A stretch of DNA of 62,093 nucleotides, the filler included. It is 6 parts of 6 records of this genome, joined end to end, with 100 filler letters (N's around TTAATTAATTAA, not from the genome) between each part and the next. Parts side by side here need not be neighbours in the genome. Positions count along the whole stretch, not along the records: positions 1 to 31,070 come from SRR31156797_43643; 5 more parts are not named here. One strand, written 5' to 3'. The notes under the pieces were generated by a model. It saw nothing but the letters and a program-made list of their open reading frames with translations. It made no database searches and had not been told where the DNA came from. Made by a program: the position numbers and the translations under genes. Below are positions 1 through 62,093 of this stretch, one piece after another. Within the stretch, counting starts at the first letter, position 1; each line of letters opens with the position of its first letter.

Positions 1-95
1 AAAGAAATAGACGAAAGAAAAGGCGCTTGCACTAGCTTGGCCGCCAGCACTCCCAAGCCAAGAATCTGATCGATTTCGCCTCCGCTCCTGCCAAA
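1..95. repeat. Partial copy of a structured intergenic repeat at the contig edge; inverted relative to the copy at about 1460-1550
   Basis: ctagcttggccgccagcactcccaagccaagaatct aligns by eye with the reverse complement of ~1475-1520 (ctaacttgttcgcctgcactcccgcgcccaagaatct), and the similarity extends on both sides. Confidence 0.7.
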
Positions 96-125
96 TTATC
101 AACTTCTAAAAAGTAAAAGAAAAAA

Positions 126-332
126 TCACTTGCAATTATAATAAGCGGAAGATGGTAGCGTTGTCATAAAAAGGACTCTGTCCTCAACTTCATTATCACG
201 AGAAATCAATTCAACAACTCCTGGCCCCTTCTCTTCCACAGAAAGAACTTCATAGCTCTCCGAAGAACAATCCCTTCGCACATCCCTACACGAGTCCAGA
301 CACTGGCACATCTCATTGGGATTCTTAAGCAT
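126..332 (-). CDS. Small Cys-rich hypothetical protein (68 aa)
   Basis: ATG at 332 lies 1 nt after the upstream stop and is preceded by AAGGAG; MLKNPNEMCQCLDSC... Confidence 0.55.
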   Translation of the reverse strand: MLKNPNEMCQCLDSCRDVRRDCSSESYEVLSVEEKGPGVVELISRDNEVEDRVLFMTTLPSSAYYNCK

Positions 333-333
333 A

Positions 334-1284
334 TCAATCTCCTTTATGTAATTCACGAGTAAGTATATCAAATTTTTTCAATGGATGGAATAGCCCGTCA
401 GCAATAGCTGCTCCAACTTCGCTATCCCACCGCCCACGAAAAACATTTCTCGACTCACTATCAACGGCCAAAAAGCCAATACACACTTCGTCTTTTATTG
501 GCAAATGCATACTATCTCTCTGTTGTATAGGCCAAACAATCGTACTACGGTATGGCAAAGGCCATCCTTCTTTTGAGCCAACAAACGGGAAATTGCTGTA
601 CCACTTAACATCCGTTTCTTTTATTTCACCATGTTGGAGACTTGTGGACTGATACCCAAGCCTAAGAGTCAAATCATTACAAAGATAATATCCACGACAA
701 TTGGCACCGTTCTTATATAAGTACCTAAAATCAATATTACCCCAAAGAAGGTCTTTGTCTTTTTTTTCTCTCTCTTGATCAGAAGCCTTACATCTTCCTG
801 CTGTGATTGTATCTCGAGCAGTAACAAAAACATATAACTGACCATTTTTTTTATAAATCGATTTAATACATGTTCTACACTTTGTCCCAGTTAGCATCGC
901 GAATATCATTGAGAAATCATCCATAATCAAACGAAGCGTCCAATTAACCTGATTCACAACATCTTCGTAAGCCAACTCGTTACCAACTTGAACATCATCC
1001 ATTTTATGATCAAGATATGTGCTCAAATCTCTACTTTTATGCACACAAGCGTGAAGCAAAGATGAAATATTCGCATATTTTTCTTTACGAGCAGTCATGA
1101 CTTCTCTTAAAATAAAAGCGAAAATAAAAAGAAGTAACAACCCTCCAACAATCGAATGAGTTACTACCTCTGCAGAGTTGTTGGCCAACCCCCAAAAATT
1201 GCAAAATATTGCAATGCCACCCGCGACACTGCTCAACGATGCCACACCTGCCACCACTTTCTTTGTTGATTCCCAAAACGCCAT
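334..1284 (-). CDS. Hypothetical membrane protein: two N-terminal TM helices and a GAF-like C-terminal domain
   Basis: 316-aa ORF with GGAG RBS, two hydrophobic segments and a YRSTIVWPI...CIGFLAVDS GAF-type signature; AT-richer than the rest of the contig. Confidence 0.7.
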   Translation of the reverse strand: MAFWESTKKVVAGVASLSSVAGGIAIFCNFWGLANNSAEVVTHSIVGGLLLLFIFAFILREVMTARKEKYANISSLLHACVHKSRDLSTYLDHKMDDVQVGNELAYEDVVNQVNWTLRLIMDDFSMIFAMLTGTKCRTCIKSIYKKNGQLYVFVTARDTITAGRCKASDQEREKKDKDLLWGNIDFRYLYKNGANCRGYYLCNDLTLRLGYQSTSLQHGEIKETDVKWYSNFPFVGSKEGWPLPYRSTIVWPIQQRDSMHLPIKDEVCIGFLAVDSESRNVFRGRWDSEVGAAIADGLFHPLKKFDILTRELHKGD

Positions 1285-1370
1285 CAGACTCTCCTATATC
1301 AAGACCACATTTAGCTGAAATCAACTATTATTTTATCTATTTTATGTCAATACCTGTTCAAACAATTCAA

Positions 1371-1690
1371 GCCCCCCACCAGCCATCACACCCGCACCTT
1401 AGAAGCTCCCCGAGCGGCGGAGCGGCTCTTCGAAACCCGGAGCCGCTTCGGCGACTGTTTCGGGAGCGCAGCCGGTCGGTGGAGATTCTTGGGCGCGGGA
1501 GTGCAGGCGAACAAGTTAGAAAGGGGCTTTTTTTCGGCCCTTTTTTTGCCCCAACAAAAAAAGGGCCCCCGCCGAGCCCGAAGGGCATCCCGGTTCGCAC
1601 GAAGTGCACCTGCCCGTCTGGGCAGGATGCGGCCTTTGCCGCATAACTGCGGAGGAGGGCAACAAAAAACTCGGAGGAACGACAGTGACG
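1371..1690. repeat. GC-rich multi-hairpin intergenic element (MITE/REP-like or structured RNA)
   Basis: Stems at 1418-1428/1440-1450 and 1536-1548/1555-1567, plus GCCCGAAGGGC, GCACGAAGTGC, CCTGCCC/GGGCAGG and TGCGGC/GCCGCA. Confidence 0.7.
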
Positions 1691-1806
1691 GCTTTTTTCT
1701 TCAAAAAACAAATAAATCAACACAATCTATTAATAAAAATAAATAGAACAGGGTGCGAAATTTGCTTTAAAATTCAAAACAACTGAATTGGAGGGCATAC
1801 TACACC

Positions 1807-2112
1807 ATGAAAAATCCAAGCGCCGAACAGGCAATCCAAATCATCGACGACCTCGTCAACAAAACCCTAAATACACAAAACGCTTTCGAACGAGCGATTG
1901 GAAAACTTCTTGATGAGGCCATGCGCATAAGAGAAAGCGCTGAAGATATCTCCACGCCCCTTTCCAGTCATCAGATAAAACAAATACTGCAAAACGTGGG
2001 CTACATTATTCGAGAACTCGGGATGGTTGAAAAAGGATTCGGAAAAATCCCCACGCAAGCCCCACACCAACAAATGACATATGAAATCGAGACTGAAGCC
2101 ATAAAGCAATAA
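1807..2112 (+). CDS. Hypothetical helical protein (101 aa)
   Basis: GGAGG RBS, ATG start, followed by a terminator. Confidence 0.7.
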   Translation: MKNPSAEQAIQIIDDLVNKTLNTQNAFERAIGKLLDEAMRIRESAEDISTPLSSHQIKQILQNVGYIIRELGMVEKGFGKIPTQAPHQQMTYEIETEAIKQ

Positions 2113-2202
2113 GCGATGATCCCAGCCGCCCGAACAATTCAGATGCAAAATCACGATGTGCCATGAAAATTTATCGAAACGACTTCTTTGCTTAAATCCC
2201 AC

Positions 2203-2237
2203 AAAAAAAGGGCCGCTTTTAAACGGCCCTTTTCTTT
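2203..2237. terminator. Bidirectional intrinsic terminator
   Basis: AAAAGGGCCG-cttttaaa-CGGCCCTTTT between convergent genes, with A/T tracts on both sides. Confidence 0.8.
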
Positions 2238-2279
2238 CATCTCCACCGGGATTTCATACCCCGGTGCCTTTAAACAAAT

Positions 2280-5222
2280 CTACCAATCAATGGGCAATTT
2301 GACTTTCTGTCCCGCCTTATTCGTAAAAAACACATGCCCATGCTCTCGACCAAATAAATACACATCACGAGTCACCGCCACATCCTGCTGGCAATATTCA
2401 GTGATGAGATCAAGCCGCCCTTCCTGCCACCATTTGAGCGCCTGCAACCCATCGGCGGACTTGCCGACATCCAAGGTGGCCGATGCGATATTATCAAGCT
2501 TGAGGCGATAGCCAAGCCGGTTATGCACTTCCATGAGCAAATCAAGATTGGGCAATCCTCTGAAATGAAAAGGATTCAACCCGCCAAGCACGGCATAATC
2601 AAACTTCACATGGTTAAAACCGATAACAAGATCAAATTGTTGCAGATGTTCGACCAACTCGGGCATCTCATCCTGCTCATAATCATGCATGGCATCATCA
2701 TCCGAGTCATACACGCAGGCAATGGACACCCCCATACGGTCGGCACGTCCCCACCCCCCCACTTCGTCGGCGGAATAGCGAGTCTCAATGTCAATCACAC
2801 CATACCGCTTGGGCGCGGGCTTCTTCATGTCGATTCCGGGTAGAAGATTCACGTCTATCTCCTTTGGTTCGATTGATTTCGGATCGCCGGAGCGAATTGC
2901 TTCCAGCACAAACTGTGCGGCCCGTTTATCAATGGGTCGGTTGCCTGACCCACACTTGGGCGAATGCACGCAAGACGGACACCCCAGGTCGCACGGACAG
3001 TCAACAATGGTTTTAAGCGTTGTCTCGATCAACTCATCGGCACGCTCGAAAGCCTGTCGGGTCAGACCGGCTCCACCGGGCATGCCATCATAAATAAAAA
3101 CCGCCGGACCTTCCACCTGCGGATGCATGGGCGTGGAGATACCACCAAGATCATTGCGGTCGGTCATAACCAGCAACGGCAACATGCCGATAGCCGCATG
3201 TTCAAAGGCATGAATACCCCCCATGAAATGCAGGAACTCCTCCTCGCACCGACGACGGATGTCATGGCCCACCTCAAACCAAATGGCCTCGGTCTCGAAC
3301 ACTAACGGGGGTAAATCAAGCGGCATGATACCGAGCAGCTTTCCGCCACGTACGGAACGCTTTTCATAGCCAGTGATCTGCTCCGTAACCTTGACCCGCC
3401 CGAAGTAGACACGAGTTCCGAAACTCGCCTTCTGTCCAAGGACTTCCAGAATCTCGGTATCCTTACTCCCGCGAGGCTTGGTGTAGTAGCCCACTCGCTC
3501 CTTGCGAGCATGGACAGCACCCGCCCCCACATTGAGATCAGAAATGACATAGGTCTGGCCGCGATGCAGATAAACGGCACCGGGATGTGTTTCCCGAAAA
3601 GCCCGATGAGCGTCAATGGTTCCGATAACAGGCGCTTTTTCCCGAACCGACGAATTGTCCTCAATATGGAGTTGTTGACCTGCTCCACGCAAATCAACGT
3701 CCCGATGTGGCCGCTTGCGGCTGGAAACAACTTCTGCCGGATGACCTGACGTGTCAGGCTGCACCTCGTACAATTGACCAAAACCGATCAGCTCTTCCAC
3801 GCGCTTGCTGACAGGCTCCTCACGGAGAAAATCCTCGCCACGCCGCAAGGTCAATTCAGCGGCAGCGCAGATAAGATGCCGGTCCATAATCACCGGATTG
3901 TGCGGATTGAGCATGGCTGACTCTGGAGGTCGACTAAAAAAATCGTCCGGGTTGCGCATGAAGTATTGATCGAGAGCGTCTTCCTGCGCGATAAGCGCCA
4001 CCACGGAATCCTGCTGGCTCCGGCCCACGCGCCCACCGCGCTGCAACGTCGCCATGATTGAGCCGGGATAGCCGACCATAATACAGACATCCAGCCCACC
4101 GATGTCGATGCCGAGCTCAAGGGCCGAGGTGGAAATGACAGCCAGCAAATCGCCATCCGCCATTTTCGTTTCGATTTCGCGCCGCTCTTCAGGTAAAAAA
4201 CCGGCCCGGTATGCAGAAATTTTCTCTTTAAACTGCCCACTACGTTCTGTGGCCCACATGGAAATCAACTCGGTCATCTTGCGCGACTGGCAATAGACTA
4301 TGGTCCGCAAATCACGGGCCAATGCGGCCTGCAACAACTGAATGGCGGCCTGTGACGGGCTGCCGTCAGGATTAAGAAATACCATATGCCGCCCGCCACG
4401 CGCAGCCCCGGACTCAAGGATGGGATGCACTTCAAGATCCGTGAGCATATGACAAAGTTCAGCCGGATTGCCGATTGTCGCCGAACAAAACACAAAAGTC
4501 GGAGTGGCGCCATAATACCGGCAAAGCCGAAGTAATCGGCGGAAAACCATGGCCATATGCCCGCCCATGACACCTCGATAAGTGTGAACCTCATCCACCA
4601 CGATATGCGTCAAACCTGACAAGAATTCGGCCCAACTCGCGTGATACGGCAACATGGACAGATGGACCATTTCCGGGTTGGACATAATGACATTGGGCGG
4701 TGAATTACGGATCTTCTTACGAAAATGAGGCGTGGTGTCGCCGTCATAAATGGCGGCCGTAGGCCGATTATCCTCGGGCAACAAAGCAGCCAGTTCGTTG
4801 AATCCCTTGAGCTGGTCCTGCGCCAACGCCTTGAGCGGGAAAAGATACAGAGCCTTAGCTTCAGGGTCCGCCATGCACCGTTCCATGACCGGCAAGTTAT
4901 AGGTCAACGTCTTGCCGCTGGCTGTCGGCGTGGCAACCACAATATGGCGCCCGGCCCGAACATAATCAACGGCCTCGGCCTGATGCGCGTACAACTCATC
5001 CACACCGAGCAGGGAAAGCGCATTTTGCAAAGCCGCAGGCCACGGACGGCGCGGTTCACCCAAACGAGCCTCTGCACCATCCAGCATACGATGATGAGCT
5101 ATCTGATGGGCCATGCGCTCGGAATCGAGCATAGCCGCGACATATTCTGTGACAGGAGTTTCCACAGGTCGGATGGTAGTACGTGCAGCATCCCGAAGCA
5201 AGCCGTGAAATATACTTGCCAA
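2280..5222 (-). CDS. DEAD/DEAH helicase of the Hrq1/MrfA type with DUF1998 Zn site, fused to a C-terminal RNase H-like (MrfB/YprB-type) exonuclease; start uncertain, may be about 5168
   Basis: PTASGKT, DEVH, SAT, QRGGRVGR, CPCDLGCPSC; C-terminal DIET...FNHVKFD...YCQQDV. Confidence 0.9.
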   Translation of the reverse strand: MASIFHGLLRDAARTTIRPVETPVTEYVAAMLDSERMAHQIAHHRMLDGAEARLGEPRRPWPAALQNALSLLGVDELYAHQAEAVDYVRAGRHIVVATPTASGKTLTYNLPVMERCMADPEAKALYLFPLKALAQDQLKGFNELAALLPEDNRPTAAIYDGDTTPHFRKKIRNSPPNVIMSNPEMVHLSMLPYHASWAEFLSGLTHIVVDEVHTYRGVMGGHMAMVFRRLLRLCRYYGATPTFVFCSATIGNPAELCHMLTDLEVHPILESGAARGGRHMVFLNPDGSPSQAAIQLLQAALARDLRTIVYCQSRKMTELISMWATERSGQFKEKISAYRAGFLPEERREIETKMADGDLLAVISTSALELGIDIGGLDVCIMVGYPGSIMATLQRGGRVGRSQQDSVVALIAQEDALDQYFMRNPDDFFSRPPESAMLNPHNPVIMDRHLICAAAELTLRRGEDFLREEPVSKRVEELIGFGQLYEVQPDTSGHPAEVVSSRKRPHRDVDLRGAGQQLHIEDNSSVREKAPVIGTIDAHRAFRETHPGAVYLHRGQTYVISDLNVGAGAVHARKERVGYYTKPRGSKDTEILEVLGQKASFGTRVYFGRVKVTEQITGYEKRSVRGGKLLGIMPLDLPPLVFETEAIWFEVGHDIRRRCEEEFLHFMGGIHAFEHAAIGMLPLLVMTDRNDLGGISTPMHPQVEGPAVFIYDGMPGGAGLTRQAFERADELIETTLKTIVDCPCDLGCPSCVHSPKCGSGNRPIDKRAAQFVLEAIRSGDPKSIEPKEIDVNLLPGIDMKKPAPKRYGVIDIETRYSADEVGGWGRADRMGVSIACVYDSDDDAMHDYEQDEMPELVEHLQQFDLVIGFNHVKFDYAVLGGLNPFHFRGLPNLDLLMEVHNRLGYRLKLDNIASATLDVGKSADGLQALKWWQEGRLDLITEYCQQDVAVTRDVYLFGREHGHVFFTNKAGQKVKLPIDW

Positions 5223-5281
5223 GGACGTATTGTGGACGCATATTGTATGAAGGAACTAGAGTTTTACATACGGAGCAGCCT

Positions 5282-5887
5282 ATGACCCAACAGCTTGAAA
5301 AAAACGATGTTCTGACGACCCTCATCAGTCTGGCCCAAGCCGCTGAAGCCCGAAACACCCTGACCAAAGGCCATTCCGAACGTGTAGCGCAAGTGGCCCA
5401 CGGCATTGGGCTGGAGCTTGATCTTCCGACCAAAAAACTTGAACGACTCCTGCTCATGGGCAGGCTACATAACATAGGCACGGCAGGGGTTCGCGATACT
5501 GTTCTGCTCAAGACAGATAAACTCACCGACGCAGAATACGCCCACGTCAAAAACCATACGGTTCTGGGAGCACAAATGCTCGCCCCCATCAAGGAGCTTG
5601 AGGATGTCGCTGAAGTCTGTCTGACCCACCACGAACGCTGGGACGGTTCAGGCTACCCGCACGGCCTCCGAGGTGAAGAAATTCCGTTTGCGGCCCGGCT
5701 CATCAGTACGGCCGATGTTTATGTCGCCATCATCTCCGAACGGCCTCACCGTGATTCCATGCCGGAACCTGTCGCAGCCGACATCCTCAATGAGGGGAAA
5801 GGGACATTGCTATGTCCCCTCTGCGTAGATGCATTCCAAAAATGGTTTGATAAAACCGGAGGTCGGATAGAAACCCAGAATGAATAA
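5282..5887 (+). CDS. Stand-alone HD-GYP domain protein with a degenerate active site
   Basis: HHERWDGSGYP present but HDxGK reads HNIGT; GGAG RBS before ATG 5282. Confidence 0.85.
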   Translation: MTQQLEKNDVLTTLISLAQAAEARNTLTKGHSERVAQVAHGIGLELDLPTKKLERLLLMGRLHNIGTAGVRDTVLLKTDKLTDAEYAHVKNHTVLGAQMLAPIKELEDVAEVCLTHHERWDGSGYPHGLRGEEIPFAARLISTADVYVAIISERPHRDSMPEPVAADILNEGKGTLLCPLCVDAFQKWFDKTGGRIETQNE

Positions 5888-5981
5888 AAGGAATATATGC
5901 TGCCACGTTTATAATTGAATGCACCCACAAGTCGTGGGTATACAATAAACGGCAACGCTATTCCCACTCTGAACCGGAAAG

Positions 5982-7379
5982 GTGGCTATGACTGAATCCC
6001 TCAAGATTCTTATTGCCGATGACTCTACATCAGCGCTTTACGCGCTGAAAAAAAACCTTGCTCCCACTGATGCCATCCTCACCACGGCTATGGATGGCTT
6101 TGAAGCTCGGGAAATAATGGAAAAGCATTCTTTTGATTTGGTCATAACCGATGTCGATATGCCCAGACTCGATGGTTTGGAATTCTGCAAATGGATCAAA
6201 GAAAATCCAAAAACGAATACCACCCCAGTCATCATCCTCAGTTCCCGAGAATCAGATCAAGACATCGACAACGGATTCAGAGTCGGTGCCGACGGCTACG
6301 TCCCTAAAAGCTCCGCCGCAAAAGAACTTATCCCGCGCATCGAACAAATTCTGGATAGAACGGCCATGACTCAAGACAGAGTCCTGCTCGTCGTTGATGA
6401 TTCAGAATCGATCCGAACATTCCTTCAAAACGGCCTCTCCATCGCGGGATTCAAGGTCCTTCTCGCCAATGACGGGAATGAAGCCATGACCATACTCGAC
6501 GAGGTCACTCCAGATCTGATTCTGTCTGACCTGATGATGCCCAATATGGATGGGCACCAGCTATGCAGACAAATCAAAAATCGCGAAGATCTCAAGGCCA
6601 TACCAATGGTCATTATGTCGTCCATGCGAGACAAGGCGGTTATGCATCGCATGATTCATGACGGAGCTGCTTCCTACATTACCAAACCATTCGGCATGAA
6701 CAATCTTATCCAGATTATCGAAAAGATACTCTCCGAACAGTTCCGTATTATGCTGGTGGAAAGGGACAGGCTCAGGGCTGAACGACGGATGACCTTGGGA
6801 TCAATAGCCAGCCTGGTCAAGGCTCTGGAAGCTCGCGACCACTACACAAGCGGTCATTCAGAATCAGTGACACACATTGCCATGCAAATAGCCAAACGGC
6901 TGGACTTCAGTGACGACCAAATGACAAGGCTCCACATAGCAGGCAACCTTCACGACTTGGGCAAAATAGGAATCAGGGACAACGTACTCCTCAAACCCGA
7001 CAAACTGTCCACTGAGGAATTCGAACACATCAAGAGTCACACCACAGTGGTGGTCGACATTCTTGATCCGCTGCCCGGAATGGAAGATGTTCTCGTTGCC
7101 GCATCATCCCATCATGAAAGATGGGACGGGACAGGATACCCTCACGGTCTCAAGGGGAAAAACATTCCTCTGCTCGGAAGAATCCTCGCCGTCGCTGACG
7201 TTTTCGACGCCATGACCAGTGATCGCGTCTACCGCAAAGGAATGCCAAAAGAAAAGATTCGAGACATCATTTTTGAAGGACGAGACAAACAATTTTGCCC
7301 AGAATGTGTCGATGCCTTTATGGATTGGTATGAACAATCCGATGGCATAGTCAGCCCCTCAAACGACTGGGACAGCTAA
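5982..7379 (+). CDS. Response regulator with two REC domains and an HD-GYP c-di-GMP phosphodiesterase domain
   Basis: Two receiver domains (ITDVDMP, LSDLMMP); HDLGK and HHERWDGTGYP. Confidence 0.9.
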   Translation: MAMTESLKILIADDSTSALYALKKNLAPTDAILTTAMDGFEAREIMEKHSFDLVITDVDMPRLDGLEFCKWIKENPKTNTTPVIILSSRESDQDIDNGFRVGADGYVPKSSAAKELIPRIEQILDRTAMTQDRVLLVVDDSESIRTFLQNGLSIAGFKVLLANDGNEAMTILDEVTPDLILSDLMMPNMDGHQLCRQIKNREDLKAIPMVIMSSMRDKAVMHRMIHDGAASYITKPFGMNNLIQIIEKILSEQFRIMLVERDRLRAERRMTLGSIASLVKALEARDHYTSGHSESVTHIAMQIAKRLDFSDDQMTRLHIAGNLHDLGKIGIRDNVLLKPDKLSTEEFEHIKSHTTVVVDILDPLPGMEDVLVAASSHHERWDGTGYPHGLKGKNIPLLGRILAVADVFDAMTSDRVYRKGMPKEKIRDIIFEGRDKQFCPECVDAFMDWYEQSDGIVSPSNDWDS

Positions 7380-7391
7380 ACAGCCACAAAA

Positions 7392-8552
7392 CTACATCTC
7401 AACAAATCGACTGAAATCATCCGTGAGGGCGGACTTCAATGCTTTGAGGTCCGCCTCGTTCATGCGAGCGAAGGCGAAGGCGAACACTGGGTAGGCTAAA
7501 TAGTCAATCTTTCTCAATTCCAATAAATTACTGAACAATGAGCAAAATCCATCATAATCGATAGACTCAATTTTCTCTCGTTCAGTCCCCGGCATGAGAT
7601 CGCCGATAACCATGACTGTTGCCACGTCCTCCTGCCCTTCCAAAATGGCATCCCAATCCGGGCGCAAATTTTCGAAGTAACACTCATACGGATTGAATCC
7701 CCAAGCGTGATGGGTGATATCGGCCACGCACCATCCTGCGAATCGAAGCGGATTCGCCTCAATGGGAACAATCTCGCCATCCGTGGTCACACGCACTTCG
7801 ATATGCGTAGCGAATTTATTGAATTCACAGGCTCTTCCGACCTCGGATACATACTCCGAAAATGGCAGCAACCACGTTTTCATGATGTTGGTCGAGGTGT
7901 AATAAAGACGATCCGAGATATCATCTTCGGAGATGAAATGATGGTGCATGATATTGGTAATCACGGCCTCGCCATTGTCATCATAATAGACATCAATGGC
8001 ATATTCTTCACCATCAATGCCCTGCTCCACAATAAATTCGCCCGAATTGACCACTTCTTCCGGATATTCGGCATTCATGGCCTCGCGCTCATCGTGAATG
8101 GCAGCCACCACTTCGGGCCACTGACTGTGATCATCTACAACATGCACACCCAGACTGAAAAAACCACGGGCAGGCTTGACCACAAACGGACACGGCATGG
8201 ACGAGACATCCAATCCGGCAAGATCATCAAACGCCACACGCATAAAGCGATAGTCAGGGTGCATGTCGGCCACGGTCTCGCGGAACAATGCCTTGTCTTT
8301 ACAAATATCTATCTGACGCGCCAAATTTGGTTGGCACCCGCAACGGATGACATGCTCAAGAGCATTTTCCGAGTTGGCCAAAACCTTTTCACCAGCCCCA
8401 AGACGGGCAGAGAAATCGACGGTATCGATAAAATCAAGCCCCGCATCACCAGCGAGAGCACGAGCTTCAGGGGTGTCCAAAACCGACTGACCGAGCTCCT
8501 TGACTGTTTTTTTCAGGAACTCGGAAACATAGGGAGCATCGAGAAGAAACAT
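7392..8552 (-). CDS. ATP-grasp domain protein
   Basis: DKALFR, PFVVKPARGFFSLGV, FIVEQGIDGEEYAID, IEANPLRFAG. Confidence 0.85.
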   Translation of the reverse strand: MFLLDAPYVSEFLKKTVKELGQSVLDTPEARALAGDAGLDFIDTVDFSARLGAGEKVLANSENALEHVIRCGCQPNLARQIDICKDKALFRETVADMHPDYRFMRVAFDDLAGLDVSSMPCPFVVKPARGFFSLGVHVVDDHSQWPEVVAAIHDEREAMNAEYPEEVVNSGEFIVEQGIDGEEYAIDVYYDDNGEAVITNIMHHHFISEDDISDRLYYTSTNIMKTWLLPFSEYVSEVGRACEFNKFATHIEVRVTTDGEIVPIEANPLRFAGWCVADITHHAWGFNPYECYFENLRPDWDAILEGQEDVATVMVIGDLMPGTEREKIESIDYDGFCSLFSNLLELRKIDYLAYPVFAFAFARMNEADLKALKSALTDDFSRFVEM

Positions 8553-9932
8553 TTATTTCGCTTTGCCGGACAGGCTGTATTTCTTGAGTTTATATTGAAG
8601 ATTCGACTTGGACAAACCAAGCATCTCAGCTGCCTTGACCTGCACGAACTCGGTTTTGACCAAAGCGCGCTTCACCAGTGCACCCTCAATTTTGTCCATG
8701 GTGTCAGCCAAGTTCAACTTGGTAGGCAGCAAATCGACAGCAGACTTGAACTGTGCATCCTCATCCTTGATCTCGGGCGGCAAATCATCTGCATGAATAA
8801 CATCAGTCCGTGACAAGACTGTGCATCTCTCCACCACATTCTCAAGCTGACGAACGTTACCAGGCCATTCGTAGGCGGTCAGATAATCCATGGCACCGGA
8901 AGAAAAACCACTGATCTCAACCTCATTTTCCTTGGTATATTTTTCCAGAAAATGTGCAGCCAACAGCGGAATGTCCTCACGCCGTTCGCGCAAGGGGGGC
9001 ATAAATACGGAAACCACATTAAGTCGATAAAACAGATCCTCGCGAAATTCGCCCTTGGCAACAGCCTCCTGCAAATTCTTATTGGTGGCGGCCACGATGC
9101 GAATATCCACGTCAAAGGTCTCGGCACCACCGACGCGCTCGATCTGATGTTCCTGCAAAACGCGCAACAGCTTAACCTGCAATTCCGGGGTCAGTTCACC
9201 GATTTCGTCGAGAAAAAGTGTCCCTTTGTTGGCTTGCTCAAAACGACCTTTGCGCATGGCCGTAGCACCGGTAAAGGATCCTTTTTCATGGCCGAAAAGT
9301 TCGGATTCCAGCACGCCGGGGTTCAGTGCCATGCAGTTGACCGTGACAAACGGAGCTTCCCGGCGCGGAGATGAAGTATGAATTGAACGGGCGATAAGTT
9401 CTTTACCTGTACCGGATTCACCGAGAATGAGTACCGTGGATTTAGAAGGCGCAGCCCGGTCCACCATATCCATGACCTGCTGCATGCCCTTGCCACGCGC
9501 AATAATATTGTCCTTGGAATAGCGGTCACGGATTTCCCGTTTCAACCGAATGTTCTCCTGCTGTGTGGCCGCAAACTGCTCGGCCTTGGAAATGGAAAGC
9601 AACAGTTCTTCGTTGGCAAAGGGTTTGGTGATATAATCGAATGCACCAATTCGCATGGCTTCCACCGCGGCTTCGATCGACCCGAAAGCGGTCATGATCA
9701 GCACCGGAATATGCGGATAGTTCTTTTTACAATGTTCCAGCACATCCTGTCCTGTCAGGCCGGGCATTTTCATGTCGGTCAGGACAATGTCTACCTCGGA
9801 GTCTTCAAGGTAGGCCAACCCCATTTCCGGGTCTGACAAAGTGGTCACGTTGAACCCTTCGTCCTCCAGAATAGTCTCAAGGATGAGCAGATAGTTTTTT
9901 TCGTCGTCTAAAACCAGTATATTCGCAGCCAT
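8553..9932 (-). CDS. Sigma-54-dependent response regulator (NtrC/AtoC family)
   Basis: REC domain, GESGTGKE, GSFTGA, WPGNVRQL, C-terminal Fis-type HTH. Confidence 0.95.
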   Translation of the reverse strand: MAANILVLDDEKNYLLILETILEDEGFNVTTLSDPEMGLAYLEDSEVDIVLTDMKMPGLTGQDVLEHCKKNYPHIPVLIMTAFGSIEAAVEAMRIGAFDYITKPFANEELLLSISKAEQFAATQQENIRLKREIRDRYSKDNIIARGKGMQQVMDMVDRAAPSKSTVLILGESGTGKELIARSIHTSSPRREAPFVTVNCMALNPGVLESELFGHEKGSFTGATAMRKGRFEQANKGTLFLDEIGELTPELQVKLLRVLQEHQIERVGGAETFDVDIRIVAATNKNLQEAVAKGEFREDLFYRLNVVSVFMPPLRERREDIPLLAAHFLEKYTKENEVEISGFSSGAMDYLTAYEWPGNVRQLENVVERCTVLSRTDVIHADDLPPEIKDEDAQFKSAVDLLPTKLNLADTMDKIEGALVKRALVKTEFVQVKAAEMLGLSKSNLQYKLKKYSLSGKAK

Positions 9933-10054
9933 CAGTACTCCGCTCGATCAGTTTCGTTGATATCGCCGGATACAATACAACAAGACGGTCCGAAACCCAA
10001 GCAGGGATATTCTCCATGCTGGATTGTCCCGAGCGTGCATGATAGACATTCCTC

Positions 10055-10636
10055 ATGAAAGGGATGGACAAACAGACCTTGCGTACAACGCTTCTGAAAC
10101 AACGTGACAGCCTCACCCCGGAACAGGTATGTGATGCCAGCCGAAAGGTCTTGGAACACATTCGTACCCTGCCACGATGGAAGGACGCCACCGAAGCACT
10201 TATATACTGGCCCATCAGGGGGGAAGTGGATTTGCGTCCTTTGGTCACCGAACTATGGCAACGTGACTGTCGAGTACTCCTGCCACGATGTCATCCCGGC
10301 GCAAACGGCAAGATGGATCTGGCCTGCGCAACGTGTGAGGGAGACCTCACTCCCGGCCCGTTCTCCATCATGGAACCGGACGCAAAGAAATGTCCGCCCA
10401 AACAGGATTTCTGTCCGGACATCGCTCTCATTCCCGGTGTTGGATTCGACCGCGCTGGCAATCGACTCGGCTTTGGCGGCGGCTACTATGACCGACTTTT
10501 AACCACTGCAAACATGCAAAACACTCTGACCGTGGGCATTGGCTACGATTTTCAATTCGTGGAAGCTCTCCCCACCGAACCATGGGACAAACCCATGCAC
10601 GCGGTCTGCACGGACAAGGAATTATGGCGGCCATAG
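10055..10636 (+). CDS. ygfA: 5-formyltetrahydrofolate cyclo-ligase (start may be 10064)
   Basis: IPGVGFDRAGNRLGFGGGYYDR signature. Confidence 0.92.
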   Translation: MKGMDKQTLRTTLLKQRDSLTPEQVCDASRKVLEHIRTLPRWKDATEALIYWPIRGEVDLRPLVTELWQRDCRVLLPRCHPGANGKMDLACATCEGDLTPGPFSIMEPDAKKCPPKQDFCPDIALIPGVGFDRAGNRLGFGGGYYDRLLTTANMQNTLTVGIGYDFQFVEALPTEPWDKPMHAVCTDKELWRP

Positions 10637-11391
10637 CGTTCTTCCCCTATCAGTTCATCGACATTCCCAATGTTGCCTGCGCCTTCACCTCTCGCCGGGG
10701 CGGAATCTCCGAACCACCCCACGATTCGGCGAATCTCTCCTTTGACGTCAACGACGACGAACAGGCCGTGCAAAACAATCGACGCGCCATTTTTGACCGT
10801 CTGGAATTGAACGGCTGGTGCGAACTGAACCAAATTCACGGCGATATAATTCATTGTGACCTGGAACCAACACAGCCCGAAATCCACGCAACTCTCGACG
10901 GAGATGGCTTGACCACGGCCACTCCCGGCATTGGACTGGTCATCAAGACCGCAGACTGTCAGCCCATCCTGCTCGCCCATCGTTCCGGCAAATATATCGC
11001 CGGCCTTCACGCTGGCTGGCGCGGCAACAAGATTAACTTCCCCGGTTCTGGAGTCCGTCGTTTTTGCGAGCAGTACGATCTCAAGCCCAAAGACATCTTC
11101 GCAGTACGCGGCCCGTCCCTTGGTCCCGATGCCGCCGAATTCGTTAATTTTGATTCAGATTTTGGTCCGAACTTCAAAAAATATTTCAATGCCTCCACCA
11201 ACACCGTTAACCTGTGGCAGATTACCCGCGACCAACTCATGGATGCAGGACTGCCTGAAAATCAGATCTTCGGCATGGATCTCTGCACCATGGGCTTGGA
11301 CGATACCTTTTTCTCATACCGCAAAGCCTGCAAGACCCCGAACCGGGATACCGGCCGGCAAGCAGGTATTATCTGGATACGTGGAGAATAA
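10624..11391 (+). CDS. pgeF: YfiH/PgeF family purine nucleoside phosphorylase (laccase-like domain)
   Basis: LNQIHG, KTADCQPILL, HAGWRG, FFSYR motifs. Confidence 0.9.
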   Translation: MAAIAFFPYQFIDIPNVACAFTSRRGGISEPPHDSANLSFDVNDDEQAVQNNRRAIFDRLELNGWCELNQIHGDIIHCDLEPTQPEIHATLDGDGLTTATPGIGLVIKTADCQPILLAHRSGKYIAGLHAGWRGNKINFPGSGVRRFCEQYDLKPKDIFAVRGPSLGPDAAEFVNFDSDFGPNFKKYFNASTNTVNLWQITRDQLMDAGLPENQIFGMDLCTMGLDDTFFSYRKACKTPNRDTGRQAGIIWIRGE

Positions 11392-11394
11392 ACC

Positions 11395-11571
11395 ATGGGC
11401 TTATTTATCAAACTCATCATCGTACTCGGACTGATCTTTCTCATTATCAGCCAATTCACCAAATCCAAGGTGGAACGGGCGCACCGCCGTGACAAATGGA
11501 CCAACGTGCTGTTGATCATCGTTATCGTTATGCTCGGATTGTCCATTCTGTCCAACTTCCTGACGCGGTAA
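11395..11571 (+). CDS. Small two-TM membrane protein (58 aa), below the ORF-track cutoff
   Basis: Hand translation MGLFIKLIIVLGLIFLIISQF...WTNVLLIIVIVMLGLSILSNFLTR; GGAG RBS; fills the gap between pgeF and the radical SAM gene. Confidence 0.7.
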   Translation: MGLFIKLIIVLGLIFLIISQFTKSKVERAHRRDKWTNVLLIIVIVMLGLSILSNFLTR

Positions 11572-11575
11572 TGTT

Positions 11576-12937
11576 GTGACTCGACCTGATTTCCCGCATA
11601 TCCCCTGGACCAAAGGGGACGGCCCCCGCATTCTCGGCATCAACCCGTGGATACATGACTTCGCGGCCTTCAATGTCTGGTCACGACCAGTAGGCTTACT
11701 CGCCTGTCTTGACATGGTGCGCAGGGCGGGAGCATCCGTGGCACTCATGGACTGCCTGAACCCCACATGGGGAGACGTGCATTGGCCCAAACCGGGCAAG
11801 TACGGCACCGGCCATTATCCCAAGGAAGAAATAGCACTCCCCGAGCAACTGTCTTTCATGGACCGACGATTCTCTCGCTATGGACTGCCACACGAACAGG
11901 TACGCGAAGCACTGACCGCGCTTGATCCCAAACCTGATGCAGTCATGGTCTCATCCATCATGACCTACTGGTATCCCGGCGCGCTGGACGTACTCGACAT
12001 GGCCGCTGAACTCTGGCCGGATACGCCCCGTTTTCTGGGCGGCGGTTATGCCTCCCTGTGTGCGGACCATGCAAAAAAACACGCGAACGCACACCTGCAA
12101 CAAGGCCCGCTTGAACGTTCAGACAACTGGGCTGATTTCTGGAGTCGCATTAATTCATCGATTCCACAATTGCCCGACAATGCAGGACTTTCATTAGCAC
12201 TCGATTTATACGAAGACCCATCATACTCGATTATTCTCGGATCAAGAGGCTGCCCATTTTCCTGCGAATACTGCGCGAGTCATGCTCTGTACCCCAACTT
12301 CTGCCAAGGGGCGCCCAATGCGATCATGCGATCCATACAATCAGAGTATGACCGAGGAGTACGAGACTTCTCCTTTTATGACGACGCCCTGCTGGTTAAC
12401 CCCAAACAATGGCTCTGGCCTGTGCTCGACCAAATTACCAAACACGCTCCTGACCTCCGGCTGCACACGCCCAACGCCATGCACATCCGTAGGCTTACAC
12501 CAGAGGTCTGCACCAGACTCAAGGCAGCCGGTTTACACACTGTTCGACTCGGACTGGAGACCACAGATTTTGACCACCGCAACGACGTCAAACTCACCTG
12601 CGAAGAGTGGGAATCCGGCGCTCGCAACCTTCTGGATGCCGGATTCGATCTTGACGACATCGGCGTCTATATTCTGTTCGGCCTGCCAAATCAGGACCTC
12701 GACAACGTGGCCCATGCGGTTGAGCATGTCCGCGCCTTCGGATTCCGTCCACATTTGGCCCATTACACGCCCATTCCCGGTTCACCCATGTTTGAGACTG
12801 CCTGCGCAGCTAGCCCATATCCACTAGCCGATGACCCGCTATTCCAAAACAACTCCATCTGGCCCTGTGTCCCCGGTGGATTCAACTGGGAAAAAGCTCG
12901 AAAATGGAAACGACTGCTTCATGGTGAGACAGGCTAA
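11576..12937 (+). CDS. B12-binding-domain radical SAM protein
   Basis: SRGCPFSCEYC (CxxxCxxC), FYDDAL, and an N-terminal B12-binding-like region. Confidence 0.85.
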   Translation: MTRPDFPHIPWTKGDGPRILGINPWIHDFAAFNVWSRPVGLLACLDMVRRAGASVALMDCLNPTWGDVHWPKPGKYGTGHYPKEEIALPEQLSFMDRRFSRYGLPHEQVREALTALDPKPDAVMVSSIMTYWYPGALDVLDMAAELWPDTPRFLGGGYASLCADHAKKHANAHLQQGPLERSDNWADFWSRINSSIPQLPDNAGLSLALDLYEDPSYSIILGSRGCPFSCEYCASHALYPNFCQGAPNAIMRSIQSEYDRGVRDFSFYDDALLVNPKQWLWPVLDQITKHAPDLRLHTPNAMHIRRLTPEVCTRLKAAGLHTVRLGLETTDFDHRNDVKLTCEEWESGARNLLDAGFDLDDIGVYILFGLPNQDLDNVAHAVEHVRAFGFRPHLAHYTPIPGSPMFETACAASPYPLADDPLFQNNSIWPCVPGGFNWEKARKWKRLLHGETG

Positions 12938-12983
12938 TTGAATAGCCTGACAAACACCTGAAGCAGCCGCTTAACGGCTCAAC

Positions 12984-13865
12984 TTATTTTGCGGTAAAGG
13001 TCAGGGTGGCCCCGTAATTGACCGACGTCACCTTTCCATAAAGATCTTTCAGGGGACCGTCTTTTGTTACGGGTTCGTTATGAAAAACATTCACAACCCA
13101 TTGCCCAACACTTTGCACCTCAAACTGGGCTTTTCCTTCAGATATATATGAGAACAGCTCAAATCCCTTCCCCTGCCCAAATGAAGGGCTGAATGCTGTC
13201 ACATATTCAATTCCGGTAGGGCCGTACGATAATGGTTTTCCCAGAAAACGGACATCCACTTCCACCAAATCACCCACTTTCACATTGGAAAGATCAGTCA
13301 GGGGAGTAATTTCCAACCCATGCCCCACAGGTTTGGGACTGATCCATTTTTCTACAGAAAAATACGATTTGGCAAAAGCCTGATATTGGACGGAAAAGAG
13401 CACTTTCTCGATATCCTTAACCTCATTTTGAGGCTTCAAAGCCAGACGAGTTCGTCCTTTGGAGTCGATGTACCGGGTATATGATTTAATTTCCGTTTTT
13501 GCCGCCGCCAGATATGTACCGGGTGTCGTGTTCTTGTTAAATGCGATTTTCTGACAAGCGGTGTCTGCATCAAAAATCCCAACATCAGACGTTTTTGCAA
13601 AAGGCTTTGTCACTTTTGACGCAGGAATATGCAACGAAATAACTTTACCGGCCGGGTCGGTCAGAGAAAAATCCTTGACGACGGTTCTGGCATTCACACT
13701 ATTCGTCATGTCATCAATGGGTAGGGAGTGCCCCCACCCGATAGATACCGTGGTGTGACCGGGCTTATGCGTGAAGGATTCAAAGGCATTCACCCACAAC
13801 ATATGCGCATGGGCGGGAGCAACCAGCAGCAACAAGGCTATAATAGCTTGAGATACTATTTTCAT
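12984..13865 (-). CDS. Periplasmic DUF4198 (NikM-like) protein
   Basis: Signal peptide ending AHA-HMLWV; GWGH; AFAKSY; GLEITPL. Confidence 0.8.
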   Translation of the reverse strand: MKIVSQAIIALLLLVAPAHAHMLWVNAFESFTHKPGHTTVSIGWGHSLPIDDMTNSVNARTVVKDFSLTDPAGKVISLHIPASKVTKPFAKTSDVGIFDADTACQKIAFNKNTTPGTYLAAAKTEIKSYTRYIDSKGRTRLALKPQNEVKDIEKVLFSVQYQAFAKSYFSVEKWISPKPVGHGLEITPLTDLSNVKVGDLVEVDVRFLGKPLSYGPTGIEYVTAFSPSFGQGKGFELFSYISEGKAQFEVQSVGQWVVNVFHNEPVTKDGPLKDLYGKVTSVNYGATLTFTAK

Positions 13866-13958
13866 TTTCTCTTTCCTTTTTCATTGAGTACTTTCATGAT
13901 CGAATAAAAAGAATCTGTCCGCACAGCGTATTACACGCCATGCGGACAACACGCATGA

Positions 13959-16025
13959 TTAGAATCTGTAGGTCAAAGTCAGACCGGTGCTCCGAGGTTC
14001 CCCGTCTTGAACGAGTGACCCCATATAAGCCATCCGGCTGACGACGTAGCTTTCGTTGAACACGTTGTTCGCCCACAAAACGGCATCAACATCTTCCCAT
14101 GAATAACCGACCTTGAGGTTCACGGTCTTATACCCATCCACCTTTTGGGTGTTTTCCGAGTCGCAGTAATAACTCCCTGTTCCCAGAAGATCACCACGCA
14201 GGAACAGGCCGTTCATGGCCCGATATTTCGCTCCCAGATTGTAGGTATACTTAGGGGCGTTGGGTAAATATTTGCCTTTGTAATCAAAACTATTGCCGCC
14301 AGGGCGCGGTGCTACCCAGTTGTCAAATTTGGCCTCAGTGTATCCAACTCCACCAAAAAACTCGATTTCGTTCCATGGACGAGCCGAAACTTCCAACTCA
14401 AGTCCGTTGGAGGACGCCTGAGCGGCATTCGAAACCCGTCTCAGTGTAGGAGCACCACCAACCGGCCATTCAATCACCTGCTTATCCTTGATGTCGATGT
14501 GGAAAAGTGCGGCGTTGACGGTAAGACGGCTATCCCAGAAAGCAGACTTGAAGCCGGCTTCATAGCTGGTGGTATGTTCTGGCTTGAAATACATGTCATC
14601 AGCATTGTTCCCCATGTGGAAGTTGTACCCTCCGGACAGGAACCCCTTGGAATACGTTCCATAAGCCATGATATCATCAGTCAAGTCATAAGCTATCGAT
14701 AACTTCGGCAAGAACTCATCATTAGTCTCTGAATGAGAATACTTGGGCGTTGCAGCAAATTGGTTGGTTTGTTTTCCTTCCAAATTCTGATGTTCGTAAC
14801 GAGTCCCCACAGTCAGATGCAGACTGTCAAACAGTGTATATGTAGCCTGCCCGAAGACGGCCACTGTTCCGATATCTATATCCGTATCGCGCACCGCGAA
14901 ATATGCGGGGGTGTGTGATTTCGCAAACGTCTTGTCCTTGGAACCGAACAGGCCGACCAACCATTCCAACGCTTTCCCATCATTGGGAGACGACAGCCTG
15001 AGTTCTTGATTGTAGGAAACGCTGTCGAACGTGAAGTCTTGATTTCCAAAATTAAAAGGGCCGAAGTCCGCGTCATTGAGAATTTCGGTCCGATAATCGC
15101 TTCGGCTTGTAATGGAAAGCAGGTCGAAATGTTTGCCGCTGTATTTGGCTTTGAGAACTTGATTATTACTGTCCGTGTCCCAGTCGTTTCCGCCATTCCA
15201 GTTGGACTTATGCTTGTCGCTGGCTCCAGCGCCAGATTCATAGCGCAACCATGCATATTTATTCCTATTTTTCTCTGCATCCACGATGACTGAAATATCC
15301 CACACCTGTGCAGGAGTCCAACGCAAAGAAACCCTACCGAGCTTCTGATCATACTCGGCAGCACTTTTGTCCCCATCATAAATATTTTCCATGTAACTAT
15401 CAGAGGTTTTACCCTGAAACGCGACACCAACAAACAGCTCGTCTTCCAAAATAGGACCGCTCACGTTACCACCCGCTCGGTACAGGGGGACGGCCTTGCC
15501 TATGTCATAAAATCCGTATTCACCAAAGATTTTGCCGCGCAACTCGTTGTCCGGCTGCCGGGTGATGATATTAACAGCGCCGGATTCTGTATTTTTGCCG
15601 TACAAAGTGCCTTGAGGACCGCGTAAAACCTCGACACGTTCGACATCCAAAAGGGCAGGGTTTTGCATTCTATTAATGGCATACGGGATATCATCGACAA
15701 AAAGGCCAACTGCCGGACTTAATGCGGTATTCATGGTTGATATCCCTCGTATGACCATGGACCGATTATCGAGTGACTGGGTTGAAAATACATTAGGAGT
15801 ATACTGAATCAATTCCGACAAATCAGTAATCCGAGCTTCCTCAATATCAATTCCCGTGACAACATTCATGCTGACGGGAACATCCTGAACATTCTCCTCC
15901 CGTTTCTGAGCCGTGACTGTTACCCCTTTCAACCTCACTTCCTGATCACCCTCTGCAAAGGCATGACTCGTGAAAAGAAAAAGCGTCGTCAATGCGACGG
16001 CAAGAGTGACATATCGTGCAAACAT
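13959..16025 (-). CDS. TonB-dependent outer-membrane receptor (FyuA-like)
   Basis: Signal peptide, VTVTAQKREE TonB box, VERVEVLRGPQGTLYG plug, C-terminal TYRF. Confidence 0.93.
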   Translation of the reverse strand: MFARYVTLAVALTTLFLFTSHAFAEGDQEVRLKGVTVTAQKREENVQDVPVSMNVVTGIDIEEARITDLSELIQYTPNVFSTQSLDNRSMVIRGISTMNTALSPAVGLFVDDIPYAINRMQNPALLDVERVEVLRGPQGTLYGKNTESGAVNIITRQPDNELRGKIFGEYGFYDIGKAVPLYRAGGNVSGPILEDELFVGVAFQGKTSDSYMENIYDGDKSAAEYDQKLGRVSLRWTPAQVWDISVIVDAEKNRNKYAWLRYESGAGASDKHKSNWNGGNDWDTDSNNQVLKAKYSGKHFDLLSITSRSDYRTEILNDADFGPFNFGNQDFTFDSVSYNQELRLSSPNDGKALEWLVGLFGSKDKTFAKSHTPAYFAVRDTDIDIGTVAVFGQATYTLFDSLHLTVGTRYEHQNLEGKQTNQFAATPKYSHSETNDEFLPKLSIAYDLTDDIMAYGTYSKGFLSGGYNFHMGNNADDMYFKPEHTTSYEAGFKSAFWDSRLTVNAALFHIDIKDKQVIEWPVGGAPTLRRVSNAAQASSNGLELEVSARPWNEIEFFGGVGYTEAKFDNWVAPRPGGNSFDYKGKYLPNAPKYTYNLGAKYRAMNGLFLRGDLLGTGSYYCDSENTQKVDGYKTVNLKVGYSWEDVDAVLWANNVFNESYVVSRMAYMGSLVQDGEPRSTGLTLTYRF

Positions 16026-16232
16026 TGTTTCTCCTTATTTATGAAATTCTGAATAGCCCTTCAGCAGTAAGGTGAAACTGTTAGCAAAATCCGACAAAAA
16101 TGAGTGGCACAAACGTCCAAATTTTACCCACGATCGTCTGTAAAAATGATAAAATCGGCTCTTATCAGCCAAAAATGGACGTTAGAGGCGCGAAATCGCG
16201 TAAAAGGAAGAATGAGTTTTGCAAAAAAAGAA

Positions 16233-17201
16233 TCAACAACGGCTGTTCGTGCGAAGAAATTCCTTCGGGGTTTTCAAAAAACGCGCCGAAAAAAGCTTGG
16301 AGAAATAACCGACACTTTCGTAGCCGACCCAGTAGGCAGCCTCGTTGACATTGCAGCGCCCTTCTTTCAGCATCTTTTTGGCGGAGGCAAGTCTATAGTC
16401 GCGCAGGTACTCCAAAGGGGTGCACCCATGCACGAGTCTAAAAGAGGAATGGAGCTTACTGCGACTCAAACCGACGGCACTGCATAAGGCAGAAAGATCC
16501 GGTGGGCTCTGCATATCCTGAACCAACAAATCAGCAGCGTATTGAACTCGCTCTTCATCGGCAGGCCTCACCGTAGCAGTCCTGCTCATTCCTTTCCGAC
16601 GACTATTTTGAATCTGTTCAAGCTTGTAACTCATCAGCTCCAGAGTCTTGCTCTCCAAAAACAGGGAACGGACCTTTCCTCGGTACGGGCAGTTCAAGAC
16701 CTGAAGCAAGGTATGGCGCATGACAGAAGTAAGCTTGTCCGACGCGACAATCGTTTTTTGCTGCTGTAGCCCTTCCCAAAAAAGGGAAAAGGATTCCTCG
16801 TCATCACGAGTCATATTAGTCAAGACGTTCTTATTCATGAGGATCCACACCTTTTGGCACCTTTCCGGAAAAATTTTAACTCTCATATCAACGGTTTCAG
16901 GAAAGACAAAATGACCATTCATATTCGGAACGACCTTCATAGACCGTTTGTAGGATGGGGAAGCCGATTCGGAATGTCCCCTGAGAATAAAACCCATCCC
17001 CACAGATTGCGATGAGCATTGCTGGTGAATGACGGCCGGTTTGTTAAAAGCAACATCCATGACCACCAAATTCAACCCTGACGCAAAGGATTCCATAGAA
17101 AAGTTTCCGGTACCGATAGGTTTCGGGCAATGAAAAAAGACGTGGCCTGGATTGCTCGAAGGGACAAGCGGTTCGGCTTCGAATGTTTGGATGTCCGACA
17201 T
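16233..17201 (-). CDS. AraC family transcriptional regulator (PchR/YbtA-like)
   Basis: LFLESKTLEL and a C-terminal double HTH (VNEAAYWVGYESVGYFSKLF). Confidence 0.9.
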   Translation of the reverse strand: MSDIQTFEAEPLVPSSNPGHVFFHCPKPIGTGNFSMESFASGLNLVVMDVAFNKPAVIHQQCSSQSVGMGFILRGHSESASPSYKRSMKVVPNMNGHFVFPETVDMRVKIFPERCQKVWILMNKNVLTNMTRDDEESFSLFWEGLQQQKTIVASDKLTSVMRHTLLQVLNCPYRGKVRSLFLESKTLELMSYKLEQIQNSRRKGMSRTATVRPADEERVQYAADLLVQDMQSPPDLSALCSAVGLSRSKLHSSFRLVHGCTPLEYLRDYRLASAKKMLKEGRCNVNEAAYWVGYESVGYFSKLFSARFLKTPKEFLRTNSRC

Positions 17202-17214
17202 AATTACACCATTT

Positions 17215-17233
17215 GATTTTGATTTTCATTATC
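17215..17233 (-). promoter_or_regulatory. Fur box upstream of the AraC regulator
   Basis: GATAATGAAAATCAAAATC on the minus strand, 16/19 match to GATAATGATAATCATTATC, 13 nt upstream of the ATG. Confidence 0.75.
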
Positions 17234-17350
17234 ATGAATTTTGAAAGTCTTTACTCTTTTCACCGCAAGGAGTAAAGCCTGTCGCTCAGCAAAAAAAGAT
17301 TCCGCTCCCCCTCGCTTTGACCCGATGCTCTTTGTATGGGAAACTACCCC

Positions 17351-17761
17351 ATGTTCAACTTCGCGCAGATCGTGTCTGAAGCCCATATCAAACGGGCAAT
17401 CAAGGAAGGAAAATTTGACAACCTTGAAGGGAAAGGCAAGCCACTTCCCAAGGATGAAGCTGAAAATTTACCACCTGAACTGCGAATGGCGTATCGAGTG
17501 CTAAAAAGTTCTGGCTATGTTCCGGCTGAAATAGCTGAAGAAAACGAAATCGTACGCACCATAGATCTTCTGGCACACATGAAAGACGAACAGGAACGGT
17601 ATCAACAGATGCAAAAACTGAACGTCATGATATTAAAGATGAACGAACGACGCGGCCGTCCGGTCCAGCTGGATGATTCGGATGAATATTATCACCGCAT
17701 TGTAGAAAAAGTACGGATCGCAGAAAAACGATTCGGCACCACCCATAAAAACAACGAGTAA
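17351..17761 (+). CDS. DUF1992 domain protein
   Basis: IKRAIKEGKFDNLEGKGKPL...PPELRMAYRVLKSSGYVP. Confidence 0.85.
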   Translation: MFNFAQIVSEAHIKRAIKEGKFDNLEGKGKPLPKDEAENLPPELRMAYRVLKSSGYVPAEIAEENEIVRTIDLLAHMKDEQERYQQMQKLNVMILKMNERRGRPVQLDDSDEYYHRIVEKVRIAEKRFGTTHKNNE

Positions 17762-17764
17762 ATC

Positions 17765-18673
17765 ATGCATAAATTTGGAATGGTCGCACTGATCGGCCCG
17801 CCTAACGCCGGCAAATCCACCCTGATGAACACCTACCTTGGACAAAAGGTAGCCATTGTATCCCCCAAGCCGCAGACAACACGCAATCGTATCAGCGGCA
17901 TCCTGACCGAGGAAGATGCACAGATCGTATTTCTGGACACACCCGGTATCCACCAACTGCGCGGTAAGATGAATCGGTTTCTGCTGGAATCAGCCTGGAA
18001 TGCCCTGTCCTCATCAGATGCCGTGGTCGTGCTCATCGATGCGGCCCTGTACTGTGCCAAACCACACCTGCTGGAAAAAGAAATTGTTCCGTTGGTCAAA
18101 CCCATCAGCGAATCCGGCAGACCTGTGTTGGTAGCTGTCAACAAGATTGACCGGGTCAAGGAAAAGGACAAACTCCTGCCGCTCATGGCCCGCGTGGCCG
18201 AAATGTGGCCCGAAGCCGAGTATATCCCGGTGTCTGCCCTGCGCGGGAAGGGAACGGATCAACTCATGGACCGCATCCTCTCTCTTCTGCCCGAAGGCCC
18301 TCCCATGTTCCCGGAAGACCAAATTTCCACGGCTCCCATGCGCTTCATGGCATCCGAAATCATCCGTGAAAAGCTGTTCTATTCTCTCAGACAGGAACTT
18401 CCGTACTCCACAGCCGTTGAGATCGAACAGTGGGATGAAGAATCTCGAGACGACATGATCATCGTTAATGCAGTCATCTACACCTCTCGTAAAAGCCACA
18501 AAGGCATGATCATTGGCAAACAGGGATCAAACCTTAAACGCATCGGCACAGACGCTCGAAAAGACATCAGTGAACTGACCGGCTCAAAAGTTCATCTGGA
18601 ACTCTGGGTAAAGGTACGCGAAGGCTGGACGGAAGATCCGGGATTCCTCAGGGCCATGGGACTGGGAGAATAG
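17765..18673 (+). CDS. era: GTPase Era
   Basis: [19 protein letters not shown] domain (KGMIIGKQG). Confidence 0.97.
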
Positions 18674-18728
18674 TTCTACTTCAAATATAACCCACTTGCG
18701 AAAATCTTGAAATAATGCACCATGGGCC

Positions 18729-21227
18729 TTGAAATATGAGGTGGTCATGCTTGCAGTTCTGATTCATCGCGTTCGGCTCCTAACCGAAGCCATCCTTTTG
18801 GCAACGCTTTGTTGCGGACTTTTTTTCACATCCCCGGCTCAAGCAGAACATACGAGCGATCACTTCACAGCGGTTGTTCTCGCGGACTTTCCTCCCCTCT
18901 ATACGACCACCGGCAGCGGCGCCCCGGATGGATTCGCTCTGGATGTGCTGAAAGCCGTTGGAGCCGAAGCTGGAATCCACTATGACCTACTTGTCGTTGA
19001 AACTTGGGCCGAAGCATTAGAAGCGATCTCCACAGGCGAGGCAGACTTTATTCCCGGCATAGGGATCACTAAACCGAACAAACAAAAATTCATCTTCACA
19101 GAAGTTTTCGAAACAGTGTCTATCTCCTGTTTTGTTCGCTCTGAATCCACTAACATCCAGGGAATCGCCGACTTCCCTGGACGCCGTATAGCTTTCATCG
19201 ACAAGACTGCACCACAGACCTTGCTCAAGACAATTCCTGATGTCACCCTGTTACCGCTCCGCTCTGTTGATAAAGCCTTGTTCAGTCTTTTGTCAGGAAA
19301 ATCGGATGCTATAATTTTTCCTGAACCGTTCCTGTGGCGGACAGCGCAAAAAATCGGCATTGAAGACAAAATCAAAGTCGTTGGCCCACCTCTTATGGAA
19401 GTCAAACGCGGATACCTCCTGCGCAAGGACCACACCGAATTACGCGACCAACTGGACAAGGCCTTACATACCTATGTCGCTTCTCCTGCCTTCAATACCG
19501 TATATTTGAAATGGCGAGGTAAACCCATCCCCTATTGGACTACGCAAAAAGTCATCTCCATTGGAACAATCCTTTTAATCTTGACGGTAATAGGATTCTC
19601 GCTTTGGCGTTGGCTGTCCGTGTCCAGAATCAACGAAAAACTTAAACTGTCCATGATGAGACTGGTCAAAACACAAGCAAAACTCAAGGCCAGAGAATCT
19701 CAGCTCAGTCGAGCTCAAGAATTAACTTCACTCGGCAGCCTTGAACGAGATATCATCACGGACGAAGGCCAATGGTCCGTCGGACTGTATAAGGTCCTTG
19801 GCTTCCCCCAATCAGAAAAAGCTCCCAGCACAGAAGAATTCCGTGCGTGTCTTCACCCGGATGACCTCAAAGAATATGAACGAAAAACCAACGCAGTCTC
19901 CCCTGAAGCTCCATCCTTTTTTCTGGAATTTCGTTTCAGACAGCCAGGTAAGGGAACGTATAAAACAGGTGCCGGTGTTTTTTCCTATGAATTTTCCGCC
20001 GACGGCACCCCTGTCAGACGCATAGGGGCCATTCAGGATATTACACGCCAAAAAAGGACCGAGGCCCTACTCATCGAAGCCAAAGAAAACGCGGAGGCCG
20101 CCAATATAAGTAAAAGTGAATTTCTTGCCAATATGAGTCATGAACTGCGCACACCGCTCAACGGTATCATGGGCATGCTCCAACTCATGGCACTGGAAGA
20201 CATCAAGCCTCCCCATTCAGAGTATGTTGACACAGCCCTTTCCTCTTGCACAAGTTTGGCTCGGCTCATCGGGGATATTCTTGATCTCTCCAAAGTCGAA
20301 GCAGGCAAAATGGAACTCACCCCGATTCCGTTCAACCCCAGTCAACTTCTCTTGACCGTACGGGATGCATTTATTCAACCAGCCAAAGAAAAAGGCCTGA
20401 AGCTTTCTCTTTTGATAGATAAAAATATTCCAGAATGTGTAATCGGAGATTCCGCTCGGCTGCGGCAGGTTCTTTTCAATCTCGTGGGCAATGCCATCAA
20501 ATTTACCGAACAAGGATCGGTTTCGATTCAGGTTTCACAGCAACCTGTGAAATCATCAGAAGCCTCCACACTCCTCTTCTCGGTTATCGACACAGGCATA
20601 GGTATCCCCAAAGCCATGCAGGATAAAATTTTCGGAGCATTCACTCAGGTGCCGGGTACGTCCCAAAAATTTCAGGGGACAGGGCTCGGCCTTCATATAG
20701 TAAAACAGTTGGCGGCTCTCATGAACGGCAAGGTTTCCATTAAAAGTGCCGAGGGCAAAGGAACCACAGTCCATTTTTCGGCCACGTTCAAATGGGATGA
20801 TCGATCCGAAGCCCAATGTCATGCCCCCATGGACATACTGGCGGAAGATATCCCTCCACAGAAAATACTGATCGTGGAAGACGAACGGGTCAATCAAATC
20901 GCCATCACCAAGCTGGTGGAACGATTGGGGCATACCACGGCCAACGCGAATAATGGCCGGATAGCACTGGAAAAACTGGCTGAAGAAGACTTTGACATCA
21001 TACTCATGGATATACAGATGCCCATCATGAACGGCATTGAAACCACTCGCCAAATTCGTTTAATGAAAGACGAAAAGAAACAAGCCATCCCAATCATTGC
21101 CTTAACGGCCCATGCAATGAGCGGAGATCGTGAGAAATTCCTCGAAGTCGGCATGGACGACTATCTTGCCAAACCAGTCAGTCTTGACGGCCTTAGAGCG
21201 ATTCTCAACAAAGTACTCGGAACGTAA
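18729..21227 (+). CDS. Hybrid sensor histidine kinase (periplasmic solute-binding domain, PAS, HisKA, HATPase, REC)
   Basis: ADFPPL/GFALDV binding-protein domain, TM helix, FLANMSHELRTPLNG, GTGLGL, ILMDIQMP. Confidence 0.92.
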   Translation: MKYEVVMLAVLIHRVRLLTEAILLATLCCGLFFTSPAQAEHTSDHFTAVVLADFPPLYTTTGSGAPDGFALDVLKAVGAEAGIHYDLLVVETWAEALEAISTGEADFIPGIGITKPNKQKFIFTEVFETVSISCFVRSESTNIQGIADFPGRRIAFIDKTAPQTLLKTIPDVTLLPLRSVDKALFSLLSGKSDAIIFPEPFLWRTAQKIGIEDKIKVVGPPLMEVKRGYLLRKDHTELRDQLDKALHTYVASPAFNTVYLKWRGKPIPYWTTQKVISIGTILLILTVIGFSLWRWLSVSRINEKLKLSMMRLVKTQAKLKARESQLSRAQELTSLGSLERDIITDEGQWSVGLYKVLGFPQSEKAPSTEEFRACLHPDDLKEYERKTNAVSPEAPSFFLEFRFRQPGKGTYKTGAGVFSYEFSADGTPVRRIGAIQDITRQKRTEALLIEAKENAEAANISKSEFLANMSHELRTPLNGIMGMLQLMALEDIKPPHSEYVDTALSSCTSLARLIGDILDLSKVEAGKMELTPIPFNPSQLLLTVRDAFIQPAKEKGLKLSLLIDKNIPECVIGDSARLRQVLFNLVGNAIKFTEQGSVSIQVSQQPVKSSEASTLLFSVIDTGIGIPKAMQDKIFGAFTQVPGTSQKFQGTGLGLHIVKQLAALMNGKVSIKSAEGKGTTVHFSATFKWDDRSEAQCHAPMDILAEDIPPQKILIVEDERVNQIAITKLVERLGHTTANANNGRIALEKLAEEDFDIILMDIQMPIMNGIETTRQIRLMKDEKKQAIPIIALTAHAMSGDREKFLEVGMDDYLAKPVSLDGLRAILNKVLGT

Positions 21228-21258
21228 AAACCGCTGCCCCTTATGGGGACAGCGGCTT
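21226..21258. terminator. Intrinsic terminator between convergent genes
   Basis: CCGCTGCCCC-ttat-GGGGACAGCGG with an A-tract on the left. Confidence 0.65.
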
Positions 21259-21282
21259 ATGACCCGATATCCATCATACAGA

Positions 21283-21540
21283 TCAGTGATTCTCTTCAAA
21301 CCCCTGTTCCGTCTTGTAGGTCTCCCATTCTTCATGGTCCACCGCGTTATCCGCGTTGGTATCAGCTTTCTCAAAAACAGCCAACTTTCCACTAGGAAAC
21401 GCAACCAAAAATTCACCTTTGGTGATGGTCCCATTCACATCCGCATCCAGAGAATTAAAGCAGACATTATAGTTTGTATTTGCTGAAACAGACTGGCTCG
21501 CAATAAGAACCAGCACAAAAGCTAGAAATATTTTCTTCAT
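21283..21540 (-). CDS. Small secreted EF-hand protein
   Basis: Signal peptide; DADVNGTITKGE and DTNADNAVDHEE loops. Confidence 0.8.
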   Translation of the reverse strand: MKKIFLAFVLVLIASQSVSANTNYNVCFNSLDADVNGTITKGEFLVAFPSGKLAVFEKADTNADNAVDHEEWETYKTEQGFEENH

Positions 21541-21562
21541 GTATTCTCCAAATATCATTACA

Positions 21563-21856
21563 TTACCCTTCAATAAAACCGGTCAAAACCTTAATCAGCT
21601 TATCCAAAGCTTCCTTTTCATCCGTTTCACCTTCCATGGCATCTGCATAGCACCGCAACATATACCGTTTCAAAATCAACTTGTTGGCGGATTGCAAGGC
21701 AGACCGAACAGCCCGGACCTGAACCAAAATATCCTGACATTCCTTGCCGGCCTCAATCATTCCTTGAATGCCGCGCACCTGCCCTTCGATCCGCTTCATA
21801 CGAGACAAAACGTTTTTTTTGATTTTCTGTTCTTCAACTGTTGCTGCTGATTCCAT
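21563..21856 (-). CDS. CsoR/RcnR family repressor, CstR-like (two Cys, no His ligand)
   Basis: RMKRIEGQVRGIQGMI...ECQDILVQVRAVRSAL...YMLRC. Confidence 0.88.
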   Translation of the reverse strand: MESAATVEEQKIKKNVLSRMKRIEGQVRGIQGMIEAGKECQDILVQVRAVRSALQSANKLILKRYMLRCYADAMEGETDEKEALDKLIKVLTGFIEG

Positions 21857-21906
21857 GTCATTCTCCTTGACTTCAGGGCAAGTTCCCGTTGCCGGGTCTC
21901 AAACTT

Positions 21907-21926
21907 TACCGTACTGTAGTACGGTA
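21907..21926. promoter_or_regulatory. Perfect palindrome in the divergent csoR/torD promoter, candidate CsoR-family operator
   Basis: TACCGTACT-GT-AGTACGGTA; contains two overlapping TAC-N9-GTA sites. Confidence 0.6.
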
Positions 21927-21954
21927 TAAATCACTGCCGACAAAAGGATCCAAA

Positions 21955-22569
21955 ATGTCCATATCTCAATCAAAACTTCATTTACTCAATGTATTGGAAC
22001 TGTGTGTCACCGTATTTCGTGGCCCTAATGTAGAAGAATGGGCCAATCTCGCCAAGGTTGGAGTGCCTGAACTCCTTGCCAGTGTCCAGAAAAACCCCGA
22101 CACCTTCCTCGCTCCGGTTCAATGCTTGAACCAATTGTCAGCAAATCTTTCGGATGAAGACATCTCAATTCTTGAGACCGAATATGTCCGCCTGTTCATT
22201 GCCGGCTCTGGAGGAGTTCCCGCCCCGCTGTATGAATCCTGCCATCTCGACACCACACCCCGAACCATGGGCCAGAGCGCCTTGGACATGCAAAGTCGTC
22301 TTCAGAAAGCCGGACTTGAAATGTCGTTAGACTCCAACGAGCCAGCCGACCACTTGACCATTGAACTCGAATTCCTCTTCTACTTACTCTCCGAAGGGTG
22401 GTTCGGACAAAAGGAACAAGCCGCTCAAGGCACCGAATTCGCAGAATCGATCATGCTTCCATGGGTACGCCGTTTCCGGGACGCACTGAACAAGGCCGCC
22501 CCACACCCTATATTCACCTGTGTCGCAGACCTCACAGTGACAACCTTGGAAACTGTTTCAAAGATCTAG
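21955..22569 (+). CDS. TorD/DmsD family molybdoenzyme maturation chaperone
   Basis: EYVRLFI...APLYES...EPADHLTIELEFL. Confidence 0.9.
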   Translation: MSISQSKLHLLNVLELCVTVFRGPNVEEWANLAKVGVPELLASVQKNPDTFLAPVQCLNQLSANLSDEDISILETEYVRLFIAGSGGVPAPLYESCHLDTTPRTMGQSALDMQSRLQKAGLEMSLDSNEPADHLTIELEFLFYLLSEGWFGQKEQAAQGTEFAESIMLPWVRRFRDALNKAAPHPIFTCVADLTVTTLETVSKI

Positions 22570-23576
22570 TCCAATTCTTCGGTTCGAATAACGGCTGACC
22601 GCAATACATCCAAAAATCTGGTGTCCGGTTCAAAATAGCCACGCCGGATCAATTCAATGGTCCAGTTACCATCACCCTCGGCCCGAACCAGATATGCCAA
22701 CGGCAATTCGGCCTGTCCGAGACATTCGAAGATCTGCCCGCTTTTATCCGAAAACAACGGGTAGGCCACATCATAATGTTTCTTGAAACGAACAACGGCA
22801 TGATTCGAATCATACACACCCAACCCAATGATCTTGAGTTGTCCGGCCAACACAGGATCATTCTCCACATCCTTGAAAAACCGCGAAAGCAACTTGGTTT
22901 CCCTCACGCAATCGTTGCACATGGTATTGTACAGTTGAATCAGCACAAAACGGGCGGACAATTCGGAAAGTTGCAACCATTTGGTTCCTTCCGGTAAATT
23001 CAAATACTCGCGATCCGCATCGCCATTCAACACCGCCACCCGACATGCCGGGAACGTATCGCCCACGGCCAGAATATGCTTTTCTTCCTGCACACCATCC
23101 ACGAGTTCGGGATATGCTTCTTTCCAGTCATGAAATCCCGCTGCATATCGATAAACATCAGTGTATCCGAGACGCGCTGCCCAGCGCGCCGCAATGCCAC
23201 TACGCAGTCACCTGAAACTTCGACAATACACCACCAACAAACGTTTTTGATCGTATCCGACCAAATCCTTGAATGCCGTCCGCTTGGCTTCTGGCAAATC
23301 CATCCGGTCGCCAAGATCAAATTCCATATTGATGGAACCGAAGATATGCCCGGCGGCAAATTCATAATCAGCTCGCGCATCGATAATAAGTGGTTTTGCG
23401 CCTGAATCAATCAACGCCTTCAACCCGCTGGTGTTGATGAGCTTATACCCTTCACGTTCGGCTTCACCCTGTGCAGCGGACCACCAAACTTCGTTTTCGT
23501 CGGCATTGGCGGGTGCACTCCAGAAAAAACATAAGGCGAGGAGCATATATACAATGGAAGATATCCGTATCATCAT
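22566..23576 (-). CDS. Predicted selenoprotein: exported rhodanese (CxxxxU) fused to a TlpA/thioredoxin-like CxxC domain, 336 aa, Sec at codon 123
   Basis: Track ORFs 23208-23576 and 22566-23102 are in one frame separated only by TGA 23210-23208; read-through gives YCRSFR-U-LRSGIAARWAARLGYTDVYRYAAGFHDWK, then TMCNDC. Confidence 0.85.
23171..23190 (-). promoter_or_regulatory. Candidate bacterial SECIS hairpin
   Basis: GGCGCGCU-GGGC-AGCGCGUC; G-starting apical loop 25 nt downstream of the UGA. Confidence 0.65.
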
Positions 23577-23640
23577 ATCTGCTCCCCGCCTGTCTGTGTG
23601 TGACGTCTGGCCGGACTATCCGGCCTTCTGCAACTGGAAT

Positions 23641-24738
23641 CTATTTATTTGGATGAACCTCGTAAGAATTGTCTTCACCAAAGTCATTGGTGGCTTCCAG
23701 ATAGAAGACATTCTTGGCATCAGGTACCATGTCCATAAACAGGTAATAAGCTTCGCCTGCTCGTGCGCCTGTGGCACAGGAGAATACGATAGGCTTGTCT
23801 GTCGGAATTTCCTTGGCCTTTTTCTCAACCATATCAACAGGCATGTTGATGGCGGAGGGGAAGTGACCGGCTGCGTATTCCTCAGGATCACGCACATCGA
23901 TCAGCAGAATGGAATCCGGGTTTTCCTTGATGGTCTTCAGGAACCATTCAGCATCGACTGCACCTTCAGCTTCACCGGCCTTGACGGCCACATCGGCACC
24001 ACCGAACATTTCCTTCCAACCGGGATAACCGGCTTCAGCAACCACAACTTTCTTGTAACCAAGGTAGCGGGCCTTGATTGCGGACTTGTGCGACAAGGCA
24101 CATTTGTAGCCGCCGCAATAGTAAACCAGTGTGACTTCAGCTTTATCAATTGGCAACATACCGCGCTTGTCGGCAAAGTCCTTTTCAGGAATGCCGATAG
24201 CGGACGGGATCGCGCCAGCCAGATACTTCTGGTACGGACGGGCGTCGATCAATGCGTATTTTTCGCCGTTGGCCATCTTGCCGTGGAGATTTTCCAGACC
24301 GATGGAGTAGTACAACGCGTGCTTCTTATAATCCGGAAAACCCGCGGCGTAGACATGGACGTTGGTATAGCCAAGCTTTTCTGCCTTCCAGGCCGCTTTA
24401 TGCGAAAGTCCGCAATGAAAACCACCACAATAGAAAATCAGAAGATCGTCCTTGTTGGCGGGCAACTTATCCACCATCTTGTCGAACTGGCTGGTCGGAA
24501 TGGACACAGCAGTCGGAATGTACCCATCGACATACTTCGGTTTGTATGGTCTGGAATCAACGATCATCGCGCCCTTGGGCTTGGGCATTTTGGCGTACTT
24601 GGCCACGAACTTGTAATCCACGATGGAGTGGAATTCCTTGAACTTCGGCTTCTTGGCTTCATCAGCCATTGCAACACCGGTTGTCGCCACCAGAGCGAAC
24701 ACCAGCATCATGACTGCGGCAAACAATTTCCTATACAT
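23641..24738 (-). CDS. Periplasmic triple-rhodanese sulfurtransferase
   Basis: Signal peptide; three rhodanese loops FYCGGFHCGLS, YYCGGYKCALS, FSCATGARA. Confidence 0.88.
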   Translation of the reverse strand: MYRKLFAAVMMLVFALVATTGVAMADEAKKPKFKEFHSIVDYKFVAKYAKMPKPKGAMIVDSRPYKPKYVDGYIPTAVSIPTSQFDKMVDKLPANKDDLLIFYCGGFHCGLSHKAAWKAEKLGYTNVHVYAAGFPDYKKHALYYSIGLENLHGKMANGEKYALIDARPYQKYLAGAIPSAIGIPEKDFADKRGMLPIDKAEVTLVYYCGGYKCALSHKSAIKARYLGYKKVVVAEAGYPGWKEMFGGADVAVKAGEAEGAVDAEWFLKTIKENPDSILLIDVRDPEEYAAGHFPSAINMPVDMVEKKAKEIPTDKPIVFSCATGARAGEAYYLFMDMVPDAKNVFYLEATNDFGEDNSYEVHPNK

Positions 24739-24819
24739 AACAAACTCCCTTCCTAAAGATTTGTTTGTGCTCTGCCCCGCATGGGACAAAGTCCTCTCTG
24801 ACACTATCGTTTCCGAGGC

Positions 24820-25539
24820 CTATTCACCCTCGGTTTTGACCTTTTCCCACCACAGACGGTGGTGATGTTTGGCATAGTTGCCGGGAACCACGCCGGTGAA
24901 CATGGACTTGAAACCGGGACGTTCTTCCGGCGAAATGGCGGCCATATAGATGTGAACCAGCAATCCGGCAAAAACCAGCCCCACGGCAATGAAATGCAGG
25001 GTCACGGCCCAACCGACCATGCCTGTGGACTCGGCCCCGAAAGTCCGGTCGGACATGAACATGATCACGCCGGTCACAGCGATAACAATGCCTCCCACAA
25101 CAGAGGCCTGAGCAAACGCCTTCTGGCCCATGTTGTAATATCCCTGATCCGGCAATTCAGGGTCCATGCCCATTATCTTGAGGGCCTTGGGGCCCAGCGT
25201 CATGAGCACCATTTTCTTGATCATCCACGCCATGTCACGCGCCGGACTGACGGCGAATACTTCTGCCAGAAAAAAACGGGCACCCTTGAAATTGACGAGA
25301 AGATAAAAAACGAACCCGGCCAGCCAAAGCAGACCGATAACTTCATGGATGACCAGCAGATTTGCCCCGCCGCCCACCATGGCACGCATAGCCTCGGGAT
25401 AGCCGGAACCAAACGGATCAATGGCCGGGTGCTGAATCAGCCCCACTCCTGTCAGCAGAAGCAGTAGCCAGCAGGCCGCGTTGAACCAATGAATGAATAT
25501 ATCGGTTTTATCGTGTCGTTTGAACATGGTGTTAGGCAT
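24820..25539 (-). CDS. Cytochrome b membrane anchor (FdnI/PhsC-like)
   Basis: Four TM helices with conserved His (HWFNA, HEVIG, HFIA, HIY) and YNMGQK. Confidence 0.88.
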   Translation of the reverse strand: MPNTMFKRHDKTDIFIHWFNAACWLLLLLTGVGLIQHPAIDPFGSGYPEAMRAMVGGGANLLVIHEVIGLLWLAGFVFYLLVNFKGARFFLAEVFAVSPARDMAWMIKKMVLMTLGPKALKIMGMDPELPDQGYYNMGQKAFAQASVVGGIVIAVTGVIMFMSDRTFGAESTGMVGWAVTLHFIAVGLVFAGLLVHIYMAAISPEERPGFKSMFTGVVPGNYAKHHHRLWWEKVKTEGE

Positions 25540-26272
25540 CGGAATCCTCCTTGTGGTCGGAATCGGAGCCGACAAACAGTTGACGGCCAAGCATGGCAAG
25601 CACGCCCAGACCGGACAGGGCCACGATACCCTTCACCAATGGTGCGGACTGCTTCATGGCGACCATGGATGCAGGAATGATGGCCTCTCGGCCCCATTCG
25701 CCCGGACCGGGGTTACCGAGATAAAACATATTCGGTTTGGTGTCGGTCTTGGCGGCCACGCGAGTCAGACGGTCCTTATTCTTAAGATACAGACGACCGG
25801 CTTCGCTGTCGGGATCATTGATATCGCCAAAGACCCGAGCCTTGGTGGGACAAGTGTCCACACATGCTGGGGGAATACCCGCGGCCCTGCGCTCGGGACA
25901 GTAATTACACTTATCCGCCTTGCGCTTGACCTCGTTACGGAAACGGGCGTCATAGGGACAGGCAGGAATACAGTTACCGCATCCAATACACAGCCCTTCG
26001 TTGATAACGACTTCGCCAGTTTCCTTATCCTTGTACGTCGCACCAGTGGGACAGGCATCCACACAGGTGGGGTTTTCGCAGTGCATACACGCGCCGGGCT
26101 GGAACCTGGCGGTATCGCTTTTTTTGCCGGGAACCGGCGTATCGTTGGTCGGTTTAATCCAATTGCGCCACTGCCCTTCAGGGACTTGGTTGGCTACCTT
26201 GCAGGCAGCCACACACGCTTTGCAGTCGATGCACTTGGCCGCATCAATAACCATCGCAAGTTGCTGTGCCAT
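25532..26272 (-). CDS. 4x[4Fe-4S] electron-transfer subunit (PsrB/PhsB-like)
   Basis: CIDCKACVAAC, CMHCENPTCVDACP, CIGCGNCIPACP, CNYC...CVDTCP; C-terminal TM segment. Confidence 0.93.
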   Translation of the reverse strand: MAQQLAMVIDAAKCIDCKACVAACKVANQVPEGQWRNWIKPTNDTPVPGKKSDTARFQPGACMHCENPTCVDACPTGATYKDKETGEVVINEGLCIGCGNCIPACPYDARFRNEVKRKADKCNYCPERRAAGIPPACVDTCPTKARVFGDINDPDSEAGRLYLKNKDRLTRVAAKTDTKPNMFYLGNPGPGEWGREAIIPASMVAMKQSAPLVKGIVALSGLGVLAMLGRQLFVGSDSDHKEDSDA

Positions 26273-28467
26273 TACGCCACCTTCCTTGTTACGGTGACAA
26301 AGGTCGTATGCATGGAAGCATTCCCTGTGATCGTGTCATAATCGTCATCCAACAATTCATTGATGGACGCGCCGTTGCCATGGGACAGGGTCTGCATGGT
26401 GGACAAAGTGTTGTAGCCCGAAAGCATGTACACCGTGTCTTTTCTAATTCTATCCGTCACTTCGGCCTTCAGTTCCTGCCTACCGACAGGGCTGGTCACT
26501 TCAACCAGATCACCGTCCGCAATGCCGAGCTTCCCAGCTGCTTCGATGTTGAGCCACAACGTATTGGTAGGATTCAACTCATTGAGCAACTTGTTGTTAA
26601 TGGTCGAAGTCTGGGTGACTGCGGCATCCCGGCCAAGCACCAGACGGAATTGATTTTTGGGAACCTTAGTGGGCGGGGTATAAATGGGCATGGGATCAAG
26701 CCCCATCTGTTCGTACCGCTGGTTGTACAGTTCCACCTTCTTGGACAAGGTCTTGTAAATCCGACCTTCATAAATGCCGTACACCTTGGACGGATTGTAG
26801 TAGACGCCGTCGCGATCCATGACCTCAAGGGCCTCCGGGATTTCACGAGTCTGCTTCTTGCGAAATTCCTCAATAGTGAAATCAAAATATTCACTGAGGT
26901 CCATCTTTCCGGCAATACCCTTCATAATGTCGAAGAGTGAACGGGATTCGTACAATGACTTGATGAGTGGGTCTCGTTTGACCACACAGGCACAAGCCAC
27001 AGAACCCTGCAAACCGGCACACGGATCAGTCCGCTCCAGATAACTCTGAGATGGCAAAACCAGATCGGCGTACCAAGCTGTGTCGGACATGGCGATATCC
27101 ACCACGGTGACAAAGTCCATCTTGTTCATCATCTCGATGGTCTTCTTCCGATTGGGAGCCGTGCCCATAGGGTTGGTCTTGTACACGAACCACCCCTTAA
27201 TGGGATATGGGTCCTCGGCCAATACGGAATCACGCGTGACCAGAAATGAACCTTCGTGCTCAAACATCATCGGCACCTTGTGGGCGTCGATACGATCGTC
27301 CTGATTCTCATCATACCATGGGGCGTCATACGACACGCCCTTGAGGCCAACCTGCCGAGCGGCCAACAGGCCACCGGGACGGTCCCAGTTGCCGAGCAAA
27401 CCATTCACAATGGCAAAACTACGACGAATCTGGGTGGAATCTTCATAATCCGAGGTCCGACGACCGGGATAAATCATGGCTGCCGGAGCGGCCGCTGCCA
27501 GCTCACGGGCCATACGGGTGATATCTTCTGCCGGAATGCCACACTCTTCTGCAGCAAAACCGGGGGTGTACTGCTTGACATGCTCAGCGAGCTGTTCAAG
27601 TCCGTATGTCTTCTCTTCGATCCACTGGGGGTCGTAAAGTTTTTCACCGATGATGACATGTGCCAGAGCGAGCATAAACGCCATGTCCGAACCGGGCCTG
27701 ATGGGATACCATTCGTCGGAAAGGGCCGCTGTCTTGGTATACCGAGGATCGAGCGTGACCAACTTGCACCCGTTCTCACGGATGGCGGTCATCAGATCAA
27801 TGGAATCCGGGGTGACCAAAGCTTCGAAGCGATTGGCACCTGCCATAATGATATACTTGGAGTTGAGCACGTCCGGGAACGGCACTTCTCCGTAGGTATC
27901 AAGAAACGCCCTGTTGCCCGAAACCAGACACAGTGATTCATGGGACGTGACATTAAACGAACCATAGACTTCGGCAAATCGGCCCACGAACTGAGAATGC
28001 AGATCAGTTCCGGCAGAGAAAAGATGACCGCAGGGGGTATACTTCTTGCGAACTTCTTCCATTTTCTGCGCGGCCATATCAATGGCTTCATCCCACGGGA
28101 TGCGCTGCCACTTGCCTTCGCCGCGTGCTCCCTTTCTGAGCAAGGGATGCTTGAGACGATCTGGATCATAGACTTGATCAAGACCGGCGTTACCGCGGGC
28201 ACATAACATGCCCCGCGACTTGAGAAATTTGGGATTGGGATCGAGCTTCTTGATGACCCCATTTTCAACGCGAGCGATAAGGCCACATTTATTGAAACAC
28301 ATGTCGCAGGCCGAAAACTTGGAGTCCCAAGCCGGGGCCGCAACGGAAGCCGCCTGCGCCTTTTTCAGACCACCCAGCAAAGCCGGACCGCCTACCGCCC
28401 CTGCCGCCACAAGGCCAGTAGCCTTGAAGAAATCACGACGAGACATTGTCTGTTTGGAATTCGACAC
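26272..28467 (-). CDS. Tat-exported molybdopterin oxidoreductase catalytic subunit, PsrA/PhsA/SrrA-like
   Basis: SRRDFFK Tat motif, CDMCFNKC..C cluster, SHESLC candidate Mo-ligand Cys; GGAGG RBS before GTG 28467. Confidence 0.9.
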   Translation of the reverse strand: MSNSKQTMSRRDFFKATGLVAAGAVGGPALLGGLKKAQAASVAAPAWDSKFSACDMCFNKCGLIARVENGVIKKLDPNPKFLKSRGMLCARGNAGLDQVYDPDRLKHPLLRKGARGEGKWQRIPWDEAIDMAAQKMEEVRKKYTPCGHLFSAGTDLHSQFVGRFAEVYGSFNVTSHESLCLVSGNRAFLDTYGEVPFPDVLNSKYIIMAGANRFEALVTPDSIDLMTAIRENGCKLVTLDPRYTKTAALSDEWYPIRPGSDMAFMLALAHVIIGEKLYDPQWIEEKTYGLEQLAEHVKQYTPGFAAEECGIPAEDITRMARELAAAAPAAMIYPGRRTSDYEDSTQIRRSFAIVNGLLGNWDRPGGLLAARQVGLKGVSYDAPWYDENQDDRIDAHKVPMMFEHEGSFLVTRDSVLAEDPYPIKGWFVYKTNPMGTAPNRKKTIEMMNKMDFVTVVDIAMSDTAWYADLVLPSQSYLERTDPCAGLQGSVACACVVKRDPLIKSLYESRSLFDIMKGIAGKMDLSEYFDFTIEEFRKKQTREIPEALEVMDRDGVYYNPSKVYGIYEGRIYKTLSKKVELYNQRYEQMGLDPMPIYTPPTKVPKNQFRLVLGRDAAVTQTSTINNKLLNELNPTNTLWLNIEAAGKLGIADGDLVEVTSPVGRQELKAEVTDRIRKDTVYMLSGYNTLSTMQTLSHGNGASINELLDDDYDTITGNASMHTTFVTVTRKVA

Positions 28468-28612
28468 TAAATACCTCCGGATATCCACCATTCTACCGTT
28501 GGTGTCACAACCTTTCCCCGACACCTCGCCACCCTCGGACGAGGTGTCGAAAAAAGTCTATTCAATACACGCTGAAACTTCAGATGCCACCATGGGCACC
28601 GAGAACATTCAA

Positions 28613-28936
28613 CTAGCTGCACTTGGCCGGGGACGGAGAATCCTTGGCGAAATCATGCAGATACGTGAAAATGTCGTTTATATCTTTTTCGGAAGCCGAC
28701 CAGTCGCCGGAACACTTGATCTTGCTTGTGTCCTTGAACGTGGCAGTCCATTCAGCCTGAGTACGATCAGCCGGACTCAAATCAGGAGCTTGAGCACCAT
28801 TATGACAGGTGCGACAGTTTTTACGGTAAAGGAACTTACCCTTGCGAGCATTGCCGCCACCCATGGCAAAGGCCATGGAAACTGCAAAAATAGTAATCAG
28901 GGCCGTTGCAACAGCCAGAACGATTGTGCGGTTCAT
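28613..28936 (-). CDS. Small periplasmic monoheme cytochrome c
   Basis: Signal peptide, single CRTCH; first gene of the operon. Confidence 0.88.
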   Translation of the reverse strand: MNRTIVLAVATALITIFAVSMAFAMGGGNARKGKFLYRKNCRTCHNGAQAPDLSPADRTQAEWTATFKDTSKIKCSGDWSASEKDINDIFTYLHDFAKDSPSPAKCS

Positions 28937-29052
28937 GTTTCCTCCAGAATAAAAGTGAGTTCATGGTTACAGTTGTGACACTCTCCCGCTTTACCGTGCG
29001 GGTGTTTTTACGAACATTATAACCTGACCCAATATGGGCTCTCTGATTCTCG

Positions 29053-29079
29053 TATACCCATACGGGGTATAGGTGTCAA
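29053..29079 (-). promoter_or_regulatory. Sigma70 promoter of the molybdoenzyme operon overlapped by a CsoR-family operator
   Basis: TTGACA (29079-29074, minus), 17-nt spacer, TATACG; palindrome TATACCC-ATACG-GGGTATA at 29053-29071. Confidence 0.75.
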
Positions 29080-29189
29080 GTCGCCTAGAATGATGAAAAC
29101 CCCAATAAAATTATCATGGCACTCCTCTAATTTTAGAGTATAAGGCCCTATACGCCTAACAACATTTCACGTCTGACGCGGAGGTACAC

Positions 29190-29699
29190 ATGATCGGCTC
29201 CACTTTTTTCCCGCCCTACCGAATGCTGATCAAAGACGGTATTCGATTCTTTTTGCCACTTCTTCTCACCGTAGTTTTTTTCATTGTCGCGAGCACTATT
29301 TCCACCGCACAGGCTGCCGAAGAAGAACCCACTGTCGGCTCGGTAAAGACTGTGACCGGCACGGCCAACCTCAACCGCAACGGCCAATTGCTCATCGCTC
29401 ATGTCGGTGACCATCTGTATAAAAACGACATACTTATCACGGCCGACAACTCCTCCCTCGGCGTCATTTTTCGCGATGACACAATCTTGTCCCTCGGCTC
29501 CCGGTCGGAAGTATGCATTGATGAATTCATTTTCGATCCGGCGCACGATGACGTGTCCTTTGTTACCAGCGTCTCCAAAGGCACCGCCCAATTCATTTCC
29601 GGGCAGATCGCCAAGGTCGCACCGGACAAGATGACTGTAGAGACGCCCCTTTCAACTATCGGAATCCGGGGCACCCGATTTCTCGTCAAGGTCGATTAG
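29190..29699 (+). CDS. FecR-domain protein (start may be slightly downstream)
   Basis: VGDHLYKNDILIT...FRDDTILSLG...ETPLSTIGIRGT. Confidence 0.85.
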   Translation: MIGSTFFPPYRMLIKDGIRFFLPLLLTVVFFIVASTISTAQAAEEEPTVGSVKTVTGTANLNRNGQLLIAHVGDHLYKNDILITADNSSLGVIFRDDTILSLGSRSEVCIDEFIFDPAHDDVSFVTSVSKGTAQFISGQIAKVAPDKMTVETPLSTIGIRGTRFLVKVD

Positions 29700-29708
29700 G
29701 AGCACACC

Positions 29709-30281
29709 ATGAAAAAAATCACTCTGCTTATTTTCAGTTTATTACTGTTGGTCGGATGCGGTCAGAAAGTCGTTCTTCTGCCTGATCTGGATGGACATGT
29801 CGGACAGGTTACCGTGACTGCCCATTCAGGCGAAACAGTGACTCTGAACCAAGCCAATCAGACTGTCAGCGGAAAAGATGACGTATATACAATGTCAGAA
29901 AGCGAAGTTCAGTCTGCCTTTTCAGAGGCATTGGCTGCCCAGCCGGAGCCGACTGCACGGTTCCTACTGTACTTCTTCAGTGATTCAACCAAGCTCAAAG
30001 CTGAATCCGAAACAGTACTTTCTAAAATCATGGAGAGTTATCGGACGCGCTCATCCACCGACGTCTCAATAATCGGCCACACCGATACGGTCGGAGAAAA
30101 GCAATACAACTATGATCTCTCGCTCAGGCGGGCACTCAGCATTAAAAAGAAACTCATAAAAGACGGAATGCCTGCGGATATAATCCAGACCACATCCCAT
30201 GGAGAAACCAATCCTCTGATCCCTACAGCGGACGGCAAGCGGGAACCAAAGAACAGACGGGTAGAGGTCCTTGTCAGGTAG
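29709..30281 (+). CDS. OmpA-domain lipoprotein
   Basis: Lipobox LVGC; GHTDTVG, NYDLSLRRA, NRRVEV. Confidence 0.9.
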   Translation: MKKITLLIFSLLLLVGCGQKVVLLPDLDGHVGQVTVTAHSGETVTLNQANQTVSGKDDVYTMSESEVQSAFSEALAAQPEPTARFLLYFFSDSTKLKAESETVLSKIMESYRTRSSTDVSIIGHTDTVGEKQYNYDLSLRRALSIKKKLIKDGMPADIIQTTSHGETNPLIPTADGKREPKNRRVEVLVR

Positions 30282-30287
30282 GATTTC

Positions 30288-31013
30288 TTACCAAAGGCGA
30301 TCGCCAAAGGCTCGATGAAAACCGTGTTCGCGTATGCGATTCACGGTTTTTTGAATGTCATATTTGACAAAACGCATGGTTAAAAGACGGGATTCAACAT
30401 CAAAAAGCCCGTATTTGGCCCGGTTGTTACCGTCTCGCGGCTGACCAACGGCTCCGATATTCACCAGATGCCGCATGTCGGGTTCAAGCGGGGTATCCCC
30501 TTGGCAAAGAGAAAGCTTTTCATATACCCCATTTCGATGAACATATCGGATCAAATCATGGGTATGCCCCACAAAACAAATCTCTTCTGAATAACGAGCA
30601 AAAACTTCACCCATACTTTTTTCATGTTTCCACAAGTACTCGGCCACGACGTCCGGCGGTGTGCCATGGACAAACCTACACCCATATTCCACCATGCTCT
30701 TGGGGCGGGACACGAGCCATTGGTAAGTCTCTTCGGAAATCATCTCACGAGTCTTGCGCAAGGCATCCGCAGCAGGTTGATTAAACCCTCGCAGATAATA
30801 AATATTGATCAGTCCCTGTTCATGGTTGCCCATGAGGCACTTGACCCCGCGTTCGCGAAGCAAATCTACACATTCCTGCGGCTGCGGCCCATATCCAATC
30901 TGGTCGCCCAGACAATACACCGCGTCCACAGCAAACCCATCAAGGTCCGCTAGCACAGCTTTCAATGCCTCAAAATTGGCATGAATATCCGACATGACGG
31001 CAATTCGACTCAT
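30288..31013 (-). CDS. Calcineurin-like metallophosphoesterase
   Basis: SDIHAN, LGDQIGYG, GNHE, VGHTH, GQPRDG. Confidence 0.9.
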   Translation of the reverse strand: MSRIAVMSDIHANFEALKAVLADLDGFAVDAVYCLGDQIGYGPQPQECVDLLRERGVKCLMGNHEQGLINIYYLRGFNQPAADALRKTREMISEETYQWLVSRPKSMVEYGCRFVHGTPPDVVAEYLWKHEKSMGEVFARYSEEICFVGHTHDLIRYVHRNGVYEKLSLCQGDTPLEPDMRHLVNIGAVGQPRDGNNRAKYGLFDVESRLLTMRFVKYDIQKTVNRIREHGFHRAFGDRLW

Positions 31014-31070
31014 GAAGCAACCCTATACTCTACAGTCCTTTACAGCAAGATGTGAGATTGCCTCCGGCGG

Positions 31071-31170
31071 NNNNNNNNNNNNNNNNNNNNNNNNNNNNNN
31101 NNNNNNNNNNNNNNTTAATTAATTAANNNNNNNNNNNNNNNNNNNNNNNNNNNNNNNNNNNNNNNNNNNN
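31071..31170. other. Artificial contig linker
   Basis: N44-TTAATTAATTAA-N44 (stops in all six frames). Confidence 0.98.
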
Positions 31171-31343
31171 GAAAAAAAGCTGTCGTTTTCAACACCCTTA
31201 TATACAGATTCAATCGTCAAGAAAAATGATTTTTTATTGTGGGCAATCGATTCTATGATAAAAATATCCGGGAAACGGCCTTAACACTCGGTTAAAAATC
31301 ACAGGTTTGGCACGGATGGTGTTAAAATGATTATCCAGCTGGA

Positions 31344-34300
31344 TCAGTCCTCGTTGATCTCTTCGATCTCGCCCTCCACATCGAGATAGGCCTGTTTCAA
31401 CTCCTCCTCCATGGCGTCATCGGCCTGCCAGAGGCCACGGGCGGAGGCTTCCAGGAGTTTGTCCAGGATATTCTGGAGGGCATAGGGATTGACCGCCTGC
31501 ATCCACTCCCGAATCTGGGGATCCAGGGGGACTTTTTGGGCAAACCTGCGGTACATTGCCTCGTCGATCACGTCGGCTGTGGCATCCCAGCCGATGATGA
31601 TGTCCATGGCCTTGGAAAGATCCCCGGCCCCTTTGTAGCCGTGTTCTTTCAGGCCCTGTATCCATTTGGGGTTCAGGAGGCGGGACCTGAAAACGTGGCG
31701 GGCCTCTTCGGCGGTGGTGCGCATTTTTACCCGTTCCGGGTCTGAGGAATCCCCGGCCAGGGAAAAGGGCAGACTGCCCTGTACGGTTCTTACGGCGGAG
31801 ATAAGACCTCCGTGGTAGTTATAGTAATCGGTGCAGAGCATCATGTCCTTTTCCCGGGTATCCTCGTTCTTCACGGTGACGGACATGCGGTTAAGGGCCC
31901 TTCTGAACCCTTTTTCACAGGGCTTGCCAAAGGTGTCTTGGCCGTAGGCGTGGGACGACCATTGGATGAACATGTTGCCGATATCTTCGGTGGTTTCCCA
32001 GCGTTTGGATTCGATAAGCTCCGCCACCCCGGCCCCGTAGCTTCCGGCGGGGGAGCCGAAGATCCTGAAGGTGGCCTCCCGGAAGGCTTCGTCCCGGTCC
32101 ATGCCTTTTCGGGCAAGGTCGTCCATGTCCCGGATCACATGGGAGCGGATGAAATTGGCGGCGGGGTCTTCCTTGAGCCGGGCCACCATTTGAACGCCCT
32201 TGTCGATGAGATCCGTGAGCAGGGGGAAGGCGTCCCTGAATATGCCGGAAATCCTTGGGGTGACATCGATGCGGGGACGATTCAGCTGATGGGCGGGTAT
32301 GACTTCCAGGCCCAGAACATTGCCCGATCCTTTCTGCCACACGGGTTTCACCCCCATGAGATAAAGGATTTCCGCGATGTCGTCTCCCTTGGAGCGCATG
32401 GTGGGGCTGGCCCAGAGGATCATGCCCACGCTTTCCGGGTATTGGTTGTCATGGGCCTTGCGGTAGCGGTCGATGAGGGCGTCCCCCAGGCGTTTGCCCA
32501 CCTCCCAGGCGGCGGGTGTGGGGATCTTCTGGGGATCAACGGAATAGAAGTTCCGGCCCGTGGGGAGGATGGAGGCGTCTCCCCTGCTGGGCGCGCCCGA
32601 CGGACCGGGGGGCACGAACCGCCCCTCAAAGGCATCAAGGCAATGGGTGATCTCGTCCGAGGTCTTCAACAGCCGGGGAAGAAGGTCTTCCATGGCATAC
32701 TCGAGCACTTCCAGGACCCTGGCATCGGTCTTGCCCAGGTGGTTTTCAATGGGAGTGTTGTAATCCGGGGACGCGCCTTGTGTTGCTTTTTTTGCTTTAA
32801 ACGCATCGGTGACGAGCGCCAGGGAAACGGCGTGGGCCTGTTCAAGGATGCGGCCCCTGTGGGGGTGTTCCATGACCGATTCAAAATCATGGCCCAGGGC
32901 GGTTATGACGGCTTCCCTGAGGGAGGGCACCGGGCCGTTGGCAAGCCGGGTCATCTGGACAATGGTTTCCGCGAGGCGCTCCTGCTCCGGGAGGCTGCCG
33001 AGGATGTGCAGGCCCTGGGTGATGGCCGTGTCCGCTATTTCGCTGAGGCAGTGGTGGAGTTTATCCATGAAGCCGTCAAAATCGGCCATGGCCCGGGTTC
33101 GGTCCATTTCGAGGTCCCTGTCAAGGTCGGCGGCCTTGACCGCGTCCCAGATCATGGGCTTTAGAACCTCGGTCTTTGACGGGTCCTGGATTTTGGCTTC
33201 CTGGTACTCCTTTATGAGGTTGTCCACCGGGACCAGCTCATCGTAAAGGTCCGCGTTGGCAAGGGCCGGGGGCAGGTGGTCGATGATGCAGGCAAAGGAG
33301 CGGCGCTTGGCCTGGGTGCCTTCCCCGGGATCGTTGATGATATAAATATAGGTGTTGGGCAGATCCATGATGGCAAGATCGGGACAGCACTCGGGGCCGA
33401 GGCCAACGGCCTTGCCGGGCAGCCATTCCAGGGAGCCGTGCTTGCCCACATGGAGGACGGCATCGGCCTTGAAGACCTCTTTGATCCACCGGTACTGGGC
33501 CAGGTAATGATGGGGCGGAGACAGGTGGGGATCGTGGTAGAGAGCGTCCACCTGTTCCAGGTAGCCACGGGGGGGCTGGATGGTGATGAACAGGTTGCCG
33601 TTGACCAAGCCGGGGAACAGCAGGCGGTTGTCATGGACAAAGAAATCCCCGGGCATGCTGCTCCAGTCTTTTGTCATTTTGGCGCGGACCTTTTCTGGCA
33701 GGGCGTCATGCCAGGGGAGATAGGTGTCGGGGCCTGCCGTGGCCGTGGCCCGTTCTGCCATCTGCTCGGGCAGAAGGAAGCGACGGTCACAGGTCATGCC
33801 GCTGACAAGGGTCTTTGCGAGCGCGTCCCCGGTGGCATAGGGGTTGGCAACCCGGTATCCCCTTTCCTGCATGTGGTCGATCAGGCGCTTGACGCTCTCA
33901 AAGGAATCCAGGCCGGAGGCGCAACCGATGCGATCGTTCCGGGGAGGATAATGGTGGAAGATGATGGCTATTTTCTTGTCCCGGTTGGGCTTGTGCCTGA
34001 GTTTTGCCCAGTTGGCGGCAAGGCGCACCATCTTTGTGATCCGTTCCGGGATGGGCAGGTAGCGGTTGATGGCGGACCCGGTGATGGGGTCCGTGCCGGT
34101 GAACTGCTTGGCGGCCACGGGCACGGTGATGATGACGCCGTCAAGCTCCGGCTGGGCCACCCCGATGGTGATATCCACATTGTTCAGGCCCTGGGGACTC
34201 TCTTCCCACTGGGTGATGGTCTGGCCGGTGGAGATGGCCTGGATCACCGGGACACCCAGGCGGTCCAGCAGGTGTTTATATTCCTTGGAGGCCATGCCGA

Positions 34301-35111
34301 GGCTGAACATCACGGGATTAATCAGGGCGTCAATGAGGGGCTTCCCATTGTCCATGAAGAAATGGTCGATCACATAATCGGCCCCGTGGTTGTTGATCCG
34401 TTTGTCCCTGAAGCGGGTGTGGAACACACAAAGGACATTGTTGCCCTGGCGTTCGGCTTCCCGGACCATGGCGTCGATGTGGTCCTTGTTGTTGGTCACC
34501 CAGAAGTTCTGGTAGAACCAGATCCCAAGGGTGGGTTTACCGGGATCGAGTTGCTTGAGATAATCTTTCGGGTCCGGGACATGGCCGAGATCGGGATGGT
34601 AGATCCCCTCGCTGGGGGGCCGTACCGGGGGGACGGGTGGTGTGGTGATGCCGCCCATGCGATTGTGCAGGCAGATGAGCATATTCCTGAGATTGTCCAC
34701 GCCGCCGTACCGGTAATATTGGTTCAGGGTCTGCCACAGCCCGTCCGCGACGCCATCGGAATATTGCTGCACCATCTCCATGGAATCTGGGTTGGTTCCC
34801 GTGGGCTGGACATGGAAATGGGGGGTGGGCACGCCCTTTTTGCGCTGGTTTTCAAGGGCATGGATCAGCGCCTCCCAGGCGGGACAGGAGCGGTTACCGG
34901 ACATGAGGGTGACAATGATGACATTCGCCCCAAGTGCCTTGGCAACAAACTCCTTTTGTGCGTGCTCCGCGTTCTCAAGCTGGGTGCGGGTCCGTGCAAA
35001 GACCGCCACGGGCGCCACCCTGGATTGAAACTCAAGGATGGCCGTGCTCAGGTTGGGAATCTCGTTGGAGGTGACGCTGAAATAGACAAGTTTCATGCTG
35101 TCCCTGCTCAC
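31344..35111 (-). CDS. cobN: Cobaltochelatase subunit CobN
   Basis: 1255 aa; HVGKHGSLEWLPGK, GPSGAPSRG, LPTGRNFYSVDP, RSRLLNPKWI. Confidence 0.93.
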   Translation of the reverse strand: MSRDSMKLVYFSVTSNEIPNLSTAILEFQSRVAPVAVFARTRTQLENAEHAQKEFVAKALGANVIIVTLMSGNRSCPAWEALIHALENQRKKGVPTPHFHVQPTGTNPDSMEMVQQYSDGVADGLWQTLNQYYRYGGVDNLRNMLICLHNRMGGITTPPVPPVRPPSEGIYHPDLGHVPDPKDYLKQLDPGKPTLGIWFYQNFWVTNNKDHIDAMVREAERQGNNVLCVFHTRFRDKRINNHGADYVIDHFFMDNGKPLIDALINPVMFSLGMASKEYKHLLDRLGVPVIQAISTGQTITQWEESPQGLNNVDITIGVAQPELDGVIITVPVAAKQFTGTDPITGSAINRYLPIPERITKMVRLAANWAKLRHKPNRDKKIAIIFHHYPPRNDRIGCASGLDSFESVKRLIDHMQERGYRVANPYATGDALAKTLVSGMTCDRRFLLPEQMAERATATAGPDTYLPWHDALPEKVRAKMTKDWSSMPGDFFVHDNRLLFPGLVNGNLFITIQPPRGYLEQVDALYHDPHLSPPHHYLAQYRWIKEVFKADAVLHVGKHGSLEWLPGKAVGLGPECCPDLAIMDLPNTYIYIINDPGEGTQAKRRSFACIIDHLPPALANADLYDELVPVDNLIKEYQEAKIQDPSKTEVLKPMIWDAVKAADLDRDLEMDRTRAMADFDGFMDKLHHCLSEIADTAITQGLHILGSLPEQERLAETIVQMTRLANGPVPSLREAVITALGHDFESVMEHPHRGRILEQAHAVSLALVTDAFKAKKATQGASPDYNTPIENHLGKTDARVLEVLEYAMEDLLPRLLKTSDEITHCLDAFEGRFVPPGPSGAPSRGDASILPTGRNFYSVDPQKIPTPAAWEVGKRLGDALIDRYRKAHDNQYPESVGMILWASPTMRSKGDDIAEILYLMGVKPVWQKGSGNVLGLEVIPAHQLNRPRIDVTPRISGIFRDAFPLLTDLIDKGVQMVARLKEDPAANFIRSHVIRDMDDLARKGMDRDEAFREATFRIFGSPAGSYGAGVAELIESKRWETTEDIGNMFIQWSSHAYGQDTFGKPCEKGFRRALNRMSVTVKNEDTREKDMMLCTDYYNYHGGLISAVRTVQGSLPFSLAGDSSDPERVKMRTTAEEARHVFRSRLLNPKWIQGLKEHGYKGAGDLSKAMDIIIGWDATADVIDEAMYRRFAQKVPLDPQIREWMQAVNPYALQNILDKLLEASARGLWQADDAMEEELKQAYLDVEGEIEEINED

Positions 35112-36160
35112 CTGGAAGCGCTCTTTCTGTTTTGATTGCGGAGCCCGTTGATATCGGTGGACACTTCCTGGAGGGGCTTTCGCCGTATCCGGTGGGGAAG
35201 GGCCAGCTCAGCCGCATGTTCGACATCCTTGAGGGTCACCTCTGTCCGGCCATGGTAGGCGGCCAGGGTCTTGGCGGTTTTCAGGATGATGATATCGCCC
35301 CGGTGGCCGTCCACCCCCACATCCAGGCAGAAGGACGCAATCTCGAACAGCAGGGGCCGTTCAATGGTGACCTGGGGATAGAGGGCAATGGCCTGCTCGA
35401 TCTTTTCCGAAAGGGCCTTTGATTCCGCCTGGTGGCGCCGGCAGAACCCGGCGGGGTCCTCGTCGAATTCCGCCCGCCGTTCCATGACCGCCACCCGCTC
35501 CTCGGGATCGTGGGAGCCTTCGATGCTGACGCAGAGTCCAAACCGGTCCAGGAGCTGGGGCCGAAGCTCGCCCTCCTCGGGATTCATGGTGCCCACGAGC
35601 GTGAACCGCGCAGGATGGGAAAAGGAGACCCCTTCCCGCTCGATGGTGTTGACGCCCATGGCGGCGGAGTCGAGCAGCACATCCACCACATGGTCGTCCA
35701 GAAGATTCACCTCGTCTACATACAGGATGCCCCGGTGGGCCGCGGCAAGGATGCCGGGATCAATTCTTTTCTCACCGTTCTTCAGGGCATGCTCAAGGTC
35801 CATGGTGCCCACCACCCGGTCCTCGGTGGCGCCCACGGGCAGTTCGATCACCTTGATTTCGTCCATGCGGGTCTCGGGAACACCATCCGTATTTTTGCCG
35901 CCGGGACAGTCCGCAGCAGCGCATTTTTCGCAAATCTCCCCGGTTTCCGACACCCGGAGCCGGAACGGACATTGGTTTATGACCTCGATCTTTGGCAGGA
36001 TTTCCGCCAGGGCCCTGACCGCCGTTGATTTTGCCGTGCCCTTCTCCCCCCGGATCAGCACCCCGGAAAGGGCCGGGTTGATCACGTTGAGTATCAGGGC
36101 GAGTTTCATCTGTTCCTGGCCCACAATGGCGGTAAAGGGAAAGGTCTCTCGCTTTTCCAT
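35108..36160 (-). CDS. chlI: Chelatase AAA+ ATPase small subunit (ChlI/BchI-like)
   Basis: FPFTAIVGQ, GEKGTAKST, LYVDEVNLL, GTMNPEEGELRPQLLDRFG. Confidence 0.92.
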   Translation of the reverse strand: MEKRETFPFTAIVGQEQMKLALILNVINPALSGVLIRGEKGTAKSTAVRALAEILPKIEVINQCPFRLRVSETGEICEKCAAADCPGGKNTDGVPETRMDEIKVIELPVGATEDRVVGTMDLEHALKNGEKRIDPGILAAAHRGILYVDEVNLLDDHVVDVLLDSAAMGVNTIEREGVSFSHPARFTLVGTMNPEEGELRPQLLDRFGLCVSIEGSHDPEERVAVMERRAEFDEDPAGFCRRHQAESKALSEKIEQAIALYPQVTIERPLLFEIASFCLDVGVDGHRGDIIILKTAKTLAAYHGRTEVTLKDVEHAAELALPHRIRRKPLQEVSTDINGLRNQNRKSASR

Positions 36161-36193
36161 CTTACTGTCTCCTTATGTTTTATGCCTTAAGCC

Positions 36194-37192
36194 TTAAGCA
36201 GAAACTCTGGCGAGCTCCACCAGGGCCTCGGCCTTAAGATCATCGATTTTACAGCACTCCGCGCCCAGGGCGGCGGCAAGTTTGCCCGCAAGCCCGAAGG
36301 TGACAATGCCCTGGGATTCCGTGTCCACCACAATGTATTTGACCCGGTCGTCCTCCCCCATTTTGGAGGCAAACAGAAGCGCCTCGTCAACGGGCCGGTT
36401 CTCCCCCAGGGCCACATTGGATTTCCCGTCGGTGATGACGAGAACAATGGGCCGGGAGCCGGGGTCCCTATGGAGGGCGCTGGTGACCAGCTGGTGGGTT
36501 TTGTCGAGGCCCGCAGAGAGCGGGGTGCGTCCGCCCACGGGCATCTCCTTGAGATAGGCGGCGGCAAGTTCAATGGACGAGGTGGGGGGCAGGTTCACCC
36601 AGGCTTCGGACTTCCTGAAGGATACCATGGCCACCCGGTCCCGCTTCTGGTAGGCGTCCAGGAGCAGGGAGAGGATCGCCCCCTTGGAGGCCGCCATGCG
36701 TCCCTTGGCCCCCATGGAGCCGCTTGCGTCCACCAAAAAGACAAGGAAATTGCCCATGCGTTTTTCCCGGATCTTCTCCCGGATATCCTCGGGTTTGAGG
36801 CACACCTGCAATCCCGGGGGAATTTTTCGTGTTGCCTGGAACGGGGCCGCGGCCCGGAGGGTGGCGTCCAGGGCCACATCGTTGTTGACCCGCTTCATGG
36901 TGGACTTCACATACCGGCCCTGCTTCTGGGAAACCCGGCTCCGGGATCGCCGGCCCGATCCCCTTCTCACCCGGCGGTCCTTGGGAGAAGAGATCTTTTT
37001 CACCTGGAAGGAAGGACCGACATCAAAGACCTGCTCCGGGGCCTGCCGGTTATTGTCTTCCCCGGACTCCGGGGAGTTATCCCGGCCGTTGTCGGGCGGT
37101 TCCGTCTCCTGGGACCGGGGATCCGGTTCTTCCCTTTCGGGCTGGCCGGGCGGGTCTGGCGGATCTGAATTATCTTGGTCTGTCTGCTCCGG
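36194..37192 (-). CDS. chlD: Chelatase medium subunit (ChlD/BchD-like), 5'-truncated: acidic/Pro linker plus VWA domain
   Basis: Frame open to the contig edge (PEQTDQDNSDPPDPP...); DATLRAAAP, DASGSM MIDAS, GGRTPL, ITDG. Confidence 0.88.
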   Translation of the reverse strand, partial: PEQTDQDNSDPPDPPGQPEREEPDPRSQETEPPDNGRDNSPESGEDNNRQAPEQVFDVGPSFQVKKISSPKDRRVRRGSGRRSRSRVSQKQGRYVKSTMKRVNNDVALDATLRAAAPFQATRKIPPGLQVCLKPEDIREKIREKRMGNFLVFLVDASGSMGAKGRMAASKGAILSLLLDAYQKRDRVAMVSFRKSEAWVNLPPTSSIELAAAYLKEMPVGGRTPLSAGLDKTHQLVTSALHRDPGSRPIVLVITDGKSNVALGENRPVDEALLFASKMGEDDRVKYIVVDTESQGIVTFGLAGKLAAALGAECCKIDDLKAEALVELARVSA

Positions 37193-37193
37193 G

Positions 37194-37293
37194 NNNNNNN
37201 NNNNNNNNNNNNNNNNNNNNNNNNNNNNNNNNNNNNNTTAATTAATTAANNNNNNNNNNNNNNNNNNNNNNNNNNNNNNNNNNNNNNNNNNNN
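37194..37293. other. Artificial contig linker
   Basis: N44-TTAATTAATTAA-N44. Confidence 0.98.
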
Positions 37294-37605
37294 CTTTTTT
37301 TTCTTTTTAAACATTTCCAACATGCGGTCGGTAACGGCAAATCCACCTACCACGTTTAGTGTACCAAAAATCAGGGCCAAAATACCTAATACCAAATCAA
37401 GAGAAAATTTCGAAAGGTCGGCATGGCCTACAAGAATAATACCTCCGATAATGATAACTCCACTAATTGCATTTGCTCCCGACATTAGCGGAGTATGCAA
37501 AACAGCCGGTACATTGGAAATCACTTCAATACCCAAGAATATGGATAAAGCGATTACAAAAATGGCTTCTTTATATTCAAAGAAAAATGTTAATACTTGT
37601 TCCAT
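37294..37605 (-). CDS. pntA: NAD(P) transhydrogenase alpha subunit, membrane part; runs to the contig edge
   Basis: VPAVLHTPLMSGANAISG...NVVGGFAVTDRMLEMF. Confidence 0.92.
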
Positions 37606-37615
37606 ATCTGAGTTT

Positions 37616-38746
37616 TTATACGTTTTCAATTACAGACTTCACACGTTCGTTGTATATCTCTTTTGCATGTGTAATGCAAGTTCCCTTAACAATGTCATCG
37701 TCGAAATCCAGGTTTAAAGCACCTTCCTCTCCAATCATTAACTTCATGAAGTTTAAAACGTTTTTACCAAACATACGACTGGCATCAACTGGTTTATGTG
37801 CTGGATAGTTCGATTGGCCAATAATGGTAACTCCATTGTGAACCACGGTATCATCGTTTTTGGATAATTCGCAGTTTCCTCCTGTTGAAGCGGCAAGGTC
37901 GATAATAACTGAACCCGCTTTCATGTTCTCAACAGCTTCTTTTGGAATCAATACCGGAGCTTTGCGTCCAGGAATCTGGGCTGTACAAATTATTACATTC
38001 GATTTCGCAGCAACGTCGTTAATTGCTTGTTGCTGTTTTTGCTTAAATTCCTCGGTTTGTTCTACAGCATAACCTCCTGCAGCTTTATCTTCAGTGGCAC
38101 CTTCAACTTCAACAAATTTACCACCCAAACTCATTACTTCTTCTTTTACTGCCGAGCGAACATCAAAAACCTGAACCTGTGCACCCAGTTTTCGTGAAGT
38201 TGCAATGGCTTGTAAACCTGCAACACCCGCACCTAAGATTAAAACATTTGCCGGGCGAATTGTGCCGGCAGCAGTCATAAACATCGGGAAGAAGGTCGGT
38301 AATTTTGCAGCGGCTTCTAAAACAGCCATATATCCCGAAACGGTTGCCATTGATGATAAAATATCCATTGCCTGAGCACGTGTCGTTCTCGGAATTAAAT
38401 CAAGACTAAAGGTTGTAATTCCTTTGTCGAGGAAAGTTTTTACCAACGCTGTATCCCACAATGGATTAAATGCGCTGATCCAAACCTGCGAATCTTTGAT
38501 TTTCTCAGTATCGCCATCAGCCGGTGGCTGAATTTGCAGTAACACTTCAGCTTTGCCAAATACGTCGGCACGTTTAACTACTTTAGCTCCAACTGCTTCA
38601 TAATCAGCATCGGTTGCAAAGGCAGTTTCTCCAGCCCCCTGTTCTACCAATACCTCAACCTTCAGGTCGGTAAAAGTTTTTACAGTTTCCGGAAGTAAAG
38701 CTACACGGGTTTCATCTCCGTATTCCTTTAATAAGCCAAGAATCAT
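37616..38746 (-). CDS. pntA: NAD(P) transhydrogenase alpha subunit, soluble domain I
   Basis: ETRVALLP, PRTTRAQAMDILSS, GAGVAGLQA, TAQIPGRKAP. Confidence 0.95.
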   Translation of the reverse strand: MILGLLKEYGDETRVALLPETVKTFTDLKVEVLVEQGAGETAFATDADYEAVGAKVVKRADVFGKAEVLLQIQPPADGDTEKIKDSQVWISAFNPLWDTALVKTFLDKGITTFSLDLIPRTTRAQAMDILSSMATVSGYMAVLEAAAKLPTFFPMFMTAAGTIRPANVLILGAGVAGLQAIATSRKLGAQVQVFDVRSAVKEEVMSLGGKFVEVEGATEDKAAGGYAVEQTEEFKQKQQQAINDVAAKSNVIICTAQIPGRKAPVLIPKEAVENMKAGSVIIDLAASTGGNCELSKNDDTVVHNGVTIIGQSNYPAHKPVDASRMFGKNVLNFMKLMIGEEGALNLDFDDDIVKGTCITHAKEIYNERVKSVIENV

Positions 38747-39196
38747 AAATTTTGATTTAGATATTTAATTTGTTTGTAAAACTAACAAATTAATTTTACC
38801 GTGTTCGTACACGGAGGATAGTTTTATTATGATTTATAACATCTTTATAAACTGAATGAAGGGCGCCAATGGCAAATGTCAATTGGAATTTGTTAGCGGT
38901 GAGGGCTGATAGCCGGGATATATAAATAAAATTTTGGGAAACTCTCTAAGCCTTTTCCCTGTTGGGGAAAATGTAAACCATATTTAGTTGGTGAAGGTGT
39001 GGTATTAAAGGTGATATTTAACTATCGTATAACTAACAATGTACCGGTCCTAATTTTGAAATTTTGTATAAGGTGTTATTATCTGAATATCTTCAATTTC
39101 ATTTAGGAAATAAGTATCCTAATCTTATGAGATACATAAAAGCTTTTCTATTTTTATAAGAACAAGTCTTAAACTAACTAAATAACTAATTTACAT

Positions 39197-40759
39197 ATGA
39201 AACTAACGTTTATAATTACTGCATTAATCTCGAGTATTTTTTTACTCTGTGGCTGTAAAAAACATGAATTAACAACAGTTGTTCAGGTAAAGGATGGCAA
39301 GGTTGAAGGATTCCTTGAAAATGACACTAAAATATTCAAAGGTATTCCTTTTGCCGCTCCTCCTGTTGGCGATTTAAGGTGGAAAGCACCGCAACCTGTT
39401 AAATCCTGGGAGGGGATTTTAGAAACAAAAAAATTTAAACCTGCCTGTCCGCAACCCCAGGAATTGGAGCAGTCGGAGGATTGTTTATACCTGAACGTAT
39501 GGACTCCTGCTAAATCATCGGATGAGAAGTTACCGGTAATGGTATGGATACACGGTGGCGGTTTTGCGTTGGGAGCTCCATTGGAGTCTACCTATAACGG
39601 GATTAAATTGACCCATAAAGGAGTTCTCTTTGTTACGGTTGCGTACCGCTTAGGGATTTTGGGTTTTATGGCTCATCCGGAATTAAGTAATGAATCACCA
39701 AATAATGTTTCCGGGAATTACGGTTTGCTGGATCAAATAGCAGCGTTGAAATGGGTACAGAATAATATTTCTGCATTTGGCGGAGATCCTGAAAACGTAA
39801 CCATTTTTGGTGAATCTGCTGGAGGTATCTCGGTAAGTATGTTGTGTGCTTCACCGCTGGCAAAAGGTCTTTTTAAAGGGGCAATAAGCCAAAGTGGTGG
39901 CAATTTTGGTCCGGTTTATAATACCGATGGTAGAAAGCATGACGGCATCCCGGGTATTAAGGCAACAGAAAAGTTGGGTATGGAATTTACCCAAAAGATG
40001 GGATGCAACTCAATTGCTGAATTACGGAAAATGGATCCACAGAAATGGATGGATGATCCTTTGGCAAATATGGGTGGTTTTTGGCCTGTGGCAGATGGTT
40101 ATGTAATTCCTGATGATCAATACAAATTGTATGAAGCAGGACAATACAACGATGTAAATGTGATTATCGGAACCAATTCTGATGAAGGTATTACTTTTGC
40201 CAGACCAGTTGATCCGGAAATCTACAAAATAAACATTCGAAGCCAATTTGGGGATTATGCAGAAAAAATCCTTCTCGAATATCCTGGGAATACACTTGCT
40301 GAGACTCAAACGTCAGCAGCGGATATATTTAGGGAAACTGTATTTGCCTGGCCATCCTGGTCTTGGGCTCGATTACAATCCCGAACAGGAAATTCCAAAA
40401 TTTTTACTTATTATTTTAATCAGCAACAGCCCCGTATTCCAGGTGTTTCTATAAAACCAAGGGGAGCAGAACATGCGGCTGAAATTAAGTATGTTTTTAA
40501 AAATTTGAATGATGAGGTATTTGATGCGGCCGATATAAAACTTTCGGATATTTTAGCTACTTACTGGACCAACTTTGCAAAGTACGGCGATCCAAATGGG
40601 GCAAACCTTCCGGTATGGCCCGAATTTACAGAGAATAGTCCTGCAACCTTATATTTTAATAGCCTAATAGAAAGTGGCCCGGTACCAAACCTCGACAAGT
40701 TACAGTTAATGGAAGCGTATTTTAAGTACAGGCGGGAAGAAGGGCAAAAGCCACAATAA
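39197..40759 (+). CDS. Type-B carboxylesterase lipoprotein
   Basis: Lipobox-like LCGC; FKGIPFAAPP, SEDCLYLNVW, HGGGF, GESAGG, GAEH. Confidence 0.92.
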   Translation: MKLTFIITALISSIFLLCGCKKHELTTVVQVKDGKVEGFLENDTKIFKGIPFAAPPVGDLRWKAPQPVKSWEGILETKKFKPACPQPQELEQSEDCLYLNVWTPAKSSDEKLPVMVWIHGGGFALGAPLESTYNGIKLTHKGVLFVTVAYRLGILGFMAHPELSNESPNNVSGNYGLLDQIAALKWVQNNISAFGGDPENVTIFGESAGGISVSMLCASPLAKGLFKGAISQSGGNFGPVYNTDGRKHDGIPGIKATEKLGMEFTQKMGCNSIAELRKMDPQKWMDDPLANMGGFWPVADGYVIPDDQYKLYEAGQYNDVNVIIGTNSDEGITFARPVDPEIYKINIRSQFGDYAEKILLEYPGNTLAETQTSAADIFRETVFAWPSWSWARLQSRTGNSKIFTYYFNQQQPRIPGVSIKPRGAEHAAEIKYVFKNLNDEVFDAADIKLSDILATYWTNFAKYGDPNGANLPVWPEFTENSPATLYFNSLIESGPVPNLDKLQLMEAYFKYRREEGQKPQ

Positions 40760-41010
40760 AATTTATTGGTAAATATTTTTGACTTAAGCGACAATATTAG
40801 ACATGCTGGGGGGGCTGTCAGGATTCATGTAGATACTTTACTATAAATTTTTTAGATAACTTGATTTTTAGTGAGCACAGAGATTTGAGTATTGAGTACA
40901 TGTTACATTGCTCATTACTCCAATCTCCGGTTTTAATTGTTCTTTTGAATTCTGCTCGATTTTAAACAGATGTACCTTTAGCGTATATTGGTTTCGTTTA
41001 AAACAGTTTG

Positions 41011-41658
41011 TTACTCTGTCAACCCAAATAAATCAAAAGGCTGTTCACTGTAGAAATCGTGAAACAGGAAATAGTTTAAAACAATAAAGGCGAAAAAGCC
41101 CAAAACGATCAGAATTTGTGACCAATTTGTTTTCTGTATTTCATGCCTCGATTTTACATCGCATACCTCACCGGGGCAATACTGTAAATTTTCTTTTCCA
41201 AAAAACCAGGGGTAAGTTTTGCATCCCAGGCAAATGCCAAATACCGATTCGAAAAATAAAAATATTAGGCAAATAAAGCAGATGATACCGGTAATCGGAC
41301 TAAAAGAGTTTACAAGTACCAAAAGCACCAACATGATTGTTGCCAGGGCGATTCCTATTTTCCATGCAAATTTCTTTTGACGTGCACCAACATATTCGGG
41401 TGTTTGCCTGCACACAATTAAACGCCCAATAATCAAGGTTGGGGCAAACTTTGGATTGACTAAAACCCGGATCAGAAAATCGACCAAAAAGCCAACAACG
41501 GCATATTTTATCATGGTAAAGTCGCCCGCTGCAGCTTGTTGAATTGAAATAAACATAATCAGAAATAGAATTCCAGCGGAAGCTCTTATTTCTCGTTCGT
41601 TTAATACCGGGATATTATATCCTTCCACCTGTTCGCCAAATTGTACAATTTTTTTCAT
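41011..41658 (-). CDS. DUF4395 family membrane protein
   Basis: NEREIRASAG...QKKFAW...FESVFGICLGC. Confidence 0.8.
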   Translation of the reverse strand: MKKIVQFGEQVEGYNIPVLNEREIRASAGILFLIMFISIQQAAAGDFTMIKYAVVGFLVDFLIRVLVNPKFAPTLIIGRLIVCRQTPEYVGARQKKFAWKIGIALATIMLVLLVLVNSFSPITGIICFICLIFLFFESVFGICLGCKTYPWFFGKENLQYCPGEVCDVKSRHEIQKTNWSQILIVLGFFAFIVLNYFLFHDFYSEQPFDLFGLTE

Positions 41659-41757
41659 GATTCTTTTAGTTGATTGATTAAATACCGGCAAAATTACATT
41701 TGCAAAGATATATGACTTAACAACTAAAAACGAAACAGGTTTACCTGTTTTCCCGAA

Positions 41758-42318
41758 TTAATTTACAGGAATCTGAAACTGGCAATAATTGAAATTTATA
41801 GTATGTCTGTCGACAGGAAAGATTAGTCGTATGTAAGTTGTTTTTGCTGTAACGGGGAAGAATACTTGTCAGGAAATATGATGGTTTGGATCTAACGTGG
41901 TTTTACAAAGAACAGAATTATCCCAATCTTCGTAAATATCAATAAATCCACCGGTTTTTAAAATTTTTCAGTCTAATTCAAATTGTTCATTTTCTGGATT
42001 AATAGCTGCTACTTTTAAAATAGGTTTATAAAGCCTATCGTAAGATTAACAATAATAAACAGAAGGATCGACAAGTATAGGCAAGTTTGAACGGTTTTTC
42101 ACAGACACATTAAAAATGTATTGATCCTTTTTAACTTTGAAAAATTCAACTTCTTAAGTAATTCCTAATAAGGTATCAACAACCAACTGTTGCCCATAAT
42201 TCCATTTTATGGTTTCATTTTGAGGTTCAAGTCGTACTATGTATTTGGGATACGTACATGAGAATAAAAAAATGTAAATAGAATGACTGTAGCGAATTAA
42301 GGTAAGTTTTGTTTTCAT
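41758..42318 (-). pseudogene. Decayed lipoprotein-like gene with four in-frame stops
   Basis: One frame reads MKTKLTL...FSCTYPKY...GIT*EVEFF...LPILVDPSVYYC*...ELD*...KTTLDPNHHIS*QVFFP...IPVN*. Confidence 0.6.
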
Positions 42319-42499
42319 TATGTTTAATGTTAGTTGTTCATGGATGATAAAATTTATATTTAGGTAGGCTTTATTCTCCTTCAGGTAAAAACAATTGGTA
42401 TGCCAAGAATGGGGATAGGAGGTTACCAATTCTGTTATTGGTATAAATTTAGATTAAACATGTGCTGAACATTTTACTTTAAGAGTTGTTATTGGAGCG

Positions 42500-43045
42500 A
42501 TGAAAAAAATATTGGCATTTGGAGCAAGCAACAGCAGCAAATCGATAAACAAAACTTTAGTAAGTTATATTGTTGGTCGGTTGGAGAACGTTAACGTGAA
42601 TTTACTTGACCTGAATGATTTTGAGATGCCCATATATAGTATCGACCGCGAAATGGAAAGTGGCATTCATCCGCTTGCGCTTAAGTTTAAGGAGTTAATT
42701 GTAGAAAGCGATGCCATTGTTATTTCATTTGCCGAACACAACAGTGCTTATTCTGCGGCGTTTAAAAATATTTTCGATTGGGTCTCGCGTTTGGCTCCAG
42801 ATGTATGGGAGGGAAAACCGATGTTTCTGGCAGCAACTGCACCTGGGCCATGGGGAGGAAAGTCGGTTTTAAAAATGGCTTACTCAAGGTTTTCCAAAAG
42901 AAATAATAATACTATTGTTACATTTTCTTTGCCTAAATTTTTGACGAACTATTCGGATGAAAAGGGAATTTTGGACAAAGAATTAAATGCTGAATTTGAA
43001 GAAAAGCTAAAGGAATTTGAACAAGCCCTGAAAAACGAAAAATAA
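42500..43045 (+). CDS. NADPH-dependent FMN reductase (ChrR-like)
   Basis: GASNSSKSIN, AEHNSAYSAAFKNIFDW. Confidence 0.9.
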   Translation: MKKILAFGASNSSKSINKTLVSYIVGRLENVNVNLLDLNDFEMPIYSIDREMESGIHPLALKFKELIVESDAIVISFAEHNSAYSAAFKNIFDWVSRLAPDVWEGKPMFLAATAPGPWGGKSVLKMAYSRFSKRNNNTIVTFSLPKFLTNYSDEKGILDKELNAEFEEKLKEFEQALKNEK

Positions 43046-43239
43046 TGGTTGTTTTCGGTAATACTATGCAGTAAGTCTTTTGTTTCGTCCTTTAGTACAG
43101 CAAATAATTAAAACAGGATGGTGTTGGAAAAAAACTATCATCGAAAATTAGTTTCCACCCTCTGGTATTTTCCGACGGTTTAAAATCATGAATACTTCCT
43201 TTTGGGATACATAGAACCTTTTGCTCAGAAACATCATAG

Positions 43240-43339
43240 NNNNNNNNNNNNNNNNNNNNNNNNNNNNNNNNNNNNNNNNNNNNTTAATTAATTAANNNNN
43301 NNNNNNNNNNNNNNNNNNNNNNNNNNNNNNNNNNNNNNN
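43240..43339. other. Artificial contig linker
   Basis: N44-TTAATTAATTAA-N44. Confidence 0.98.
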
Positions 43340-43340
43340 T

Positions 43341-43577
43341 ACCCCCCAAGCTACCCCCCAAGCTACCCCTCAAGTTGATAAAAAAGATCTGATACTAGAG
43401 TTTTGTAAAGAAGCTAAATCAATTCAAGAGATAATGAAATATCTTAATATGAACGATAGAAAACATTTTAGAGCTACAATTTTAAATCCACTTATCCAAA
43501 AAGGACTTATCTCACCAACTATACCAGATAAACCAAAAAGTCCAAATCAGAAGTATAAAACAAATTCTTACGAATAA
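43341..43577 (+). CDS. 3' fragment with a Fic-associated C-terminal winged-helix domain, preceded by TPQA repeats
   Basis: Hand translation TPQATPQATPQVDKKDLILEFCKE...RKHFRATILNPLIQKGLISPTIPDKPKSPNQKY; 12-bp tandem repeat ACCCCCCAAGCT at the contig edge. Confidence 0.75.
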   Translation, partial: TPQATPQATPQVDKKDLILEFCKEAKSIQEIMKYLNMNDRKHFRATILNPLIQKGLISPTIPDKPKSPNQKYKTNSYE

Positions 43578-43608
43578 GACAAAATATGTCTAGTTTATAA
43601 TATACAAT
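43577..43608 (+). promoter_or_regulatory. Candidate WYL-regulator box 1 plus -10 element
   Basis: AGACA-AAATA-TGTCT palindrome; TGTCTA-N10-TACAAT; upstream of the ankyrin gene. Confidence 0.75.
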
Positions 43609-43633
43609 ATATCATCAAATCAAAAGGAAAAAA

Positions 43634-44314
43634 ATGAATCCAACACAACAATTAATAGATGTAATCAAAACAAAAAACTTAGAGAGGCTTCTAAAAACTA
43701 TAAGAAGTGGAATTGATTTATCTTCGATAAATGTGATGACAATTTTAAATGAAACATCATGCTCAATAGAAACACTGAGAATACTTGTTAAAAATGGTAT
43801 CGATATAAATGCTCAAGATGAAAATGGTATGAGTCTACTTATGTTTGCATCTTCATATAAAAATATTGATTTAGTTGAGTATCTTTTTAAAAGTGGTGCA
43901 AATTTAGATCTAGAAAATAAAAATGGATTACGAGCACTTAGTTTTCCTATTGTTCATGGGGATTATAAACTGACTGAATATCTAGTAATGTCGGGTGCTG
44001 ATGTAAACTATGTAGATATAGGTGATTTCACCCCTTTGATGTCTGCTTTGAGTATAAGTGAAGAATTAGTAAATCAAGAAAATAAAGAGTTGGAAGAAAG
44101 TGGTGAGAATGTAAGTATTATCAAAAAACTAACTCTTGATTCTTTTTTAAATCATGTTCCAAAAACACATAATAAAATAGCAAAACTTTTAATAGAAAAT
44201 GGTGCTAATATACACTATAAAAATCAAGAAGGTGAATCTGCTTATCAATTTGCACTCAAATCAAAAAATAGTGAGATGATAGAGCTATTAGAAAAACTTG
44301 GAGTAAAAGAGTAA
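43634..44314 (+). CDS. Ankyrin repeat protein
   Basis: Repeated LVKNGIDINAQDENGMSLLMFA-type units. Confidence 0.9.
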   Translation: MNPTQQLIDVIKTKNLERLLKTIRSGIDLSSINVMTILNETSCSIETLRILVKNGIDINAQDENGMSLLMFASSYKNIDLVEYLFKSGANLDLENKNGLRALSFPIVHGDYKLTEYLVMSGADVNYVDIGDFTPLMSALSISEELVNQENKELEESGENVSIIKKLTLDSFLNHVPKTHNKIAKLLIENGANIHYKNQEGESAYQFALKSKNSEMIELLEKLGVKE

Positions 44315-44317
44315 AAT

Positions 44318-45328
44318 ATGGCAACAAGTGAAACACAAAGAATTTTAGAACTAATTAAAAGATTTAATAACAATGAAAAAGTATGCCCTGATAAAATTAT
44401 AGAGGAAGCTCAATTTGATGCTGATGATAATATTCCTAATATATGGTTAAATTCTAAAAATGAACCTGTATCTGAGCGAACGATTGGAAGAACATTAAAA
44501 ACATTAAAAGAGTATTTCCCTGATAGTTTTGAGCTTATACGAGGTGGAAAAGGTGAAAAGGGATGTTATAAAGCAGTAACCAAACAAGCCTTTGATAACT
44601 TTATGCAACCTGAGATTCTATCTCTTATGGCACTTACTTTTAGTATGGCTAGTAAAAGTGACCTTTTTGATAACTTTGATTTAAATGAAGATGATAAAAA
44701 ACTAATTGCTAAAGAGATTAAAAATGTAAATAAAGTATATGAGTTTAAAAATAAACCTTTTGAAACAACAAAAGCTGATAACAAAATATTAAAAGTATTA
44801 GAACATTCAGTAAAACATCACAAATGCATAATCCTAGAATATCCAGTAGGAAAGGAACATATAAAAATAGAAGTAAAACCATATAAAATACTTTTTATCA
44901 ATGAAAACTTTTATCTTGCTTGTGAAGTTGATCATGAAGATTATATGTTTAGTATGTATAGAATCTCAAAAATAAAAACTATAGAAGAGACTCCTAGAAC
45001 ATTTCAAGAAAACAGAGAAATAAGTGAGTTTATCAAAGATATACAAACACCATTTAGTACTTTTGTTCCAGATTATAAAAGATTTTTTATAGATGTACAA
45101 GTTGAAGTAGATGGTAAAAAAGCATATTTTTTTAAAGCTAAAAAACATCTCAAATCACAAGAGATAATAGAAGAGAAAGAGAATGGTAACTTAATAGTTA
45201 ATTTTAAAGTAACGCAAGAGATGGAAGTAGAATCAATTGTAAAAAGTTGGTTGCCTTATGTAAAAGTGATCTCTCCAATATCATTGAAAAATAAAATAGA
45301 AGATGAATTAAAAACTTATCTTTCTTAG
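44318..45328 (+). CDS. HTH-WYL-WCX transcriptional regulator
   Basis: VSERTIGRTL HTH; VKPYKILFINENFYLAC...YRISKI WYL core; SWLPYVKVISPISL WCX end. Confidence 0.9.
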   Translation: MATSETQRILELIKRFNNNEKVCPDKIIEEAQFDADDNIPNIWLNSKNEPVSERTIGRTLKTLKEYFPDSFELIRGGKGEKGCYKAVTKQAFDNFMQPEILSLMALTFSMASKSDLFDNFDLNEDDKKLIAKEIKNVNKVYEFKNKPFETTKADNKILKVLEHSVKHHKCIILEYPVGKEHIKIEVKPYKILFINENFYLACEVDHEDYMFSMYRISKIKTIEETPRTFQENREISEFIKDIQTPFSTFVPDYKRFFIDVQVEVDGKKAYFFKAKKHLKSQEIIEEKENGNLIVNFKVTQEMEVESIVKSWLPYVKVISPISLKNKIEDELKTYLS

Positions 45329-45358
45329 ACAAAATATGTCTAATTATTTTAATATAAT
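45325..45358 (+). promoter_or_regulatory. Candidate WYL-regulator box 2 plus -10 element
   Basis: TTAGACA-AAATA-TGTCTAA perfect palindrome; TGTCTA-N10-TATAAT. Confidence 0.78.
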
Positions 45359-45383
45359 TTTCTAAATAAACAAAGGAAGTTAT

Positions 45384-45536
45384 ATGAAAACTAAAATCTT
45401 AACTGTATTAGCAATTCTACTTGCTATTCCAACCTATGGTGTATCTTTAATTGTATGGCTTTTTGGAAAATATCAATATGATCTGGCTACACTTTATAGG
45501 ACGCAAAAAATGATGGACAAATTGCTACAAATATAA
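45384..45536 (+). CDS. Small membrane protein (50 aa), not in the ORF track; could be a truncated gene
   Basis: AAAGGA RBS; MKTKILTVLAILLAIPTYGVSLIVWLFGKYQYDLATLYRTQKMMDKLLQI. Confidence 0.65.
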   Translation: MKTKILTVLAILLAIPTYGVSLIVWLFGKYQYDLATLYRTQKMMDKLLQI

Positions 45537-45610
45537 GTCTAATATACGAAAATTCAACAATCTGTAATATTTGGCACAATTTCACTAAGTAAGATTAACA
45601 TGCTAAAATT

Positions 45611-47161
45611 CTAGGAACTATTGGTTACTGACTCAAAATTCTGAACGCTCTCTCCATACTCCACATCTTTATAGAGTTCATCATATCTTTTATATTCTGT
45701 TTGATTTATTCGATAAAAGAGGTGAGTTCTATTTAATTGATCTGGTGCTTGTAGTCCAGCTGAAGCGATGATCTCTACAAAACTTTTCAATGTATTTCTA
45801 TGATAGTTTGCAACTCTTTGTTTTTTATCATTTACTACTAATCCCTTTTCTAATCTTTTATCTTGTGTAGCTATTCCTGTAGGGCAAGTGTTTTTATGAC
45901 ATTGTAAAGCTTGGATACACCCTAAAGAAAACATCATCCCTCTGGCACTTGCACACAGATCAGCTCCAAGGCTTAGATTCTTTGTGATATCCATTCCATT
46001 AATCACTCTTCCACTCGCAATCACTTTTATCTCTTTTTTTAATCCATAACCATTTAAAGAATCAATAATAAAGACTAAAGCTTCTCTTAGTGGCATCCCC
46101 ACATGATTTGTATATTCAAGTGGAGCTGCACCTGTCCCACCCTCTGCACCATCTACTGTAATAAAATCAGGTGTGATTCCTGAGTGTAGCATAGATTTAC
46201 AAATATCAATAAACTCCTCTTTATTTCCAAGACATAGTTTAAACCCTATAGGTTTGCCTCCACTTAGATCTCTTAGAGTTTGAATAAAGTATAGTAATTC
46301 ATCCGTATCTTTAAATGCAGTATGTGTGGGAGGTGAGTCTACTTGAGTATAAGGGGTAACTCCTCTTTGTTCAGCAATTTCAGGAGTGTTTTTATGAGCT
46401 GGTAATATCCCACCATGTCCTGGTTTTGCTCCTTGGGAGAGTTTTATCTCTATCATCTTAATATTTTTAAGAGTAGCTTTTTCTTGAAATTTCACTGGAT
46501 CAAAATTACCATTTTCATCCCTACACCCAAAATATCCTGTTCCAATTTGCCAAATAAGATCAGCTTTCGTTTCTAGATGATAACGACTAAGTCCACCCTC
46601 TCCAGTATTCAAAGCAAAGCTTCCAATCTTCGCTCCATTTCCTAAAGCTAAAACAGCATTTGAACTTAAAGCTCCAAAACTCATAGCAGAGATATTTAAA
46701 ATAGAAGAAGAGTAGGGTTGTAAACAATCTTTTCCTCCAATTGATACTCTTGGATCTTGATTAAGTTCACTTGATTTTAATGCTTTTAAAGAGTGACCGA
46801 TCCACTCATATCCAACTTTATAAACATCTTCTTTAGTACCAAAAGGGATATTACTCACCATATTTTTACTTCGTCTATAGACAAGTCCTCTTGTTTGTCT
46901 ATTAAAAGGGACTCCATCGATATCTGATTCTATAAAATATTGACGAATTGGAGGACGAAGTTCTTCTAAGACCCAACGAAACCTTCCAATCACTGGAAAG
47001 TTCCTCCAAAGTGAATGGGAGGTTTGTTTTTTATCATAATACCAAATAAGAGCAATAAGGATAAGAAAAGGCCAGATCCAAATGAGAAGAATATCAAATG
47101 TTAAAAATAAGATCACAAGAGTTGCTATGAGAAGTAATATTTTTTTAAAGTTTTTATTCAT
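45611..47161 (-). CDS. FMN-binding glutamate synthase family protein
   Basis: ISAMSFGALS, NTGEGG, IKLSQGAKPGHGG, CIQALQCHKNTCPTG. Confidence 0.92.
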   Translation of the reverse strand: MNKNFKKILLLIATLVILFLTFDILLIWIWPFLILIALIWYYDKKQTSHSLWRNFPVIGRFRWVLEELRPPIRQYFIESDIDGVPFNRQTRGLVYRRSKNMVSNIPFGTKEDVYKVGYEWIGHSLKALKSSELNQDPRVSIGGKDCLQPYSSSILNISAMSFGALSSNAVLALGNGAKIGSFALNTGEGGLSRYHLETKADLIWQIGTGYFGCRDENGNFDPVKFQEKATLKNIKMIEIKLSQGAKPGHGGILPAHKNTPEIAEQRGVTPYTQVDSPPTHTAFKDTDELLYFIQTLRDLSGGKPIGFKLCLGNKEEFIDICKSMLHSGITPDFITVDGAEGGTGAAPLEYTNHVGMPLREALVFIIDSLNGYGLKKEIKVIASGRVINGMDITKNLSLGADLCASARGMMFSLGCIQALQCHKNTCPTGIATQDKRLEKGLVVNDKKQRVANYHRNTLKSFVEIIASAGLQAPDQLNRTHLFYRINQTEYKRYDELYKDVEYGESVQNFESVTNSS

Positions 47162-47280
47162 TTTTCTCCTTAATTACAAAAGAGTATAATAACACAATAT
47201 AACTAATTGAATCTCCATATGTAGTATCAGAGCTGAAATGTTATAATAGCTCTAATATAGAGAAAATGAAAGGTTTTTGT

Positions 47281-47844
47281 ATGGAATTAGAAACAATAGG
47301 GAAAATGTTAATAGATCTTGTAAGAGTTACGATCAATGATAAGCTACAAGGAACACAAAGTATAGATAAAGAACAGATGCTACAAAACATACCAAATCTT
47401 AATAAATTAGGTGCTTCTTTTGTAACTTTAACAATTGATGGAAAGCTTCGAGGGTGTATAGGATCTTTAGTCCCACATGTAAGCCTTTATGAAGACCTAA
47501 CTTCTAATGCTTTAAAAGCTGCTTTTGAAGACCCAAGGTTTTCTCCTCTTAGTGTAGAAGAGTTTGCAAAGATGAAAATAGAGATATCTATTATAGGTCC
47601 TACAAAACATATAGCTTATAATGGTTTTGATGACCTTAGAAAAAAGATTACTCCTAATGAGGATGGGGTGATCTTACGACTTGGAGCTCATCAAGGGACA
47701 TTTTTACCACAAGTTTGGGAAGAGCTTCCAGATTTTGATAGTTTTATGGTACATCTTTTTTATAAAGCAGGGCTTGATCCTTCAAAAGTTGAAGAGGCTC
47801 CTGAGATCTTTACTTATAGAGTCGATAAAATTATAGAGCCATAA
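47281..47844 (+). CDS. amrA: AmmeMemoRadiSam system protein A (AMMECR1 domain)
   Basis: ASFVTL...LRGCIGS...AAFEDPRF...TFLPQVW. Confidence 0.92.
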   Translation: MELETIGKMLIDLVRVTINDKLQGTQSIDKEQMLQNIPNLNKLGASFVTLTIDGKLRGCIGSLVPHVSLYEDLTSNALKAAFEDPRFSPLSVEEFAKMKIEISIIGPTKHIAYNGFDDLRKKITPNEDGVILRLGAHQGTFLPQVWEELPDFDSFMVHLFYKAGLDPSKVEEAPEIFTYRVDKIIEP

Positions 47845-47846
47845 AA

Positions 47847-48713
47847 ATGGAGTTTTATAAAACCTCACGTGATGAAAAAATGATCTGTTTATTGTGCGGG
47901 CATTATTGTAATATAAAAGTAGGACATACAGGTGTTTGTGGAGTAAATAAAAATATTGGAGAAAAAATAGAGTGTTTGGTGTATGGATATCCAAATGCTA
48001 TGAATATTGATCCTATAGAGAAAAAACCTTTATATCATTTTCTTCCAAATACACAAACTTTTTCACTTGGAACTGTTGGGTGTAACTTTCATTGTTCCTT
48101 TTGTCAAAATTGGCAGTTGTCTCAAACAGATCATATAAATAAAGAACATTACTATTCAGCAGAAGATATAGTAAAACTTTCACTTCATTATAGATGTGAA
48201 TCGATCTCATATACTTATAATGAACCAACGATCTTTTTCCCTTATATTCAAGATATTGCTTCTTTAGCTCATCAAAATGGACTAAAAAATATCATGGTAA
48301 CTAATGGGTTTGAATCTTTAGAAGTAAGAGAAAAGATGGTAGGATTAATTGATGCATTAAATGTGGATCTAAAATCATTTGATGAAAAATATTATAAGAA
48401 AAATCTAGGTGGAAAACTGGAAGTGATCTTGGATAATTTAAAGTTTTTTGTACAAAATGGGATTCATACAGAGATCACCACACTTATTGTTCCTACACAA
48501 AATGACTCTAAAGAGGAGCTTCAAAAGATCGCTTCTTTTATAGATGATGAGCTTGGAAGTGATATTGTTTGGCATATCTCAGCTTTTCATCCAGACTATA
48601 AGGAGATGGAACTTCCAAGAACTTCAATAGAGACTCTTAAAATGGCTAGAGAGATAGGATATGATAGTGGACTTAAAAATATATATCTAGGAAATGTAAG
48701 CAGTACTATTTAA
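47847..48713 (+). CDS. amrS: AmmeMemoRadiSam system radical SAM enzyme
   Basis: CLLCGHYC, IDPIEKKPLYHF, GCNFHCSFCQNW, YTYNEP. Confidence 0.92.
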   Translation: MEFYKTSRDEKMICLLCGHYCNIKVGHTGVCGVNKNIGEKIECLVYGYPNAMNIDPIEKKPLYHFLPNTQTFSLGTVGCNFHCSFCQNWQLSQTDHINKEHYYSAEDIVKLSLHYRCESISYTYNEPTIFFPYIQDIASLAHQNGLKNIMVTNGFESLEVREKMVGLIDALNVDLKSFDEKYYKKNLGGKLEVILDNLKFFVQNGIHTEITTLIVPTQNDSKEELQKIASFIDDELGSDIVWHISAFHPDYKEMELPRTSIETLKMAREIGYDSGLKNIYLGNVSSTI

Positions 48714-48727
48714 TACGAAGGATTATA

Positions 48728-49072
48728 ATGGAAAAAGAAAACCTATTGATAGTGATATCAAGTGATAATAAAAATTCAATTATGAAGTTTCCTTTACTTT
48801 ATGGGGGAGTTGCACTTCCTAGAGAGTATTGGAAGAGGGTGCATATTATGTTTTGGGGAGATTCAATTCCACTTGCAAGTAGTGATATAGATATCAGAAA
48901 AAAAGTACTTGATATGCAAAAAGATGGAGTGGAGTTTAGTTCATGTGTAGTGTGTGCTGAGGAGTATCAAGTAGTAGAGCAGCTTGAATCAATAGGGATA
49001 GTTTGTAATCATACAGGGGAGCTATTAACTGAAGCTTTAAAAAGTGAGAGTTGGTCAACTTTAACTATATAG
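48728..49072 (+). CDS. DsrE-like family protein with CxxC
   Basis: VHIMFWG...GVEFSSCVVCAE pattern typical of the DsrE/DsrF-like fold. Confidence 0.7.
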   Translation: MEKENLLIVISSDNKNSIMKFPLLYGGVALPREYWKRVHIMFWGDSIPLASSDIDIRKKVLDMQKDGVEFSSCVVCAEEYQVVEQLESIGIVCNHTGELLTEALKSESWSTLTI

Positions 49073-49090
49073 TATAGATGGAGAAATAGT

Positions 49091-49888
49091 ATGAGTAAGA
49101 GAAAATTAGCAGTATCAGGACAGTTTTATCCTGATATTGAAGATGAGTTACAAAGATATTTGGAGCATTTTAATAACGTATTAGATGATAATAATATTAA
49201 AGTAGATGAAACTCTTCATCCAAGAGCTATTATCGTTCCACATGCTGGATATATCTATAGTGGTTTTACGGCAAATATAGCCTATAAATATATCCCAAAA
49301 GATATAGAAAATATTATAGTTATAGGTCCATCTCATCGATATGGTTTTGATGGAGCAAGTGTTGCTTTATATGATACTTATCCTACACCTTTTGGAGAAT
49401 TAACGATCAATCAAGCGTTATCAAAGAGTTTAATGGATAAGTTTGATTTTTTACATTTTTACGATGAGGTGCATAGTGAGCACTCTACTGAGACACAGTT
49501 TCCTTTTATCAAATATTATACTAAGGCAAAAAAAGTAGTTGAGATCATTTATAGTCAGTGTGAGTATGAAGATATGGCAAAAGTGATAAAAGAGCTTTTA
49601 GAAGATGAAAAGAATTTTATTGTTATAAGTACAGATCTAAGCCATTTTTATACTTTAGATGTGGCAAAACAAAAAGATACAGTATGTTTAAATGCAATTA
49701 GTAGTAATAATTTAGAGACTTTTACAAAAGAGTGTGAAGCGTGTGGTATTATAGGAGTCAAAGGATTGATAAAAGTTACAAGTGAGTTACAGTATCAAGT
49801 AAAACTGCTTGATTATCGAACCAGCGCAGATACCAGTGGTGATTCTAAAAGTGTAGTAGGATACACAAGTTTTGTAATACACTCCTAA
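49091..49888 (+). CDS. amrB: AmmeMemoRadiSam system protein B (MEMO1 family)
   Basis: AVSGQFYP, PHAGYIYSG, GPSH, EHSTE, STDLSHF, VVGY. Confidence 0.92.
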   Translation: MSKRKLAVSGQFYPDIEDELQRYLEHFNNVLDDNNIKVDETLHPRAIIVPHAGYIYSGFTANIAYKYIPKDIENIIVIGPSHRYGFDGASVALYDTYPTPFGELTINQALSKSLMDKFDFLHFYDEVHSEHSTETQFPFIKYYTKAKKVVEIIYSQCEYEDMAKVIKELLEDEKNFIVISTDLSHFYTLDVAKQKDTVCLNAISSNNLETFTKECEACGIIGVKGLIKVTSELQYQVKLLDYRTSADTSGDSKSVVGYTSFVIHS

Positions 49889-49936
49889 ATAAAATGTAAA
49901 AAGTTGAAAATAATAGTATTTTATGTATAATAAGAC

Positions 49937-51304
49937 ATGATATATAACATTTTATTAATTGATGAGAATGAATCAGCAATAAACACAAGAAATTTGTTAA
50001 ATCCTATTGAAGGTAAAGAGGTCGTCATATGTAACGATGAAATCATGCTTTCAAGAATTTTAAAGTTTAATGATATTCATTTAGTTTTAATCAATCAAAA
50101 TGTTATAACTCTCAAACACTTAGAAAATATCCTAAATGAGAATAACACAAAATATGATCTGCTTCCTATTATTATATTAGGTCCTAGTATTGATGAAGAT
50201 TTTACAAATACTGATCTATTGATCTATGATTATGTTGATATAGGATTTAAAAAAGAAGTGATCTGCAATAAAATCAAGTTTTGTCAAAAACTTTATAAAA
50301 AAGAGTTAGAGCATGAATACCATATAAAAAGACTCTTATATGTTGATAACCTCACAGGACTTCCAAATAGATTAAAACTTATCAAAGATGTTCAAGATGA
50401 AGCTTTTAATATTGATGCTTTAGCGATTATTGATCTTAATTCATTTAAAGAGATCAATGATTTCTTTGGTCATAAAACAGGGGATAATATCTTAAAAGCT
50501 GTTGTTGATATTATCAATAAGTTGATCCATTTTGTAAAAGAGAATATAGAATTTTATAAATTCTCAGCAGATGTATATTGTCTGGCAAATAAAGGTATGT
50601 CTCATGAAGATTTTGAGAATCTCGTTACTTATATTTTAGGGGCTTTAGAGGGTGAAGTATTTGAAATAGGGGAACATGAGATCGATGTTCAAGCAACAGC
50701 TGGAATCACCTTTTCTACTCGAAATAATAAACTTATCACTGCTGATATTGCACTACAAGCTGCTAAAAAACAAAATAAAGACTATATAGTATTTTATGAA
50801 GAGCTTGATAATCTAAGAGAGTACCAAAATAATATGCTTTGGACAAAAAAGCTTAAAAAAGCTTTAGAAAAAGATAATATCATAGTCTATTTTCAACCAC
50901 TTGTAAATAATGTGACTCTAAATGTTGATAAATATGAATGTTTGGTACGGCTATATGATGAGGATGAGGATAAAGTAGTATCACCATTTTTCTTTTTAGA
51001 AGTAGCAAAAAAAGCAAACCAATATGCAAATATCACAAAAATAGTGATTGAAAAATCTTTTAAAGAGTTTAGTGATAAACCATTTGAGTTTTCACTTAAT
51101 ATCTCATATGAAGACATCGAAGATAAATACCTCTTACCCTTTATTGAAGATAGATTACGTAAATATCCAGGGATTGCAAATAGGGTGGTTTGGGAGATCT
51201 TAGAGGATGAGGGTATAAGAAACTATGATGTTTTATTAGACTTTATTAAAAGTGTAAAAGAGCTTGGATGTAAAATTGCAATTGATGATTTTGGAAGTGG
51301 ATAT
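49937..51304 (+). CDS. REC-like/GGDEF/EAL protein, 3'-truncated; GGDEF motif degenerate
   Basis: DNLTGLPNR, SADVY in place of GGDEF, ECLVRL, IAIDDFGSGY. Confidence 0.88.
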
Positions 51305-51404
51305 NNNNNNNNNNNNNNNNNNNNNNNNNNNNNNNNNNNNNNNNNNNNTTAATTAATTAANNNNNNNNNNNNNNNNNNNNNNNNNNNNNNNNNNNNNNNN
51401 NNNN
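51305..51404. other. Artificial contig linker
   Basis: N44-TTAATTAATTAA-N44. Confidence 0.98.
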
Positions 51405-51406
51405 GA

Positions 51407-51898
51407 ATAGCCGACACACAACCTATTCGAAAAAAAGATTTTCCGAATGAGGAATATATAAAAAGTTTTCTACGAAAATTCAAAATCCCCTATTTAGTAC
51501 TTTGCATACCAGCCGCGATTCTGTTCTGTCTAGTTGCTTTTTTTCCACCTGGCAAGATCGTTTATTCAATCCCAATCGATGGAATGCAAACAGAAATCCG
51601 GATCAGCCCAAAAGCTCATAATGCAATAGAACTAAATGGCGTAATCAATAAAGAGTTTTCCACAATAATACCTATTCAAGAGTTTTTAACTTATCCAGGA
51701 CTAAAAACTGAGATACAAGTTAACCGCTTAGAAGGAATGTTAGAATATTGGTGGTTGTTCTATCTCTTTCTTTTCCCCACAATACTTATGGCAGCCGGTT
51801 ATTGGTTTCTATTACAGACAAGAAAACTTCGTAAATTGCTCAATACAGAAGTCAAAACAGGATGTCCAATAAAGAATAATAAAGAACAAAACTCTTAA
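51407..51898 (+). CDS. Hypothetical membrane protein, 5'-truncated
   Basis: Frame open from the contig edge; two hydrophobic segments. Confidence 0.55.
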   Translation: MADTQPIRKKDFPNEEYIKSFLRKFKIPYLVLCIPAAILFCLVAFFPPGKIVYSIPIDGMQTEIRISPKAHNAIELNGVINKEFSTIIPIQEFLTYPGLKTEIQVNRLEGMLEYWWLFYLFLFPTILMAAGYWFLLQTRKLRKLLNTEVKTGCPIKNNKEQNS

Positions 51899-51946
51899 TA
51901 GTACTACGCGATCATTTTTTCTATTACCCGATCAAGGATTCTCGCA

Positions 51947-54900
51947 ATGTCAGTTGAAAAAGGCGGAAGAGCAACATGGCTCGGTGATTCATATGAACAA
52001 CTCTTCGCTACCGAAATAGCTTTAGATGTCATAACAGGTAAAGCTATTTCAATCCAGATGCAGCCAATAGGCGAAGATGAGAAAGGAGTAGACATTTGGA
52101 TAACATACCCCTTAAACAAGAAGGTTGCTGTCCAACTCAAACGTCAGCATCTCGAACAAGATTACTGGACACCTTCGGATTTAGAAAAAGAGAAAATCCT
52201 TTCTCACGCGAAATTTCAGCTAGAAAGAGATCCAAATTTTGAATTCTGGTTTGTATCATCATGCAAAGTTCAAACATTAAAAGATCTTCGCGATAGACTG
52301 AGACGAGTTGTACACGGACCTGATGAATTCTTAAAACACCATATCAATACACATCCGAAAAGAAAAAAAGCTTTTGAAATATTAATGAACGCTTGGGACT
52401 TGGATCCCCATAAACATATAGGCAAAGCGATCGAACTTCTTAGGAAGATTTCTTTTATTGTATATGACTATTCAAAATTCACTCGCGACCTCATCGAAAA
52501 CAGAACCAGCATACTCATTGAGGGCAATACTAACTCAATAGTTGCTTCAATCGGAGATTACTTATCTCAGAACATTGGAACAATCATTAACGCAACACTC
52601 CTACGGCAACATCTACGAGATAGTGGGTTTTCTTTTAGACAATTGGCTGGAGAACCCAGTCTTCAAGAAGGAATAGAAGACAATCAAGATAGATTTGCAA
52701 GAATTATTCGCAACAATTTGATAATGGAACAATCCATTACAAGGACTGAAACCACAACAATAATTGAAGCAATCAACTCTGAAGAACCTCCCCAACTAAT
52801 AATAGTCCACGGAGAAGCAGGCTGCGGAAAGAGTGTAGTACTATATCAGGTTTTTGAAAAACTTTTATTAGAAAACATACCAGTCCTACCTATTGACCTT
52901 AAAACCAGAAGACCAGAAGAAAAACCCGAATCCTATGGACAAAGGAAATGCAACTTACCGTCTTCTCCAGCCATCACCTTGGAATACGCAAGAGAACAAA
53001 AACATGCAGTATTGATTTATGATCAAATGGACTCGTTACGATATAACACAACTCACTCTGAGGAAATATGGAGCTACTTTCAAGACTTACTCAAAGAGTC
53101 TGTTACAAACAAAAACATCACAACCATAGTCGCTACAAGATCAATTGATTATGAGAACGATCCACATATTTCCGAAATCAAAAAAAACGTTAATCATTAT
53201 GGCGCAAAAAAACTAGAATTCAAAATTAATGATTTTGACAAAGAAGACGTCATTCATATTTTATCCACAAAAAAGTTGAACAAAGAGAATACTCCACATC
53301 ACCAAATAGAATTACTTAAAAAACCTTTTCTGTTACATATGTGGTTAGATTTATCAGAAAAACATAATAATATTTCTTTCACATCCTCTTCACAACTAAT
53401 AGATAAATATTTTACTGAGCTTTCAAACACAATCTCAAAAAAACTGAACCTCGATTTAGAAAAAGTCTGGAAATGCATAAACTCATTAAGCGAGTATTTG
53501 GATAGCAATGGCGTACCAGGAGCCAGTAGGCATTTTTTTGAAAGCGCAATAGACATCATACAAGAGTTAGCTATAAATGGCATTGTCTATTTAGAGGACA
53601 ATACGGTTTTCTTTTCACACCAAAGCTATCTTGATTATCTAGTAGCAAAAAAAGTTTTTATTGAATCCACAAACGAAGGAAGCACACCACAAGCCTGGTT
53701 ACTAAAAAAACAAGGCTTATTCAGACGTGAGCAGCTTCGCCAACTTCTCTATTTACTACGCGATTCGGAGCAGGAAAGATATGAAAACTTCCTCAGCGAT
53801 GTTCTTTTAAATCCTGAAACAAGATTTCACATCAAACACTTAATATGGGGATTCCTTAAACATGTTAACTCAATACGAATTCACGAGATTAATATCATAC
53901 GAAACAGCCTCACGAATTCATCTGAAAGAACTCATATCTTTGCACACATCTTAAATCATTCCACTGTTTGGTTTGATGCACTAAACACGCATGGTGTATT
54001 ACCAGACTTAATTGAGAAAGAAAAAAAAGACATTGGAATATCTAAGGAAAATATGTGGTTTCTCCAGACTATTACAAAAGACCGCCCAAATGAGGTAGAC
54101 AAACTTCTACAACCCTTCTGGAGAAACTGTGAACAATGGGAAGAGGAACTTATATCTTTTCTAACTTACGATCCAAACGAAGATTCCCCAGAAATGAAAC
54201 CTTTCCGATTAAAAATGCTTAACAAAGGAAGAATCAATCTTAGCTGGTACCATATTGAAGTACTGGCAAAAACACAGCCGGAATATGCATTTCAAATTGC
54301 TAAGGCGATTTTGGATCAATGGTTCAATTCACAGAAAAGCGAGTCTAAACCAAAATTCCTATTGTCACATTCTGAGGTCGATGACTTAACTGATTTCAGC
54401 AATGAAGTTAAAAAAAACAGTGCCTACTGCTGGAATCTATTCAGAGAAATCTATCTTGGAATAAAAAAAGAAAGCACCCAAAAACAATGGACATCAAAAG
54501 GAATCATACCAGACAATGATTACCTTTCAAAACCCGCGGAGACTTTCGTGGATCAGATAATGATGTCAGCACTTCAAGGTCTTGCAGCAACATTCCCTGC
54601 GTTATTTATTGAAAAAGTACAGAGTCTATCAGCTGATGAATTACCTTTTTTTGAATACAAAATCATGAAAAGCCTCGAAGTTGGTTGCTTCGATCTTGCA
54701 GACTTTGCAATTGATTGGGTTTGCAAAAAACAAATACGTTTTTCCTCAGGAAATAGTTCGCATGAAAATAAGTGGGATCCCGCTTGTAGGATAGTTAAGC
54801 GTTTTTCTACACACTGTTCTGAAGCAATCTACAATAATCTTGAGACCTTCATCTTGGGCTATCATGACGACTGGGAAATCAAAAGTGTCGAAATACAATT

Positions 54901-56560
54901 ACTTGACATACGCCGCGGGAGATTCACTGCGCCAAATGAATATGGAAGGGCGCAAAACCACCTACTTAACTCACTTCCTGAAGAAAGAAAAACGAAAGAC
55001 TGTACTGAACGGACCAAGTTATGGGTAAATAAATTTGGCAACCCAGGAGAAAACGAACACCCTCAACAGATGCAGCACATGAGAAGAATCCACTCACCAA
55101 TTCCGGCTGAAAGAGTGCATCTAGTAAGCGATAAGAACTGGATAGACATTTGCGCTCGCAATTGGCATGGCGAAAATGAGCAATGGAAAGATACTGGAAG
55201 GGAAACATACAGTGAATGCTCTTCACGTTTCTTTTCGGAATCCCTTGAAAGTGCAGCAAAGCTTGACCCAGTTAGATTTGCAAAGCTTGCAACCAGACTA
55301 CCCCAAAACGCAGATTCACAGTATTTTGCAGCCATAATCAGTGGGATTCACGATCACTTAAGACAAACTCCTTCAGAAAATGTTGACCCTATTTTCTCGG
55401 CCCAACTCGAACAAATAGCAGACCATTTATATGATGATGAATATAGCTATATTGTTAAGCGTTATTGCATGATAGTCGAAGAATTTGAAATCTTAGACTT
55501 TTCATCAACAATGCATGATCGTCTTATCAGGTTTTCTTCAAATCCCAACCCACTGCCAAATGAATACGCCGTCCACAGTTCGAATGGAGAAAATTCTAAA
55601 TCGGAACCCGACATTGCAGCTTCGGCAATTAATTGTGCACGTGGCGCTGTATCATCTGCAATAGCATCACTCCTATCAAGAAGACCTGAACTAATTCAAA
55701 CTTTTCTTCCAACAATAAGGAAATTACTTTTCGACAAGAATGCAGCTGTTCAACATGAAGCTTTCCGGCTATGCCTTGCAGTTTATAACCATGATGAAAC
55801 TCTTTCCATTGAACTGGCAATAAAAGCATCTGCAGAAGCTGAGGATGTCGCCCTTGAGAGTCATTGGTTACAAAACTTGATTGGTTACGCAAGATTTAGA
55901 CACATGAATGAATTAAACTCAATTATAATGCGAATGTTGAATTCAAAACGCAATGAACTTGCAAAGATGGGTGCTTTATGGAGCACTGTAAGATTTCTCG
56001 AAACAAAGGACGAACAAGACCTATTTAATCAATGCAAATCAGACAGCAAATCACACAGATCAGGAAAGACTGAAGCAGCTTTTGAACTATTTAGAAAAAA
56101 CAAGGAAACCGATGCCTCTGTTAAGATTCTTATTGAATGTTTCAATGATGAAGAAAAAGAAATTAGACGAATAGGTTCGAGAATATTTCTTTTGGAGAAT
56201 TTCTTTGACAAACCCAATAGCACAGAGTTGGCCATTCTTTATTCAAAATCAAGAGCTTTCTATGACGATCCTGATCTATTTCTTAATGAACTCGATTCAT
56301 CAACCGAAAGAATTCTAGAATATAGAGAATTGATTCTTCGAGTCCTTGACCAATATCTTGAACTAGATTTTGAAGAATGCGGCACAGCAAATTATCAATT
56401 CTTTGGTTTTGAAAACGACATCACCTCTCTTCTTTTCAAGTTATATAGACACGCATACACTGCAAGAAACAAAGAACTCCAGAACAAGTGCCTTGATCTC
56501 TGGGATGCATTACTTCAAAAAGGCGGGAGATTATCTCCAGAATTTATTGATTGCATATAG
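51947..56560 (+). CDS. Large nuclease-STAND NTPase with a helical-repeat C-terminus (Avs/AVAST-like defence protein)
   Basis: N-terminal YE...GVDIW...VQLK PD-(D/E)xK-like motif; Walker A GEAGCGKS; Walker B LIYDQMD; FSHQSYLDYL; long helical tail. Confidence 0.8.
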   Translation: MSVEKGGRATWLGDSYEQLFATEIALDVITGKAISIQMQPIGEDEKGVDIWITYPLNKKVAVQLKRQHLEQDYWTPSDLEKEKILSHAKFQLERDPNFEFWFVSSCKVQTLKDLRDRLRRVVHGPDEFLKHHINTHPKRKKAFEILMNAWDLDPHKHIGKAIELLRKISFIVYDYSKFTRDLIENRTSILIEGNTNSIVASIGDYLSQNIGTIINATLLRQHLRDSGFSFRQLAGEPSLQEGIEDNQDRFARIIRNNLIMEQSITRTETTTIIEAINSEEPPQLIIVHGEAGCGKSVVLYQVFEKLLLENIPVLPIDLKTRRPEEKPESYGQRKCNLPSSPAITLEYAREQKHAVLIYDQMDSLRYNTTHSEEIWSYFQDLLKESVTNKNITTIVATRSIDYENDPHISEIKKNVNHYGAKKLEFKINDFDKEDVIHILSTKKLNKENTPHHQIELLKKPFLLHMWLDLSEKHNNISFTSSSQLIDKYFTELSNTISKKLNLDLEKVWKCINSLSEYLDSNGVPGASRHFFESAIDIIQELAINGIVYLEDNTVFFSHQSYLDYLVAKKVFIESTNEGSTPQAWLLKKQGLFRREQLRQLLYLLRDSEQERYENFLSDVLLNPETRFHIKHLIWGFLKHVNSIRIHEINIIRNSLTNSSERTHIFAHILNHSTVWFDALNTHGVLPDLIEKEKKDIGISKENMWFLQTITKDRPNEVDKLLQPFWRNCEQWEEELISFLTYDPNEDSPEMKPFRLKMLNKGRINLSWYHIEVLAKTQPEYAFQIAKAILDQWFNSQKSESKPKFLLSHSEVDDLTDFSNEVKKNSAYCWNLFREIYLGIKKESTQKQWTSKGIIPDNDYLSKPAETFVDQIMMSALQGLAATFPALFIEKVQSLSADELPFFEYKIMKSLEVGCFDLADFAIDWVCKKQIRFSSGNSSHENKWDPACRIVKRFSTHCSEAIYNNLETFILGYHDDWEIKSVEIQLLDIRRGRFTAPNEYGRAQNHLLNSLPEERKTKDCTERTKLWVNKFGNPGENEHPQQMQHMRRIHSPIPAERVHLVSDKNWIDICARNWHGENEQWKDTGRETYSECSSRFFSESLESAAKLDPVRFAKLATRLPQNADSQYFAAIISGIHDHLRQTPSENVDPIFSAQLEQIADHLYDDEYSYIVKRYCMIVEEFEILDFSSTMHDRLIRFSSNPNPLPNEYAVHSSNGENSKSEPDIAASAINCARGAVSSAIASLLSRRPELIQTFLPTIRKLLFDKNAAVQHEAFRLCLAVYNHDETLSIELAIKASAEAEDVALESHWLQNLIGYARFRHMNELNSIIMRMLNSKRNELAKMGALWSTVRFLETKDEQDLFNQCKSDSKSHRSGKTEAAFELFRKNKETDASVKILIECFNDEEKEIRRIGSRIFLLENFFDKPNSTELAILYSKSRAFYDDPDLFLNELDSSTERILEYRELILRVLDQYLELDFEECGTANYQFFGFENDITSLLFKLYRHAYTARNKELQNKCLDLWDALLQKGGRLSPEFIDCI

Positions 56561-56656
56561 ATTACCATTATTCACAGAGTTTTTAAAAAGACAGAACAAA
56601 TCCATTCAAGCAGGATAGGGGTGAGAAGAAACAAGAAATGAAATGGTTTCTACTGA

Positions 56657-56683
56657 GGTCGTGTCAAGTTTTGTGTAAATTGC
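56657..56683. mobile_element. Possible IS terminal inverted repeat (IS256-like) at the contig break
   Basis: GTGTCAAGTTTTGTGTAAA resembles, from recall, IS256-family ends; no transposase visible. Confidence 0.35.
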
Positions 56684-56783
56684 NNNNNNNNNNNNNNNNN
56701 NNNNNNNNNNNNNNNNNNNNNNNNNNNTTAATTAATTAANNNNNNNNNNNNNNNNNNNNNNNNNNNNNNNNNNNNNNNNNNNN
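56684..56783. other. Artificial contig linker
   Basis: N44-TTAATTAATTAA-N44. Confidence 0.98.
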
Positions 56784-58349
56784 ATGGGCGGCGTCATCAA
56801 TATCATCACCAAAAAAGGCGGCAAAAAGCCCGTCACCACCTTCACCACCTCCTTTGGCGAGAACAACACCCAAAACTATATCGCAAGCCACGGCGGCACC
56901 CGGGGCAAATTCAACTACTGGCTGAACTACGGGTATCGTTCCTCCGACGGATTCCGGCTGTCCCGGGATTTTGATAAGCACAACGACCTGACCGGCCTTG
57001 GCACCGAGTTCAACGAGGACGGCGGCACCCGGGACCTGAGCCATTACATCAAACGCACCGCCAACGCCAAGCTGGGGTATGAGCATGACACCGATTCCAA
57101 GGTTTACCTCTCCTTTGACTACCACAACAATGAAAAGGGATGCCCCACCCACAGCTACCGCTACTGGAAGTATAACGAGTGGGACCAGTGGCAGCTGAAC
57201 CTGGTGGGCCAGCACGATGTGAGCGACCGGGTCACCATGAAAGCCAGGATTTTCTATGTGGACCACGACGACACCCTCGAGGATGTCAGCTGGGACAAGG
57301 ATCACAGCACCCCGTCCAAAAAGAAATGGTTTGAGACCAGCAGCTACGAAGACAAAAGCTACGGCGGCGAGGTACAGGCCTATATGGACCTGGGCCCCTG
57401 GAGCCAGCTGAAGCTTGGCATGAACTACCTCAAGGACAACCACAAGCAGCAGGACTTTGTTGATACGGGTGCCAACCCCGGCCTCCGGCCCAGGGAAGAG
57501 TACGAAGCGGACACATATTCCTTTGCCGTTGAAAACGAAATCCTGGCCATTGACAAACTCTCCATGATCGTGGGCTTCAGCTACGACACCAAGGACCCCA
57601 AGAAAGCAAACAACCAGCCGGTTCCCGCTAAAATGGACGCCTTCAATCCCCAGGCCGGTATCGTCTATGATGTAACCGACACCTTTTCCCTCCATGCCTC
57701 CGTGGGCAAGAAGACACGGTTCCCCCAGCTCAAGGAGCTGTACAGCAAGGTGGGCGGCGGCAATCCCGACCTGGAGCCCCAGCAGACCATCGCATACGAG
57801 GTGGGCGCGTCCAAGCGGTTCAACAACCGGCTCAACCTCTCCCTGGCCCTGTTCTACAACGATATTGACGACCGGATCGTTTACAAGCGGAAGGAAGAGA
57901 TCAATACCAACATTGGAGAAAGCACCATCAAGGGCGTTGAATTTGACATGGACCTCACCCCCGTTGAAAAGCTGGACATCAATGTAAACTACACTTGGCT
58001 GTCCGCCAGGGACAAGGCCGACAGCTCAAGCCCGGAACAGGATTCGGAATACACCCCCGAGCACAAACTCAACCTGGGCCTGGGCTATGCCTTTGATTTC
58101 GGCCTGTCCACCTTTCTCCAGGCGTCCTACACCTCGGACCAAATCGAATATGACAAACAAGGCAACAAGATCGACTATGACGGCTTCTTCCTGATAAACG
58201 CCAAGTTAGTCCAGAAGCTGCCCATGATCCACGGCCTGGATTCGGAGATCTTCCTTGATTTGAAGAATCTCACGGACAAGGACTACGAAGAAAGCAACGG
58301 CCCCATGCCCGGCAGGAACTTCCTCGCCGGCATGACCGTCACCTTCTAA
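56784..58349 (+). CDS. TonB-dependent receptor, 5'-truncated
   Basis: Starts at the end of the plug (GGVINIITKK); NPDLEPQ; C-terminal Phe. Confidence 0.9.
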   Translation: MGGVINIITKKGGKKPVTTFTTSFGENNTQNYIASHGGTRGKFNYWLNYGYRSSDGFRLSRDFDKHNDLTGLGTEFNEDGGTRDLSHYIKRTANAKLGYEHDTDSKVYLSFDYHNNEKGCPTHSYRYWKYNEWDQWQLNLVGQHDVSDRVTMKARIFYVDHDDTLEDVSWDKDHSTPSKKKWFETSSYEDKSYGGEVQAYMDLGPWSQLKLGMNYLKDNHKQQDFVDTGANPGLRPREEYEADTYSFAVENEILAIDKLSMIVGFSYDTKDPKKANNQPVPAKMDAFNPQAGIVYDVTDTFSLHASVGKKTRFPQLKELYSKVGGGNPDLEPQQTIAYEVGASKRFNNRLNLSLALFYNDIDDRIVYKRKEEINTNIGESTIKGVEFDMDLTPVEKLDINVNYTWLSARDKADSSSPEQDSEYTPEHKLNLGLGYAFDFGLSTFLQASYTSDQIEYDKQGNKIDYDGFFLINAKLVQKLPMIHGLDSEIFLDLKNLTDKDYEESNGPMPGRNFLAGMTVTF

Positions 58350-58386
58350 CACCCTGGGGGCTGGCTTTTTTATCAACACCCGGGGA

Positions 58387-58456
58387 CAGACGAATCACCC
58401 GGGGGGGGCAAACGAAGCTCTCGGTGACAGGCGAAGCAACCGGGCTCAAACGAAGC
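58387..58456 (+). repeat. Four degenerate 10-bp direct repeats
   Basis: CAGACGAATC 58387, CAAACGAAGC 58409, CAGGCGAAGC 58428, CAAACGAAGC 58447. Confidence 0.55.
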
Positions 58457-58488
58457 ACAGAGGCAAGCTTTTTTATTGCCCCGCAGTC

Positions 58489-58540
58489 GGGGTCAGGCTT
58501 TTTTTATTGCGGCCCTTTGCAATAAAGAAAGCCTGACCCC
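58489..58540. repeat. Long REP-like hairpin
   Basis: GGGGTCAGGCTTTTTTTATTGC-N8-GCAATAAAGAAAGCCTGACCCC; 22-bp stem with one G-T pair. Confidence 0.75.
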
Positions 58541-58563
58541 CAAATCGGCAAAAGGAGAACAAC

Positions 58564-59583
58564 GTGCTAAAGAAAATTATTAGCATCATATCAATCCTAC
58601 AACTTATCTTTATCCTCCAGGGATGTTCCCCCAACACCCCCCAGGAGAAAAAGATCCCGGTCACAGACCAGCTGGGCCGAACAGTAATGGTGCCCCAAAA
58701 AATAGAACGCATAGCCGCCCTACACCATTTCGGAGGCAAGATCATCCACGCCCTGGGCCAGCAGGACAAACTCGTCTGCCAGGGCATCCTGGGCCGGGAA
58801 GCCCTGGCCCTTGAAAAAGTGGACCAAAAGTTTGCAGCCATCCCCAGACAACTCAGAAGCAGCACCATCAATGTCGAAGGCCTGATATCCCTGAGGCCCC
58901 AGGTGATATTCATCTACGCCTCCAGGGACGAGGCCGCCATCGAACTGTTCGAGAACGCCGGCATCAGCGTCTTTGCCATCACCGGCGAGACCCTGGAGGA
59001 GAGTTTCCAGGCCGTCAAAATCCTGGGCAAGGTCCTCCATTGCGAAGATGCGGCCGACCGCTACCTCAACGAGTGCCGGGGCCTCCTGGACATGGTCCAT
59101 GACAGGCTTGCGGATCTTCCCCCAAAGGAGCGGCCCAAGGTCATGTTTTCAGGCCCCAAAAGCGTCTATTCCGTTGCCACGGGCCACATGCTCCAGGACC
59201 AGATGCTCGCCCATGCCTCCGCCGTCAATGTGGCGGGCGCCCTGCCCGGCTACTGGGCCACCGTCTCCCCTGAGCAGATCTCCGCATGGAACCCGGACGT
59301 TATTTTCCTGGGCTCCAGCCTGGACCTCTATGAAGAGGACAGGATTTTCAGCAACCCCCACTTTAAAACCGTCAAAGCGATCAGAAACAAACGGGTTTAC
59401 GCGTTTCCGTCAAACATCGGGTGGTGGGATTATCCCGCTCCCAACTGCGTGCTGGGCATTGTCTGGTCGGCCAAGACCCTTTATCCCGACCGGTTCGAGG
59501 ATCTCGACATGACAGCCCTTGCCGACGGATTCTATACCCGGTATGTGGGCCATTCATTTACATCCATGGGAGGAAAACTATAA
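58564..59583 (+). CDS. ABC transporter substrate-binding lipoprotein (iron-chelate/cobalamin class)
   Basis: Lipobox LQGC; VTDQLGRTV, INVEGLISLRP, VSPEQISAWNPD. Confidence 0.9.
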   Translation: MLKKIISIISILQLIFILQGCSPNTPQEKKIPVTDQLGRTVMVPQKIERIAALHHFGGKIIHALGQQDKLVCQGILGREALALEKVDQKFAAIPRQLRSSTINVEGLISLRPQVIFIYASRDEAAIELFENAGISVFAITGETLEESFQAVKILGKVLHCEDAADRYLNECRGLLDMVHDRLADLPPKERPKVMFSGPKSVYSVATGHMLQDQMLAHASAVNVAGALPGYWATVSPEQISAWNPDVIFLGSSLDLYEEDRIFSNPHFKTVKAIRNKRVYAFPSNIGWWDYPAPNCVLGIVWSAKTLYPDRFEDLDMTALADGFYTRYVGHSFTSMGGKL

Positions 59584-59652
59584 CAGAACCGGCAGTCCGG
59601 GCAAATGAGGGAAGTTTGCGACAGCCCGTACAGCCGGTAGTTTCCAGGTTTT

Positions 59653-60681
59653 ATGAAAAAGCGTATTTTAATGATATTGATATTCGGGCTTCTGCCCGTC
59701 CTGGTGCTCTCCCTCTCCCTGGGACGCTACACCATCGGCCTTGGGGATGTGGGCAGGATCGTCCTGTCAAGCCTCGGCATCAAGGGATTTTACGCCCTGC
59801 CCACCCATGAGATCCACATGATCTTCTGGAACATCCGGGTGCCAAGGGTCATCCTGGCCTTTGCCGTGGGCAGCGGGCTCTCCATTGCGGGCACGGTCTT
59901 CCAGGCCATGTTCAAGAACCCCCTGGCCGCCCCGGACATCCTGGGGGTCACGGCGGGCTCCTGCTTTGGTGCGGCCCTGGCCATCATGTTTTTTGCCGCC
60001 ACGGCCTGGGCGGTCCAGACCAGCGCCTTCTGCTGGGGCGTGTTTGCCGTGTCCATGGCCTACCTTCTTGCATCAAGAAGCCGGGACCGCTCCTCATCCG
60101 TCCTGGTGATCGCGGGCATTGCCGTGTCTTCGGTGTTCCAGGCGGGCCTGTCCATCCTCATGTACGTGGCCAACCCCTATGACCAGATGTCCAAGATCAT
60201 CTTCTGGATCATGGGCAGTTTCCACACGGCGTCCTGGTCCAAGGTGGAGGCGACCCTGCCCTTTGTGGTCCTGGGCTCCCTGCTGCTCACCGTTTTCTCA
60301 TGGCGGCTCAACGTCATGACCCAGGATGAAGAGGACGCCCTCTGTCTCGGCATGAACGTATCCCGGTGGCGGATCTTCTACATCACCACCAGCACCCTCA
60401 TGGTCGCATCCTCGGTTGCCGCCGTCGGCAATGTGGCCTGGATCGGCCTTATCATTCCCCACATCGCAAGATACCTCGTGGGTTCGGAGCACAGACGCCT
60501 GCTCCCGGCAGCAGGCATCCTGGGCGGCATATTTCTTCTATTGATGGATACCCTGGCGCGCACCCTGTTGCTGTCGGAGATCCCCATAAGCATTGTCACA
60601 TCCATGTTCGGCGCGCCGTTCCTGGGATATCTCGTGACAGGCAACCAAGGAGCAGGAAATGGAATCAAGTCTTGTAATTGA
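59653..60681 (+). CDS. FecCD/BtuC family ABC permease
   Basis: IRVPRV, FKNPLAAPDILGV, WIGLIIPHIAR. Confidence 0.92.
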   Translation: MKKRILMILIFGLLPVLVLSLSLGRYTIGLGDVGRIVLSSLGIKGFYALPTHEIHMIFWNIRVPRVILAFAVGSGLSIAGTVFQAMFKNPLAAPDILGVTAGSCFGAALAIMFFAATAWAVQTSAFCWGVFAVSMAYLLASRSRDRSSSVLVIAGIAVSSVFQAGLSILMYVANPYDQMSKIIFWIMGSFHTASWSKVEATLPFVVLGSLLLTVFSWRLNVMTQDEEDALCLGMNVSRWRIFYITTSTLMVASSVAAVGNVAWIGLIIPHIARYLVGSEHRRLLPAAGILGGIFLLLMDTLARTLLLSEIPISIVTSMFGAPFLGYLVTGNQGAGNGIKSCN

Positions 60682-61459
60682 AAACCTCACCGCAGGCTAT
60701 GGCAAAGCCCCCGTACTGACCCGCATCAACCTTTCCCTGCAAAAGGGCTCCATCTGCGCCCTCATGGGCGAGAACGGCTCGGGCAAAACCACCCTGATCC
60801 GGTGCATCAACGGCACCCTCACCCCCCTCAGGGGCAAGGTCTGGGCCAACAGGCAAAACATCGCCGACCTCAACCGCATGGAGATCGCCCGCCTCATCAG
60901 CATCGTGCCCCAGGCCGCCCGATCGGCCTTCTCCTTCTCCTGCATCGACATGGTCCTCATGGGCGCCGTGGCCAGAATAAAACCCTGGGCCTCCCCGGGC
61001 CGCAAGGAGATCAGCCGGGCCACCGCCGCCCTGGAAGAGGTGGGCGGCAAAAAGCTCGCCAACCGCCTGTTCAACCGACTGTCCGGCGGGGAACGCCAGC
61101 TGGTGATGATCGCCAGGGCCCTGTACCAGGACACCCCCATCATGCTCCTGGACGAGCCCAACACCCACCTGGATTACTCCAACCAGCACTCGGTGATGGA
61201 GCTTGTGAGGGACCTTGTCAAACGCCGCAACGTCACCGCCCTCATCACCCTCCACGATCCCAACCTGGCCCTGTTCTATTGCGACCGGGTGGCCATGCTC
61301 AAGGAGGGGGAGATCGTTGCCCTGGGCAAAACCCAGGACATCATGAACGACACTATGCTAAGACAGGTCCTTGGCAACAACATCCAGTGCGACCACACCC
61401 GGCACGGCGTCCTGGTGGTCACCCCCCGCCACCTGGAACCCGCCATGGCCGCCCTCTGA
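60659..61459 (+). CDS. ABC transporter ATP-binding protein (FecE/BtuD-like)
   Basis: GENGSGKT, LSGGERQ, LLDEP, LHD. Confidence 0.93.
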   Translation: MESSLVIENLTAGYGKAPVLTRINLSLQKGSICALMGENGSGKTTLIRCINGTLTPLRGKVWANRQNIADLNRMEIARLISIVPQAARSAFSFSCIDMVLMGAVARIKPWASPGRKEISRATAALEEVGGKKLANRLFNRLSGGERQLVMIARALYQDTPIMLLDEPNTHLDYSNQHSVMELVRDLVKRRNVTALITLHDPNLALFYCDRVAMLKEGEIVALGKTQDIMNDTMLRQVLGNNIQCDHTRHGVLVVTPRHLEPAMAAL

Positions 61460-61596
61460 ACCGGGACACACCATGCATTGTAATTTCTGCGGGACTCGTT
61501 TCCCCACGCTTTATAACCAGGGATCACTTGCCGTAATTCGTAAAATATGATGAAATCCCTTCCAGCACATATCACAAACGCCAACCACAAAGGATA

Positions 61597-62093
61597 ATGA
61601 CAATGACCCTTCACAAACACCCAAGGCTGATCCCCCTGCTGCTGGCCCTAATCCTTATCACCGGATGCTCCCAGAACCGCTTCAACCCCATTACCACCGA
61701 ACCCGCGCCCCAGCCAGGCCTGACCCCGAAACGGATCATCCTCAACCTGACCCAGACACCCGCCACAAGCCAGGCCGTGACCTGGAGAACCAACTCCATC
61801 GTCACAACCCCCAAGGCCGAGATCGCAAAGGCAACCGGCTCCCCCGTGTTCCGCACCAGGGCCGCCACCGTCACCGCCACCTCGGAATCAGTCAAATCCA
61901 ACGGCTCCCCCCTCTTCTTTTACCACTCCGCCACGTTCAAGGACCTGGAGCCCGACACCCTCTATGCCTACCGGGTCGGGGACGGCACCCACTGGAGCGA
62001 ATGGAACCAGTTCAGGACCGCAGCAGCATCCCCCCAGCCCTTCTCCTTCGTCTATTTCGGAGACCCCCAGGAAGAGGTCGGCTCCATGTGCGC
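61597..62093 (+). CDS. Purple-acid-phosphatase-like lipoprotein (FN3-like domain plus metallophosphoesterase), 3'-truncated
   Basis: Hand translation: lipobox ITGC; PKRIILN...VTWRT...HSATFKDLEPDTLYAYRVG...FRT...FVYFGDPQ. Confidence 0.8.
   Translation, partial: MTMTLHKHPRLIPLLLALILITGCSQNRFNPITTEPAPQPGLTPKRIILNLTQTPATSQAVTWRTNSIVTTPKAEIAKATGSPVFRTRAATVTATSESVKSNGSPLFFYHSATFKDLEPDTLYAYRVGDGTHWSEWNQFRTAAASPQPFSFVYFGDPQEEVGSMC

Follow-up and report, generated by a model that had tools for sequence, protein, structure and literature searches.

Within the window, the whole stretch of 62,093 nucleotides that was analysed, a rhodanese gene of a sulfate-reducing bacterium is interrupted by a TGA in the middle of its active-site loop, raising the question of whether this codon ends a truncated protein or encodes selenocysteine (Sec) in a longer one. 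A table 11 ORF listing splits the locus into two genes, 23208-23576 (122 aa, ending YCRSFR) and 22566-23102 (178 aa). With the TGA read through, the two form one minus-strand frame (22566-23576) of 336 codons plus a stop, interrupted once, at 23210-23208 (codon 123), as the original prediction had described. From the evidence set out below, the fusion gene almost certainly encodes a single exported protein whose in-frame UGA is selenocysteine in a sulfur-transfer active site. The fuller reading, in which the UGA at 23210-23208 is a Sec codon and the product is one exported selenoprotein of 336 residues, encoded by the last gene of a conserved five-gene periplasmic sulfur-reduction operon, we regard as very probable. 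The features on which these statements draw are collected in Table 1.

Table 1 Features of the fusion gene, its recoding region and its operon, in window positions.
Feature	Position	Strand	Basis or remark
Whole fusion gene: exported Sec-rhodanese/thioredoxin-like fusion (predicted)	22566..23576	-	Orthologues share length and frame
Secretory (Sec-type) signal peptide, roughly residues 1-24, with a hydrophobic helix ahead of ANA|DE	23505..23576	-	Cleavage site placed by eye
Rhodanese domain, residues 52-154	23115..23423	-	Pfam PF00581, E 1.7e-16
Active-site loop C118-R-S-F-R-U123	23208..23225	-	C118 is the canonical rhodanese Cys, U123 at +5
In-frame UGA, codon 123, almost certainly read as selenocysteine	23208..23210	-	TGA or TGC in all two-domain relatives examined
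SECIS-like hairpin UUGCGGCGCGCU-GGGC-AGCGCGUCUCGG	23167..23194	-	4-nt loop, G first, 25 nt after UGA, -13.8 kcal/mol
Thioredoxin-fold domain, ResA/CcmG/TlpA type, residues 171-336	22569..23066	-	Pfam AhpC-TSA 198-289, Redoxin 171-290
Redox motif C220-N-D-C223	22908..22919	-	Aligns with C-E-P-C of ResA
Exported triple-rhodanese protein, upstream gene; CxxxxC in two of three domains (YCGGFHC, YCGGYKC)	23641..24804	-	
Cytochrome b membrane subunit, PhsC/FdnI-like	24820..25599	-	Pfam Ni_hydr_CYTB, E 3.2e-19
Four-cluster Fe-S subunit, PhsB/TtrB/NrfC-like	25532..26272	-	
Tat-exported molybdopterin oxidoreductase	26272..28524	-	PhsA (thiosulfate reductase) best family, below cut-off; Pfam matches and TAT signal
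TorD/DmsD-type Tat chaperone	21889..22569	+	Convergent with the fusion gene and kept beside it in relatives
CsoR/RcnR-family repressor, two Cys	21563..21856	-	Beside the operon in several relatives

The N-terminal signal peptide region forms a helix at residues 3-18 in the AF2 model, with low confidence at residues 22-25, and its A-x-A pattern is retained in orthologues. The PF00581 match of the adjoining domain scored 61 bits against a cut-off of 22.2 and covered profile positions 5-102 of 102; because it spans residues 52-154 across the stop, the rhodanese domain runs on past the TGA, bearing out the claims that the stop lies inside the active-site loop and that read-through restores the rest of the domain. 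By sequence, TSTD1 (6bev) was the nearest solved relative of this domain. An alignment of 29 sequences revealed invariant residues on both sides of the UGA, namely C118, R119 and C/U123 in the loop and C220, C223 and P292 in the C-terminal domain. This latter domain, correctly recognised beforehand as carrying a CxxC motif, is of the ResA/CcmG type: its best Foldseek match was ResA 1su9_B (E 8.9e-9, TM 0.78 on target), phmmer against ResA gave an E value of 7.7e-8, and it agrees with ResA, CcmG and TlpA in fold, CxxC position and cis-Pro, the LP of 'elplayl' in its cis-Pro loop falling on 'plpttfl' of ResA. With 42.6 bits against the NCBIfam ResA cut-off of 170, the domain can be assigned to the ResA fold class and not to the ResA orthologues. 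It also differs from ResA in having CNDC in place of CEPC, and its partner is a rhodanese instead of the membrane anchor that goes with a role in cytochrome c maturation. In the AF2 model the individual domains were good, the pTM was 0.53 and there was no confident contact between the two.

The meaning of the UGA was examined through the residue that relatives carry at codon 123. Within the genus, the codon was TGA in 26 of 31 rows and TGC in the other 5, and of the 50 two-domain loci in named genomes 33 carried TGA there and the remaining 17 TGC (Cys), with no other residue, Trp, Arg and Gly included, at any of them; the same TGA/Cys column was also present in a family outside the order. A two-domain match was found in 37 of 61 relatives' genomes (one TGA in 30, none in 7), and 401 genomes of the order held 55 two-domain places (one TGA in 48, none in 7). 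Relatives down to 35-45% protein identity keep the frame intact on either side of the TGA, suggesting that selection acts on the read-through product. The original prediction had relied on the adjoining triple-rhodanese gene, and U123 does align with the second Cys of its YCGGFHC and YCGGYKC loops, but the orthologues are more decisive than these paralogous loops. One TGA-bearing rhodanese match from another order (L081) was rejected, as its loop carries Cys and its TGA is the terminal stop.

The nearest complete genome (G001) has the same TGA in an orthologue 99% identical in protein, which shows that the TGA is not a base-call error, a possibility that had been raised beforehand. Contigs from three runs in three studies also cover the TGA; none of the differences listed falls on it (they differ at 23202 and 23240), and the comparison contains 13 further differences beyond those listed. 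A sequencing error or a decaying pseudogene is a negligible possibility: apart from the stop codon itself nothing speaks for either, and the TGA is shared by an independent complete genome, three runs from three studies and dozens of species in which the sequence to either side is strongly conserved.

The accessible text of PMC13188914 gives rules for bacterial SECIS elements: a loop of 3-9 nt that has G as its first or second nucleotide, a stem of at least 4 bp, a location 16-37 nt after the UGA and a folding energy of -7.5 kcal/mol or lower. The hairpin downstream of codon 123, with the core GCGCGCU-GGGC-AGCGCGU and an extended version covering 23167-23194, falls within these bounds. Rule-fitting hairpins at or below -7.5 kcal/mol were found in 34 of 36 TGA rows, but also in 5 of 7 Cys rows. 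The hairpin beat the mean stability of synonymous recodings in 25 of 26 TGA rows versus 1 of 5 Cys rows; the share of recodings at least as stable was 0.04-0.31 in 25 of the 26 TGA rows and 0.66 in the remaining one (L035). In the hairpin alignment, 89.5% of cells were paired and two pairs had compensatory changes, with stem covariation running from G-C through G.U to A-U by way of non-synonymous R-to-H and A-to-V changes. Over the 86 nt after the UGA, the plain RNA fold was not exceptionally stable relative to shuffled sequences (z = -0.06). The hairpin is weak evidence, because the AARWAAR peptide encoded there gives GC-rich hairpins under almost any codons, and the SECIS hairpin criterion has low specificity at this gene; the predicted stem with its G-starting loop 25 nt downstream is real, while the weight first placed on it was too great.

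Sec machinery was examined in the nearest genome, a close relative standing in for the fusion gene's own genome, and there selA (615 bits), selB (398 bits), tRNA-Sec (81.8 bits) and selD (341.6 bits; this gene also contains a TGA) each exceeded their cut-offs. A link between the Cys form and loss of the Sec trait was sought, and there was no such correlation, since selA is retained in 5 of 5 Cys-form genomes. These results bear on whether the UGA might be decoded independently of SelB and tRNA-Sec, through a near-cognate tRNA for Trp or Cys or at a low level, giving an inefficiently made Cys or Trp protein. UGA followed by C, as here, is a leaky context, and the statistically undistinctive hairpin fits such decoding as well. 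Four observations oppose it: the machinery is complete in TGA-carrying organisms where checked (G001), the TGA alternates with Cys only, as is characteristic of Sec sites, the curated family TsoB has Sec at the homologous place in its loop, and the TGA forms keep the hairpin with compensatory changes. Near-cognate decoding is accordingly exceedingly improbable.

Public annotation takes the UGA as a true stop, which would yield a truncated rhodanese of 122 residues and a separate cytoplasmic redoxin translated from an internal start. Public records indeed list pieces of 196-203 aa as 'redoxin domain-containing protein' or 'peroxiredoxin', and the 150 best cluster representatives include 45 that terminate with YCxxxx and 43 that consist of the downstream part, 180-230 aa long; the unexceptional RNA fold of the region would also suit a plain stop. 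However, the first piece would break off within the active-site loop, and its domain would be missing the final strand and helix. In every relative, at least 12 codons that follow the UGA and precede any candidate start are kept in frame, and the called starts vary between records. The ResA/CcmG fold class is extracytoplasmic, yet the downstream piece would be devoid of a signal peptide. Moreover, 17 of 50 relatives have Cys at this codon, and each of these yields one protein. Termination at codon 123 is, on this evidence, very unlikely, and we retain Sec insertion into a single exported chain.

The closest known family is TsoB (NF045694), a rhodanese/DsbD fusion-like selenoprotein with a UxxxxU motif. 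The exported N-terminal rhodanese domains of TsoB and the fusion protein are homologous (32% identity, E 3e-22); the first TsoB Sec aligns with C118 and the second with U123, giving the two proteins a shared Sec position, and both couple a Sec-rhodanese to thiol-disulfide electron-transfer machinery, with functions that are predicted only in both. By contrast, TsoB is a chain of ~580 aa that combines two Sec residues (YUDGLAU) with a membrane domain of DsbD type and a thioredoxin domain bearing WCAPC, whereas the 336-aa fusion protein has a single Sec (YCRSFRU), lacks a membrane domain and carries CNDC in a domain of ResA type, and its phsABC-like operon differs from that of TsoB. Against the TsoB profile the fusion protein reached 101.4 bits, over residues 6-154 only, versus a cut-off of 805, and profile searches found no DsbD or transmembrane match in it, whereas TsoB matches DsbD at 257 bits. 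True TsoB genes were present in two relatives (971.5 and 926.6 bits), with Sec at both loop positions. The fusion family is widespread and is a two-domain form of Sec-rhodanese distinct from TsoB.

Other Sec-containing rhodanese-like proteins have been reported. The accessible part of PMC1976440 reports a Sec-containing 'rhodanese-related sulfurtransferase' in deltaproteobacterial symbionts, in agreement with the statement in the original prediction that Sec-rhodaneses are reported in deltaproteobacteria, and the accessible text of a 2026 review distinguishes four Sec rhodanese-like forms, UxxS, UxxG, CxU (= NF041203) and UxxG (PMC13188914). As far as these texts describe them, they share with the fusion protein the rhodanese fold, a Sec in or near the active-site loop and an occurrence in deltaproteobacteria (PMC13188914, PMC1976440), and none of forms 1-4 is described there as fused to a redoxin domain. 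The fusion protein falls outside NF041203 (CxU), with 24.3 bits versus 115 and a CxxxxU motif. Form 1 (UxxS, from a Geobacter record) might, judging from its motif, share the Sec site of the fusion protein, because the local U-L-R-S also reads as UxxS. A rhodanese-redoxin selenoprotein was not described in the literature searched, which covered few subscription journals and no supplements and is not proof that the fusion is unpublished, and rhodanese was not mentioned in the BSepDB and deep-Sep papers. The original prediction, which knew of no characterised example of the fusion, did not name TsoB, a close relative with UxxxxU at the same loop positions.

The gene order PhsA-PhsB-PhsC-triple rhodanese-fusion gene is retained across families, extending the predicted adjacency to a molybdoenzyme operon into a linkage conserved in relatives. 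The triple-rhodanese gene is kept next to the fusion gene in relatives and was its neighbour in 29 of 29 genus loci, and the fusion gene directly follows phsABC-like genes and a triple rhodanese in 8 of 8 two-domain or rhodanese-only loci (L056-L063) and in 6 of 6 further loci, the rhodanese-only form (L063) occupying the same operon place. Both an Fe-S and a cytochrome b subunit accompany the molybdenum subunit, which scored 525.8 bits against PhsA (NF012032), under the cut-off of 694, so that thiosulfate is no more than a candidate substrate. No DsbD/CcdA gene was found in the operon, and the nearest genome has two DsbD_TM genes elsewhere. In the one RNA run found (X16, a small share), cover was limited to parts of the triple-rhodanese gene, with none on the fusion gene, and is uninformative on expression. 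Among characterised systems, Wolinella Sud is a rhodanese serving a polysulfide reductase-type molybdoenzyme. Sud/PspE-type periplasmic rhodaneses resemble the fusion protein in being encoded with, or serving, a PhsA/PsrA-type molybdoenzyme, but they are single-domain proteins that have a single catalytic Cys and lack both Sec and a redoxin domain; the accessible part of PMC2593051 describes PspE as a periplasmic protein.

Taking the loop, the domains and the operon together, we propose that Cys118 would accept sulfane sulfur, donated by thiosulfate or polysulfide, and carry it as a persulfide. The Sec123 selenolate would attack this persulfide, so that sulfide is freed or the sulfur is handed on, and a Cys-S-Se-Sec bond would remain. 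The tethered CxxC domain might then reduce this bond and in turn receive electrons from the cytoplasm through a membrane protein of DsbD/CcdA type whose gene lies elsewhere, which matches an arrangement that TsoB has within a single chain. ResA, CcmG and TlpA are reductants kept reduced by CcdA or DsbD. The tethered-reductase step cannot be universal, because the Maridesulfovibrio form keeps the Sec and is devoid of the CxxC motif. The roles first suggested for the protein, with the CxxC domain acting as its own reductase and the whole serving the molybdoenzyme, may hold in this scheme, in which the chemistry is proposed from the arrangement of residues and genes.

A different function for the same selenoprotein has also to be considered, in which it would be merely co-regulated with the molybdoenzyme and, rather than shuttling sulfane sulfur to it, would work on its own in the periplasm as a thiosulfate:thiol sulfurtransferase or a polysulfide reductase, serve in the protection or repair of periplasmic thiols, or handle selenium, arsenic or another chalcogen. 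Rhodanese-only Sec forms exist among the relatives alongside the CxxC-less form, indicating that the module works in several settings; TsoB is found in other operons, and a 2026 review, in its accessible text, names a 'three selenoprotein operon'; and the rhodaneses of E. coli use thiol acceptors in their turnover of thiosulfate, according to the accessible part of PMC2593051. Such independence from the molybdoenzyme is nevertheless rather unlikely given that, at every locus with examined flanks, the fusion gene comes straight after phsABC-like genes and a triple rhodanese. A shuttle to the molybdoenzyme, on which we proceed, leads to a broader and tentative proposal, one that we consider possible and by no means probable: a new rhodanese-fold design, in which a resolving selenolate at +5 and a tethered CxxC would make a selenium-dependent periplasmic reductase of persulfide/polysulfide (or thiosulfate), by which sulfane sulfur would be removed or supplied at a respiratory enzyme of PhsA type. 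The CxxxxU/C family, comprising the rhodanese on its own, its fusion to a redoxin domain and the DsbD-bearing TsoB, might then connect selenium with the dissimilatory sulfur metabolism of Desulfobacterota in a way that is widespread and has been overlooked.

At this locus, a conserved operon of thiosulfate/polysulfide-reductase type would include a periplasmic sulfurtransferase that has selenocysteine in its active-site loop. According to the accessible text of PMC13510729, it was not until 2026 that a polysulfide reductase dependent on Sec, with a different fold, was reported. Public protein sets hold the fusion family mostly as split pieces, and NCBI lists the TGA forms as bare 'redoxin' proteins. 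Because gene callers cut the family in two, selenoproteome counts and operon models of many sulfate reducers and their relatives are wrong at this point. The natural Cys variants (17 of 50 loci), the variant devoid of CxxC and the two-Sec TsoB together form a ready comparative series, which allows testing what Sec adds to persulfide chemistry.

Read through, the fusion gene forms a single frame of 336 codons whose sole interruption is the TGA at 23210-23208, codon 123, and the Pfam rhodanese profile matches residues 52-154 of the product over profile positions 5-102 of 102, so the rhodanese domain continues across the TGA. In the alignment, the read-through residue pairs with the second Cys of the YCGGFHC and YCGGYKC loops in the neighbouring triple rhodanese. 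The original prediction had described two ORFs as one frame broken by a single TGA, a rhodanese domain restored by read-through, and a UGA opposite the second Cys of these paralogous loops, and all its descriptive statements were borne out.

Features discussed in the text, with window positions unless a genome or locus is named
Feature	Position	Strand	Remarks
Fusion gene, read through	22566-23576	-	
ORF 1 of split frame (table 11)	23208-23576	-	122 aa, ends …VVYCRSFR
ORF 2 of split frame (table 11)	22566-23102	-	178 aa from GTG
SECIS-like hairpin UUGCGGCGCGCU-GGGC-AGCGCGUCUCGG	23167-23194		spacing 25, -13.8 kcal/mol
Tat-exported molybdopterin oxidoreductase	upstream	same	best NCBIfam match PhsA, 525.8 bits, below 694 cut-off
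Four-cluster Fe-S subunit	upstream	same	
Cytochrome b subunit	upstream	same	
Exported triple rhodanese	23641-24804	-	upstream of fusion gene
TorD-type chaperone			downstream of fusion gene
CsoR-family repressor	21563-21856	-	two Cys; downstream of fusion gene
EF-hand protein	21283-21573	-	96 aa
Long ORF	51947-56560	+	1537 aa
selA, nearest complete genome (G001)			615 bits (cut-off 268)
selB, G001			398 bits (cut-off 242)
tRNA-Sec, G001			81.8 bits (cut-off 47)
selD, G001 (L024)	G001:C1:3423424-3424353		341.6 bits (cut-off 125); in-frame TGA
TsoB gene, two Sec	L066:3723-5474	-	971.5 bits
TsoB gene, two Sec	L067:3729-5465	-	926.6 bits
Maridesulfovibrio sp. FT414 form	L134:301-1197		
Rhodanese-only copy (L065)	G045:C18, ~4995-5246		

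The genome collections compared here overlap and their species are related, so the following counts are not independent samples: in 37 of 61 relatives' genomes there was a two-domain match, which held exactly one TGA in 30 of them and no stop in 7; a 401-genome sample of the order had matches at E ≤ 1e-30 in 75 genomes, where 48 of 55 two-domain places contained a single TGA and 7 lacked one, and 19 of 21 rhodanese-only places contained TGA, both counted manually from the table; and the named species-representative collection yielded 57 loci, 50 of them two-domain, where codon 123 was TGA in 33, TGC in 17, and Trp, Arg, Gly or any other codon in none. This agrees with the expectation that orthologues carry TGA or Cys here, and Trp, Arg or Gly, which would have spoken against Sec, appeared at none of the 50. 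The remaining seven loci had TGA (five), TGC (one) and, in a distant rhodanese, GGA (one). The codon column was confirmed at individually extracted loci, a subset of those counted in the genome samples. In a 31-row alignment of the window copy and 30 genus-level loci, TGA (26 rows) and TGC (five rows) always occupied the same column, preceded by YCR[SN][FI][RS] and followed by [LVI]R. Even where protein identity was as low as 35-45%, the two halves could be aligned in a single frame, as predicted by selection on the read-through product. The family is widespread in Desulfobacterota. By record title, the taxa of the species-representative loci include Pseudodesulfovibrio, Desulfovibrio caledoniensis, Salidesulfovibrio, Maridesulfovibrio, Halodesulfovibrio, Oleidesulfovibrio, Desulfonatronum, Desulfarculaceae, Desulfocarbo, strain NaphS2, Syntrophobacterales and Desulfobacteraceae MAGs, and one Dehalococcoidia MAG.

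A base-call error would also place a TGA in the loop, and contigs of three runs do differ from the window at nearby positions, 23202 and 23240 among them; the same contigs, from three different studies, cover 23208-23210 with no difference there among the differences listed, and the same TGA stands in the orthologue (99% protein identity) of the nearest complete genome, which shares 31% of 31-mers with the window. That genome encodes selA, selB, selD and tRNA-Sec. Its selD contains one in-frame TGA and therefore encodes a Sec-containing selenophosphate synthetase, which serves within this lineage as an internal positive control of Sec decoding. selA was kept in five of five Cys-form genomes checked, thus the Cys forms are local replacements rather than a by-product of Sec-trait loss; its retention there is neither for nor against Sec reading. 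The fusion protein is very probably a real Sec protein, and the original prediction's interpretation of it as a Sec-rhodanese fused to a thioredoxin-like domain is supported.

The bacterial SECIS model, as given in part of a 2026 review (PMC13188914), has a loop of 3-9 nt with G in its opening two positions, a stem no shorter than 4 bp, a UGA-to-loop distance of 16-37 nt and an energy of at most -7.5 kcal/mol. In 34 of 36 TGA rows there was a hairpin that fits these rules with -7.5 kcal/mol or less, the exceptions being the relatives' loci L035 (-6.4) and L063 (-3.7); three species form a shifted-register hairpin (loop GGU or GUU) via four synonymous changes, and a second family has an alternative stem, CCUGGGC-CGUGC-GCCUGGG. 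Across 27 sequences, 89.5% of cells in the register-A helix were paired (slid controls, 28-55%) and two pairs showed compensatory changes, one running from G-C through G.U to A-U via R-to-H and A-to-V substitutions; the covariation score was reached by 6 of 500 shuffles. In a control that replaced downstream codons by synonymous ones drawn according to the usage of each gene, the native hairpin beat the mean recoding in 25 of 26 TGA rows, where the fraction of recodings at least as stable was nevertheless 0.04-0.31, and in one of five Cys rows. The 86-nt fold showed no excess stability over shuffles (z = -0.06), five of seven Cys rows also passed the SECIS rule, and the AARWAAR peptide is encoded by self-complementary GC-rich codons. 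Given these results and the recoding fractions, the hairpin is compatible with and mildly supportive of a SECIS element, not decisive.

Sec-rhodaneses of deltaproteobacteria have been known since 2007, as stated in part of PMC1976440, and five forms appear in the part of the 2026 review considered here: UxxS, UxxG, CxU (NF041203), a further UxxG, and the UxxxxU of TsoB (NF045694) (PMC13188914). TsoB was the best NCBIfam match of the fusion protein, covering residues 6-154 only and scoring 101 bits (cut-off 805), so the fusion protein is a relative of the TsoB N-domain and not TsoB itself. The two rhodanese domains share 32% identity (E 3e-22), with YUDGLAUVRS of TsoB opposite YCRSFRULRS. The fusion protein, with its single Sec, lacks a membrane domain and differs from TsoB in thioredoxin-fold subfamily and in operon. 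Since U-L-R-S also reads as UxxS, the first form of the review might share the Sec site. No description of a rhodanese-redoxin Sec fusion was found in the main-text literature searched; the family is a variant among Sec-rhodaneses, nearest to TsoB. Two genomes of the same order (L066, L067) carry both CxxxxU and UxxxxU rhodanese selenoproteins, and the read-through frames surrounding their genuine TsoB genes contain additional TGA codons.

Full-length public records exist for the Cys forms only, titled 'rhodanese-like domain-containing protein', and the TGA forms are represented by entries of 196-203 aa named 'redoxin domain-containing protein' or 'peroxiredoxin'. Among 1.84 billion cluster representatives, 2040 matched at E ≤ 1e-3 and 22 at E ≤ 1e-30; within the best 150 of the 2040, 45 end in YCxxxx, directly before the Sec codon, and 43 are downstream pieces of 180-230 aa, some starting 1-2 codons past it. 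The family is systematically mis-annotated in public data.

Judged by eye, residues 1 to ~24 resemble a Sec-type signal peptide in which ANA/DE follows a hydrophobic helix (putative cleavage at the slash), and the AF2 model (mean pLDDT 85.5) places a helix at residues 3-18 and low confidence at 22-25. In the rhodanese domain, C118 occupies the canonical catalytic position, with U123 five residues further on. The C-terminal domain adopts a ResA/CcmG/TlpA-class thioredoxin fold, with ResA 1su9_B as best Foldseek match (E 8.9e-9, TM 0.78 on target); in a phmmer alignment, C220-N-D-C223 aligns with C-E-P-C of ResA and P292 with the cis-Pro loop. C118, R119, C/U123, C220, C223 and P292 were invariant in 29 aligned sequences. 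The domain-domain arrangement was not confidently predicted, given a pTM of 0.53.

The catalytic Cys of rhodaneses carries a persulfide in turnover, and CcdA/DsbD keep ResA-class proteins reduced. By analogy, C118 would take sulfur from thiosulfate or polysulfide as a persulfide. The U123 selenolate, favourably placed for this because it shares the loop with C118 at a distance of five residues, would attack the persulfide, freeing sulfide or passing the sulfur on and leaving a Cys-S-Se-Sec bond that the tethered ResA-like CxxC would reduce. TsoB offers a parallel, joining Sec-rhodanese, DsbD membrane domain and thioredoxin domain within one chain; the nearest complete genome has two DsbD_TM genes, located elsewhere in the genome. 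This chemistry is plausible, and we think it reasonably likely that the fusion protein acts on sulfane sulfur together with the Phs-like enzyme; the specific Cys-Sec-CxxC relay is a more tentative proposal. The relay cannot be obligatory everywhere, since the Maridesulfovibrio form, seen in Maridesulfovibrio sp. FT414, retains YCRSFRU and has a C-terminal domain without CxxC (…LLVAEGHAENSQ…); here the partner domain seems to have lost its redox motif while the Sec-rhodanese persisted.

The order PhsA-PhsB-PhsC-triple rhodanese-fusion gene was kept at every locus with flanks examined, in other families of the order (L056-L063, including the rhodanese-only form at L063) and in a family outside it (L070-L075). 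In the triple rhodanese, domains one and two carry CxxxxC loops and score 92.9 bits to the rhodanese part of the TsoB model, which makes them all-Cys relatives of the Sec loop in the same operon. Another rhodanese-only copy, L065, has the loop TGA and an in-frame TAA beside fragmentary PhsA and PhsC matches; this operon copy is probably in decay. The CsoR/RcnR-family repressor, which adjoins the operon in several relatives, has a Tyr besides its two Cys, at the place where copper-sensing CsoR has His, a pattern we take to be that of persulfide-sensing CstR; the repressor may regulate the operon in response to sulfane sulfur. Adjoining the repressor is a small exported EF-hand protein with a weak lanmodulin-like match (20.3 bits, cut-off 135). 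Elsewhere in the window, the 1537-aa ORF matched 0 Pfam families at E ≤ 1e-5.
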